From: Octopus vulgaris
Taxonomy: Eukaryota
Assembly (NCBI GenBank): GCA_951406725.2
Contig: OX597820.1
Span: 91,140,001 to 91,204,000, forward strand
DNA: 64,000 nt
Reading direction: 5' to 3'
Positions within the stretch are counted from its first letter, which is position 1. Each line of letters opens with the position of its first letter. The translations under genes were made by a program, and so were the position numbers. Under the pieces are notes generated by a model. It was given only the letters and a program-made list of their open reading frames with translations. It made no database searches and was not told the DNA's origin. Shown one piece after another: positions 1-64,000 of the stretch.

Positions 1-398
1 ATGTGTGTATGTGTGTGTGTGAGTCAGTCGTCACAAAAATGTACATATACTGACACACATATACTTCTCAGTCATCAGCCTAATGTACATTATGAATGCA
101 GACACACACATTCATATAGAAAATGTGACATTGTTGTAGTAGCGGTGGTGGTATAAAATGTTGTTTACGATAGTTGACTTAAAGAAAGATTATAATGTTA
201 AATTTTTGTAGTGCGGATATGTAAATGAAAATAAAGTTTATTAGGTAATCAAAAGATTACTGAAATTCTTAATACCCCATACGTCAAGATCAGCAACCAA
301 GTTTTCAAATTCATCAGGAACATGCACGCATGTACACACACACAAACTCAGTTTTACATATCAATATATATATCAACATATATATATATACACACGTG

Positions 399-440
<42 letters not shown>

Positions 441-444
441 CATA

Positions 445-663
445 CTTGAGGTGGTGCTGAAAAGTCCCTTGTTTTAAGGGTATCATAAAAGTCATAGTAG
501 GGGATCCAACGTTCTGAGTTCTTTTACAGGTCTTAGAAAAACTGAAGGACTACTGCTATAAGTGTGTTCATCTGAGAGGGGAATATGCTGAATAAAATCA
601 TAATTAACTGATCCTCCTCTATTTTCTTTCACACAAAGTCAGGAACTTTTCAGCACTTTCTCA
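445..663 (+). mobile_element. Mariner-derived non-autonomous element (MITE, ~220 bp)
   Basis: Terminal inverted repeats GAGGTGGTGCTGAAAAGTCC...GGAACTTTTCAGCACTTTCTC, flanked by TA. The interior encodes a mariner transposase C-terminal remnant (GLRKLKD.C.KCVHLRGEYAE*). Same family at 15687 and 20443. Confidence 0.8.
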
Positions 664-1441
664 TATATATATATATGACTGTATGTATGTGACATCAGAC
701 TTTTCCTCCTCCTAGTGAGATGTTTAAACAAAGACAAAAGCATCTACTGCTGCTAGTTGAGTTAGTTCTCTTTGTGCAAATGTATGTGTTGTTTGAGAGA
801 GAGAGAGACTAGCTATGTGGAAGACCTTTCCTCACATTAAAAAGCTTTAGACACAAAACTGCTTGATTATTAACATGTTTATTAATATTTCTATTATGTG
901 TTGCATAATATAACTGACTATAGCCAAGAGAGGTCACACACTCAAGGAAAAAATCCCATGATGGTATAAAGGCTTGTGTCAGCATGGGTGGAAAGCTCTC
1001 TAAACATCTGCTGTTCACAACCATCAGACCAGCAAATTTGTAATCACGCAGCCATTTATGCATAATTGGAACACCTCTAGTGATTATTATTAATATCATT
1101 ATTATTATTATTATTATTATTATCATCATCATCAATCATAACAATATTCACTTGATCTTTTGTGACCTAGTACAAAGTGTGCGAATGACATTCGGCCATT
1201 ACCATCATTTTATTCTGATAATGATTCCAATGAGGTCTTGAACCATTAACAGACTAATGGATTTAGGAATGCTATTGATTCAACTGAAACATACAGCATG
1301 AATAAAGAAATATGAAAAATGGAACTATGCATGCACATGTGTATGTATGTATGCATGAATGTAAGCATGTATATATCAATAAAGCTGAATGTGACTGGGA
1401 ATTCACCAAGGAAGGCTAATCAAGGATTTGTATATATACAA

Positions 1442-1477
<36 letters not shown>

Positions 1478-1793
1478 TGGTAAAAACGGTAAGATAACAA
1501 AAGAAAGAAAGAGACCTCAATATTATGTAAATAGAGGGAATTTATCTGTAAATAATATGTGGCAATTATTCAATAGCCAAGATAAAACTCGGATGCCGAG
1601 GTGGAAATCCACACCACCATCTCTTCGGTTATATGGCCATCAATCGCACTAGGTCACAAAAGATCAAGTGAATATTGTTATGATTGATGGCCAGATAACC
1701 GAAGAGATGGTGGTGTGGATTTCCACCTTGGCATCAGAAACTCAGAGTTTTATCTTGGCTATTGAATAATTATCACATATTATTTTACAGATA
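1478..1793. mobile_element. Penelope-like fold-back element with hammerhead motif, inserted in (TA)n
   Basis: Inverted arms 1543-1645 and 1682-1793, with (TA)n on both sides. The right arm contains a hammerhead-like core. Confidence 0.65.
1689..1759 (+). ncRNA. Type I hammerhead ribozyme motif, variant core CCGAAGA
   Basis: Stem I GCCAGATAA/TTATCTTGGC, core CCGAAGA (1699-1705), stem II GATG...CATC, GAAA (1737-1740), stem III ACTC-A-GAGT, cleavage triplet GTT. Confidence 0.6.
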
Positions 1794-2994
1794 TATATAT
1801 ATATATATAAATATATAACAGACAGAAGCCTGGTCATCTGCCAAGCCAGCCCCAGTCAAACCATACAACTCATGCCAGTATGGAAAGTAAATGTGAAATG
1901 ATAACGATGATGATGATGCTGATATATATATATATATATATATATAAAGCATATATAGTAAATATACAGGCTTCAAATTTTAGCACAATGCCAGCAAGTT
2001 TTGGGAAGGGTGATAGTTAATTACATCAACCCCAGTGTGCAACTGATACTTACTTTATTGTCCCCAAAAGGTAAGAATGGTAAAGTCTGCCTTGGTGGAA
2101 TTTTAACTCAGAACATAAAGACTGATGAAATGCTGCTAAGCATTTTGCCCAGAGTGCAAACAATTCTTCTACTACAACTACCTTATAGCATAGTAAAGAC
2201 ACCCTTCAATCATAAATTACCATGGTATTGCACTTACAAAGTTCCCCTCCGAGGACAAGTCTGGACAAGGTTGTTTATGAAAGTCCTGCAGTCACTCCTC
2301 AGGTCAAATTGCTAAGAAAAAGTTTTTAGTTTTAGGTTTTTTTAGGAATTTGACCTGAGGAGTGACTGCTTTTGGGAGTAAAATCATTTTTCTGCTCTAA
2401 TGAACTTGGATATGGTTTTCTTATATGATTTTATATAGTCCTAATTCGGCCATGAAACATGCATAGTCGATGTACAAGTATTTACTTTTATACAATATAT
2501 TATTGTATTAATTTTTATTGTTCAGTTTATACTTTATTTGATTTTAGATTAATATTTTTATGATGAATGTTTCTTTGTATGGTATTCGCTGTGATTTTAA
2601 AAGTATTTGCCCTTATATATTACATGATTGTAATAATCTTACTGTTCAATATCATATATTATTAAAATTTTAGATTAGTATTTTGTATGGTATATGTCTC
2701 ACAGAATAGCTTTGGACAGGTTCTTCATTGACTGAGTTGTGGAATGGTGATTCGTCTCTAAGTTAGTTATATATATATATGTATGTATATATATATGTAA
2801 ATGACTGCTAACTCCAAAAGCATTTTTATTCTCTCTCTGTTTATTTCCTCACATTCCTTTCTGTTAAAGTGTGTAGGCTCAAAATGTAAAAGATGTTTTC
2901 ATATTCCCAAGCATCAAACTAATACACCTGCTTGTTGTTTATACACCTGTCGTCGTCTTTTGTTTTCTCTGTAAATTTCAATTATATATATGTC

Positions 2995-3208
2995 TGTATT
3001 TGTGTGCCTCTGTTTGTCTCCCCGCCATGACTTGACAACCAATGCTGGTGTGTTAATGTCCTCATAACTTAGTGTTTCAGCAAAAGAGTCTGATAGCATA
3101 AGTACAAGGCTTACAAACAATAAGTCCTGGGGGTGATTTCTTCAACTAAAGGTGGTGCTCCAGCATGGCACAATCAAATGACTGCCATAAGTGAAATAAT
3201 AAAAGAAT
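2995..3208 (+). mobile_element. SINE family A, 3' half
   Basis: Matches the 3' half of family A (TTGACAACC..GCTGGTGTG..CAAAAGAG..ATAAGTAC..GGTGCTCCAGCATGG..CAAATGACTG). Confidence 0.75.
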
Positions 3209-3264
3209 ATATAAATATATATAAATATGTATATATATTTATATATCTATATGTATACATATGT

Positions 3265-3308
<44 letters not shown>

Positions 3309-3323
3309 GTATACATATGTATG

Positions 3324-3377
<54 letters not shown>

Positions 3378-3551
3378 TAAATACATAGATATATATAAGC
3401 AATGCATAGTATGCGTGTGCATATGTATGTATATGTATACATATCAATAGATAGATATTTAAATACATATATACATGTGTGATGTGTGTATGTGTGTGGA
3501 AATGTATATATATGTATGTCATATATATATACATACACACACATATATATA

Positions 3552-3582
<31 letters not shown>

Positions 3583-4289
3583 CACACACACACACAAGTG
3601 TGTGTGTGTGTAGTATTTGGATTGATAAATAGATTGATCGGTTCGTAATTCTCTGAAAACAGTTCTACATTGTGTTAGAAGTAAAGAAAACAATACAGAA
3701 AAAATAATCTTCTGTAAATTTAATGATATTGCCAAAATACAATTAATGAAAAAAAATCTGGATATAAAACCCAATTAGATTGTCCTAAATCATGTCATTC
3801 CTCTTCCACACATTATTGACCTTGCTGACTCTATGTGATTCATTTCTACAATTCTTTCTTATAGAGAATAATTCTCTGCTAACTTGGAGTTTTGGTTTGA
3901 TGTTATATTTTTCTGATTGCTTAACACACTATCCTGACTAAGATTAGATGTGATAAAATATATACTCGTCTCTTAATAGTGTATGTTTAGTTATCCAGGG
4001 CCTATTCTGTATAAGCAAATTATTTGTTCATATATAAAAAGCAATTTTAGTTTTTAGATATCTATTCTTGCATTTTTTTAAATAATATCCTTCATTTACT
4101 TGCATGCAATAAATAAGTATTAATCCACAGCTATTGTAAATATAGGAAGCACAGTGCTTGTGAAGAGAAAACAATCGGGTTATTAAACATGTGGTCATAA
4201 GTTCAATCCTTGCTGAAAGTATTTTGTTGAGATTATTAACGTAACACATAATGTATTTTGCCCTGAATGAATGAAAATTATTCTTCATA

Positions 4290-4668
4290 GGTACAGGTGT
4301 GGTTGTTTGGTTAGAAGCTTGCTTCCCAACCACATGGTTCTGGGTTGAGCCCCACTCCATGGCACATTGGGCAAATGTCTTCTACTATAGCCTATGGCTG
4401 ACCAGATCCTTGTGAATGGATCTGGTAGACGGAAACTGAAAGAAGCCTGTCACATATATTTATAAATGTATATCTGTGTTCCACTACTACTTGATAACTG
4501 GTGTTGATGTGCTTATGTCCCTATGAATTAACAGTTCAGTAAAAGCATCAAAGCTTTAACAGAAAACAAGTACTGGAGTCAAATCATGCGACTAAACTTC
4601 TTAAAGGTGGTGCCCCAGCATGGCCACACTCTAACCACTGAACCAGGTAAAATACAAAAGATAAAAGA
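4290..4668 (+). mobile_element. tRNA-derived SINE family A
   Basis: tRNA-like head (GTGGTTGTTTGGTTAGAAG..GGTTGAGCCC), body GGTAGACGGAAACTGAAAGAAGCC, tail GGTGCCCCAGCATGGCC. Many copies in the window. Confidence 0.8.
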
Positions 4669-4925
4669 TTTGCTCAGTTGTTGGATAGGTAAGGCAAATT
4701 TGTTGGATCACAGTATAATAATCCTTTACACTGAAGACACCACAAGGCTTGAAATTTTGGAGGAGAAAGCTAGTTTGGTACATCAGCTGTTACCTTATTT
4801 TATCAACACTGCATGGATGAAATGCAAAGTGAACCTCAACAAAATTTGAACTGAAGCCTCAAAAAGTACCACTAAGCATTTTGTTTGACATGCAAACTAT
4901 TCTGTCTGCTCAGATCACCATTTAA

Positions 4926-5130
4926 CCCTTTTGTTACCATATTCCTGTTAAGATGCTCTGTGTTTCTTTCAATTACTTTAAATATAACAAAGAATTTAGT
5001 AAAATAACTTAGTTATCATTCAGCTAGTGTTAGGAACATAAATTGTGACTAAGGTTTGGTGGAATATTTTAATTAAAAAGTGATGAAAACAAGACATTTG
5101 TACTCAGAGCCAGAGCTGGTAATGAAAGGG
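4926..5130 (+). mobile_element. piggyBac-like MITE
   Basis: TTAA target-site duplication (4922-4925, 5131-5134) and CCCTTT...AAAGGG termini. A diverged reverse-oriented relative lies at about 34432-34661. Confidence 0.75.
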
Positions 5131-5150
5131 TTAATAATGGCTGATATATA

Positions 5151-5378
5151 TAGGATGGGCTAGCAGAATTGTTAGCAAAATAGGACAAAATGCTTAGTGG
5201 CATTTCAGCTATCTTTACGTTCTGAGTTCCAATTCCACAGACGTTGACTTTGCCTTTCATCTTTTCGGAGTTGATAAAATAAGTACCAGTCGAGTGCAGG
5301 AATCAAGGAATAGACTTACCCATTCCCCGAAATTGCTGGCCTTGACTGGATTTGGTAGATTGAAACTGAAAGAAGCTT

Positions 5379-5453
<75 letters not shown>

Positions 5454-5630
5454 CTGTGTGTGTATCTTTGTGTCTGTTTTTGTCCCCCAACCAGTGGTTT
5501 GGCAAAAGCAACCGACAGCATAAGTATCAAGCTTTAAAAAATAAATATTGGGGGTCAATACCTTGAACTAAAAATTCTTCAAATTAGTGCTCCAGCATGG
5601 GCTCAATCTAGTGGCTGAATTAAGTAATAG
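5151..5630 (+). mobile_element. SINE B 5' part joined to SINE A 3' part (chimeric or nested)
   Basis: GGATGGGCTAGCAGAATTGTTAGC...GTTCTGAGTTCCAATTCC...CCTTTCATC (family B), followed by GGATTTGGTAGATTGAAACTGAAAGAAGC...GTGCTCCAGCATGG (family A). Confidence 0.65.
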
Positions 5631-6480
5631 ATACTAAGCCAAGTGGCAGTGGTAGGGAGGAAAGGGGGTAAATGACAAAGTAATTATTGATAGAGTTAAA
5701 CAAATGAGAAATTTGTTTTATTCAATTTTGTTCTAAGTTAATAATGTACAAAATTTTATCTTCAGACTGTGGAATAAATTTTATTCATTTAGAAAATTAG
5801 AATTCGCTTCTTCCTCTTATGTAAGCACCAAGTAAGCAGATAAAAAGTTAGATACAATTACTCTATGTGTGCCATATTTCCTGATATTGCCCATGGTGAC
5901 AAACATATTTTCAAAATTACCCATATGACAGGTAAACACCCTGGTATTTTTTTTTCAAAGTTACCCATCATTTGATACATAAAACTTGCTTTTGCAACCA
6001 TGTGGTCTTGGGTTCAGTCCTACTGCTTTGCATCTTGGGTAAGGCTCTTCTACTCTAGCCCTGGGTCAACCAATGTCTTCTGAATGAATTTGGTAGATGG
6101 AAATTGTGTGGAAGCCCATTGTGTATATGTATATGTATGTGTGTTTGTGTATGTCTATATATGTATGTGTGTGTTCTTATAGTTGTGTTGGTTCTTTATT
6201 TGTAATAAATGTGCGAGTTCCAGACCTATCTATTTGAGTTTAATACATCCCATTGTTATGAGACACCCTGTATGTGTGTACTTGTTCATTATTATTAGTG
6301 AATAAACCTAAAAGAATTTAGAATGTAGAAAGTTCAATTTAAATATCGTATATTTAACTCTGTACTTCATTCTTCCTGCTGTCTATACATATTTACACAC
6401 ACACACATACAAACATGCTTCCACACATGCACTTTACATATGTATACATGCATTCATACATACATACACACATACATACC

Positions 6481-6712
6481 TATTTCTTTACTACCCACAA
6501 GGGGTTAAACACAGAGGGGACAAACAAGAACAGACAAATGGATCAAGTTGATTACATCGACCCCAGTGCATAACTGGTACTTAATTTATCGACCCCGAAA
6601 GGATGAAAGGCAAAGTCGACCTCGGCGGAATTTGAAACTCAGAGCATAACGGCAGACGAAATATGGTTATGCATTTCGTCCGGCGTGCTAACGTTTCTGC
6701 TAGCTCTCCACC
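6481..6712 (-). mobile_element. tRNA-derived SINE family B (Meta-domain-like core)
   Basis: Closely similar to the copies at 44659 and 45108. Core GTCGACTTTGCCTTTCATCCTTTCGGGGTCGATAAATTAAGTACC; flanked by direct repeat TACATACATACCTAT. Confidence 0.85.
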
Positions 6713-8371
6713 TACATACATACCTATATTATCAACCATATGCGCTTAGCACATAGGCTGCTATTGGCATCATGGAGAATACTCATTCAAAATGCCATCT
6801 GAAAAAACACCTTAGAGTCACGGACAGGTGAGATCAATATTTCGCCATTTTTGTGGCTTGTCAGCATCATGTACCGAACAAGATCAGAGCTGAATCACTT
6901 CACCAATCTACAACTTTTATGCACATGGAATGCAAATGATGTGAGGGTATGCCCAGGCAATGCATACATAAGAATAAATTCACATATGAACTAAAAGCAA
7001 CAGTGTGTTTATTACACTACCGCTAATATAGATACATTTAAATTAAGCTTAATTAATCTCAGTCAAATAAAATGATGTTTATTTGTAAAAGGTGCTACTG
7101 TTTTGTACAAGAGATCAAAAATGTTATTTACATACACATTTAATAATTTTGACAAGGTACTGTTAAGAAGAAAAACAATATCATGAAGATTGTATCAAGA
7201 TGCTAAGTGTGTCTAGGAAAAGTCAGAGTGATAGAACCCATCTTGGAAGAGTTGTCATTGATGTTGTTGTTGTTGACGCTGTTAATTAACCCAAGGTTAA
7301 CCATGATTGAGCAGACTTTGATCTGAGACTCTGTAGCTGTCACCGCTCTGTCTTCTTTTCATTAATAGGTTATCTGATGTTTCATTATTCAATGCATCAT
7401 GAAAGGTGGTGAGCAAGCAGAATGATTAGCATACTAGAGTAAATGTTTAGTGGCATTTCTTCTAGCTTAATATTATAACTTCCAACTTTGCTGAGACTGA
7501 TTTCACCCCTCATCCTTATATGGTCTGCAAAATGAGTAACAGTTAAGCATTGTGCAATGATGTAATTTGCTTTTCCTCTCCTTCTAAATTTACTGGTCTT
7601 GAATCAGAAATAAAAGAAAAACACCCATTATCCAATGCATCACTCCTATGTAGGATATAAGTGCAATTTGGCTGCTATTGCTAGCAAAGGGATCAACAAC
7701 CTAAATATTTCACTGGCTTGTGTCAGGAAAGAAGATTTTGCACTGCAAGTTGACAAGCCAATTAACTGACCACTCACTGCTATGCCACTGTATCTAGTTA
7801 AAGCAGAAGTAACCGGGCCATTTCAGGGCTAAATATTTTAGCCACAAACAAAATGCAGCTGGTTACCCACTACATATTGATTGAGCTTGGTCTCCACACT
7901 GTCTCTAACAGTATGCATCTGTCCCTTGCTAGCAATTAATGGGAAAACTATCTAGTTGTAAAAACCAATTAAATTGTTCTAAATCATCCTATCTCTCTTC
8001 CACACATTATTTGATTGTGAAAGGTGATTCATTTCTCCTATAAAAAAGAATGTTCTGTTTCTTTGCAGTAATTGATAATTGATTGAGTCACAGACTCTAC
8101 TTAATTGCTTTGACTTCCTCTAATGTGTCTTAGGTAAGGGTCCTCCATTACTATGCTACACTAATACCCACATGTGGATGTCAACTCAGTACTGACAGCT
8201 AAACACTCCAACATTATTTAGTATTGTTGTTGCTAGATGAAGTATGAGTTGGGTTGTGCATATATCTATAACAATTGTCGTCATCATCATTGTCATCATC
8301 ACCATCATCATCATCATCATCAACAGCAGCCAATAGAGATGGTCTTGAGAAGAAAATTGAGCAAATGGTTC

Positions 8372-8410
<39 letters not shown>

Positions 8411-8583
8411 TATTAGAGACAAAACCACTATTTTGTAAAACAAACAAGGAAAAACTTAATCAATACATAAAATTTTAATAAATAGTCAATCCTAAATCTG
8501 ATTTTTTTCCCTGTAAATTTGGATTTATTCCCTAATATTTATTATTATATATATATATATATATATATATACATACATACATA

Positions 8584-9836
8584 CAGGGGTTGGACAAAAT
8601 AATGGATACACCTAGCATCATATCATCATAATTTTGAACTATTTTTAATATTTATAAAATCATCAAAAGCTTGTTTATTTTTTGATTTATTATTTGTGTT
8701 GCTTAATGTTTTGCTAAAATTGCTGTTTCTTTTCAAAAATCATCAGAAAAAATTAATTATGATTCATTAAAATGACAGATCTATCGGACTTTCAAAGAGG
8801 TCAAATTGTTGGTGCATGTATGACAGGTGCTAGTGTAATGAAAACAGCCAAAATATTTAGTCTATCAAGAAGTGCTGTCTGAAAAGAAATGACAGACTTT
8901 GGGAAAGGAGGGAATAACCTCCTCATTAAAACAAAACTCCAGAAGACAAACAAAACTTTCAGACAGGACCGTCGGACTCTTATGTAAATTGTTAGAAAGG
9001 ATCACAAGTGTACAGCTCCCAAGATTACTGCAGAGCTTAACGACCGTCTCGAGAACCCAGTTTCCACAAAAACTGTTTGCCAGGAGCTGCACAAAGCTGG
9101 ATTTCATAGAAGGCTGCAATCAGAAAACCACTAGTTTCAAAAACAAACGTTACAAAGCATGTAGAGTGGAGTAAAAACCAACAGAATCGGTTCCTAGAGC
9201 AGTGGAAGAATGTTATTTTCTTGGCCGAGTCATCCTTTGCCTTATTTACAATGACTGGCTGAGTATACATGTGGAGACAGCCAAAAGAAGCATTTGACCA
9301 ATTCTGCCTAACTGTTAAACATGGAGGAGGATCTGTAATGATCGGGGGTGGGGCTATGTCTTGGAAATCTGCCGGCCCAATGGTTTCCCTTCATGGCAGA
9401 ATTAGTAGTCAAGACTATTTAAGCATTTTATCTAATCAAATTCATCCTATGCTTGCAGAACTGTTTCCGGAGGGAAACGCAATATTTCAGAATGATAATG
9501 CACCAATTCACACAGCTAAAGTTGTTACTGAAATGGCACAAGGAACATTCTAGCGAATTTGAACATTTTATCTGGCTACCACAGCCCCCTGATCTCAATA
9601 TTATTGAACTTTTAGAAAAACAAGTAAGGAGTCAATATCCTCCACCATCATTATTACAGGAACTGGAGGCTGTTTTATATGAAGAATGGACAAAAATTCC
9701 TTTGGAAACAATTCAAACCATACAAGTTCATACCTCATAGAATTCAAGCTGTAATTACTACCAAAGACAGTCCTACCCCATATTAAAATAAATTTGTTGG
9801 AAATTTTAAGGTGTTTCCATTATTTCGTTCAACCCC

Positions 9837-9838
<2 letters not shown>
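8584..9838 (+). mobile_element. Full-length decayed Tc1-family DNA transposon
   Basis: About 30-bp TIRs CAGGGGTTGGACAAAATAATGGATACACCT / AGGTGTTTCCATTATTTCGTTCAACCCCTG, in TA-rich context, enclosing a transposase remnant. Confidence 0.92.
8772..9786 (+). pseudogene. Tc1 (DD34E-type) transposase pseudogene
   Basis: N-terminus MTDLSDFQRGQIVGA, then TVKHGGGSVM, FQNDNAPIHTAK and PDLNIIE motifs. Interrupted by stops and frameshifts; the first catalytic D appears mutated (VIFLAES). Confidence 0.9.
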
Positions 9839-9895
<57 letters not shown>

Positions 9896-9989
9896 ATAGA
9901 CAACCAAGCTACGATACAACCAGTATCTCAGGTCATTTAGAATATTTAGAGTAAGGTGAGTTAAAAAAAGGAGAAGTAGAAGTAATTAA

Positions 9990-10067
9990 TGTCTTATAGC
10001 TGTTTCTGGGATATCCCAGGTGATGGGTCAACATCTCAATATACTAGGTATTCCATCATCAGAAACA
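9990..10067 (-). ncRNA. Type I hammerhead ribozyme motif (mirror copy)
   Basis: Reverse complement reads TGTTT-CTGATGA-TGGAATACCTAG...CTGGGATATCCCA-GAAA-CAGCTATA-AGACA. Confidence 0.6.
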
Positions 10068-10138
10068 AGGTGTGAATGTAGGAAAGTTCCAGACAGAGAA
10101 TTCACAGTGTATAAAAGAGAATTCCTGCACACTCACCT

Positions 10139-10216
10139 TGTCTCTGATGACGGAATACCCAGTGTATGGGGATGCTGTCCCATCACCTGGGATATCCCAG
10201 AAACAGCTATAAGACA
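10139..10216 (+). ncRNA. Type I hammerhead ribozyme motif
   Basis: Stem I TGTCT/AGACA, CTGATGA (10144-10150), extended stem II, GAAA (10200-10203), palindromic stem III region CAGCT. The triplet is ATA here versus GTA in the 41467 relative. Confidence 0.65.
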
Positions 10217-10554
10217 TTAATTACTTCTACTTCTCCTTTTTTTAACTCACCTTACTCTAATTAGATATTCTAAATGATTTAAGATACTCCATCCTGCCTT
10301 GGTTTTGTTGTCTATTTTTCTTTAATATATGCCTAATTACTTGGAACCCTAATACAGAACCCTAGCTCCACCCTTAGCTGTGAATGTGGAATGTAACTGA
10401 TGATCAATTCTAGAACTTATGCAATGTACCTTTTTCATTTAGATCATCAGGGAACTAAACCCTTCATATTACACACACACATATAGAGACATGCACATAC
10501 ACACGCACACACACATGCATGCACACACACACACACACACGCACGCACACAGTG

Positions 10555-10850
10555 CTTCCAGACTTAGTTTCGGTGATTTGGGTTGGTTTTCTTCAGAACC
10601 ACATAGCAACAGACATCTCAATACTTTGTCGTCTCCATGAAGTTCTAAGTCCTAAGATCAGCCATCATTCCTTCATTTCATATTTTCCTTGGTCTCCGTC
10701 TTTCACAAACTCCAGCCACTTTAAAGGATCAGAGCTACTTTATACAGTTGTCTTCCAATAAGCATCATATGTCCATAACAGCACAATTTTCTTTCTTGCA
10801 CACTACATATGAATCCTCTTATGTCCAGTTTTTCTTTCAGCACATTTATA
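10555..10850 (-). mobile_element. RTE-clade LINE 3' fragment, decayed
   Basis: Reverse complement (CTGAAAGAAAAACTGGACATAAGAGG..GTGTGCAAGAAAGA..TATGGACAT) aligns by eye with the RTE fragment at about 18975-19140. Confidence 0.65.
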
Positions 10851-10959
10851 TTATATCATTGAATTAGATGAATAATTCATGAGTTAGTGAGTGGGTTCAT
10901 TACTTTGTAATGGTGATGTATGCTCTTTGTGTGTGCATTATGAATTGTCCATTTTCAAA

Positions 10960-11248
10960 ACAAAATTCTATACAATATTTACAATTGATGGATATTTGTC
11001 CTCATCTTGTTTGTCATCAACATGTTTCGGCTGATATACTCTCCAGCCGTCATCAGGTGTCATGGAGAAATTTTCTAAACTGGGTTCTCATTTCTAAGGT
11101 ATTTTTCGATGTTGTTATCATTATTCAGGTCACTGCCTGGAATCAAACTCGGAATCTTGGGGTTAGTAGCCTGCACTCTTAACCACTATGCCCTATCTGT
11201 CACTTGTAAATAATGTACATAATTCTTCATCTCTTAAATATAGAACTG
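10960..11248 (-). mobile_element. tRNA-headed element carrying a hammerhead motif and an inverted terminal copy
   Basis: Minus strand: tRNA-like head 11195-11128 (GGGCATAGTGGTTAAGAGTGCAGGCTACTAACCCC..GAGTTTGATTCCAGG), then hammerhead 11061-11013, then a tail shared with 47821-47910. Segment 11205-11248 is an inverted copy of the family's tail end. Confidence 0.6.
11013..11061 (-). ncRNA. Minimal type I hammerhead ribozyme motif
   Basis: GACAC-CTGATGA-C-GGCTG(GAGAGTATAT)CAGCC-GAAA-CATGTT. Stem I 3' strand is degraded here, but the sister copy at 47900-47904 reads GTGTC on the minus strand, a perfect complement. Confidence 0.6.
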
Positions 11249-11411
11249 CAAAATTCTATAGTTTTAGCTTACTGTGACTTGGTATATTTCTCCATAACAA
11301 ATTTCCTATGGTCCATGTTTTAATATCTGAAACAAAAGAGAAAATATAACTGTTAGCAAAATCGTTTTGAATTTCTTCAATAGTTATGCAACTTCTGGGC
11401 CATCTTGTTTG

Positions 11412-11446
<35 letters not shown>

Positions 11447-12975
11447 ATAACTTACAACACAGAAAGCTAAAACTAATTACTCTGCAATGTTTAGTCTTAT
11501 ATTTCACAATTTCTAATATTCCTCTACTTCTATATGCCCATGCACACATACATATCTATGAATCTTTCTCCCTAAATACACCTCTCTTCTTCCATTTCTC
11601 TCTCACTCACTTTCTCTCTATCATATATATGGACGTATATGTGTATATATGTGTCTGTATATACATACATATATATGTGTATGCATACGTATAAATATCC
11701 ACATATACAATGACAAACACACATAGACTTTAGATACATCTGGCTTATAAGATTTTGAGGAGTTTTCCCAATAGTCTAATGACATTTATATCCTGGTCTG
11801 TAATTGAAAAGTGAGACAACCAATATCTTTATATTCCTAACAATGACAGTGATATCCATTCATTTCCCTGAGTAGTTTACTAATTTAATATTATTGATTT
11901 CTTTCGTAGGAACAAGGTGAAACACCTGTAAGAGAGAGAGAGAGTATAGCTGATTGAATGAAAATCTATATACTCTTGGTCCTTATTTGACTGATCTGAA
12001 ACTGATAAACATCAAGGTTGTCCTTCACAGAAACTGAAAACGGAACACAGAGAAATGAAATTAATATAATATAAATAATTTAGTCCAGTATTCTGTTACT
12101 TTAGCTGGTCTCAGTTCTTTTATTAATTTCATACAACTGATACAATTATGTTGTAAGTATATACAATCAAATGTTAAGTTGAATATAAAGATTGCTTTTA
12201 TCATATTTAATCGCAAGTTATTTTATTCAATCAAAAGTATCAATAGTTGTCGTTGCTGTAATGATAATCGAAGTGGTATTGACAAAGGACATTGGGGTTA
12301 GTTAGAAAATAGTAAAGGGTTACAGAAACTGTGAAAATGCACACTATAAAGTCATGTGCACTAGTTCAGCATCATTTCTTTATAGTTAGTCAATTGGCAT
12401 GACTGCCTTTTGGTTCCAAATGGAAACAGACAAAATGGAAAAGGCACTGACCTGATAGATGGTAAGGGAGATGTACTGGAGCAACTATTGAGACTCATGG
12501 GGCTTGCATTTGCAGATAGCCATCTCCAAAAATAATTAGTGAGCCTCAATCTGACCGCTCAACAAATTAGAAATAACAGCAGCAAAATTTTCCCTCACTT
12601 ATACTCGCTCAGATAAAGACACAAACAACACATAGGATAGAACTAGACAGAACAGATATGACCTTAATTACTTTTGGTCATATGTTTGTTCGCTTGGGCA
12701 AGGTTAAAGTATTATAAAGTACTTCTTGTTTAGATTGTATCTGTGTTTATGTTGAAACTGCATATTCCTGCATAACTGTCAAAGACTTATGGTTGAGCTT
12801 GAGGCAATGAAGACCTCAGGAATTCTCAGCTTCAAAACCATATCCTTGCCCACTCCTGTTGGCTAACTGCAGGGTTGAGCATTGTGAGTCACAGCGGCTG
12901 CTCTGGTGCATCTACCTTGACATTCTCTGGGACAACACTTTTGCCATTTTGTATGCTGAAATATATATCTGTATA

Positions 12976-13367
12976 GGTGCAGGTGTGGCTGTGTGGCAAG
13001 AAGTTTGCTTCCCAACCACATGGTTCCGGGTTCAGTCCCAGTGTGTGACACCTTGGGCAAATTTCTACTACTATAGCCTTGGGCCGACCAAAGCCTTGTG
13101 AGAGGATTTGGTAGACAGAAACTGAAAGAAGCATGTTGTATATACATATGTGTGTGTGTGTGTATTTGTGTGTCTGTGTCTGCCCCCCCCCCCCCCCACC
13201 ATTGCTTAACGACTGATGTTGGTATCTGTACCTGTAACTTAGTGCTTCAGCAAAAGAGACCAATAGAATAAGTACTAGGCATACAAAGAATAAGTCCTGG
13301 GGTCGATTTGTTCAACTAAAGGCAGTGCTCAAGCATGGCCACAGTCAAATGACTGAAACAAGTAAAA
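12976..13367 (+). mobile_element. tRNA-derived SINE family A, full length
   Basis: A-box and B-box head (GTGGCTGTGTGG..GGTTCAGTCCC), internal (TA)(TG) tract, tail GGCAGTGCTCAAGCATGGCCACAGTCAAATGACTGAAACAAGTAAAA. Confidence 0.9.
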
Positions 13368-13427
13368 ATATTTAAAATGTATACATATTTATCTATCAAT
13401 CTATCCACACACATACATATATATATA

Positions 13428-13476
<49 letters not shown>

Positions 13477-13523
13477 TCACATAGAGACACATTCTTGTAT
13501 GCCCACTCATATATATATATATA

Positions 13524-13721
13524 TACTTTATTTAATAGCAGCAGAAATATAACAAAAGCTGTTACTCAGAGTTTCATGTTCCCATTCGTCTGACAGCTTT
13601 GTTAAAATAGAACAGAAATAACAATATATTTCTGCTGCTTTTAAATAAAGCATATTACTCTACCTCTGGTATTTGAGTACTCTTTTTTCCACCTTGTTTC
13701 ACATTTATGTGCTTACTCCGC
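13524..13721. mobile_element. Penelope-like fold-back fragment in (TA)n with hammerhead motif
   Basis: Inverted repeat CTTTATTTAATAGCAGCAGAAATATA / TATATTTCTGCTGCTTTTAAATAAAG, with (TA)n on both flanks. Confidence 0.6.
13555..13600 (-). ncRNA. Minimal type I hammerhead ribozyme motif, variant core CAGACGA
   Basis: Minus strand: AAAGCTGT-CAGACGA-ATG(GGAA)CAT-GAAA-CTC-T-GAG-TA-ACAGCTTT. Perfect 8-bp stem I, 3-bp stem II, triplet GTA. Confidence 0.7.
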
Positions 13722-15686
13722 TATATATGTATATATATATATATATATACATATATACATATATATCCATACATATACATCCATGCATACGATGCATGTG
13801 CATATGTATATATGTGAGTACATGTGCTAGGTATTGATATCCTACTATACTGTTGCTTGTCACTGATTCAGCAAAATGGTGATATAATGTTTGCATCCCT
13901 TTATGACACCACAACCAGTCACTGTATATTTTAGAAAACATATTTCAAAAACAATTCCTTCTATGAAAAAAAAAAATAAATAAATAAGGCATGGCATCAG
14001 AATGAGTACCTGGCTAGCCATAAAATCCTGTCTCCAATTATTCCTTAAACAATGCATGTTAATGTCGACTTATAGATGCTGAACAGAGAAAAGACAGCAA
14101 TGTTTCATGTACTGTCACAATACATCTATCATTGCAGTTAATACTTTGCACTGAAGCACATCATTGGTAACATTTAAAGTATAATTCAAATATGCTAAAA
14201 TGTTATGTAAGTATGTACGTCTGTTAATGAAAAAAAGCATTGTTCGAAAGTGTGTGGGTGTGCGTATTATTATATATGTATATATATAAATACATATATA
14301 TATATATATATATATGCATGTATGTATGTTTATATATATTATGTACATATAAATATACACATACAGACATATATATATATGCATAAACATATGTGTGTGT
14401 ATGTATATATATGTGTGTGTGTGTATGTATATATATATATGCATGTGTATATATATATATACATGTGTATATATATATATATATGATGATATATACACAT
14501 TTGTGTTATATGTGTGTGTACATATATTTATATATATGCATATATGTGTGTATATATATATACACACATACACTCACACACATTTATGCATACACACATG
14601 CATGAATACATATTTGCGTATATGTATTCGTGCATATATGTATGCATTTGTGTGCGTGTGTGTGTGTATATATGTATATATGAGCATATTGAAAATGTAG
14701 AATCTTAAGAAAGTAAATAAACAAAAACTATAAAACTGTATCATGGTAGGAGAAATTAAGTGACTTTTAATGTTACTACATTTTTCAAGTCGACAACTTA
14801 GGCAATAATAAAAATTAAATAACATTTAATAGATTCAATGTAGTACCAAATTTCAGTTTCTGCAAAAATAAAGAAAATTTCTTTTTTTTTTTTTTTTTTC
14901 ACATTATGATTTCTTATAACATTATTGCATAGAATCACCAAAGCTTCAAATGCATATATGGCTGAATGCATTTTTCATTACATGTATGAAAAATTTCTTC
15001 TGACTTAAAATGTTCTTTTAGTTGTGACTATGTCATAGGAGAAAAATATTGAGTATTTTCACTTCCTTTTTTTTTTCTCCTCTCTTTATAACTTCTGAAG
15101 ATATGAAACATATTTATTTTATTTAGTTTTCTGTTTAGTTTTGGCAAGAAGGAATGCAAAATAACTTTGTACTATGCATAGCCAACTGACAATGAAATCA
15201 GAACCATTAATGATTAAAGTTCACTCTAATGAAATGATACTGTGAAGAAATGTCTGGGCTATATATGATTCTGTTAAAGATGATATGAAATGACCTATTC
15301 TTCCTGTAAGGTATTACAGTCTGTAACTACCATGTATGACTTCATTCAAACTTATGGGGACAGGTGTGGCAGAGTGGTTAAGAAGCATTCTTTGAGGCTT
15401 TGCAATTCTAAATTGTCCAATTCCTTATGAAGGGGACTTGGTAGACAAATGACTGATTGGAAGTCTATCATATATAAGATGTTAGCCACTACAAAAATTT
15501 TTTTCTTTCCTTATTTTTTCTGTGTCCCTTTCTGTAGAAGAGCATAGGCTCGAAGCATCAAAGACTTTTCTATTCCTGAGCATTATACTAATACATCTGT
15601 TTGTTTTGTACACCACCTGTCTTCATCTTTTGTTTTTTTCGTAAACTCTCCCTATATATATATATATATATACACATATGTATGTA

Positions 15687-15913
15687 CAATGAGGGACTGA
15701 AAAGTCCTTGGTTTTAAGGCTATTGCAAAAGGCCTGGTTGGAGGCCCATCCTCCAAGCTCTTTTATAGGACATAGAAAAGCTGAAGGTGCATTGCAATAA
15801 GTATGTGAATCTGAGAGGGGAATATGTTGAATAAAATCATAATTAACTGATTTTCTTTTACTCCTGTATTTTTTTTTTTTACCCAAAACCAAGAACCTTT
15901 CAGCACCCTCTCT
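15687..15913 (+). mobile_element. Mariner-derived MITE (same family as 445-663)
   Basis: GAGGGACTGAAAAGTCC...AACCTTTCAGCACCCTC termini and internal TGTGAATCTGAGAGGGGAATATGTTGAATAAAATCATAATTAACTGA. Confidence 0.8.
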
Positions 15914-17303
15914 TATATATATATGGCTGAGCCTGTGGAAACCTCTGATGTTCTTTGTTCCTGTTCCATATCCCTGCTCAGCACCACTGGTGATGGCTAT
16001 CCTCCAGTGTGACCACCATAAGTCAGAGTGGCTGTTCCAGCACATCTCCCTCATCATCCTTCTGGGGCAATGCCTTTCCCATTTTGTCTGTTGGATCAGA
16101 TGGAATTTATTGGAACAGATTATCTATGGTAAGATGCTCTTCCTTTCACAAAACCTCACCAGATTCCAAGCAAGGTATTATTATTTCATAGCTAGGTGTG
16201 TTTTTCAAAGAAGATTGTAAACAGACAACCTTGCCTGTATCAAAACAATTCCCATCAAGTAATGTGTAGACAAAGTTATACACACACACACAAACATATA
16301 CACATCACTAAATTGAATGAGGGCACTATTCAGCACCAGTATTGCTAGAAATAAGAGTCAAAACAATTCATAGCCTCAGTATTTAGTGACAAGTGAGGCA
16401 AGCTCCCTAAGCACAAGGCATAGCCAGATCTCCAGTGATTTTGCATATATAATGTAATTAGATAAAGCTACTTATGGCCAATGTATGGGGGTTTCCTCGG
16501 GTTTCGTGTCCATAAAACGCTTCGCGTCGTGGTGTTTCTTCAGATTCTAATGTCCAACAGCTGATACTCTACCACTGTATAACACGATTCTCTTTCGGAT
16601 TTCAATAGGCTTCTTCTTGTTTCCATTTACGAAATCCGCTGACAAAGATTAGGTTGGAGCGAGGCTACAGTGTGTGTGTGTGGTGTGCGTGTGTTTATCA
16701 TTAAGAATGTCATTCACCTTCTCTTTATATTTCGTTCCTTCTCTCAGAAATACACTATCATTTTATCTTACTCTTAAACAAAATCTTGTTTGAATCGATT
16801 GGTTGGGTTTTTGACTTTCAGGTGGTCTCGTCCTATAATACAGTCAGAACAACAAATGACAACAAAAAAAGTAACAACAACAAAAGAATTAGCAAGTAGA
16901 AGTTACAAAATGTTAACAGTAGTATTACTACAAGTTATATAAGATTAATTTAACAGACACCAAATGGTTGTAATCGAGAATAATATTACAATCAATCTCA
17001 CATAAAGTGCTTCTATTACAATATCAATAACGACTTCTTGGGATTTAGGCTCAAGGGAACATTTTATAAGGGAGCATTACAATTAGATGAATCGACCAAT
17101 GTAAGAGATATCAAAATTCAATGTGGTAGAACTCTGAAATTGTGGTGCAATTCTGAAATTAAAGACAAGAACCTAAAGTCTTAAGGCATTTCGATAAACT
17201 GGAATTGATAGGGAGAGTAATAATTGTTGTGTCTGTAACACAAATGTTTCAGCAAATATTGCCAGAAAATTCACATGAGAAGCACTGTCTTTTATTTATT
17301 TCT

Positions 17304-17334
<31 letters not shown>

Positions 17335-17351
17335 GACGGAGGGAGGGAGTA

Positions 17352-17687
17352 AGGGTAAAGACCCCCTTCGGTCATGAATGACCATGGGATTGCACCTAGA
17401 AAGTTACCCTCCTAGACACAAGTCCGGGCAAGGTTGTTTTTATGGAAGACCAGCAGTCGCCCATGCATACCAGCCTCCCCTCTCCACGCCACCAGTGTTA
17501 TCCAAGGGAAAGGCAAGGGCCGATACAGCTTGGCACCAGTGATGCTGCAACTCATTTCTACAGCTGAGTGAACTGGAGCAACGTGAAATAAAGTGCCTTG
17601 CTCAAGAACACAACACGCAGCCCGGTCCGGGATTCGAGCTCACAACCTCACGATCGTAATCTCGACGCTCTAACCACTGAGCCATGC
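17352..17687 (-). mobile_element. tRNA-derived SINE family C, young copy
   Basis: Head GCATGGCTCAGTGGTTAGAGCGTCG..GAGCTCGAATCCC. 11-bp TSD GGGAGGGAGTA (17341-17351, 17688-17698). Highly similar to 57509-57851. Confidence 0.9.
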
Positions 17688-18185
17688 GGGAGGGAGTATT
17701 CATATCTTTTGCTAATCTATATCAACAAAAGATAAATGCACATAAACATGTGTATGTGCCTGCATGTAGGTAGATAGATAGATATGCACCCGAACAGGTC
17801 AGTAAACAACCTCGCCACTACATTAATGTAAATCTTAATGTAAATTTTTTTGAATTCATAATATTCTGTACTGAACTTTTTTTGATAATTCCTCCTGGAA
17901 ATTACCCTGAGATGTATAATATATTTGTTTTAATCTTTTCTGCCCATTTTTTTCAATGAGCTTGTTAAACCTCTTTATATTCTCATCATACTGTTGTACT
18001 TTTTTATGTCCTTAACATGTCCCTGTTACCAAAGACTGTATATATACATGTAATGTAGCAATTTGCAAAAACCAATAATTAACGCAACCAAACTTCCATA
18101 TGTTACTTTTGACAATCTTTTTCCAAAGAGTGAAACCGGTTAAGTAAATAAACATCTTTTAAATTGCATTTTCAAACCTTCTTTC

Positions 18186-18225
<40 letters not shown>

Positions 18226-18329
18226 ATACACACACACACACATATATACATGCATGAATATGTAGATACAAATCAATATATATGAAAAAGAAGACGCTAA
18301 GGTGACACTAATGATATATATATATAATA

Positions 18330-18675
18330 AATCTCTCAGCAAGGTAGAAACAGTAACCGCACAATATTGTGAATTATATTTGCCACTTAAATGTGGCTAA
18401 CCCTTAAGGGTAAATGATACTGTAGCTTGTAGCCCCAGGAGAACACCACCTCCAGCTGGCTATTGACACACTTTCTGTGCCCTATCAGACTTTTTGTTAC
18501 TGGAAAAAGATATATATTTGCATCAGGAACCACTTTTCATCGACAACCAGTGATTGTCAAATGCTGATGACAGGTCAATATTCAGAAACTCGAGTCTGTG
18601 TGTATCATGTCAGGTTGAAGATGGGAAGGATGGCTTCTCTTTGCAAATACTGATAGGGCACAGAAAGTGTGTCAA
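18330..18675. mobile_element. Fold-back element with 26-bp inverted repeat and hammerhead-like core
   Basis: TTGACACACTTTCTGTGCCCTATCAG (18463-18488) / CTGATAGGGCACAGAAAGTGTGTCAA (18650-18675). The interior has CTGATGA (18564)...GAAACTCGAGTC. Confidence 0.5.
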
Positions 18676-19655
18676 AAGTAGTCGATAGCATCCATTACCT
18701 AGGTGACCAAGTCAGTGGCAGAGTGGATGCTCTGAGAGTGTAGCTGCTAGAATAAGAATAGTCTGAGCAAAGTTCAGAGGAGAACTACCTCTGTTGGTAA
18801 CAAAGGACCTCTTGCTCAGAGTGTAAGGTAGAGTGTATGATGCCTGTGTGCAAACTGCAGTGCTACAAAGCAGTGAAACATGGGCTATGACATGTATAGA
18901 CTTGAAAGAAATGAAGCTAGGATGCTCTGCTGGATGTGTAATGTCAGTGTGTATACACGACAGAGTGTAAGCGCCCTGAGAGAAAAATTGGACATTAGAA
19001 GAAGCCTCAGATGTGGTGTGCAAGAGAGATGACTGTGCTGGTATTGACATGTGTTGTGTATGGATAAGGACAGCTGTGTGAAGAAGTGTTACACCCTAAC
19101 TGTGGAGAGAACCTGTGGAAGAGGTAGACCCAGGAAGACGTGTGATGAGGTAGGGAAGCATGACCTTTGAATGTTGGGCAAGACAAATGAGATCATAGCC
19201 ATGGCTGATGTCAGTATCACATAACTGGCACCTTTAAAAGTACCCCTTCAATTGTCATACGATATTTTGTGCTTGAGAAGACCTGTTGAGCCAAGTGAAA
19301 TCATAGTCATGGTCGATGCCAGTGCCACCTGACTGGCCCCCATACTGGTGCCATGTAAAAATCACCAGTCAATCATGGCCAATGCCAGTGTCACCTAACT
19401 AGCTCCCGTGCCAGTGGCATGGTAAAAGCACCATTCGAGTATCGCCAATACCATTGCCGCCTGATTGGCACCTGTACTGGTGGCACAACAAAAGCACCCA
19501 ATACACTCTAGGAAGGGCATTCAACTGTAGAAACCTTGCCAGATCAGATTGGAGCCTAGTGCAGCATCCTGGCTTGCCAGTCCTCAGCCACACCGTCCAG
19601 CCCATGGCAGCATGGAAAGTGGACGTTAAACGATGATGATAATGATGATGATGAT
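18676..19655 (+). mobile_element. RTE-clade LINE, 5'-truncated (C-terminal ORF remnant, 3'UTR, (GAT)n tail)
   Basis: With frameshifts it translates to VVDS..YLGDQV..CSESVAARIRI.., ELPLLVTK.L.LRV.GRVYDACV.TAVL.SSETWA, then GRGRPRKT. Ends ACGTTAAACGATGATGAT. Confidence 0.85.
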
Positions 19656-19719
19656 ATATACTCCATTCCATAATTCTTGTGTGTGTGCACACACATACAT
19701 ATATATATATGTATGTATG

Positions 19720-19767
<48 letters not shown>

Positions 19768-19827
19768 CATACATATATACATATATATATATACATACAT
19801 ATATACATATATATATATGCATATATG

Positions 19828-19881
<54 letters not shown>

Positions 19882-20494
19882 ATACATACATATATGCTAG
19901 ACTGTTATCCATCATAAAACATGTAGCTTTGAAATTATACTTTTATACTTGTCCTTCTGTGGGTAATATCAGGAAATATGGCATGGCATATAGACATTAA
20001 CTATAATTTAACTGTTATCAAATTTCTGAGTACTTATACAAAATGATGAAACGAATACTAATTTTCAAAAGAAAAATATTTATTACCTTTAAATAAAATT
20101 AAATAAAAACAAATTTCTCATTTGTATATTTGCAATAAATATATAGTATCAATTTTCTAAATTTTTATCAACATAATTGCAATCTACTCCATTGAAAATC
20201 TATTTATGCTTTGCTCATAAAAAAATGTTTATTCGTCAAAATGTTATAACACTCATCTTGCACCACTTATGCCAACTCTCTCTGTATCTCAATTTTACTC
20301 TCTTTCCTCCATTCACTATATGATGTAAGGTGTGACAGGAGAAATAAATCAACCAACTAACCAACCAACCAACCAACCAACCATCATACTGAAAGTTATA
20401 AAATGATGATGTGTTTGTTTACTTTTAAAATACTGAAACATATGACAGCTGCTGGAAAGTTCCTGGCTATAAGGGTATTGCAAAAGGCCTAGTT

Positions 20495-20811
20495 AGATAG
20501 TTTTGTGTTGGGCAGATGCACAGGGGCATTAAACACCAAAGTTGTACAGAAAATAGATTCCATCACATGCAAGGGGAAAACCTCAAAGTAGTTGATAGCA
20601 TCCATTACCTAGGTGACCAAGTCAGTGGCAGTGTGGATGCTCTGAGAGTGTAGCTGCTAGAATAAGAATAGTCTGGGCAAAGTTCAGAGAACTCCTATTT
20701 CTATTGGTAACAAAGGGCTGCTTGCTCAGAGTGAAAGGTAGAGTGTATGATGCCTGTGTACAAACAGCAGTGCTACACAGCAGTGAAACATGGGCTGTGA
20801 CATGTATAGAC
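20495..20811 (+). mobile_element. RTE LINE internal fragment (near-copy of 18676-18901)
   Basis: GATAGCATCCATTACCTAGGTGACCAAGTCAGTGGCAG..GCTCTGAGAGTGTAGCTGCTAGAATAAGAATAGTCTG..ACATGTATAGAC is shared with the upstream copy. Confidence 0.85.
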
Positions 20812-20883
20812 CCTAGGGATTAGGAAAACTGAAGGAGTACCTGCAATAAGTATGTGAATCTGAGAAAGGGAATATGTTGAACA

Positions 20884-21047
20884 AGAATCCATCAAAATTC
20901 ATGGATCACGACTAAAATTTCATCATCTGTTTTTTGCATCATTACCAACATTTCCTGCAAGTTTCATCAAATACTGTTCACAAAATGTTGAGTTATTTTG
21001 CACACAGATGGACAAATGGACAAACCAACAAACCTTGGCGGAGGTAA
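20884..21047 (+). mobile_element. Helentron/HINE-like non-autonomous element end
   Basis: AAGTTTCATCAAA..GAGTTATTTTGCACACAGA-(GGACAAAT/ACCA repeats)-CCTTGGCGGAGGTAAT. This resembles the DINE-1/HINE-type terminal layout. Confidence 0.5.
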
Positions 21048-21480
21048 TAAAATCATAATTAACTGATCCTCCGGTATTTTCTGTTACCCAAAACCAGAAA
21101 CTTTTCAGCACCTTCTCATATGAAACAGATGGAATAAAATTGTACCAAGACAATTCTGATGTTCCTTTTCTCATATTACTATTGCACAGTTTGTATTACC
21201 TCAAAGCACATCTTCGATCAAGGAGGAAATGTGCACACAGTGGGAATTTAAAATGATTACATTAGAGCTGAAACCTGAATGGTTTAATTTTCATGCATTA
21301 ACTGCATCCAATCATATATATATATACTTATAAGTGTGTGGGTGTGTCTGTGTATGCACAAAAAAAATTGTAGTAGTACAAAGAAATGGAAAGGCAGAAA
21401 ATACAAACGGAATATTGTTCCTATCTATCTATCTACCTATCTATCTATCTATCTATCTATCATATATATATATATATATA

Positions 21481-21696
21481 TCATCATCATCATCATCATC
21501 ATCGTTTAACGTCCGTTTTCCGTGCTAGCATGGGTTGGACGGTTCGACCGGGGTCTGGGGAGCCAGGGGCTGCTCCAGGCTCCAGTCTGATCTGGCAGTG
21601 TTTCTACAGCTGGATGCCCTTCCTAACGTCAACTGTAGAAACACTGCCAGATCAGACTGGAGCCTGGAGCAGCCCCTGGCTCCCCAGACCCCGGTC
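21481..21696 (-). mobile_element. RTE 3'-tail fragment with perfect 64-bp fold-back
   Basis: (CAT)n tail and CGTTTAACGTCCG. Arms 21546-21609 and 21633-21696 are exact reverse complements. Confidence 0.85.
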
Positions 21697-21735
21697 TATA
21701 TATATATATATATATACACATACATATATACACAT

Positions 21736-21782
<47 letters not shown>

Positions 21783-21795
21783 CATATATACACAT

Positions 21796-21828
<33 letters not shown>

Positions 21829-21847
21829 CACATACATATATACACAT

Positions 21848-21878
<31 letters not shown>

Positions 21879-21879
21879 C
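21697..21879. repeat. Compound (TA)n/(CA)n minisatellite, ~60-bp unit x3
   Basis: The unit (TA)nCACATACATATATACACATACACACACACACA is repeated three times. Confidence 0.8.
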
Positions 21880-21954
21880 AGGCACAGATAGCATGTTAAG
21901 AACATAAGAGGGTGCATGGCATTACATTAAATAATATATTAAAAAGTATATAGA

Positions 21955-22868
21955 AGTACAAACAAATGGAACAAGCACAAAATACACACATTGAACGTTG
22001 CTAAATCTTCCTTCAGTAACCATCCATTGAACTGCAGCATTTTCACACCTTTAACGATAATATTGCTCCCTTTTTGTGACAAAAGTGACAAGAAGCCAGT
22101 AGGAAGTAGCAAGCAAAGAAATAAAGGACCAAACATGACAGAAAGGGAAGAAAAACAAAAAAGAAAATAATTAAACATTATACAAATAAAATAACATTCA
22201 AGACAAGAGGAATAGCCAAAGGACAAGGGACAAAAACAAAAACAGACATGGCAGAATGTAGACATAAACAAATTTATATAAATAAATAGACTCAATAAAT
22301 AAACCACTCAGATATGAGATGAAAAGGGGTTAACACCAAGAAGAGTATCCTAAAGGATTGGAATCAGAGAGAACAATGGAGAAACAACAAACTGTGTTTG
22401 AAAGTGGGAAAACAAGAGAAACATGACTGGTCACCTAGGCAATTGACATGGAAAAGAAATGTGGATGAAAGGTGATGATGACCTTGGGTCACATGTCAGC
22501 TGTAGGAGGCAGAAAAGTGGTAAAGGGCAGAGAGAGGCAGAGAGCAATTGATACATGACCTAAAGTGACCAGTCGTGTTTGTCTTGTCTCCCATTTTCAA
22601 CACTATTGTTTACCTGTTTTTCCATCCATTGAATATATTTTGTTTCTACGATGTTTAATTATTTTCTTTTTTTTGCTTGTATATTCACTTTCTGTCATGT
22701 TTGGTCTTTTGTTTGTTTGCTCGCCATTTTCCAGCAGCTTCTCATCAATGACATTGCCAACGAGGAGGAATATTACTGTTACAAGTGTGAAATTGCTGTG
22801 TTCCTTTGGACAATAGCTGAAGAGGATTAGCAATATTCTGTGTGTGTATTTTCAATTTGTTCTGTTTG
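21955..22868. repeat. Old, diverged long inverted repeat (probable Penelope-like fold-back)
   Basis: Matching pairs include ACCAAACATGACAGAAAG / CTTTCTGTCATGTTTGGT, AAGAAAATAATTAAACAT / ATGTTTAATTATTTTCTT and ACTGGTCAC / GTGACCAGT. Confidence 0.65.
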
Positions 22869-23053
22869 CCTGTGTGGTAAATAGCTTGCTTACCAACCAC
22901 ATGGGTCCAGGTTCAGTCCCAGTGTTTAACTAGTTCTTATTTTATTCACCCCAAAAGGATGAAAAGTAAAGTCTGAACTCAGAAAGTTAAAATGGACAAT
23001 GCTGCTAAGCACTTTGTCCAGCATTCTAACGATTTTGCCAGCACACCACCCTC

Positions 23054-23094
<41 letters not shown>

Positions 23095-25211
23095 TTCAGT
23101 AATTTATTTTGCTGACGATGAGGTTGATAATGATGACAATAATCTATATGATTAGACACTAGTATGTTCAAACCCATGTTCAAACTTCTTGTGTCTCCTT
23201 AAGGGAAGTCACTGAGCTAGGGTAAGAAAGAAACAGTTGGCATTTATGATAATGGAGGGGGTGGGGGGCTACGGTATTGGTGACAATGTTGCTAATGATA
23301 GAGAATGGAGAAAGATAGAGGAGATTAGAGGGATAAAAAGTGAAATATAGTAATATATATGTACATACAGAGAGTGTAAAAGCTAGAGAAAATAAAAAAC
23401 AAAAACTAAGAAAGGATAATAATGATTATGGTGGTGGTGGTGGTGGTGGTGGTGGTGATGTTTATACTGAAATACAAGAAAGCAGGAGTAAAAAGAGAGA
23501 GAGATGGACAGAGTTAATTCAAAAAATTGTAATGGGAGAGGAAATGAGGAAGGAAAGAAAAGAGAGATTAAGACAGACAATTCTAAGATTATAGGTGCCC
23601 TGCCTTTTCTATCATTATTATTGAAACTGGTTTTAATCCAATTCACAAGTATAGGTAATGCTCAGAATCTAATGTCACCAAAAGGCAGAATGTAACCTGA
23701 AATTGAACCTCATAGAAGAAATAATGCAAGGTGAACACATATATAAAGACTGCTAACGTTGATAAACTAATACACAAAATGATGTAAAAATTGATGATGA
23801 TGATGACGATGATGAAGAAAATGAGGGTGGGTAGTAAATATAACAATGGTGGTTGCGGAGACATATGTTTAGAAGTACTTCAGTTTACCATATTGTGTAA
23901 CCAAAATAATAAAAACATTAGAAAGAAAAGAAAAAAAGCATGCATAACTTGTCAAATATTCAGCTTTACTTTTTATATCCTCTGACCTTTCATTTGGAGT
24001 GTCATGGGAAAAATAATTCCCCATAATATAGAATATCAAAAAGATGGAGAAAAAAAAATATTAAAAGAATTGACCATTAGTTCTTATGATGCTGATAAAG
24101 TTCAAAAGTCAGCATAATAATTTTGCAAATTAGACCTTTTGGCAAATCTGCGTAAGATGAGAAAATGTCCAGAAAGTTAAAAAAAGAAAAAACACCCGTG
24201 GGAATATCAACTTGCAGATGTCAGTTAAATGAAATGTTGAAAATACTGCAATCCCAGAAGAATTCTGATTGAAGGTGAGAGAAACTGATATAAAACAAAT
24301 CTCTTCTTCTTAGAATCAAAAAGAAAGAATCAGGAAAAGCCTCATGTTGTACACTGTAGTAGAAGTGCAGCGAGTCTTTGCAAAAGAATTTAGATAAAAT
24401 TTATTCTACATTTGTCTTGCTAATTCAAAATCAGGAAAATATGGTGAGGTCAATAGGAATGCTCATTTCCTTGCTACAGCTTTGCTTTAGGTGCCTAACA
24501 ACTAAAATCCATGTGATATTCTTTTATTTTATTGCATTAAAGAGTCATTATACATTTGCTTTACTACACTTTATAAATAACACATAGACACATTCAATCA
24601 CTGAAATGTTAAAGAGCTGTGCTACTGATATCAAACCTTGTTCATGAGATCAAGACTTGCACTAGTTACATAACTTTATTTCCTTAAATCTGTTCTACTA
24701 GGAAAAAAAAAAAGGTTGAATAAAGCACGAAAATAGATGATGTTCACATGGTGGGTTTGAATACAGGAGAATTTTTTAAGTCATGCAAGGATCTTATTCA
24801 GAAATCATTTCCTCATTTTCTAAAGAATTATTTTTGCTTTTCTGTTCTTCAGTGAACTTTTTGCTGACGCACATACAACACTCATCTCAAAAGTAATTAT
24901 CAGTAAAAATTTTCTCACTTCAGTGGTTATCAGTTTGAAGCAGTCAAATTGTAAACACTACTATTCCTAAAATATTCAAATTAGCAACAATACGATAGAA
25001 CAGAGAGATTATACCAAAACGTAAAAGTCTTTATATGGTTAATTTCATACATTACCAAACTATCCACAAGACACATTGGTTCACATTCTTGATGGGCACT
25101 AAATTTTCCTATAATCAAAACATTTAACAATTTATGAGAATTATACCCACTTCATAATTCTGCTTTGCAATTTAGCAAATTAAATTATCAATAGTTAATT
25201 ATCATGAGCAT

Positions 25212-25370
25212 AGACACAGTGTGGCTGTGTGGTAAGAAGTTTGCTTGCCAACCTCATGGTTCTAGGTTCATCCCCACTGCATGACAACTTGAGCAAATGT
25301 CTTCTATTATAGCCTTGGGCCAACCAAAGCCTTGTGAGATGATTTGCTAGATGGAAACTGAAAGAAGCCT

Positions 25371-25435
<65 letters not shown>

Positions 25436-25780
25436 ATATACATACACATACATACACACACACATATATACATACATGCACATACACACACAAACACATA
25501 TATATATACATACACACACACACATACATATAGGTAAATATCTATATGCGTGTGTCTTTTTATCTGTGTTTGTCACTTACCACCACTTAACAGTGTTGGT
25601 GTGCTTATGTCCCTGTAACTTAGCAGTTTGGCAAAAGAAACTGATAGTATAAGTACTAGACATAAAGAGAAATAAGTCCTAATGTTAATTTGTTAGCCTA
25701 AAGCTCTTCAAGCCAGTTCCCCAATATGACCACAGTCTAATGCATGAAACAAGTAAAAGAGTGAAGATAAAAATAAAAGA
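25212..25780 (+). mobile_element. tRNA-derived SINE family A with expanded internal microsatellite
   Basis: Family A head and tail separated by about 180 bp of (TA)n/(CA)n. Confidence 0.85.
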
Positions 25781-26308
25781 GTGATGTAGCACATTCTCAT
25801 TAGTAGAATATACATCATTGGATTTTCCAAGGTGTAAGAATAGCTGCATGACTAAAGATCTCACTTTGTAAACTTCATTGAGTCACCTTAGAAAAATATC
25901 TACTACCATGTCCTTAGGGCAATCAAATGCCTTATAAATGGCAACTGTATCAAAGTACTTCAAAGGGTGTATTCTTATTCTTAGATACTGTCTTTATTTT
26001 GGCACTACAGCCATAACATAGAGGGGACAGCACAAGGACAGACAAAGCAAGACATTGGGGTACATGAAAACACATATCGGATGAATTATGAATATAATTA
26101 ATGTGAGAATGAAATGGCTTTCCTACCCCACCAAAGTAGGTAGTTCCATTTTACTGTTTCTAAATTACAGTTTTACTTTACAGTCTTGTGTCTTTTCCTT
26201 AACACAATATTACAACAAATGCTGCTCTAATTCATCTACCTTCTCTTGTCACATTGTTTTCAAAAGACATTACTTAGGTAACTTTAACAGAGTGCACTCT
26301 GTTATAAT

Positions 26309-26615
26309 TGTGGAGGCACATGGAGTAGTAGTTAGAGCAGTGGACTCACAGTCAAGGGATTGCAGGTTCGAATCTCAGATCGGGCGATGAGTGTGTTTAT
26401 GAGCAAAACACCTAAGCTCCACGCAGCTCCAGCAGAAGGTAATGGCGAACTTCTGCTGACTCTTTCACCACAACTTTTTCTCACTCTTTCCTCCTGCATC
26501 TTGCAGTCCACCTGCAACAGACCGGCATCCCGTCCAGGTGGGGAACCTATACACCAAGGAAACCGGGAAACCGGCCCTTATGAGCCAGGCATGGCTCGAG
26601 AAGGAACAAAATCAA
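26309..26615 (+). mobile_element. tRNA-derived SINE family D
   Basis: Head GTAGTTAGAGCAGTGGACTCACAGTC..GGTTCGAATCTC. 13-bp TSD ACTCTGTTATAAT (26296-26308, 26616-26628). Tail GAAACCGGGAAACCGG. Confidence 0.88.
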
Positions 26616-27102
26616 ACTCTGTTATAATGATTCAGATCAGGTCTCTGCATTGAGGATAACTTCTTTCTTTCAATTAGTATCTGAAACATACATGTGTGGC
26701 TCTTCATTCTCTAAGCTTTTTAAAGATGGAACATCAATATTATCAGCTGCAGCAGAATTAATTTTCATTCACTTTCGATGCTGGCATGCATTTGATGAAA
26801 CACCATGGTCAGAGTCAGCACATATCTGGGAATATAGCTCACAGATGGGTCAGAGAACTGCATCTTACACATGTTTCATCCAGATGCCTCTCCAAATACA
26901 CCAACAACTTAAAAGAGTGTGCTAAGTGCTTATTTGGTGGCACCAGTACTAGAAATGTACCATGCCCCAAATCAGACTAAAAAGATCTTTATATATTTGC
27001 AAGACAGCATTGTGAATAATTTATTGGAATAAGATTTCCCACACATATCCTGTTAGTATAAAAATCAATTCAATAAACATGTTTTAAATCTATTAACTAT
27101 AA

Positions 27103-27215
27103 CAGGCATGGGCAACATTTTTGTGTGACAAGCCCCATGAGACATGAAATTCAAAGCAATATTTTGTTAGGAATGCCATTCCACAGGCTGCAAGTGGCAT
27201 GTGTGCCCATGTCTG
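27103..27215. mobile_element. hAT-like MITE
   Basis: TIRs CAGGCATGGGCA / TGCCCATGTCTG and a degenerate 8-bp TSD (AACTATAA / ATCTAGAA). Confidence 0.55.
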
Positions 27216-27321
27216 ATCTAGAACATCAGTTTACTTATGGTGATTGTCTATAGTTATCTCTCAATTTCAACATTTATATAGATAGCTTAAATAGGAACAA
27301 GTGTTGTTTTGATGATAAAGT

Positions 27322-27546
27322 TTAAACTTTTAGCATTCTTATTACTCTGTCAAATGTAATGCTTAATTATTTGCATTGTCTTTAATTTATCATATATTAA
27401 CTCATAGCTTTGAGATTTCAATGATGTGAATGTTTATCTTTAGAATGACAGTAGGGTAGATGTGTGAGGTTTGATATTTTCACTTTAGCACAAAACATGT
27501 AGAATATTTGGGCCAGATATAGCCAGTTTGATGGCTAAAGGCTTAA
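27322..27546. mobile_element. piggyBac-like MITE (second family, decayed)
   Basis: TTAA-ACTTTTAGC...GCTAAAGGC-TTAA termini. Confidence 0.5.
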
Positions 27547-28776
27547 ACATATTAAATTAGAATTGTAGTGTACAGCCAAACATCACTTGAGAGTAAAAAC
27601 AGCATGGTAGCATGCACGATTCCTTTGCTAATTGGTTTAGCATCATAAGTTGCAATAGTTTTTGAATAGAGAAAAGCACATGAGTAAATGAACATTTAAA
27701 GACAATGTGGGTTTATATACTTATTAAAATACAGACTAAAAATACAAACATGGCCTGATCAATTTTCAGCAGTGTCAAAAACTAAATCTTTAGAGAAGCC
27801 AACATAGGCCTCTTTCTGATGAAGAACCATACTTGAAATGCCATTTCCACTCTTCTTTTCCCATCTAATGTAGTCACTGTGTACATCTAATTGACTTTTG
27901 TTATTTTATCCTTTTTTTTTTTTTTTGATCTCGCCACTACACCCTCTCTTGCTCTCTCTCCTCTTCTCTTCTCACTCTTCTCCCCACTCTCGCCTCCATC
28001 TCCCTCTTTCTCTTTCTACTCATTAGAAATAACGACCAACACACCCTACTATCTTATCAAATAAATAATATAAGACATCATGTCTAACAAAAGAGAAAAA
28101 GAGAAAGATAAGAAGGGCTCAGTTAGAAATATCTTTTGATCATTGGCTTGATTCATCAAAGTTAACCTGCGGCTAAACTTAAATAAAACCAACAAATAAA
28201 CTACTAAAACCGTATATTGTGAATTTTCCTCTTTAAACTAATGATATTTCATTATCAACATCCTCAATTGAATGATGTAAAATGTTAACTCCCCGACTTT
28301 GCTTAGACTTTCTATTAAAAAAACAGAAATATTTTGAGTTTCCTTTTTGTGTTTTATCTATCTATGTATTTATTTACTTATCAGTTTACTTGTCAATCTA
28401 TCTATCTGTTTATTTATTTACTTATTGCAATTTCTTTTAAGATAAAGCTGTTGAGTGGAGAAGATCTCTTACAGTTTAACATATGACAATTTTACACAGC
28501 ATCCCAAGAGGATTGAAATTTCAGAAAATTTCAACACCATAACAATCAGTTTTGTTTGGGACTATGTGTGGATATTTATAACTATGTATGTACCTACATA
28601 AATATGTATGTGCATATGTATGTATAAGTGCATGCATGCATATATTCTTGCATATAGGTATAGTTATTTTTTTCAAACATGTAGGCATATACCCATACAT
28701 ACATGCCATAAATACATGCATATACATTTATGTGTGAGTTTGCGTATGTATATTGGTATCCTCTCTCTCCCTCTCT

Positions 28777-28977
28777 ATGTATATATACATATATATATAT
28801 ATGTATGTATGTGTATATATATATTTATATATATATGTATGTATGTGTATATATATATTTATATATATATGTATGTATGTGTATATATATATATTTATAT
28901 ATATATGTATGTATGTATGTGTGTATATATATTTATATATATACGTATGTGTATATATATATTTATATATATGTATG

Positions 28978-29025
<48 letters not shown>

Positions 29026-29030
29026 TATAT
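28777..29030. repeat. AT-rich minisatellite (~34-36-bp unit ATATGTATGTATGTGTATATATATATTTATAT..)
   Basis: About six tandem units are visible. Confidence 0.8.
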
Positions 29031-30038
29031 AAACATGTGTGTGTGGGTGTGTTTATTGATATCCATATAAGTGTATAATTATAGTCAGACACAAATATAA
29101 GTACATTTCTATAAGTGTGACTACCAATATCTATATGTGTCTGTAGTTATAAATTTTGTGTTATAATTTTGTGTTATATTTTTTTTTTTACAATATATTT
29201 AAATGTATATCTGTATAGGAAAATGCATCTGTGTATACATACATACATACATACATACATATGCACAGACATCCTTATGTATATACATAGAAACATATGT
29301 GAATACATACATACTTATGTATATGCATACAAACATATGTGAATACATATATACATACATACTTATGTATAAGCTCATGTATATCTTAGGGGAAGGTGTA
29401 TGGTAGGGATAATCATAGAACATAAACAGTAATATGCATGTCTATTTATGTCTCTCTAAACAAATATACACCAATGCTAAAGAACAATAACAACAACATA
29501 TACATATACATACATATTTTTATCAAAAAATGGCTTTCTTTGTTTTAGTTTTTGGTTGGGTTTTTGCCATTTGTTTGTTAAGTACAATTTTGATTATCTT
29601 ATTTTGTTATGGACATTTTCTTAAAGTTATTTTATAGTTACAAACCTCTCAAGACAATTACCAGGAGAATATGGTGTTTACATATTGTTTCATGACTTTC
29701 TCTATACATTTCGCTATTGTTTTTATCCCGCATATTCAGTTGTACCAGCTACTCTGGTGAACAATGATAAACAGTGTTTGTTGTATCTGAAAATACAATA
29801 GAATATAATAATTTACAGAAAGATATATAAATGTAAACCTATGTTATATATATATTAGAGTTATTTTAATAAAAATTGTAGAATAGTTCTTTAGAGTATT
29901 TTTTGCAATATAGTTTACATCATTTACAGCAATAATTATGGTTGTTGTAAATATGCTTGTTTCTCAACTTCAGTGCTCATTGATTTCACTAGAGTACTTG
30001 CTCTCTATCTATAAAGATATATATGCATATATATGCAC

Positions 30039-30083
<45 letters not shown>

Positions 30084-30086
30084 CAC

Positions 30087-30133
<47 letters not shown>

Positions 30134-30207
30134 TATATACATATATATATATGCACATATATACATATATATATATATATGCACATATATACATATATGT
30201 ATATATG

Positions 30208-30248
<41 letters not shown>

Positions 30249-30261
30249 ACATATATACATA

Positions 30262-30296
<35 letters not shown>

Positions 30297-30572
30297 GCAT
30301 ATATACATATATGTATATAATTATTTGCAAACATGCATACATTTATATATTTATATGTGTGTATATATCAAATTAGATGGATTGTTATTTTAAAGGAGTT
30401 CTATAAATACAACTCTGTCAGTGGTGATGCAAGAAACTCAAATTTTAAGAGTAGAATTACATGTGTGAAATTGCACATATGTGTATGCCTTTGCATACAC
30501 ACGTATATAAGCATATGTACAAGTGAGAGAGTGTGTGTGTTGTGTATGTGTGAATGTGTATGTGTGAGTGTA

Positions 30573-30618
<46 letters not shown>

Positions 30619-31400
30619 TACATATATATATATACACACACACACAAATTGGAGGAAGTAATATCGTCATAAGTGATTGTTAAAAACAATCCAGTGGTCA
30701 ATTAGGTTTAACCAAATATATTGATAAAAAGTTCCTCAATATATATGTATAAACAGTCTCATAACTTAAATATAATAGATATATTTTTCAAATAAATTTG
30801 TTGTTTTAGCAGCATCTCAATGTTCAATATTAGCTAAATTTTAAACGATAAATTTCTAATTACATGACCTCTGTGCCCGAATTAGTTGTTTGTTTACATT
30901 TGAAAATTCCTAAACATAATCTTCAAATAAGTCATTTCGTAATTCAACACCGAAATATACTTAATTTTCCTGACGATATCCAACAAAATATCATCTATTA
31001 CAGCTATGAAAGTTACAATTATTGATTATTCAAACATATTGTCAGATTGAAACATATGTAGAATTTTTTTTTGGATATGTGCATATAAACTATGTTTTGT
31101 ATATCCACGTATGTATGTGTGTGAGCATGCACAGATGTATATATAAGTGTAGTGATGTGTACATGGGTTTATATGTTAGCGTATGTGTGTGTATGTGTCG
31201 ACACATATATAGGTATATATGTGTGTTTGTATGTATATATACACGCATGTGTGAGTATGTATATAGATATATATATACATACATGTGTGCATGTCTGTGT
31301 GAGTATATGTGTGTATATGTGGATACTATGAATGAAGTATTACTTTCACCATGCCTATTGGAGTGATTTCCCTTTATTCAACAGTTTTTTTCATAGTGTT

Positions 31401-31475
31401 TTGTCTTAATCACTGATGAGATGCCAGAGCAGACTGCAGCCCCAGTATCCGAAACTCTGAGTTTTATTATGACAA
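31401..31475 (+). ncRNA. Type I hammerhead ribozyme motif
   Basis: Stem I TTGTCTTAATCA / TTATTATGACAA, CTGATGA (31413-31419), stem II GATGC/GTATC, GAAA-CTC-T-GAG-TT. Same architecture as the 1689 motif. Confidence 0.65.
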
Positions 31476-31514
31476 CCAACTAATTGTCACATATGATATA
31501 TCATAAGAAACAAT

Positions 31515-31755
31515 GAAAGGTCTTCCATGAATGATAGGCTCATATCACCAGTTTCCCAGATTCTGTGGTGTGTATATATTCTTCACCTGGACAGGACACC
31601 AATCCATCGCAGGATTATTTATTTTTAGCAGATGAATGGACTGGAGCAACGTGAAGAGAAGTTCTTTGCTCAAGGACACAATGCATCACCTAGTTCAGGT
31701 ACTGAATCCACAACCTTACAACCATGAGTGCATCTCCCTAACAACTAACCAATGT
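31515..31755 (-). mobile_element. SINE family E, decayed
   Basis: Similar to 46626-46888 (CCAGTTTCCCAGATTC..CTGGACAGGACACC..GGACTGGAGCAACGTGAA..TTGCTCAAGGACACAA). Confidence 0.7.
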
Positions 31756-31777
31756 ACACACACACACATACAAACAG

Positions 31778-32125
31778 AAATTTAAATAATGAAATTATTG
31801 TATACAGTGCTTAGGTGCACCACAACTTGTCAAAAGTGTGTATAAAGCATATGCAGTAATGTACAAATGTCTGGGAAGTGAACAGTGTATGAGTCAGATA
31901 TATGCTTGCGTGTGTATGGAGGGGAGAAGATCATGCGTAGTGTTGGTGAATCTCAGGAACCATGGGAATTTTGAAGGATGCAGTGCTCCAACAACTAACA
32001 ACTGATGCCGGGAATTTGTTCCATACTTCAGCAACTCTTAGCGTGAAAAAATGTTTCCGAAAGAAATGGGAGCTGTGCTGTTTTCTGACTTTGGAAACAT
32101 GTCCATGGGTGTTAGACAGGTGGAG
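31778..32125 (-). mobile_element. CR1-clade LINE 3' fragment
   Basis: Minus-strand translation THGHVSKVRKQHSSHFFRKHFFTLRVAEVWNKFPASVVSCWSTASFK matches the CR1 C-terminal motif (RGH..K...FF..RV...WN.LP..VV....FK). Confidence 0.8.
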
Positions 32126-33551
32126 AATATGACAAACAGGAAAGACTGAAATACATGAATATGAATATATGTTTTATAAAATGAAAGGCCATAAGAGTGA
32201 ATTAAGTCAGTTGATGCTTGCCATGCATGAAAGTCTTGTCCTTTGAGTGTTAGAAATGATACCCATCCATAGTAACTAGGCTAAAAATGGAATATAGGAT
32301 TGGAAGGGAGTAAATCTGTGTACGAACTGAGTGAAACTCTGAAGACCTATCAAACCCATATTAATATGAAACATGCACATTAAAAAAAAACAATGATTAT
32401 GAAGATCAGGCTCATGATCATGATAAAGATGATCATGAGGATTATGATGATGAGAGCAAACGATGATGATGATAATGGTGATGACGATGATGATGGTTGT
32501 GATGATGGTGTAAATGTGCTATGATAGTGATGGCACATTTACAAATACACTAACTCAAACTGGTGAGCCAGAAATTGAAAACTAAGTAGGTGTTATTCTG
32601 CAATCATTAACAGGAGAATTACATACATCCAATACTAGACGAATTTTATAAACCCAAACTAAATTTATATGGACATTGAGGTAATTGAATTCAGTCCCTT
32701 GACAACAGTGTAATGGGAAAATACTTAATAAGCATATGACCTTATACATTAAAGTTTGTTTCGTTTGTGTCTCATTAATTTCTTCAATTGTGTTTATAAA
32801 GTTAAGGTATCTGATGTAGAAGAAGTAGTGAAAGCTAAGATTAATATTGTATGGGTATATATATGCGTTTTTACAGTTCTGTAATTCTGAGATGAGGACT
32901 AATACATATGTATGTGCGTTATATACATGCATACATACATATATATATATATACATATATATATATATGTACATATACATATAAATATAGATAGTTACAT
33001 ATATACATCTATCTATCTAGCTATCTATCTGTTTATCTCTCTCTTTCTATATATAGATAGTTATATATAGATAGTTTCTAAACATAGATAGTTACATATA
33101 TACATCTATCTATCTATCTATCTATCTGTCTGTCTGTCTCTTTCTATATATACATACATATACACACACAGACACATACACACACATGCTTACACACATA
33201 CATTTATACATACATGAGCATATACACATGTCTTTATACACGTATGTGTATATACATGCGTATGCGCATAAATGTAAGAACAAGAGAGAGAAATTGATAA
33301 AAGAAAAGTTAGAGCTGCATCATGTGAATAACCACCTGATTCGAAGTGTACTGAGACTGCATAAAAAGTTTGGAAGTTTGATATTCCCAGTGGAACAATT
33401 TCACTTCTTCTAGTCCTTGGGTTTGTGATTTTTGCATACAGGCAGGAATAAACATGTTCACACACGTCACACACATGTGTTATTTTGCATACAGTCCTTA
33501 CTTGCAAATGCATATATATATATATATATATATACACCTATCTTTTCTCTC

Positions 33552-33594
<43 letters not shown>

Positions 33595-33916
33595 GTGTGT
33601 GTGTGTGTGTATGTAAATATATATCAAATATCATATGAGAAAAATTCTTGATTTATGGAAATTGTCTTACCTTTGAGACAAGAGTAAATAATGACTTGCA
33701 GCAGTTGTGAATATTTCAAAATGGAGAGGCAAGATAATCTCAGGAATCAGGAATTCTCTGAGAGTGACATAACATTTAAGAAAAGACAGTTAGACAAAAG
33801 GGCAGTCATGCATATGTTTTTGTCTCAGTAGTAGTCATCAGCACAGCAGTTTTTCTACTATGTCTCCAACAGATGAGATAGACAAATACATAGATATGTG
33901 TATGTATATATATATA

Positions 33917-34130
33917 TCACCGTGATCCCCATGGCCAACCAGGCTATCAGATGTTGCTACATATCGCTGGCCACAATGCACTTCACATTGTTTTAGCCTT
34001 CAAATGATGCCACCTCGCTGGCTAAGCAAGCAGGCCAACAGAAGAAAGAGTGAGAGTATGTTGTGGTGAAAGAGTACAGCAGGGATCGCCACCACCCCCT
34101 GTCAGAGCCTTGTGGAGCTTTTAGGTGTTT
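33917..34130 (-). mobile_element. SINE fragment related to family D body
   Basis: Shares AAAACACCTAA-AGCTCCAC with 26405. A second partial copy lies at 50357-50467. Confidence 0.6.
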
Positions 34131-35555
34131 TAACTTGTAGTAAGCAACATTTATTAAAATAAAAGTATTCAGAACACAGAATAACATGTAACAAAAACAA
34201 TTTGGAAACATATTTACATTCCCATATAACAGTTGAGAACATCTCCATTATTGTATAACGCATGCACGGAAGTGTTTGTTCGACTAGGTGCTGCTGGCTT
34301 AATTAAGCATGACTCAAATTAGAGAAGGGGTGTGTATTATACACAAGGCTTAGGTTTTCCAGAGGTACAGCCCTCTGAAAATTCCCTCCATATTATACTC
34401 AAGAGCAAGACTATACTCGAGGATTTATGGTAACACCTATGATACCAAACTGGCTGTTACACCCACTGGTTCTTTGATAGAAATTGCCTGTTTTACGTAA
34501 AATGTAAATTAACAGCTTGCATCAAAATTCCTTATTAATTTATGTCCCAAATATCAGTGGAATAATGACAAAATCAGTTTGCTAAGTTCTTCATTCTTTG
34601 TAAAATTAAATGAAATAAAGCAGTTTATTTTAACAGAAACAGCGTAACAAAAGGATTTTAAAATGGTAAATGTACACAGTCAATATCCTTTGCTCTCACA
34701 CATTAAAATACAAAAGACAGATGTTTTGACCAAAATTTCAAACTATAATTCATAAAATAATAATAATTTGTAAACAAACTTGTTAATATGCCCTATACTT
34801 GTTTGAAATATGATATGACTCAAAGTAGTATAAAAAAAATATATACATTTCTCTATAAACATGAAACAATACTTGCATTTTAAAATGGAATTTGATAGTT
34901 GGTATTATTTTCTTTTAAGATTCTATAGAACTTTCATTTCTTTTTCTACTTATTTTTTTACTCTTTTCACAATCCTGATGATTTACTTCTCATAAAACAT
35001 TAAATATGTATTGTGTGATAAAACTGATAAAAATGTAGCAAATTTCTGAATTTTTCACAAATCAGTTTTATTTTTTGTTGTTTTGTTTGTTATTTTTTTT
35101 TTATATAATTTTTCTGAAACTTTTTTTTTTCTTATATTCATCATTTATACCTGATGGAAACAATTCCCTTTTTATTGTTGTAGACAATGCATTGTTTAAA
35201 AGAAGTTAGTAGCTTTGTTAAAACACAACAATAAAGGTTTAGAGGATAGTTGAAAAATAAAAACACTATTAAAGATTCATTCATTTCTGCAATACTTAAC
35301 CTGTTTATCAGAAATCTGAGAACACAAGATTTTATTTATTATTCTTAGGTTGTTTTTGATTTTTGTTTTGTGTTTCTTTTTATTTTTTTTTTTTATCTTT
35401 GCCTTGAGAACTTGGAAATATTTAGCAAGTATAACTTAAAAATTTATGTATTGCAATATTTTGCACAATACACATAATTTGTTATTAGAATATTTATCCC
35501 ACTACAAACACACACAAACACACATGTATACACATACATACACATAGATTTGTAA

Positions 35556-35590
<35 letters not shown>

Positions 35591-35949
35591 TACAAATCTA
35601 TGTGCGTGTATGTGTATATAGACACATACATATATATTTATTGAATATACATATGTACTTTTGTATATATGTAGACAGACATGCAGACAGGCATACAGAT
35701 AGAGAGGCAGACAAACAGACAGACATAAACTACATCTATGCTACATACAGACACACATACATATAATTGTAAATGAAAAGTGAGAGATGATGCTTAACAT
35801 GTTTACAACAAAAACAATGATGGTTTTGATAATGGTAGCAACGCTGACACTGTATCTAAAGGTGGTATGTTTGTAAGATATTGTTAATATTGCTGATCCC
35901 TCAGGAGTTAATTTTGCTGTTGCTAATGGCAATGTGATACTAATGTTGA

Positions 35950-36118
35950 TGAGAAGGAAGACAACAATAAGGAAGAAGAAGAAGGTGAAGAAGTAGAAGA
36001 AGAAGAAGAGGAAGGAGAGGAAGAAGAAGAAGAGGGAGGAAAGGAAGAGGAAGGAGAGGAAGAAGAGGAAGGAAAGGAAGAAGAGGAAGAAGAAGAAGAA
36101 GAAGAAAGAGAAGAAGAT
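35950..36118. repeat. (GAA/GAG)n purine-rich simple repeat
   Basis: Seen directly in the sequence. Confidence 0.9.
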
Positions 36119-36849
36119 ATTTAATGTATTTCAGAAGTATTGCCCAAGTGGAATTTTTATGGTCCTAGAGCCTACATTAAATTGTTGCACTTCAACTTCA
36201 CTGAAATTGTAATTGATCTAATGAGAGAAACTAATATCTTAATCAATGAACCATATTTTCATTGTATCAAGCCTGCAAACAGCATTAGCAATGTTGGTGC
36301 TGCTGCTGACGAATCTTCTTACTAAATAAATTCACTGTTCATTGGTCAGAATGGTTTGGTTAAAGATTAACTAGCAAGGTGAATATAAAAGAGGGAAGTA
36401 GCTCGGATGAGTTCAGTTAATCTCACTATACACATCAAGGATTTTAAGAGCCTAAAAGGTAGAATTATTTAATCAGAATGCTATCTTTATCATACAAAAT
36501 GATATCCATTACTAGAACATTCTAGACTATTACAAGAATTAGTTTGATTAGTCAGCATTGTCTTCTTCTAGGCTTGAATAATTGTTTAAGAGCTGATGCT
36601 TATGTCAAATTTAATTGGGGGAGAGAAATGAAATATGGGTTGTGTATATGTTTATCAATGTCAACATTTTCTGACTGTCTTTTACCTATTTTTGGCAGAG
36701 ATTTCAAGACTTGTATATTATCATTTCAAATATAAACTGAAGGTCAGAATTATGGGAAGAAATTAACTTCAACTTTGATTTATACTTCCCACATGTTGGA
36801 TCCAATAAAATAAACTGTTGTTATAATTTATCATTTTACAGTACGTTAT

Positions 36850-37161
36850 GGTGGTATGTAAAAAGCACCATCCAAACGTGACTGATGCCAGCACTGCATG
36901 ACTGGCATCTGTGTCAGTGATGCATAAACAGCACCAACTGATTGTGGCCATTTGCTAGCCTCTTCTGGACCCTGTGCTGGTGGCACATAAAAAGTACCCA
37001 CTACACTCACGGAGTGGTTGGCGTTACGAAGGGCATCCAGCTGTAGAAACACTGCCAGATCAGACTGGAGACTGGTGTAGCCTCCTGGCTTCCCAGACCC
37101 TGGTCGAACTGTCCAACCTATACTAGCATGGAAAACGGATGTCAAATGGTGATGATGATGA

Positions 37162-37165
<4 letters not shown>
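36850..37165 (+). mobile_element. RTE 3'UTR/tail fragment
   Basis: GGCATCCAGCTGTAGAAACACTGCCAGATCAGACTGGAG..GCATGGAAAACGGATGTCAAAT(GAT)n. Further copies at 39347-39465, 46975-47250 and 62710-62875 (-). Confidence 0.8.
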
Positions 37166-37204
<39 letters not shown>

Positions 37205-37211
37205 TACATAT

Positions 37212-37585
37212 AGGAGCATGGCTGTGAGGTAAGTAGCTTGCTTACAAACCACATGGTTCCGGGTACAGTCCTTCTGCGTGGTACCTTGGGCAAGTGTCTT
37301 CTACTATAGCCTCGGGCCAACCAAAGCCTTGTGAGTGGATTTGGTAGATGGAAACTGAAAGAAGCCCATCATATATATATTTATTTATATATATGTTTGT
37401 GTGTGTGTATGTTTGTGTGTCTGTGTTTGTCCCCCCAACATCGCTTGACAACTGATGCTGGTGTGTTTACGTCCCCGTAACTTAGTTACGATAGAATAAG
37501 TACTGGGCTTACAAATAATAAGTTGCTCAACTAAAGGAGGTGCTCCAGCATGGCCACAGTCAAATGACTGAAACAAGTAAAAGAG
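37212..37585 (+). mobile_element. tRNA-derived SINE family A
   Basis: Complete head, body and tail, as in 12976-13367. Confidence 0.9.
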
Positions 37586-39092
37586 AGTATATACTCTATT
37601 TCTTGTATCATACAGACACACACACATATACAGATACACAAATATGTATGTGTATATGTACATGAATAAAATCTAAAACAAGGCATGCTCAACATTGAAA
37701 TGGTGGAAAATAAATACATTAATAAAATTTGATTCAACAACTGAGCACCAACGTTTTCATATAGGTTGAATCAGCTGGTGATTATGTAGTTGTAGAGCAT
37801 AACTGACAATCTTCCATCATAGCTGGTGAGATTATGATGTAAGATCATGGATGAGATCAAATTATAAAGTCAGAAATTCGAGAAAAGGATAGCATACATA
37901 GGTGTTAATTCTGGGAGGTGAACTTTCTTGGATGGAGATTGCTTTGGTTTTTATCTTATGTCATAATAAGAATGTCAAATGGGATAAGATGAACCAAGAA
38001 AAAATAAAGTATATTGAAAAGATATAGTTTATGTATGTGTGTGTGTGTGTGTGCATGTGTGTGTGTGTGCGTGAGAGAGAGTGTTCCTTACATTTACAAA
38101 ATGAAATTTCAGTATACCATAGGAAAACTCACAGGTATTAAACTTATATTCTGTTTAGCTCTACTTAAATATCATTGAAAGCAGAGACAAACACCTGTGC
38201 AGTAATTTATATACATGCGTGTGTGTATATATATTCATATCAAGGTATAAACTCATACATATACATGTGTGTATATATATATATTTACATATATTTATAT
38301 ATATATATGTACGTTTACATATATAAATATATACATATACATAAATATGTGTGAGTGTATTTGTATATATATATAAATATATATATATATTTATATATTT
38401 TTCTTCTAAAAAATACTTAAGGCCTAACATATTAAAAAAATTTTAGATGATGAGGAAATTTTTATATTTTCTTTGAACCTGTTGAATTTAGAAGATTTGC
38501 ACAGTATGCTCCACACTATAGGTGGAAATAGTCTGATTAGGAATATTAATCTCTCAAATATGTAAGTGTTTACATTTAGCTGTGCAGTGATATATTAAAT
38601 TTTTATTGTAATTTCTATATAAATTATCTATCTGAAAATTTTCAACTTAGTTCTTAGTTGTTGTCAATATATATAAAAATTATGTTGAAGACAACTGTGA
38701 ATTTTAAAAGTATTGAAACTCTAAAGATAAGATTCTAGCTGTAACAGATAACTCGAATTTTATAATCTCTTTAGCAAATATCACACCTGCCCATGGGAAG
38801 TGTCTGCAATTCTGACAACTATTCTATGCTACGGTTTTTCCTTATTTATAGCAAATTACTTTCTATCTTTTATCATTTCCACAGACAAGCCGATATATAA
38901 ACTGACTGCTTGGAATGAGAGAGAAACTGTTGAAATATAAATCTGTTTACACTGGAACAATGTTATATCAGCAATATCTCTGTATGGAACATGATTTTTA
39001 AAATAGATTATTTGTATTTCAACAATTTGAATACACACTCCCTTGCTCCTGCCAAACACACACATACACACACGTATATATATATTTATATA

Positions 39093-39139
<47 letters not shown>

Positions 39140-39512
39140 TTGTAAATGTGTGTGTGTGAGTGTGTATAAGTATATAATTTTACAGGAAAATATACATATA
39201 TACATACACACACATGCACAGACAAATATATACAATCAAGAAATTTAGCCAAACTTATTTACAACACAGGACATAGATTAAAAAGCATTGGTTGGTAAGT
39301 TAAATGCTGCTTCTTTAAATTTATGAATGTCTAGAGGTATATATATGTAGAAACACTGCCAGATCTGACTGGGCCTGATGAAGCCTTCTGGCTTCACAGA
39401 CCCCAGTTGAACCGTCCAACCCATGCTAGCATGGAAAACGGACGCTAAACGATGATGATGATGATGTGTATATATATATATATACATAAATCTCTCTCTC
39501 TCTCTCTCTCTC

Positions 39513-39559
<47 letters not shown>

Positions 39560-39656
39560 TAACAATGAAGGGTGAAATTAATTAATTTGGAATAATTATC
39601 AATTACACCAAGTAGTCTTCGGCATGTAAAAGCCTCATTCGAGGAAAATTTAAGTA

Positions 39657-40024
39657 ATACTAAGCAATTAAGGGTTTAGCAACGAATTGCCTTACCGCAC
39701 AGCAAATTTAGAAATAGCAGTCAAAGAGATTATAGCTATTTCTACTACTAAAGGGAGATCTCAGTAAAAACTCAGCATTTGAAAGGCAAACACAAACAGG
39801 TAAGAGAATGAATTGACGGCAATCTATCATACAGTTTTAAAACTGTATGATAGATTGCCGTCAATTCATTCTCTCTTACCTGTTTGTGTTTGCCTTTCAA
39901 ATGCTGAGTTTTTACTGAGATCTCCCTTTTAGTAGTAGAAATAGCTATAATCTCTTTGACTGCTATTTCTAAATTCGGTGTGCGGTTAAGGCAATTCGTT
40001 GCTAAACCCTTAATTGCTTAGTAT
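39657..40024. repeat. Spacerless ~370-bp near-perfect palindrome
   Basis: Centre CAGTTTT|AAAACTG at 39838/39839. Arms of about 182 and 186 bp with only a few indels or mismatches; (TA)n on both sides of the element. Confidence 0.95.
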
Positions 40025-40161
40025 ATATATATATATATATATATATAGGCATGCATATCTAACATACATGTATAAACATGTATATATGCATACATTATAT
40101 AAACACGTACATATATGTATAGATAGATAGATAAAAAGACAGACAGACAGAGAGGCATGCA

Positions 40162-41350
40162 TATGGTTTCCCAGCCATCCGCTTCAAAGCGTGTAAGCAT
40201 GCCCTGGCAAAACCCCTCAAGATTCTCTTCCAGAGCTTTCTTGCGAATGGCTAACTGCCAAGCAAGCTGAAGGAGGGAATAATATGCCCAATACATAAAT
40301 GGGGAAGTAGAGCAGATGCCAGAAACTATAGGCCTATCTCTCTGACTTCACACATCAGCAAAGTCATGGAAAGGATAGTCAGAAAGAAACTAATCGCATT
40401 CCTTGAGGAAAATAACTTGCTGAGTGATACCCAGCATGGTTTTCAACCAGGTAGGAACTGCCTGACCCAGCTCTTACAACATTATGACTGGGTGTTGAGG
40501 CAGTTACTCAACAAATCAAATGTGGACGTAATCTACCTTGATTTTGCAAAAGCTTTTGACAAGGTGGATCATGGTATGATATGCCACAAACTGCGTGACC
40601 TCAGCATAGCTGGAAAACTTGGAGTGTGGTTAAAGTGCACATTACCAGGATGGCGACAAAATGCAGACGACTGGCTGGGTGGATTCTAAGAACATTCAGA
40701 ACCAGAGATAAGGAAACCATGATGGTCCTCTGGCGGACATTCGTCCTCAGCCACCTGGATTACTGCTCACAGCTATGGTCACCCACCAGTGTAAAATTAA
40801 CAGCAGACCTTGAAGCAATCCAGAGAAGAGTCACAAAGAAGATCATCCCTTTGCAACAGCTCAGCTACTGGGAAAGGTTGAAACAGCTGAGACTCTACTC
40901 CCTGGAGAGAAGACGGGAGAGGTATGCAGTAATATATGGCTGGAAGATCCTGGAAGGAATTGTGCCAAATTTTGGCATTGTATGCTACACCAATGCTAGA
41001 ATGGGATGACACTGCATAGTGCCAAAGATCCCAGCAATGCCATCACGCTTCAGGACCAGCTTCTGCAACAGCCTGGGTTTCAAAGGCCCACAGCTTTTTA
41101 ATATTCTCCCAAAGAGTCTGAGGAACTTGCACAAAGTAGATGTAGCGGTTTTTAAATCAAAGCTGGACATCTTCCTGTCAAGAGTCCCAGATGAACCTAC
41201 CTCACGGCAAGAGGTGCAAATGAGAGTAGCTATATCAAACTCCATTCTTCACCAAGTGTCACATATTAGACGAGGTTCGTCATAATAACAGTGTAGCACA
41301 AAACAGCGGTGCATCAGCATGGCTGCAGCTCTGAGCTGAAACTAGAAAAA
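40162..41350 (+). mobile_element. CR1-clade LINE, 5'-truncated with internal RT deletion
   Basis: Motifs PIHK.GSRADARNYRPISLTSHISKVMERIV, QHGF.PGR.CLTQL, DVIYLDFAKAFDKV.H, LDYCSQLWSP, LEAIQRR.TK.I and LSYWERLKQLRLYSLERRR. The GVPQGS and YADD core is absent at the junction near 40632. Confidence 0.9.
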
Positions 41351-41470
41351 TATATTTATATATATATAACATTTGTTGTCCTCTTTAACAATTATATGTA
41401 TATATATGTATAATTGTTAGCGAGGACAACAAATAAAGGTCATATACATTATCATTGGAAAAATGTCAAA

Positions 41471-41527
41471 TTCTTACAGCTGTTTCTGGGATATCCCAGA
41501 TTATGGGATATTCCATCATCAGAGACA
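41471..41527 (-). ncRNA. Type I hammerhead ribozyme motif with intact core
   Basis: Minus strand: GTCT-CTGATGA-TGGAATATCCCA(TAATC)TGGGATATCCCA-GAAA-CAGCTG-TA-AGAA. Palindromic stem III ACAGCTGT, triplet GTA. Confidence 0.75.
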
Positions 41528-41825
41528 AATTTGGAAAATGCAAAGGGTATAGATTAATGAACTGATGGCACAGAGGACAGGAGTAAAGGAAGAGCAGTAA
41601 AAAGAAGCATAAAAGTTCACAGTTCAACTTTTTTATCTTGTAGAACTAAGTCCATAAGTCCTGAGGTGTAATCCTGCCTAAATCCATGGAACTTTTATGC
41701 TGACCCTTTTGCTACTTTTTCCTTCTCTTCCTTCATCTCCTTTACTCCTGTCCTATACTCTTCCTTTACTCCTTTCCTATATGTCTTCATTTCATTAATC
41801 TATACCCTTCTCATTTTTCGTATTT

Positions 41826-41881
41826 GTCTCTGATGACAGAATATCTCATACTCTGGTATATCCCAAAAACAGCTGTAAGAC
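41826..41881 (+). ncRNA. Degenerate hammerhead motif (mirror copy)
   Basis: GTCT-CTGATGA-...-AAAA(GAAA mutated)-CAGCTGTA-AGAC. Confidence 0.5.
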
Positions 41882-42129
41882 TTGATTTTTTTTTCAAATA
41901 ATAATAATGTATATGACTTGAGATGTTTACCTTGCCTTTATGTTTGTTGTGCTATTTAACAATTGTATATCCATTATATTGGACATCTGCAATGGCTCCA
42001 TAACTGCTGTCTCGGCTGTATTCTTGGAGCCCTTGTAGTCCATTACAGCACTTACCTAGTATAACTAATTACTTAGAAAACCTGTGAACTAAACTCCCAT
42101 ATTTTATATATAGATATGGACAAATAGAC

Positions 42130-42234
<105 letters not shown>

Positions 42235-42256
42235 CAAATATATGTATATATATAAA

Positions 42257-42492
42257 CAGGGTTGGCCAAAAGTCACTTGGCAGTAAATCAAAACCATTTA
42301 ATTCCTAGATTAAAACAAAAAATTATTTTATATGACATTTTGCTAATAAATAGACAAATGTTGAAATAAACGGTGATTTCAACTTGCAGCATTCAATTAT
42401 TGAACATTCATAATTGGAATGAATAAATAAAATTGAATATTAATTATTTATGGAATTTTGATTTACTATTGGGTGACTTTTGGCCATCCCTG
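42257..42492. mobile_element. Tc1/mariner-type MITE
   Basis: TIRs CAGGGTTGGCCAAAAGTCAC..GTAAATCAAAA / TTTTGATTTAC..GTGACTTTTGGCCATCCCTG, with TA on the right. Confidence 0.8.
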
Positions 42493-43452
42493 TATATGTA
42501 TGTGTGTGTGTGGGAGCAAACATGACTGTGTGGTAAGAAGTTTGCTTCCCACCAGTTAGCTCTAGCATCTATCTCTAGCATCTCAATGTATCCAGCAGTA
42601 GTAATTTTAAGACCCTATGGAAAGATGTGAATTGACATAACACAACCTTCATTCCAGACCACATCAAAAATCATCATATATGCCAGAAACTTAGCATTAA
42701 CCACACTGGGGATATTGGGAGGATGTGCATATAACCATGTGTCATTCCTCCTTTTAAACATTTGAACAAGGTCAAAGGTTTTCTCCTCAGCAAAAGACCA
42801 AATCTTGCCATGTTCATGATGTGTTTTAACCTTGTTAAATAACTCCCTGTCATTGAATGGTCTTCCTGTATGAATTGGCTTCTCCTCAGTACATACAACT
42901 TATATCAAATGCACTAATGCTCATCTTTACTCAGATCTTCAGTTCTTAGTCTCCACTCATGTTTCACTTTTAATGCCCTTTATTTCATGGAACATCATTC
43001 TGACCACATTTTGTGAAAAAATCAAATAAAGATTTTTAACAACTTTCCAAAGATTTTTCACACCTTTCATTTATTTATTCTTATATTCTCTCTACATTTG
43101 TTTGTGCATATATGCATATGTCAATTCATCCGTCTGTCTGTCCCTCTATTTGTCCATTTATCCACCTGTTTGTCCATCCAACCATCCATCTATCCATCCA
43201 TCCAGCTAGCTAGCTCTAATGTTTAGATGCTTAAGTACAAAATTGAAATATCACATGGTGTATGAGTATGTGTGCATGTTTGAGTGTGTCACATTAAAAG
43301 CAGAAGAGGAAATATATTTTATCCCCCCCCCCAAAAAAAAATGGCAGTATATATATTGTATACACACACACACACATACATGCACACACAGCACACACAC
43401 ATGCAACACACAGCACACACACTCACACAAACACACACAGATACACACACAC

Positions 43453-43484
<32 letters not shown>

Positions 43485-44658
43485 GCATATGTGTATAAGG
43501 AAATATAGTTAAAAATATCAAAAGTAATCCAAAAGAAAAGTAAAAGAGCAATACATGTAAGGCATGTAATGAGGTAAAGATAATGATCATCAGATGTAGA
43601 GAGATGAAATTAATGATAAAAATTCCTTTTTAAACAGGACTCCAGTGAACGTTAAGATGTTGTACTCCTCCTTTACATCAATTTCTATAATATCTTCTCA
43701 AAATAAATAACAGGCAAATCAATTATATTTTCAATGAATTTACAATTCTACAGCTGAAGAAATAAACTACTTAGTAAAATCTTCAACTTTCTTAACTGCA
43801 CTCAACTTGGAAATAAATATCTCTCTATGGTAGAGCAAAACACATCTCCATTCCACGTTTCAGTTGCTCACATCAGATTCAGAAATTTTGTTTAATTCTT
43901 TTTTTTTCTATGGTAGTTCTAGTTATTTTATAGCTTAATTATACTGAATTTTACATACAAACTTTATCATTCAATTATATAAAATATTCTTTTTTAATGC
44001 TTTACTTATAATTCATTTCCCTCTGCTTTTAAATCTACTTACATTTAGTTATAGGACCTGTAAAGAAAAAACACAAAAACCCTTATTTTCCAGAAATTGC
44101 TAATTGAAATGATTTTCTTTAAATTTTTTCTTAATCAAAGAAATTTTAAGCTCTTCTATTTTTCAATTTTTTTCCTTTATCTACCATGTTTACATGTTTT
44201 ATGACGCTATTTCGGCTTCATGGTTTCCATTCCTCATTAAATTATGGTGATAAACTCGTTTTAATGTTGTGTAATTTATTAGTGGCAAAAAATGTCTGCA
44301 AAACCAAACAAATAGATGTTTTCTATTGTATTCTATTGTGCTATACTTTTTGAAACAAAGCATCACATTCTAGCATGATGTTTAGCTCCCCCACTAATTG
44401 CAGGTGATGTAGGGTAGAGGAAACATTTTCAGTCTTTGTATAAACAACCTTTCTAGCACTTCTAGCTCAGTAAAATGTGCCCAATTAAATCTTGGTAATA
44501 TACAGGGCTTCTAACAGTAAAAATCATGCCTATTACCTATCAAAAAATAAATAGAATCAATAGAAACTCTATGAGAATCAGAGGAGACTTTTATTGTCTA
44601 GATGAGCAGCAACTATGAACAAAATTTATGAAACTAAGTAGAGAAGAGGAGTAGTTCT

Positions 44659-44888
44659 TATTTCTTTACTGCCCACAAGGGGCTACACACAGAGAGGACA
44701 AACAAGGACAGACAAATGAATTAAATCGATTATATCGACCCCAGTGTGTAACTGGTACTTATTTAATCGACCCCGAAAGGATGAAAGGCAAAGTCGGCCT
44801 TGGCAGAATTTGAACTCAGAACGTAGCGACAGACAAAATACCGCTAAGCATTTCGCCTGGTGTGCTAACGTTTCTGCCAGCTCGCCAC
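44659..44888 (-). mobile_element. tRNA-derived SINE family B
   Basis: Full-length copy with TSD GAAGAG(G/T)AGTAGTTCT on both sides. Confidence 0.9.
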
Positions 44889-45107
44889 TGAAGAGTAGTA
44901 GTTCTGCTGTAGACATTCTCCTAAGACTTTTTTCATGATAAAATGCTCCTCAATCCATGCTCTGTAAAGGGCTGATGATAGTAAAGGCACTCAGAGGTAA
45001 AAATTAAATCCAAAATATGATATAGAAAATAAAGAAGGCCAGTTTTCTCTGTTGCTTTGTGTTCTAGATGACATAACCACAATAAGTGACAAGATACAAC
45101 CAACTCA

Positions 45108-45339
45108 AGGTGGTGAACTGGCAGAAAATTAGCATGCCGGGCAAAATGCTTAGCGGTATTTCGTCTGCCGCTATGTTCTGAGTTCAAATTCCACCAAGGT
45201 CGACTTTGCTTTTCATCCTTTTGGGGTCGATTAAATAAGTACCAGTTACACACTGGGGTCGATGTAATTGACTTAATCCCTTTGTCTATCATTGTGTGTC
45301 CCCTCTATGTTTAGTCCATTGTGGGCAATAAAGAAATAC
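45108..45339 (+). mobile_element. tRNA-derived SINE family B
   Basis: Full-length copy with 15-bp TSD GATACAACCAACTCA (45093-45107, 45340-45354). Confidence 0.9.
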
Positions 45340-46625
45340 GATACAACCAACTCATGCCAGTAAATGTAAAATGATAATGATGATGTTGATGATGATGATG
45401 ACGATGCTGATGATGACAGCAATATATAGGGAATGAGGAACCTGTTGTACCTTTGGCTTCCACGTTGCATGGAATTGGATGTATTCTGAGACAGAACTCC
45501 ACACTACAACAAAATTTTCTTTAAAAGATTCCTTAGAATTAGTAGTCTTGAACCTATGTTAGAAAATTATTACTCTGAAATAATTATTATTGAAATGATC
45601 ATATTAATTACGATGATAATGACAATGCTGATGATATACTCATGTCTTGACAGCATGAGCATCAGGATATCTAGCCAGTTTTTCATTTTATATTCTAGCA
45701 TTTCTGTTTTGATCCCCCAACACTCAGTTCACTACTTTTAATTATATTCTTTTGCTTCTCATGTAAACTGCTTCTCAAGTCATACATAAAATAACATATA
45801 AAAATATATTTAATACCTCGTTACAACCATTTTTCATTTTATCATACACATGTATACAGATCATAATTATACACATATATAGAATTACACATATAGAATT
45901 ACAAATTCTATCAGAATCTAGTTAAATCATGACTCAGAGCTCCAAGAACATAACTTGAGAAATGTTAAAAAAAAAAAGGTGTTTTATTTGTTCAATTTGC
46001 AATGAATGTAGACAAGTTCAGTGAAAAACATTCAGACACAATAACAATGTTAAAATATTTTCCTTTTGCAAGATTGAAATTAAAATATGTTATAAGATGA
46101 AGACATAAACGACTGATTGAATTAAGATCGCTAACTGCTTCGAATTTTTCGATTTGGTTCAATTTTTAACAAAATAATAATTCATAAATTGCTATAGCGA
46201 AAATAATAAAATATTGAGAGAAAAATGTTAATTCACGAATTCTAACACAATTTATGATATTTCAAATTTGCACTAAGACGCATGCACCAAGACATTTTGT
46301 TATTAAATATTGAGGTATCCATGACTATTAATCTGAAATGCGAATGTTTCAATCAAATTCTGTAATTTTTTGAGATAGCATGTGTGTAGACTTATTTACA
46401 ATGATTTTTCACATTCTACTATATTGCTTCCCCACATCCATATAAATTGTCAGAGAGAAAGAAATGTACTATTTCCTGTCTGACAAACTATATGAAGTAA
46501 AAGAACATTAAACCTTTGTAGATGATGCCTAGCCAGAGCTCATGTAAGACAATGTTTGTGACAGAAGAGAAAGAGGTTCAGAAAATATGAGATTCTAGAT
46601 CCCATTACATGGCATGTGTCATTTA

Positions 46626-46888
46626 AAAATAAAATAAATGCATCCTTTTAAAGCCTAACAAGGCTCATGGGCCCGGTTTCCCGGTTTCAATGGTGTATGT
46701 GTTCCCCAGCTGGATGGGACACCAGTCCATCGCAGCGTTACTCCTTTTTTGCCAGCTGAGTGGACTGAAACAACATGAAATGAAGTGCTTTGCTCAAGAA
46801 CACAACGCGTTGCCCGGTCCAGGAATTGAAACCACAAGCTTATGATCATGATGCTGACACCCTAACCACTAAGCTATGTGCCACCACA
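46626..46888 (-). mobile_element. tRNA-derived SINE family E
   Basis: Minus-strand head TAGCTTAGTGGTTAGGGTGTC..GGTTTCAATTCC. Tail GAAACCGGGAAACCGG is shared with family D; flanking TGTCATTTA repeat. Confidence 0.8.
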
Positions 46889-46974
46889 TGTCATTTACCA
46901 TAGCAATATATTAATCAAACAATGGAGAGTGACATGTTTATGAAATTTGTTAAACAGAAATAGTATGAAAATCC

Positions 46975-47251
46975 TAGCGCTGCCTCGACTGGCTTCCGTG
47001 TCGGTGGCACGTAAAAAGCACCATCCGAATCGTGGCTGAAGCCAGCCTCGCCTGGCACCAGTGCAGGTGGCACGTAAAAAGCACCCACTACATTCACAGA
47101 GTGGTTGGCGTTAGGAAGGGCATCCAGCTGTAGAAACATTGCCAGATAAGACCGGAGCCTGGTGCAGCCTTCTGGCTTCCCAGATCCCCGGTCGAACCGT
47201 CCAACCCATGCTAGCATGGAGAACGGACGTTAAACGATGGTGATGATGATG
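46975..47251 (+). mobile_element. RTE 3'UTR/tail fragment
   Basis: Repeated GGTGGCACGTAAAAAGCACC, GCGTTAGGAAGGGCATCCAGCTGTAGAAAC, and ACGTTAAACGATGGTGATGATG tail. Confidence 0.8.
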
Positions 47252-47820
47252 TGAAATTTTGGACTAATGGGCACATGTCAATTAGTGTGTTGAAGTGTTG
47301 AGCATAATTTGGGCTACCTGAAGTTATCTGCTGTTGTGGTATATTTCCATTGAATCTACTTCAGGAATTCTAAAGTGTTGGTTGAGATAATGATATAATA
47401 TTAGGTAACCAGAAAATGAGTTTGGTATTAGTCTTTATTTCGACCTATCCTGCTATTGTCCATTTTGGGTGGAACTCCATCCAACATATTGTGCTGCATC
47501 TATTTTGCAGTTGGGGGTCACATCAGGTACATCCATACATAAAGTGGTGTCTCAGTAAATATTCTGAGTTTAGGTGGTCATGTTATATGCCTATGTATGT
47601 ACATGTGTGTATATGCCTATGTACATCCCAACCTAGATTAGCAAGTATACCAACCTTTCGCCCTCTAGACACTTTAGTCTGCATATATATCTTTACTTTT
47701 TTCTTTTCTCTTCCTTTTTCTAGTACCATTCCTTTGTCTTAAACCTAATATAGCTTAATCCTTCTTTTGTCCATCTCCTATTCACTTCCTCTGCAAAAAA
47801 TGTTTTCTTTCTTTTTCTTT

Positions 47821-47961
47821 CAGTTCTATATTTAAGAGATGAGGAATTATATACATTATTTACATTCGATAGATATTTGTCCTCATCTTGTTTGTTGTTG
47901 ACACAACGTTGTTGTTAACAACAAACAAGATGAGAGCAAACATCCATCAAATGTAAATAAT
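47821..47961. repeat. Fold-back remnant of the 10960-11248 family
   Basis: Inverted arms 47855-47907 / 47908-47961, centred on AACGTT. Confidence 0.75.
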
Positions 47962-48559
47962 TTTTTTCTTTGCTTTTTATCTACACTTATTTATTTATAT
48001 TTACAAATGTTTACCACTTACGTTAGGAAAAGTTAATAGTAATGTATATTTGTATACTCAAACATATTGTTGTATGTCTAGGCATGTGCATATGCACTTA
48101 TATGCAAAACTTTTGAAATACATTACACATTTTTATTGTTCCATTGATGACCTATATCTGTAAGTCTTCTAATTATCTTTCTCATTCCAAGTTTTGAGAA
48201 TCCAAACTTTTAAAGTTTGGTCCTGAGGCAGTTGGTTACATATATACAAGTAACCCTGTAATTACATGTATAAATCTCAACTTATAGTCATAATGGAGTA
48301 TCTATAAGTTTCTCAGTAGCTCAGCACCTTCACTAATCTTTAAATAATATTGACATCTGATTGTGTGTGCATTTCCCCTACTGCACATAGTTTCTCTTAT
48401 ATCTCCCTAATCACTATGACTGGTTTAACATATTTGCAATTTATTGAGGTTTCCGCAAGGATATTGCATTAGTACTCATTTATGTTATGAACAATGAAAG
48501 TCTCTATTGTAGTCTATATATGTCATATAATCACCCTAAATAAAAATGTCTGAATATTA

Positions 48560-49124
48560 TTGGGTTACCTGGAAATTTCGTGCTGATTTATAGTAGCTTA
48601 CCTTTCGACTTATTTTAGAACATGGTTGAGTCCATAAAATAGGATTTGACTACACCTCCATTTAGAGCACAGTTTAAGCTATCTTTTTGTGGAAGAAGGT
48701 TTATGTTCCTATAACCTGTGTTAATTTTGTAACCCTTTAAAATGGAAGATAAGAAAGTTCATTTTCGGCACTTGATGCTTTGGGAACCAAACAAAAATTG
48801 ATGCAGTTTGGCTGGGATGTGTTACTCCACCCTCCATATTCACCAGATATTGCTCCTTTGGATTTCCACTTATTCAGGTCTCTGCAGAATAGTCTTAATG
48901 GTAAAACTTTCAATTCCTTGGATGACGTAAAAAAATACCTTGATGAATTATTTGCCATGAAACCACCTCAGTTCTGGGAAGAGGGTATTTTCAAGTTAAA
49001 GGAAAGATGGAGACGCATTGTGCAACGAAATGGTTCATATTTGGTTAATTAAAAATGTAATGGCAAATATTTATTGACCTTTTTCTTTCCTTAAACATCG
49101 ACATGAACTTTCTGGACAACCCAG
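48560..49124 (+). mobile_element. Internally deleted mariner element (DD34D family)
   Basis: TIRs TTGGGTTACCTGGAAATTTCGTG / CATGAACTTTCTGGACAACCCAG with TA flanks. Confidence 0.9.
48742..49052 (+). pseudogene. Mariner transposase remnant (N-terminal 13 aa fused out of frame to C-terminal ~90 aa)
   Basis: MEDKKVHFRHLML, then GWDVLLHPPYSPDIAPLDFHLFRSLQNSL...EEGIFKLKERWRRIV..NGSY*. The YSPDLAP.D motif is diagnostic of mariner. Confidence 0.9.
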
Positions 49125-49978
49125 TACAATGAAGGCTGGTTGACTGACAGGCAATAACAATATTTTATTTTTACTGCTATGTTGTGATTGCTAGTACTGA
49201 GAGTTAAGTCAAGCTTCCATGTGATATTTTACAATGTCCTTGAATCTCTGTGAGAATTCTGCAGTTTTGTCAAGTGCAAGCCATCAAAGTGATTTGATAT
49301 CATCTACTTGTTTCTGTTAAGATCTATTTTGAAGATTATTAAAACAGTTTGTGTGCTTTTTCATTCAAATTCCCTCAATACTTTGCTAATCTTTTAGCAC
49401 TGATTTAAAAAAATAATATGAGTTAAATAAGAAGCATCAAAATAAAGAACAAGTGCATTTTAAATTCAAAGCGCATACTGAGCACATGGGAATATTACTG
49501 ATAAATATTACTGGATCTTATGATTATATATTGATATCTATCTATCTATCTCTTTCTCTCTCTCCCCTCTCTCCCTCCTCTCTCTCCCTCCTCTCTCTCC
49601 CTCCCCTCTCTCCCTCCCCCTCTCTTTATATATCTATATATGTACACTAATAATTAGAAATACTTCACATATGATTTTATATTCTTATTATATTGTATGG
49701 ATATGGTGAGGTGATCTCATAAAAATACATGACATGCCAAAACGTATGTAGCAATGCAATAGTAAAAATATTAAATTTCCATCCATGAAGGATTTCACTT
49801 TTTAAATGTATTTTTATTCTACGCACTACATAGCATACATACATAACAATCCCATACACTTAACTTGGTATGTTGGAATAATATACGGTAACCAGCAACA
49901 AGTAGCATAGGATCTTTTATGAGCACATTGGTAGACATCTATCATATACAAAGTACAAAGATATACATACACAGACAC

Positions 49979-50034
<56 letters not shown>

Positions 50035-50080
50035 ATGAATATATATATATAAATATATATGCTTATTTATATGTAGATAA

Positions 50081-50268
50081 GTCTATATCTGGTCATAGAG
50101 AGACCAATGGTTTCACATTCACAAAGGGCTTAGCCCCATAGATGAGTCGTCAGACTCTAAAACCAAAGACAAATGTTACTCTTACATTTGTCTTTGGTTT
50201 TAAAGTCTGATGAGCTATCCATGGGGCTAAATGCAAAATCATTAGTCACTCTATGACTAGACATAGAC
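50081..50268. mobile_element. Fold-back element with mirror-image hammerhead motifs near (TA)n
   Basis: Arms 50081-50176 / 50184-50268 with a 7-nt loop. Minus copy TAGAGT-CTGACGA...GAAA-CCA-T-TGG-TC-TCTCTA; plus copy TAAAGT-CTGATGA...AAAA-TCATTAG-TC-ACTCTA. Confidence 0.65.
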
Positions 50269-50574
50269 CTAACTGCATAGAAGCTTTAGAGCGTACTTCT
50301 TTTTCAGATATATGATGCTTTGACAATATATATATACACATGTATACATACATATATATCACATGATCACATGATAGACCAGACTATCTGATGTTATTAT
50401 ATATTGCTGGTCACAATGCACTTTGAAGTGTTATAGCTTTTGAATGATATCACCTCACTGGCTAGATAGAAGCATCTAGGAAATAACACCAAAGATGAAA
50501 AAAATGGTACACAGTGTATATATTCCATAGTAGAAGTGCTGTTTATATTATATCCAGAACTCTCTTTTTTTTCT

Positions 50575-50755
50575 TTTGTTTTTGGATTTGGTTTGCAAGA
50601 TTCTTTATTTGAGTTCGTGTGTTGAAGCATATTCTGTTGTGTCTGGGGAGAGTCATTTTCTTTTTGTGCCTTATAATGTAACACACTCACCGGTAAAATT
50701 TCCACTTTTTTCTTATTTTTATTTTCCTAAAATTTTCGTTGCATCTTGCAACCTT
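50575..50755 (+). repeat. Unclassified dispersed repeat (second copy 63820-63995)
   Basis: TTTTGGATTTGGTTTGCAAGATTCTTTAT...AACACACTCAC.GGTAAAATTTCCACTT...TTCGTTGCATCTTGCA occurs in both copies. Confidence 0.85.
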
Positions 50756-51848
50756 TTTTTAGCATTGTAGATTGCTCTAGCAACAACATGTTGCAGTAGA
50801 AGGTAGTGCCACAATGATATTTTGGGGCAACTGCTGATTATATATGTATTATGTCCTTCACTGAAAACCAACATAATCAACATCTGTAATGTTAAAGGCT
50901 TTACTGCCCCATTTGTTCTCTAGAAAGATTGTAGTTATCTCCTGTCAAGACTACATGCTGGAGCTCATCACAATTCTTAATATGATATTTTTATCGCAGT
51001 TCCAATATTTGAATGTGTCTTTCCCCATTTCCACATGTTATAAGAATGGCTTTATTTCCATGAGTGATTTACATCTCAGTTCTTTGTTTTCAGCATAATT
51101 TTCAAATTATGTTCAGAGTTTAGGATTTTTAAAAATATAAAAGGTTTTGAGAGTTTCAAATGATATAAAACTCTTAATTATGTTTGAATTAGATATATGT
51201 CAATTACGGAATATACTATTAAAACTGAGTATCTGTAATGAAATCCATTAAATACTGGACTGCCATGACTAACACTGAAGATAACTTTTCAAGAGAAACT
51301 GAAAAATGATCTATTAAACTGAATATGCCTTCATTAAGAACAATTCTGGGTTATTTGTAGTCATTTTTCAGCCTGAACAATGTTGCATATTCTACAAGTA
51401 CACACACACACACACACACACATGCACGTGTGTATTAAATGATTATCAGAGGAATATAACGGTCAACTAATAGAATTGAAGCCACATATGTATCATTTGC
51501 TAGGTATTGTGTTTATCTGCTTTTAATTGAACCTTTCAGTCTCTGCGAGCAACCTGTCATTCTCACTCATGTTATGCCAATCACTTAACGCTAATAGAAT
51601 TGGCTACTTCATCTAATATCTCACATAGCTAGCCGTCACACTGATTTGATAGTTTTGATAAGAACTCCAAGAATACTCACACATATAAATTAATGACAAC
51701 TATTTTTAATAAATGATATTAAACATTATATTCTCATAATCAATAACTTGTAATTGAAAAAAAAAAGAAAAACTACAAGAAACTCACTGATTGTCCCAAA
51801 CCATACAGATTGAAAGTCTCAGAGGAAAAGAAATAAAATCTACATCTA

Positions 51849-52353
51849 GGCAGAGGAGTGGCTGTGTAGTAAGAAGCTTGCTTCTCAACTACATGATTCC
51901 AGGTTCAGTCTCACTCTGTGGTACCTGGGCAAGCGTCTTCTACTATAAACTCAGGCTGAACAAAGACTTGTGAGTGGATTGAGTAGATAGAAACTGAAAG
52001 AAGCTTGTCATATATATATATATAATTTAATTTATATGTATACTGTGAAATTTGATTTAATCCTAAATCTAATTTTTCCCAGTAAGTTTGGATATACTCC
52101 CTATTATTATTATTATATATATATATATTTGTATATATGTATTTATGTGTCTGTGTTTGTCCCCCTACCATCGCTTGACAACCAATGCTGGTGTGTTTAC
52201 ATCCTTATAACTTAGCGATCCGGCAAAAGAGATTGATAGAATAAGTACTGGGCTTACAAAGAATAAGTCTTGGGGTCGATTTGTTCAACTAAGGGCAGTG
52301 CTCCAGCATGGCTGCAGTCATATGACTGAAACAAATAAAAGAAAAGAAAAAAA
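51849..52353 (+). mobile_element. tRNA-derived SINE family A with insert in its internal (TA)n
   Basis: Family A head and tail. The insert at about 52025-52110 resembles 8488-8548 (TCCTAAATCT.ATTTTT.CC.GTAA.TTTGGAT). Confidence 0.85.
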
Positions 52354-55300
52354 TAGAATCCAATCTGAGAATGAAGACAGAAAATAAATGATATTGTTAC
52401 CAAGGAAATGATAGATATGGGTTTCAAGCCTTGATTTTTTTTTACCTCAACTTGTGATGAATATAATTTATAATAAGAATATCATTGTTATTATAGATGT
52501 GTAAACATTGTCATCACATTTGAGTGTTCTCTACATTGCATCAAAGCTTTGGTTTTATGGTTGTGTACCTATTGTATAACGTTTGTGATGAATAGGCTAC
52601 AGAATTTAATTTGACATTAGAGAGGCTACCATCCTAACTTTAGGATCCTTCCTACATTTTATTGGTTCTTGGAGTGTTTTTTTTCTCCTTGAGAGATTGC
52701 TCTTGTCATGGCATTAAGAAAGAGATGAGCCAACTAGAGAAATTGTAGGTGGCTGTATATTAGCATAACAAAGTCAGTGCAGAAGAACTGCATCTTTTGC
52801 ATGTGAAACAGAGTGAAAATACTTTTTGAAATATGCAGAGTTAACTTGTGATAACCTGAAACTTTTGAATTTAAAAAGATAATGATGGTGATATTGATGA
52901 TGATAATGATGATGACTTGTTTATATTTATTGTTCTGTTGAATACTTATTTAGGAGTTCATAAATCTATAGTCATCTCTTGATACCTTCTTTCATTGTCA
53001 TGATTCTCCTCTGTGGCTATACATGGTTTACTTCCTGGCTAAAGAAAAAGATTGCAACATGTTTATGACAGTTTATTTTACCGTTTTTGTTTCTTGGTTT
53101 GTTTTTTAATTTTTTTTTTTCTGTAAATGGGGTTTTCATAAAACTACTTTAGAATATCCCTTTATCAACTTTTAGTTGTGTACTAGTCACCTTGCTTTAA
53201 ACATAACTTCAAATATTGATTTATTTTATTTATATTTATAAACTGCCTTCCAGCATTAGAGTTTTCTATTTCCTGCAGGATTCTAAATTATTACTATTAT
53301 ATACATATTGCCTTACAATTGTCATTGTATATGTTATATAATATCTTATAAAAATTTCTAGAGACAGGCAGTTACAATAAACTGGATTCTTGCAGTGTAT
53401 TATATAAATTTCACAAATATTTGGCATTTAAGGGTACTTTTTGTTTCATTTAATTAGTTATTACCTTTTAGAAATAAGGTATGGATAGTGTTGTCAGTTT
53501 TTTCATATATCAATTCTTTAAGCTCAGCATATTCTTTAATTTCCATCAAAATTAATTGGTTATTTCTATCTAAATGAATTGGTTATTTCTATCAAAATGA
53601 ATTAATTATTACTAAATAAAAGTCAACTGTTTTTATTGATATAACTGAAAAACTTTTGATTTAGATTAAGTTTTTCTCTTTTGTTCTTTTGATAAGAGAC
53701 AAAGATAGCTTTCATTGTAACTTTGTGCTTAAGAATTATTATTTATCCCATAATCTTCTCAAATTTCATTTACATATCTGGTTTACATAATATTCACTAG
53801 ATGAACATTACTTGCGTCTACAATTACTGCTAATGCAGCATCAATTCAAATGCCTTCTGCAGATTCAATAAAATGAATATTTACACCATTCGTTCTCAAC
53901 ATTATTTCTTGCTCACCACACAAACTTGGCTGTTCAAAACAGAAATTTATTTCATTCTTTTAAAATCATATTAATTTTAATTTAAATTAGTGTTCATTAA
54001 CTCATTAAGTAGTATACACTTTTTGCTTCATAATTACAATTATTATTATTTTTTTTTTTTTGCATGTATGAATTATTTGGCTTCATTTTCATAATATACT
54101 TGGATGATTTCGATAATATTACATCTTTTCTACTGTTTTTATCCTCTTGAAAGCAAATTAATAATTGATTTCAGATTAGAACACACTTATAACTAAATTA
54201 ATCTTAAAAGAATTAAGTTTAGATGTAAAAAAGTAAGGTGGCACATTGAAATAAATTATATCAAATCAATATATCAAAGTATAGGCCTAACTATCATAAT
54301 CTCTTATGCATCTGCTTTACTATTTCCATTCACATTTTGGCAAATATTTCATATATTTTTGTATAACCGGTCAACCTGGCTGTAACCTGGCTGTAACTTG
54401 ACTCACTAGCTCAAAAAATGTGAAACAATAGGTGAATAAACATATATCATTCACAACATATGCAAATATTATTTTTAATAAAAATTGGTTTCTAGCATTG
54501 GTAGAAGCCAGAATTTCGAAGGAAGTGAGTAAATTGATTAAATCAGCTGCAATTCTTGAATGATACTTTATGAAGCCCAACAGAGGAAGGGCAACCAGAC
54601 CTGAGGGTGCGTTGAAGTCAAAAAGTAAAAAGCCATAACTAAATACTGCAGAATGTAGCAACCAACAAAATACTGCTAAGCATTTCATCCAGCATGCTAA
54701 CAATTTTGCTAGTTCACCGTATAATAATAATAATAATATTAATAATAATAATACATATATGTGTATGTATGTGTGCATCAACATGTAAAACTCAAACAAT
54801 TTGTTTGCATAGGCATATAGTTATTTTACACACATGTGAACACACATGCATAAACTTAATTTTATTATCAGCACTTACTTGGCATCAAAGACTCAGTCTT
54901 TGGATATCTTGATGAAATACATATAGCAAACTGTTTTTTATTTGGTGAAAATAAATGTCAACAACAAAAACGACAAAAAAAAAACAGAAGACCTTGTAAT
55001 ACAAGTACATGAAAGTAAGAGGTGTGAGTCACCTCAAGCAAAATATTCAATTTAGAATTTCTTTCTGGAATGTTCTTTTACTTTGCAATTTTTTGCACCA
55101 TGATAGAGCCTGTTTCATTTGCTAATTAACTTTTTAATCACAACTCAACAAAACTTGATGAATGTGTCATTCAAATTTTCAGTCTGGTCTGTCTTTCTTC
55201 CAAAATGTGTCTTGAATCTTCTGAATAATTTGTTTCAGACCTCTAAACCAGATTCCTGAAGCCAACCAAATCCATTGCTCTGATTAGCTTGAATGATTTC

Positions 55301-56501
55301 CCACATGTGACTTAGTAACTTGTACAAGGTTGGTGTAGTACTGATACAAATTAGGTCTGAATAGATAAAGGCTAGTAGATAATTTGTTGATATTTAGCAT
55401 TGATGTGATCTTTGGTATTAAGAGTTCTCAGAATACTGACTAACTGAGTGCCAAAGAATTTGAACTTCCTCTGGTTAGTTTCTTTCATTCTTTAAATTTA
55501 ATATGCAGAACACTGCAGCACAATAACTTCATGTTGCACTAGAACCACATTTCCTACAAACCCTTAAACATTATCATAGTGTTATCTTTGACCAAGTTAT
55601 GACAAAAAAGATATCACAAATCAATGTCTTATATTCATGGGCAACCAACAATGAGAAACCAGCTCCTGTTTTGCCCTAGAATTATAAAAAAATGAGGCAT
55701 TTTACCAATATTATGTGAGCAACCCCTTATTATTAGTACCAGTATAAACAGAATATAAATTTAATTTCATTTCTGAAGTTCTATTTTGGAAAAATTACTA
55801 TAAACATTCCATTTCAACATTGTTTGCAGTTTAATGGTATCGTTTCGGTATTCCTTTTATACAAATTGCTACAAATGACAACCACCACGCATTGCAATAT
55901 TCCTCTTTCACAGTTACTGAAGAGATACATTTGAATTTCTTTTGAAAGATTGATACAGACATCAAAGTCTGTCATTTTCTGCCTTTTTCTATAGGCCTGG
56001 TTATGCTATTACATCTTTTAAAATGATTATATGCCTATTGCAAAGTAGCGTATGCTTTTCGGCCAAATTATTGGACAGCTTAATATGTTTCATCAATGTG
56101 AAAGCCAGGTATATTTGGCTATTTAATTTCTCCTTATCTTACTAAACTGATGTCTTAATTCATGTCAGAATGTCAAAATATCTACTCTTGTCTTCAAGAT
56201 AGGCCAGTTTAGAATCAAAACTGGATTCTTGACAAGAAGCATGAGCCCATGCACTTGTGTATTCCTTTTCTAAAAGAAAACCAAAATTGTTTACAGAAGT
56301 TCATGAAATAGATGTATTTGCTCATTGTGTGTTCGTCCATGTATCAATACATGGAATACAATAAATATGGACAAATTAGCTATGAGGAATATTCTATTAC
56401 ATGGCTTATAATTAAGAAAAAAAATCATTAAGGAATTTCTTCGTTAGGAACACTTTTTAAATTTTATTAAAGTTACAAAATTTCAATTGTATAACATTAG
56501 T

Positions 56502-56545
<44 letters not shown>

Positions 56546-57508
56546 CTTTTTATCTTCCTTCAAACTCACAGTAAAGAGATCAATCACAAATTGTTTTCAG
56601 ATATTTTTTTACCCTAGGCTGAAATGTGACAGCTTGACTCTAATTATCTCAATTGAAAATAAAATTGAAGTAAATGAAAAAATGTCAGTAAATGTGAGAG
56701 TTCATAGGGCATATCTTTATTTTTTTCCCACCCCAAAGCTTTTATTCTAAAAGAAGTTGACTGATAGGTTATTTTGGTGAATTAAATATTTTGTTTTCTA
56801 ATGAAAAAAAAAACCCAAAATGAGAAATTGGTCAGAAAATAGCAGATTAAATTAATGGTTAAAAAGGGGAAAAGGAATCTCATTAGGTTGCTTGAATCAA
56901 TGAAACCTAACAATTATTCAATAAAGAAATCTGTAATTAAAACCATTATTTAGTAGGACTGGCAATAACTTAGTTTACACTGAAGTTAGAATTATCTTTT
57001 CAGTTCAGCATGTTAAGCATTCTTGGAGTCTGTCATAAAATATCAGTATTATCAGCATAAATAATGCTGCTTTTCACTATTCTATTGTTGAATAACCCCT
57101 ACATTAATTACTAAAGGTATGTGGTGCTTCTCTTTCTTGCTACTAGAGATTGCATGCTTCAGAATAGTTACATTTCCGAGAAGTAAAATCAAGAAGTGCA
57201 CCATTTATTTCTATATATTTCATGATATTCTGCTAGCAGGTGGTTTAATGTTACATTAGTCTGAAAATAAAATTATGCATCAGATTCAGTATATCAGAAC
57301 TGATTTCACCTCTTACTTTTTATTTTTTTTATTTTGTGGAATAAATACCAGTTACACAATGGACTTGATTTAATCTACAAGTTCAACTCCAGTGCTGGTG
57401 TTTTCCTGTATATTAACACTGCATCAGTTCAGCAAGCTGTCCAAAGTAGTCACTTGATCAAATGAGAATGTTAGGTAAAGACCAGTGTATATGTTGGTAT
57501 ATACTCAG

Positions 57509-57851
57509 TGAAGGCGCATGGCTCAGTGGTTAGAGCATCGAGCTTATGATCGTGAGGTTGTGAGCTCGAATCCCGGACCGGGCTGCGTGTTGTGTTCTTG
57601 AGCAAGGCTCTTTATTTTCACGTTGCTCCAGTTCACTCAGCTGTAGAAATGAGTTGCGACGTCACTGGTGCCAAGCTGTATCAACCTTTGTCTTTCCCTT
57701 GGATAACACTAGTGGCGTGGAGAGGGGAGGCTGGTATGCATGGGTGACTGCTGGTCTTCCATAAACAACCTTGCCCGGACTTGTGTCTAGGAGGGTAACT
57801 TTCTAGGTGCAATCCCATGGTCATTCATGACCAAAGGGGGTCTTTACCCCT
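57509..57851 (+). mobile_element. tRNA-derived SINE family C
   Basis: Head GGCGCATGGCTCAGTGGTTAGAGC..GAGCTCGAATCCC and TSD TACTCAG. Highly similar to 17352-17687 in the opposite orientation. Confidence 0.9.
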
Positions 57852-59329
57852 TACTCAGAAAAATAGTTGTCTCTTATAGATGCTAAAGCTTAGGCAACAT
57901 TTAAAAGTAAACTTCCAAATAAACACTCAACACTCTTCTGTACATTGGCCCTATGCCAAAGGCGAAAAATAATTATATTTTATTCTCTCAACTAAATATC
58001 GGAGAGATACTGTGGTTAATCTTGACCACAATGTCTCGCACTATTAAAAGTTTAAAGTTATTTGGAGATCTTTTGTCACTGGTATTAGATTTTCTCTTTA
58101 TTTGCCTTTCTTTTAAACAATTAACACTATTTTTACTTCTTGATGTCTGTGATTAATATTACTAAGAGCAATCAACTGTAAAGCAGTCCATAATTTCATA
58201 TGTGGTTATTCTTGTGATGTTTGCTGCTCTTAATACTGAGAAAGAATATATTACATATGCACATACTTGCACAGTTAGAAATATTCCATCAGATATTGTG
58301 ATTAATCAATATTAGCTTTGTTATTTTCGCTTTTTCTAAATTTTAATTGTATCAAATAAACACCAATCTTTTTTATTGATCCTTGTTTTACTAGATTTAG
58401 AATTAAATATGAATAACAACATTGACATAAAAACATATAGAAAGGATTCAATCCAACTTAAACAATAGCTACCCTTCACATAAATTTACTTGTGGAAATC
58501 CATATTGTATAAAAGGAGATGTGTCTTTATCAGTTAGAACTCTAATAAATCTAAGGAAGAATAATAAGCAAAAGAAATATATAGTAAAATCTTGTTTATG
58601 ATATATTTTCTATTTAGTTTTAGGATGCTTGTAGTTTACAAAGTCCATTCCAGGTGACAATATTATTGCAGGCTTTATTCTGACATAAAAATATTTGGGT
58701 AGTCATATTGTCTACAATGTATACCAAAATCAGCTGTGTTCATAACTAATACATGAGTGAACAATGAGACTGGCATTTTTGTACAAAAGGCTTGTAGCAA
58801 GCATGGCTAGGATAAGTTTAAGACAAATTCAAAATGACAGTAGAAGTGCAAGGTTCAAAAGTTATACCGTACGTGACAGTATTAACATCATCGTTTCGAT
58901 GATTGCATATAAATATATATATATTTTTTTTTACTATTCTACCATGCATCATTAGATGAGAGTTATTAAGGTGGATTTTTCTATGCTCAAGTGTCATTCT
59001 TGTCACCGTTGCAATACTGTTCTTCAAGTAAAATATATGTAATTCCAGCTGGTCTTCACACACAACAAAAACAGAGTGATAAAATGATTTTTTCAAAACT
59101 TATTAACATTGTCAATGATTTTGGTTACACAGTGAATATGCGAAGACAAATAAAAATACAGACATAGACATACATACTCACCCACATACTCAGAGAAAGA
59201 AACACACACACATGTACATATGCATGGATATGTATGCACAAGTATGCATATGTCTATACATATATGAATGAGTGTGTATATGTATTTGTGTGTATGTATG
59301 TGATATATACTTATAGTCTGATAGTAGGG

Positions 59330-59374
<45 letters not shown>

Positions 59375-59699
59375 AACTGAGGATGTGTGTGTACGTGTGT
59401 GTCTGCCAATATATATGTGTGTGTGCTTCACTAAAACTCAAGAATTATCCAACAGTTTTCATTCAAATTTTAAGCATGCATTACTTAGAGTCCATGCTGT
59501 GTCATGGGTCAAAAGAATTTTCAACTTCTTGCCTAATGTGAGCACAGAACAATCTTTTATCACTTGCATTATTTCAGTATTATGTGTCAAAAGTGAAACA
59601 ATAACATGTCTATTGTAATGTGAGATAATACTTTCAGTTTAATACATTCACTTTTAATACAGAACCTATTATCTCACATACATACACACATACACACAC

Positions 59700-59770
<71 letters not shown>

Positions 59771-60183
59771 GAATGAAGCGGCCGTTAAATGATGATGATA
59801 ATATATATGTATATGTATGCCTGTGTTTATGCGCATGGAAATATGCACATATGTATGTATAAACATATGTATTTGTATATATATATATATATATATAAAA
59901 AACTGCTATTTGAACGGTTTGCTAATCAGGTTCTTGCATAAAATTCAGGTGAACATCTGGATTTTATTTATATCTTGTGCTATTATCATGTATATTACAC
60001 ACACACATACATACATATATGTGTATACATACACACTTATATATACACATTTGTGTGTGTACATGTGTACCTCAAAGGGTCTCAAACTCTACAGTCATCT
60101 CATGGTTATTACTGTAACATTCTTCAACAAATAAGTTTATTAGGAATCTCTGAAGGGTAAGGCATTGTCATTGAAGTTCTATT

Positions 60184-60592
60184 ACTCTTTTACTTGTTTC
60201 AGTCATTTGACTGTGGCCATGCTGGAGCACCGCCTTTAGTCGAGCAAATTCATGCCGAGACTTATGCTTTGGAAGCCTAGTACTTATTCTATCAGTCTCT
60301 TTGGCTGAACCGCTAAGTTATGGGGATGTGAACACACCACCATCGGTTGTCAACAGATGTTGGGTGGGGGACAAACTCAGATACAAACATATACACACAC
60401 ACATACATATACATATATATACACACATATACGACAGGCTCCTTTCAGTTTCCGTCTACCAAATCCACTCACATGCCTTTGGTCGACCGAGGCTATAGTA
60501 GAAGACACTTGCCCAAGGTGCCATGCAGTGGGACTGAACCCAGAACCATGTGGTTGGTAAGCAAGCTACTTACTACACAGCCACTCCTATGC
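60184..60592 (-). mobile_element. tRNA-derived SINE family A
   Basis: Reverse complement of a full family A element. Confidence 0.9.
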
Positions 60593-61913
60593 ATACAAGG
60601 AACTTTTGGGAGAAAATCTCTCATGTTTTGCGAATTGAATCTTACAGTTCATTGGATCTTTAAAGCAATAAACTCGGTGTGGAAGGAGACTTGAATGTTT
60701 AATGAAGAATAACTTTTATGAGGTCTCCACACATCATTTAAAAAAGAATCTAGGTCAGTGCTTGGCTGATTTAGTGGCTAACACTGTTTCAAAAAAAAAA
60801 AACCCCTGCTAAATTTAAAATTCTTTGCAAGCTTTTGCTATCAAAAGAAGAAGTCAAAGGCATTCATCAAACTCAGCACCTTCGAATCGTTGATCACTAC
60901 AAATATGTGATTTGATACCAAATAATTCTAGTAAATTACTGCTTCTGGCTTTGACTGTCATCAATAACAATATCATTTCTCCCACTACTCATAAGCATAG
61001 ATATTGTATCACAAATGGATGTATCACTATTTCTAATCAAAAACACTGTTAACATATTATCATATAACTACATCAGTTTCTTGAGAAACATCACTATCAC
61101 AAACAATAATAGTAACATCCTTTAACAACAATCAATAACACCGTTACCATTATCACCAAACAACAAACTTAGCATGCACCTTCTTTCAACCTACTCCTCC
61201 ATTTCTGTCTTAGTCATTTTCCATTATCAGCATTGTTTTTAGTGAAGCTATTCTCTCTTATCCAAAATATTCCATTTGCAGCTACATAAATATTTCATTT
61301 GAACAATTTACTTCTTAAAATTGAAAACATTTGCCATAAAATCTATTTGAATAAACAGTATGAATGTATTTAAAGTAGCTGTTAGCTCAGAACTAACAAT
61401 TGAATGCTAACCTATCTACAACTTTCTTAGATCAATATTCATCTCCCCCTCTTAGAGCTGGGATTTTAACAGAAATTTCCTGGTTGAGAAGCACTGTGAA
61501 AGCTGCTAAATGTAATAGCATATTCATATTCACTAGAAATCACCACATCATTTAATCATGTGAAACTGAAGTAAATTATCAACCAAATAGAAATAACTTA
61601 GATTGTTTTCTGTTGCATGTACATCAAATAAAGTTATGTGAGTCAGCATAGTTTATAAACCAACTACTCCAAATAACAAAAAGAAAGCATTCATTTTAGA
61701 ACTGAACTTGGCTTGTTCAGGTATTCAGTTGTCAGCTCATGTTTTAAAAATCTCACAAGCGAATTTCATATCATTGAAATAATGATTTTTAATGATTGGC
61801 TATATGATTAAGAAGTTTGCTGCTCAACTAGAGAGTTTCGAGTTCAGTCTCACTATGGGGCACCTAAAGCATCTTCTTGTGAGTGAATTTAAGTGAAAAA
61901 AAGAAATATGTTG

Positions 61914-61984
<71 letters not shown>

Positions 61985-62031
61985 ATTTGTGTATAAATTT
62001 AGGCATGTGTGTGTTTGTGTGAATACATAGA

Positions 62032-62088
<57 letters not shown>

Positions 62089-62100
62089 GTATATGCATAC

Positions 62101-62331
62101 TTTATCTTTTAGTTGTTTCAGTCATTGGAGTCCAGCCGTGCCGGGTCACTACTGTAAAGGGTTTAGCTGAACAAATCAACTCCAGTATTTATCGCTTTTT
62201 AAGCCTGGTACCTATTCTATCAGTCACTTTTTGTTGAACAGCTTAGTTACAAAGATATAAGAAAGCCACACCACTTGTCAAGCAGGGGTGGGGGGACCAA
62301 ATACAAAGACACACACACACACACAGATACA

Positions 62332-62362
<31 letters not shown>

Positions 62363-62512
62363 GATGGACTTCTTTCACTTTCTATCTACCAAATCCACAT
62401 GCAAGGGTTTTGTTGGCCTGGAGTTATGTCGTAGAAAACACTTGCTGAAGGTGCCACTGAGTAGCACTGAAACTAGAGCCATGTTACTGGGAAGCAAACT
62501 TCTTGCCACACG
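62101..62512 (-). mobile_element. tRNA-derived SINE family A, diverged
   Basis: Reverse-oriented tail TTGTTTCAGTCATT, body TCTACCAAATCCAC, head GGAAGCAAACTTCTT. Confidence 0.75.
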
Positions 62513-63819
62513 CACACATTTCGTTTTTAACTGTAGAACTTGAAGCAGATAATGTTATAAATAACAGCATATAAATTTGGTTTAAACACCAAATATTTAC
62601 ATGTTATTATTTATAGCTTTATCTACTTCAGTCTTTCCAGTTAAAAACAAATTATTTCATGTTCTCTCAGAGCTTAGAAATTCTTGACATAAACACACAT
62701 GCTCACACATCATTATCATTTTAATATCTATCATCATTTAGCAGTCATTTTCTATGTTGGTTGGACAGTTTGACAGGAACTGGCAAAGCAGAGGACTGCA
62801 TCAGGCTTTACTGTCTGTTTTGGCATGGCTTTTATGGTTGGATGCCATTCCTAATGCCAATCACCTTATAGAGTGGTACATATATCTATCTATCTGTCTG
62901 TCTATATATATATATGCACACACACACACACACACATACACATATAGGTACTTATATATAGGTATTAGTATATCTATGGCCATGATTATACCTGTTGATA
63001 TTTGCATTCTATAAAAGTCTCTAGCTATGTATGGTGATCTTTTTACTTCTGTCAACAAATCATCAACAAGCTCATTTTGCACCTATTAAAGATGTGTGAG
63101 ATATGAGATCGATTACTTGAAAATAATTTCAAGGTTATTAGTGACAGGTAGAACACTTAACTGTTAAATATTGCTTGGGTAATATATTCATTAACTCACA
63201 CTTGCATGTAAAAATTGTTGTAAATGTCAACAAACAAATGAAATGAGCATACGTGTTCAAAATTTAAGAGACAAAAAAAATGTAGTTATAATATTCATCC
63301 TTTTAAGCATTAAGGCCTATTCTAATTAGATCTGAAATTAAACAATACATCTAATTTGTTGGGAAGTAACTGATGCTTCAGTTTCCTAGTAATAAAATGA
63401 TTTCCTATATAAAGCACGATGCCACAAAATTTTCGGAGAGGGTATAGTCTAATATATTGTATCTAGCACTTGGCTAATATTGTTTTTATGGACCCTTACT
63501 AGATGAATATAGCACAATGTTGGATTGGAAACTGTAAAGGGACATGATTCCATTCTGCAAGACATTTTGTTGATAATTCTTCAGATTTTGCCATCTACCT
63601 CTCAAGTGATTATAATAAGTGACTTGTCATAATGGTCACAAATTTCAAGAGAGAGAATAGTTGATAAATTAATCTTCAATACTTGACTGGTGTGAAGGTG
63701 TATGGCTTAGTGTTTAGGGTGTTGAGCCAAAACAGACATATTAGAAATTATTAATATAAATACAAATGACTTTTTTCTGATGCTCAAGCAATTTTATTAT
63801 GATAACACTATGTAATACG

Positions 63820-63995
63820 TTTTTGGATTTGGTTTGCAAGATTCTTTATATGAATTCGTGTTTTGAAGCTTATTCTGTTGTGTCTGGGGAGAGTAAATTT
63901 CTTTTTGCGCCTTATAAAGTAACACACTCACTGGTAAAATTTCCACTTATTTCTTATTTTTATTTTCCTAAAATTTTTTCGTTGCATCTTGCAGA
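63820..63995 (+). repeat. Unclassified dispersed repeat (copy of 50575-50755)
   Basis: Direct sequence similarity to the first copy. Confidence 0.85.
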
Positions 63996-64000
63996 CTATT

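What the first reader, a model, noticed from the sequence alone, without database searches (positions are those of the whole stretch)
10960..11248. Candidate SINE combining a tRNA-derived Pol III head with a hammerhead ribozyme and PLE-style inverted end
Seen on the minus strand, in order: an inverted copy of the family's 3' end (11248-11205); a tRNA-like head with A box TAGTGGTTAA, loop CTACTAA (tRNA-Ser-like) and B box GTTTGATTCC; about 65 nt of spacer; a minimal hammerhead (CTGATGA, GGCTG/CAGCC stem II, GAAACATGTT palindrome); and a tail shared with 47821-47910. No poly(A) or simple-repeat tail and no TSD are visible. Established: typical SINEs borrow LINE 3' ends, and Pol III plus hammerhead repeats are known only rarely (for example schistosome Sm-alpha). 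Inference: a Pol III-transcribed, self-cleaving SINE mobilised by a Penelope-like element rather than a LINE, possibly undescribed in cephalopods.
Basis: partly seen in the sequence, partly recalled or inferred. Interest (0 to 1): 0.8.

Follow-up and report, generated by a model that had tools for sequence, protein, structure and literature searches.

The report
Penelope retrotransposon with a tRNA head
This repeat is the end piece of a Penelope-type jumping gene that carries a tRNA-like promoter sequence and a hammerhead ribozyme motif, and thousands of short copies begin at the tRNA start, so the element likely makes SINE-like offspring from a borrowed tRNA promoter, an arrangement we did not find described.

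Summary
Head, hammerhead motif and tail form one dispersed unit (3,293 exact head 24-mers, 10,112 3' 24-mers in the genome). The unit is the terminal repeat (pLTR) of a Penelope/Poseidon-type element: its RT + GIY-YIG frame stops about 30 nt before the tRNA-like head, and the 'spacer', hammerhead and tail encode the start of that same protein. Head-to-head pairs carry the ~32-nt tail at exactly one end in 63 of 73 cases, the Penelope hallmark. Copy numbers jump five-fold at tRNA +1, and 70 of 90 head-bearing copies begin there, which points to a transcript start at the tRNA, likely Pol III (A and B boxes are canonical in near-consensus copies). No sequence variant is private to the short copies, so an independent SINE lineage is not shown; most are likely solo pLTRs primed inside the element's own RNA. 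Corrections: head is Arg-like rather than Ser-like (tentative); the window copy has lost the cleavage triplet and has one mismatch in each box, so it is a dead copy and 11019 is not the cut site. Pol III use and self-cleavage are untested.

The parts
11194..11248 (+). Inverted, 5'-truncated copy of the repeat's 3' end, carrying the ~32-nt Penelope 'tail' (about 11217-11248)
   Evidence: BLASTN to natural copies L142/L105, 89% over 55 nt
11126..11196 (-). tRNA-derived head (Arg-like, tentative); first 3-4 nt missing; A box 11193-11183 and B box 11148-11140, one mismatch each in this copy
11111..11125 (-). (AAT)n tract between head and coding start; length varies from a few to hundreds of bases in other copies
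10970..11091 (-). Decayed start of the Penelope ORF (ATG at 11091); overlaps the hammerhead; broken in this copy; ends before the tail
11019..11061 (-). Minimal type I hammerhead motif: helix I 5' strand 11061-11057, core 11056-11050, helix II 11048-11044/11033-11029, GAAAC 11028-11024; 3-nt loss of the cleavage triplet between 11024 and 11023
47821..47910 (-). Second insertion: 3' fragment with tail (one arm of a head-to-head pair)
   Evidence: 92% over 90 nt to L105
47905..47961 (+). Second insertion: other arm, without tail; the arms meet in the hammerhead helix III palindrome

Best explanation
The window element is a decayed solo terminal repeat (pLTR) of a Penelope/Poseidon-type retrotransposon whose pLTR begins with a tRNA-derived sequence, and the element's RNA likely starts at that tRNA sequence, likely by RNA polymerase III. 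Shown: monomer order is tRNA head - (AAT)n - ATG - hammerhead motif - tail - rest of ORF (RT, GIY-YIG) - stop - ~30 nt - next head; thousands of copies begin at the head; ends fall at two sites ~32 nt apart. Inferred, by analogy with the anole Poseidon element in vitro (PMC11167929): the RT-endonuclease nicks AT-rich DNA and starts reverse transcription inside the RNA at either of two sites 120-155 nt into the ORF. Priming at the first pLTR of a transcript that began at the tRNA gives a 230-260-nt head-to-tail copy that looks like a SINE; priming at the last pLTR gives ORF-bearing, 5'-truncated copies; two primings give the head-to-head pair with one tail, as in the window. The template is mostly uncut RNA, because copies run through the hammerhead; the minimal ribozyme would need a dimer or protein help. 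Short copies are probably mostly dead ends, since they lack ORF sequence beyond the tail.
For: Partner: 28 of 30 loci found with the family's endonuclease or RT region have the repeat right after the ORF end (25 of 27 distinct places); L111 holds a 569-aa open frame with RT (PF00078, 27.7 bits, just under the 29.6 cut-off), and the C-terminus is 38% identical to the GIY-YIG-bearing end of P0069. Coding overlap: L142's body/hammerhead translates to a peptide matching the N-terminus of an 847-aa homologue (12 of 20 identical), and L202, L217, L300, L317, L322 continue from the tail into the ORF. Tail at exactly one end in 63 of 73 head-to-head pairs. Step at tRNA +1: exact 24-mers 680 (endonuclease region), 638 (just upstream), 3,293 (head; two degenerate positions); 70 of 90 head-selected copies have no ORF-side homology beyond noise, 20 run on; in a 3'-selected sample 16 of the 20 copies that reach the head stop at -19..+5, against about 16% expected, P 7e-10. 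A and B boxes sit at canonical tRNA positions in L142. ORF-bearing copies also start there: 2 of the 3 that reach the head among 40 examined (L352, L354). 21 of those 40 end within 100 nt of the ORF motif, so short copies can come from RNA that runs past the tail. The three main haplotypes occur in both short (111) and ORF-linked (30) units and no fixed difference exists.
Against: No direct test of Pol III. Rfam/ARAGORN do not call the head a tRNA. RNA-seq of a related label (3 raw runs, 6% of each) shows both directions equally and no start or end peak. The ORF-head junction is itself a hairpin (-6.2 to -6.8 kcal/mol), and palindromes at pLTR 5' ends are known in Penelopes with Pol II-type motifs (PMC3846280), so the step could be a reverse-transcription stop. 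Haplotype proportions differ between short and ORF-linked units (P 0.049), which leaves room for short masters. No intact full-length ORF was found among the 150 best hits of either query (longest open frame 569 aa). Clade placement rests on domain order and the missing linker zinc finger, not on a tree with named references.
Confidence: 0.68

Rival explanations
1. True Penelope-dependent SINE: short copies are Pol III-transcribed masters that propagate on their own using the element's protein in trans.
For: Five-fold excess of copies that begin at the head; canonical boxes; one haplotype is richer in short copies (57 of 90 vs 8 of 21; P 0.049); trans mobilisation by pLTR sequence is reported (PMC3846280 passages).
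Against: No variant private to short copies; the anole element needs ORF sequence beyond the priming sites (first 172 nt), which short copies lack; not exclusive of the best explanation.
Confidence: 0.3
2. The tRNA head is a passenger in the pLTR; the element is transcribed by Pol II (read-through of tandems), and the pile-up of 5' ends is a stop or fold-back of reverse transcription at the junction hairpin.
For: Junction hairpin; the commonest joint in RNA reads is the fold-back at head +1 (265, 177, 214 reads); pLTR 5' palindromes and self-priming described in rotifer Penelopes; Kojima argues protein-coding partners must use Pol II.
Against: The stronger hammerhead helix II (-8.1) and an internal hairpin (-3.5) show no pile-up (3 of 74 ends at positions 136-170, 5 of 74 at 112-119); the boundary coincides with tRNA position 1; boxes are intact in near-consensus copies.
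Confidence: 0.22
3. The tRNA segment is an independent insertion at this locus, or the tail is a LINE 3' end.
For: None found.
Against: Unit conserved in 30 of 30 best hits for head-to-3' part; tail is the Penelope ORF start.
Confidence: 0.01

Closest known systems
Poseidon_Ac (PAc) of Anolis carolinensis, Penelope/Poseidon clade (PMC11167929, parts 1-2 of 4 read)
   Same: RT + C-terminal GIY-YIG; pLTR overlaps ORF start; hammerhead cut site inside the coding start; two 3' ends bounding an optional tail; no RNA ends seen at the cut site.
   Different: No tRNA-derived head is mentioned in the parts read; here the pLTR begins with a tRNA sequence and most head-bearing copies start there.
Schistosome Sm-alpha / Sj-alpha (via review PMC6765202 passages; primary paper not held)
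   Same: Pol III-type promoter followed by a type I hammerhead in a short repeat.
   Different: Sm-alpha is described as often tandem with an active ribozyme freeing monomers and no named Penelope partner; here copies are dispersed or inverted, the motif is minimal, and the repeat is the pLTR of a coding element.
Animal non-LTR retrozymes (PMC7229834 passages; bioRxiv 10.64898/2026.07.22.740005 parts 1-3 of 5)
   Same: Non-coding, hammerhead-bearing, pLTR-related, proposed Penelope-mobilised.
   Different: Defined by tandem arrays and circular RNAs; no tRNA promoter in the text read; here monomers and head-to-head pairs dominate.
TRIMp3: Cassandra, Helenus, Ajax (PMC10886601 passages)
   Same: Small-RNA-derived Pol III promoter inside a terminal repeat.
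   Different: Those are non-coding LTR elements whose partners do not share the promoter; here the coding element itself carries it, and it is a Penelope.
Octopus tRNA SINEs OK, OR1, OR2 (Ohshima and Okada 1994; not held; names partly recalled)
   Same: Possibly the same host group; OR families recalled as Arg-derived.
   Different: OR1 or OR2 is cited as a CORE-SINE; this body is coding sequence. Identity with one of the three could not be checked.

Membership tests
EN+ Penelope-like element (Penelope/Poseidon) | Single ORF with RT and C-terminal GIY-YIG endonuclease | tested here: met
   L111 569-aa frame, RT PF00078 E 2.7e-6 (under cut-off); C-terminus 38% identical to GIY-YIG end of P0069; Pfam GIY-YIG itself does not hit the decayed copies
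EN+ Penelope-like element (Penelope/Poseidon) | pLTR formed by partial tandem, overlapping the ORF start | tested here: met
   L202: ORF end - repeat - ORF start
EN+ Penelope-like element (Penelope/Poseidon) | Inverted 5'-truncated copy and a 30-40-bp tail at one end | tested here: met
   63 of 73 pairs; window 11194-11248; L111
EN+ Penelope-like element (Penelope/Poseidon) | RT phylogeny within Penelope/Poseidon; no linker zinc finger | tested here: inconclusive
   No CxxC linker by eye in L111, present in the genome's other families; no named reference set, no tree
Minimal type I hammerhead of PLEs | Core, unpaired base before helix II, 4-5-bp helix I, palindromic helix III, NUH triplet (family) | tested here: met
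   Alignment, fold of L142, criteria from PMC4209133
Minimal type I hammerhead of PLEs | Same features in the window copy | tested here: not met
   3-nt loss at the triplet, helix I not formed
Minimal type I hammerhead of PLEs | Self-cleavage (dimer or protein-assisted) | not testable with these tools
   No RNA end peak; such libraries would rarely show one
tRNA-derived SINE (SINE2) | 5' tRNA-derived head with A and B boxes; copies begin at the tRNA start | tested here: met
tRNA-derived SINE (SINE2) | Pol III transcription | not testable with these tools
   Inferred from boxes and 5' ends only
tRNA-derived SINE (SINE2) | LINE-derived 3' end with poly(A) or simple-repeat tail | tested here: not met
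   3' end is Penelope coding start, fixed at two sites
tRNA-derived SINE (SINE2) | Self-propagating lineage separate from the partner | tested here: inconclusive
   No fixed difference, shared haplotypes, skewed proportions
tRNA-derived SINE (SINE2) | Target-site duplications | not tested
   None evident at the window copy by eye; no systematic count made
Non-LTR retrozyme | Tandem arrays of hammerhead-bearing monomers | tested here: not met
   Sampled loci are monomers, head-to-head pairs or partial tandems; no genome-wide array search

The most novel reading that the evidence does not exclude
A protein-coding retrotransposon runs on a captured tRNA promoter: Pol III transcribes the whole ~2.6-kb Penelope RNA (the family's sense strand has no shared run of four T), and the same RNA yields both full elements and tens of thousands of SINE-like copies by internal priming.
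Probability: 0.25. Interest if true: 0.85.

Novelty: new variant of a known kind. Interest (0 to 1): 0.63.

Why it matters
It gives a route to SINE-like repeats that needs no LINE: a Penelope element that took a tRNA into its terminal repeat. It ties a tRNA-headed hammerhead repeat to a named partner by shared sequence, which suggests re-examining Sm-alpha and the many unclassified cephalopod SINEs. How Penelopes start their RNA is little known; here the likely start is marked by thousands of copy ends and can be tested with a Pol III assay. Automated annotation will split this one element into SINE, Penelope and unknown.

Tried and rejected
Rfam and ARAGORN: no tRNA or hammerhead call. Pfam GIY-YIG search of the genome returned other Penelope families (Neptune-like, some young with 781-aa frames) whose 3' ends do not match the repeat; rejected as partners. 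An excess of copies starting at the hammerhead cut site: not seen (5 of 74 at positions 171-190). A separate SINE with this head and another body: not seen; in 16 short-ending copies the tract is interrupted by other repeats, in several the body resumes further on. Subfamily diagnostics: none fixed (4 duplicate loci dropped). Terminator-depletion test: suggestive only (G4 runs also absent; L111 alone has 3, as expected by chance). Sequencing runs: no RNA holder listed in the index; raw reads gave no start/end peaks and no strand bias. Earlier scan findings: none. Literature searches listed no paper on a tRNA-headed Penelope or a Penelope-mobilised tRNA SINE; Repbase, Dfam, SINEBase entries and the Zenodo library of PMC13282606 could not be searched, and three papers were not held (Ohshima and Okada 1994, Albertin 2015, Ferbeyre 1998). 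The bioRxiv preprint's supplements were not seen and cover no mollusc by its methods.

Full report
Observation. The minus strand at 11248-10970 reads, in order: inverted 3'-end copy, tRNA-like head, (AAT)n, body, hammerhead motif, 3' part. The only other member in the window is the head-to-head pair at 47821-47961. A genome search gave 5,587 candidates, 40 scored; the 30 best loci align over head, body, hammerhead and 3' part. Exact motifs occur 2,676, 3,293 and 10,112 times, with 0 for reversed controls. With about 5% mean divergence among exact-match-selected copies (biased low) this implies roughly 10-15 thousand head-bearing and 35-55 thousand 3' copies (my estimate). Words of L142 are held by runs of five organism labels.

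The window copy. It is 86% identical to near-consensus copy L142. Its A and B boxes each have one mismatch, whereas L142 has both at canonical tRNA positions. Best tRNA matches are Arg(TCG) 61.5 and Arg(TCT) 59.5, then Cys 58, among 35 sequences from 30 loci covering few isotypes, so Arg is tentative. Rfam and ARAGORN call nothing.

The partner. A Pfam GIY-YIG search found other Penelope families with unrelated 3' ends. Among 30 loci chosen only by the hammerhead core, seven (L049, L050, L053-L057, L060 counted by BLAST: eight rows, some segmental duplicates) had endonuclease-coding DNA directly before the head. Searching with that natural frame gave 4,980 candidates; the 150 scored are 76-100% identical and mostly broken. 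In 28 of 30 loci examined (25 of 27 distinct places) the repeat follows the ORF end. L111 has a 569-aa frame with RT and many full-length relatives elsewhere at 38-68%; the C-terminus aligns with the GIY-YIG end of P0069.

The repeat is the pLTR. An 847-aa homologue begins with the peptide encoded by the hammerhead region, and five loci continue from the tail into the ORF; L202 shows ORF end, repeat, ORF start in tandem. 3' ends fall at two sites, without and with the tail (40 and 30 of 74), and 63 of 73 head-to-head pairs have the tail at exactly one end. These match the Penelope structure in PMC8557442 (passages) and PMC3846280 (passages), and the two internal priming sites shown in vitro in PMC11167929 (parts 1-2 of 4), where uncut RNA was the main substrate and the ribozyme needed protein.

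Where the RNA starts. Exact 24-mer counts are flat over 170 nt of ORF end (680, 638) and rise to 3,293 at the head (the head pattern has two degenerate positions). Of 90 head-selected loci (the first 90 of 3,293), 70 begin at the head and 20 run into the ORF; 4 were duplicates. Of 74 3'-selected matches, 20 reach the head and 16 stop at -19..+5 (P 7e-10 against the unit's own truncation rate). Of 40 of 107 ORF-start copies, 3 reach the head and 2 begin there. The junction is a hairpin, but a stronger one in the hammerhead gives no pile-up. RNA-seq reads (3 runs, one study, label B) cover both directions equally, double in depth at the head, show the head fold-back as the commonest joint and give no start or end peak; they show presence in RNA only.

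Independent SINE or by-product. Among 111 short and 30 ORF-linked units there is no fixed difference; three haplotypes occur in both, in different proportions. 21 of 40 ORF-start copies end within 100 nt past the motif, so short insertions can come from ORF-bearing RNA. I therefore favour solo pLTRs from the element's own transcripts, with some short masters possible.

Pol III over the whole element. Column-wise majority shows no run of four T in about 2,500 columns, about 2.3 expected; pooled copies have 18 in 51,664 bases; other Penelope ORFs have 1-9 each; but G runs are also absent and L111 alone has 3. Suggestive only. Kojima (PMC10886601, passages) holds that coding partners must use Pol II, which is why this would be surprising.

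Novelty. Ten searches listed nothing on a tRNA-headed Penelope. The 2026 octopus repeat annotation (PMC13282606, parts 1-2 of 3 and supplement search) reports many unclassified SINEs and 190 Penelope families and does not mention hammerheads in what I read. Repeat libraries and Ohshima and Okada 1994 could not be checked, so the sequence may already carry a name. Verdict: real, new variant of a known kind; the structure is shown, the promoter and cleavage are inferred.

Noticed in passing
window 11024-11023; family-wide: A 3-nt loss at the hammerhead triplet is the commonest true deletion in the repeat (24 of 160 copies) and occurs on both haplotype backgrounds. It could be slippage in a micro-repeat or a scar of reverse transcriptase jumping across a cut RNA (untested).
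   Followed up: partly
family hammerhead core, L142 about 1645: The one polymorphic core site is position 7, the free position of the hammerhead, as expected if masters were selected for the core.
   Followed up: partly
L083, L085, L087 (G000:C6, C5): A young Neptune-like Penelope family with intact 781-residue frames, about 99% identical copies, and a second ~479-residue frame upstream; its hammerhead looks degenerate.
   Followed up: no
L052, L059, L188; L051, L135, L159, L199: The (AAT)n tract is a landing site for other elements: a restriction-like-endonuclease non-LTR element (Dong/R4-like, label recalled) and a second unnamed repeat.
   Followed up: no
junction before the head, L140, L201: The 12 bases before the head in the coding element are a degenerate inverted copy of the head's start, likely a relic of the fold-back that joined the tRNA to the element.
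   Followed up: partly
window 40255-41006: Two frames of a CR1/L2-like LINE reverse transcriptase (label by eye).
   Followed up: no
P0006 cluster: A relative at 53% identity is annotated in the barnacle Amphibalanus amphitrite; close relatives across phyla may reflect horizontal transfer.
   Followed up: no
window 10736-10841 and 18976-19086: Two diverged copies (74%) of another repeat next to the element.
   Followed up: no
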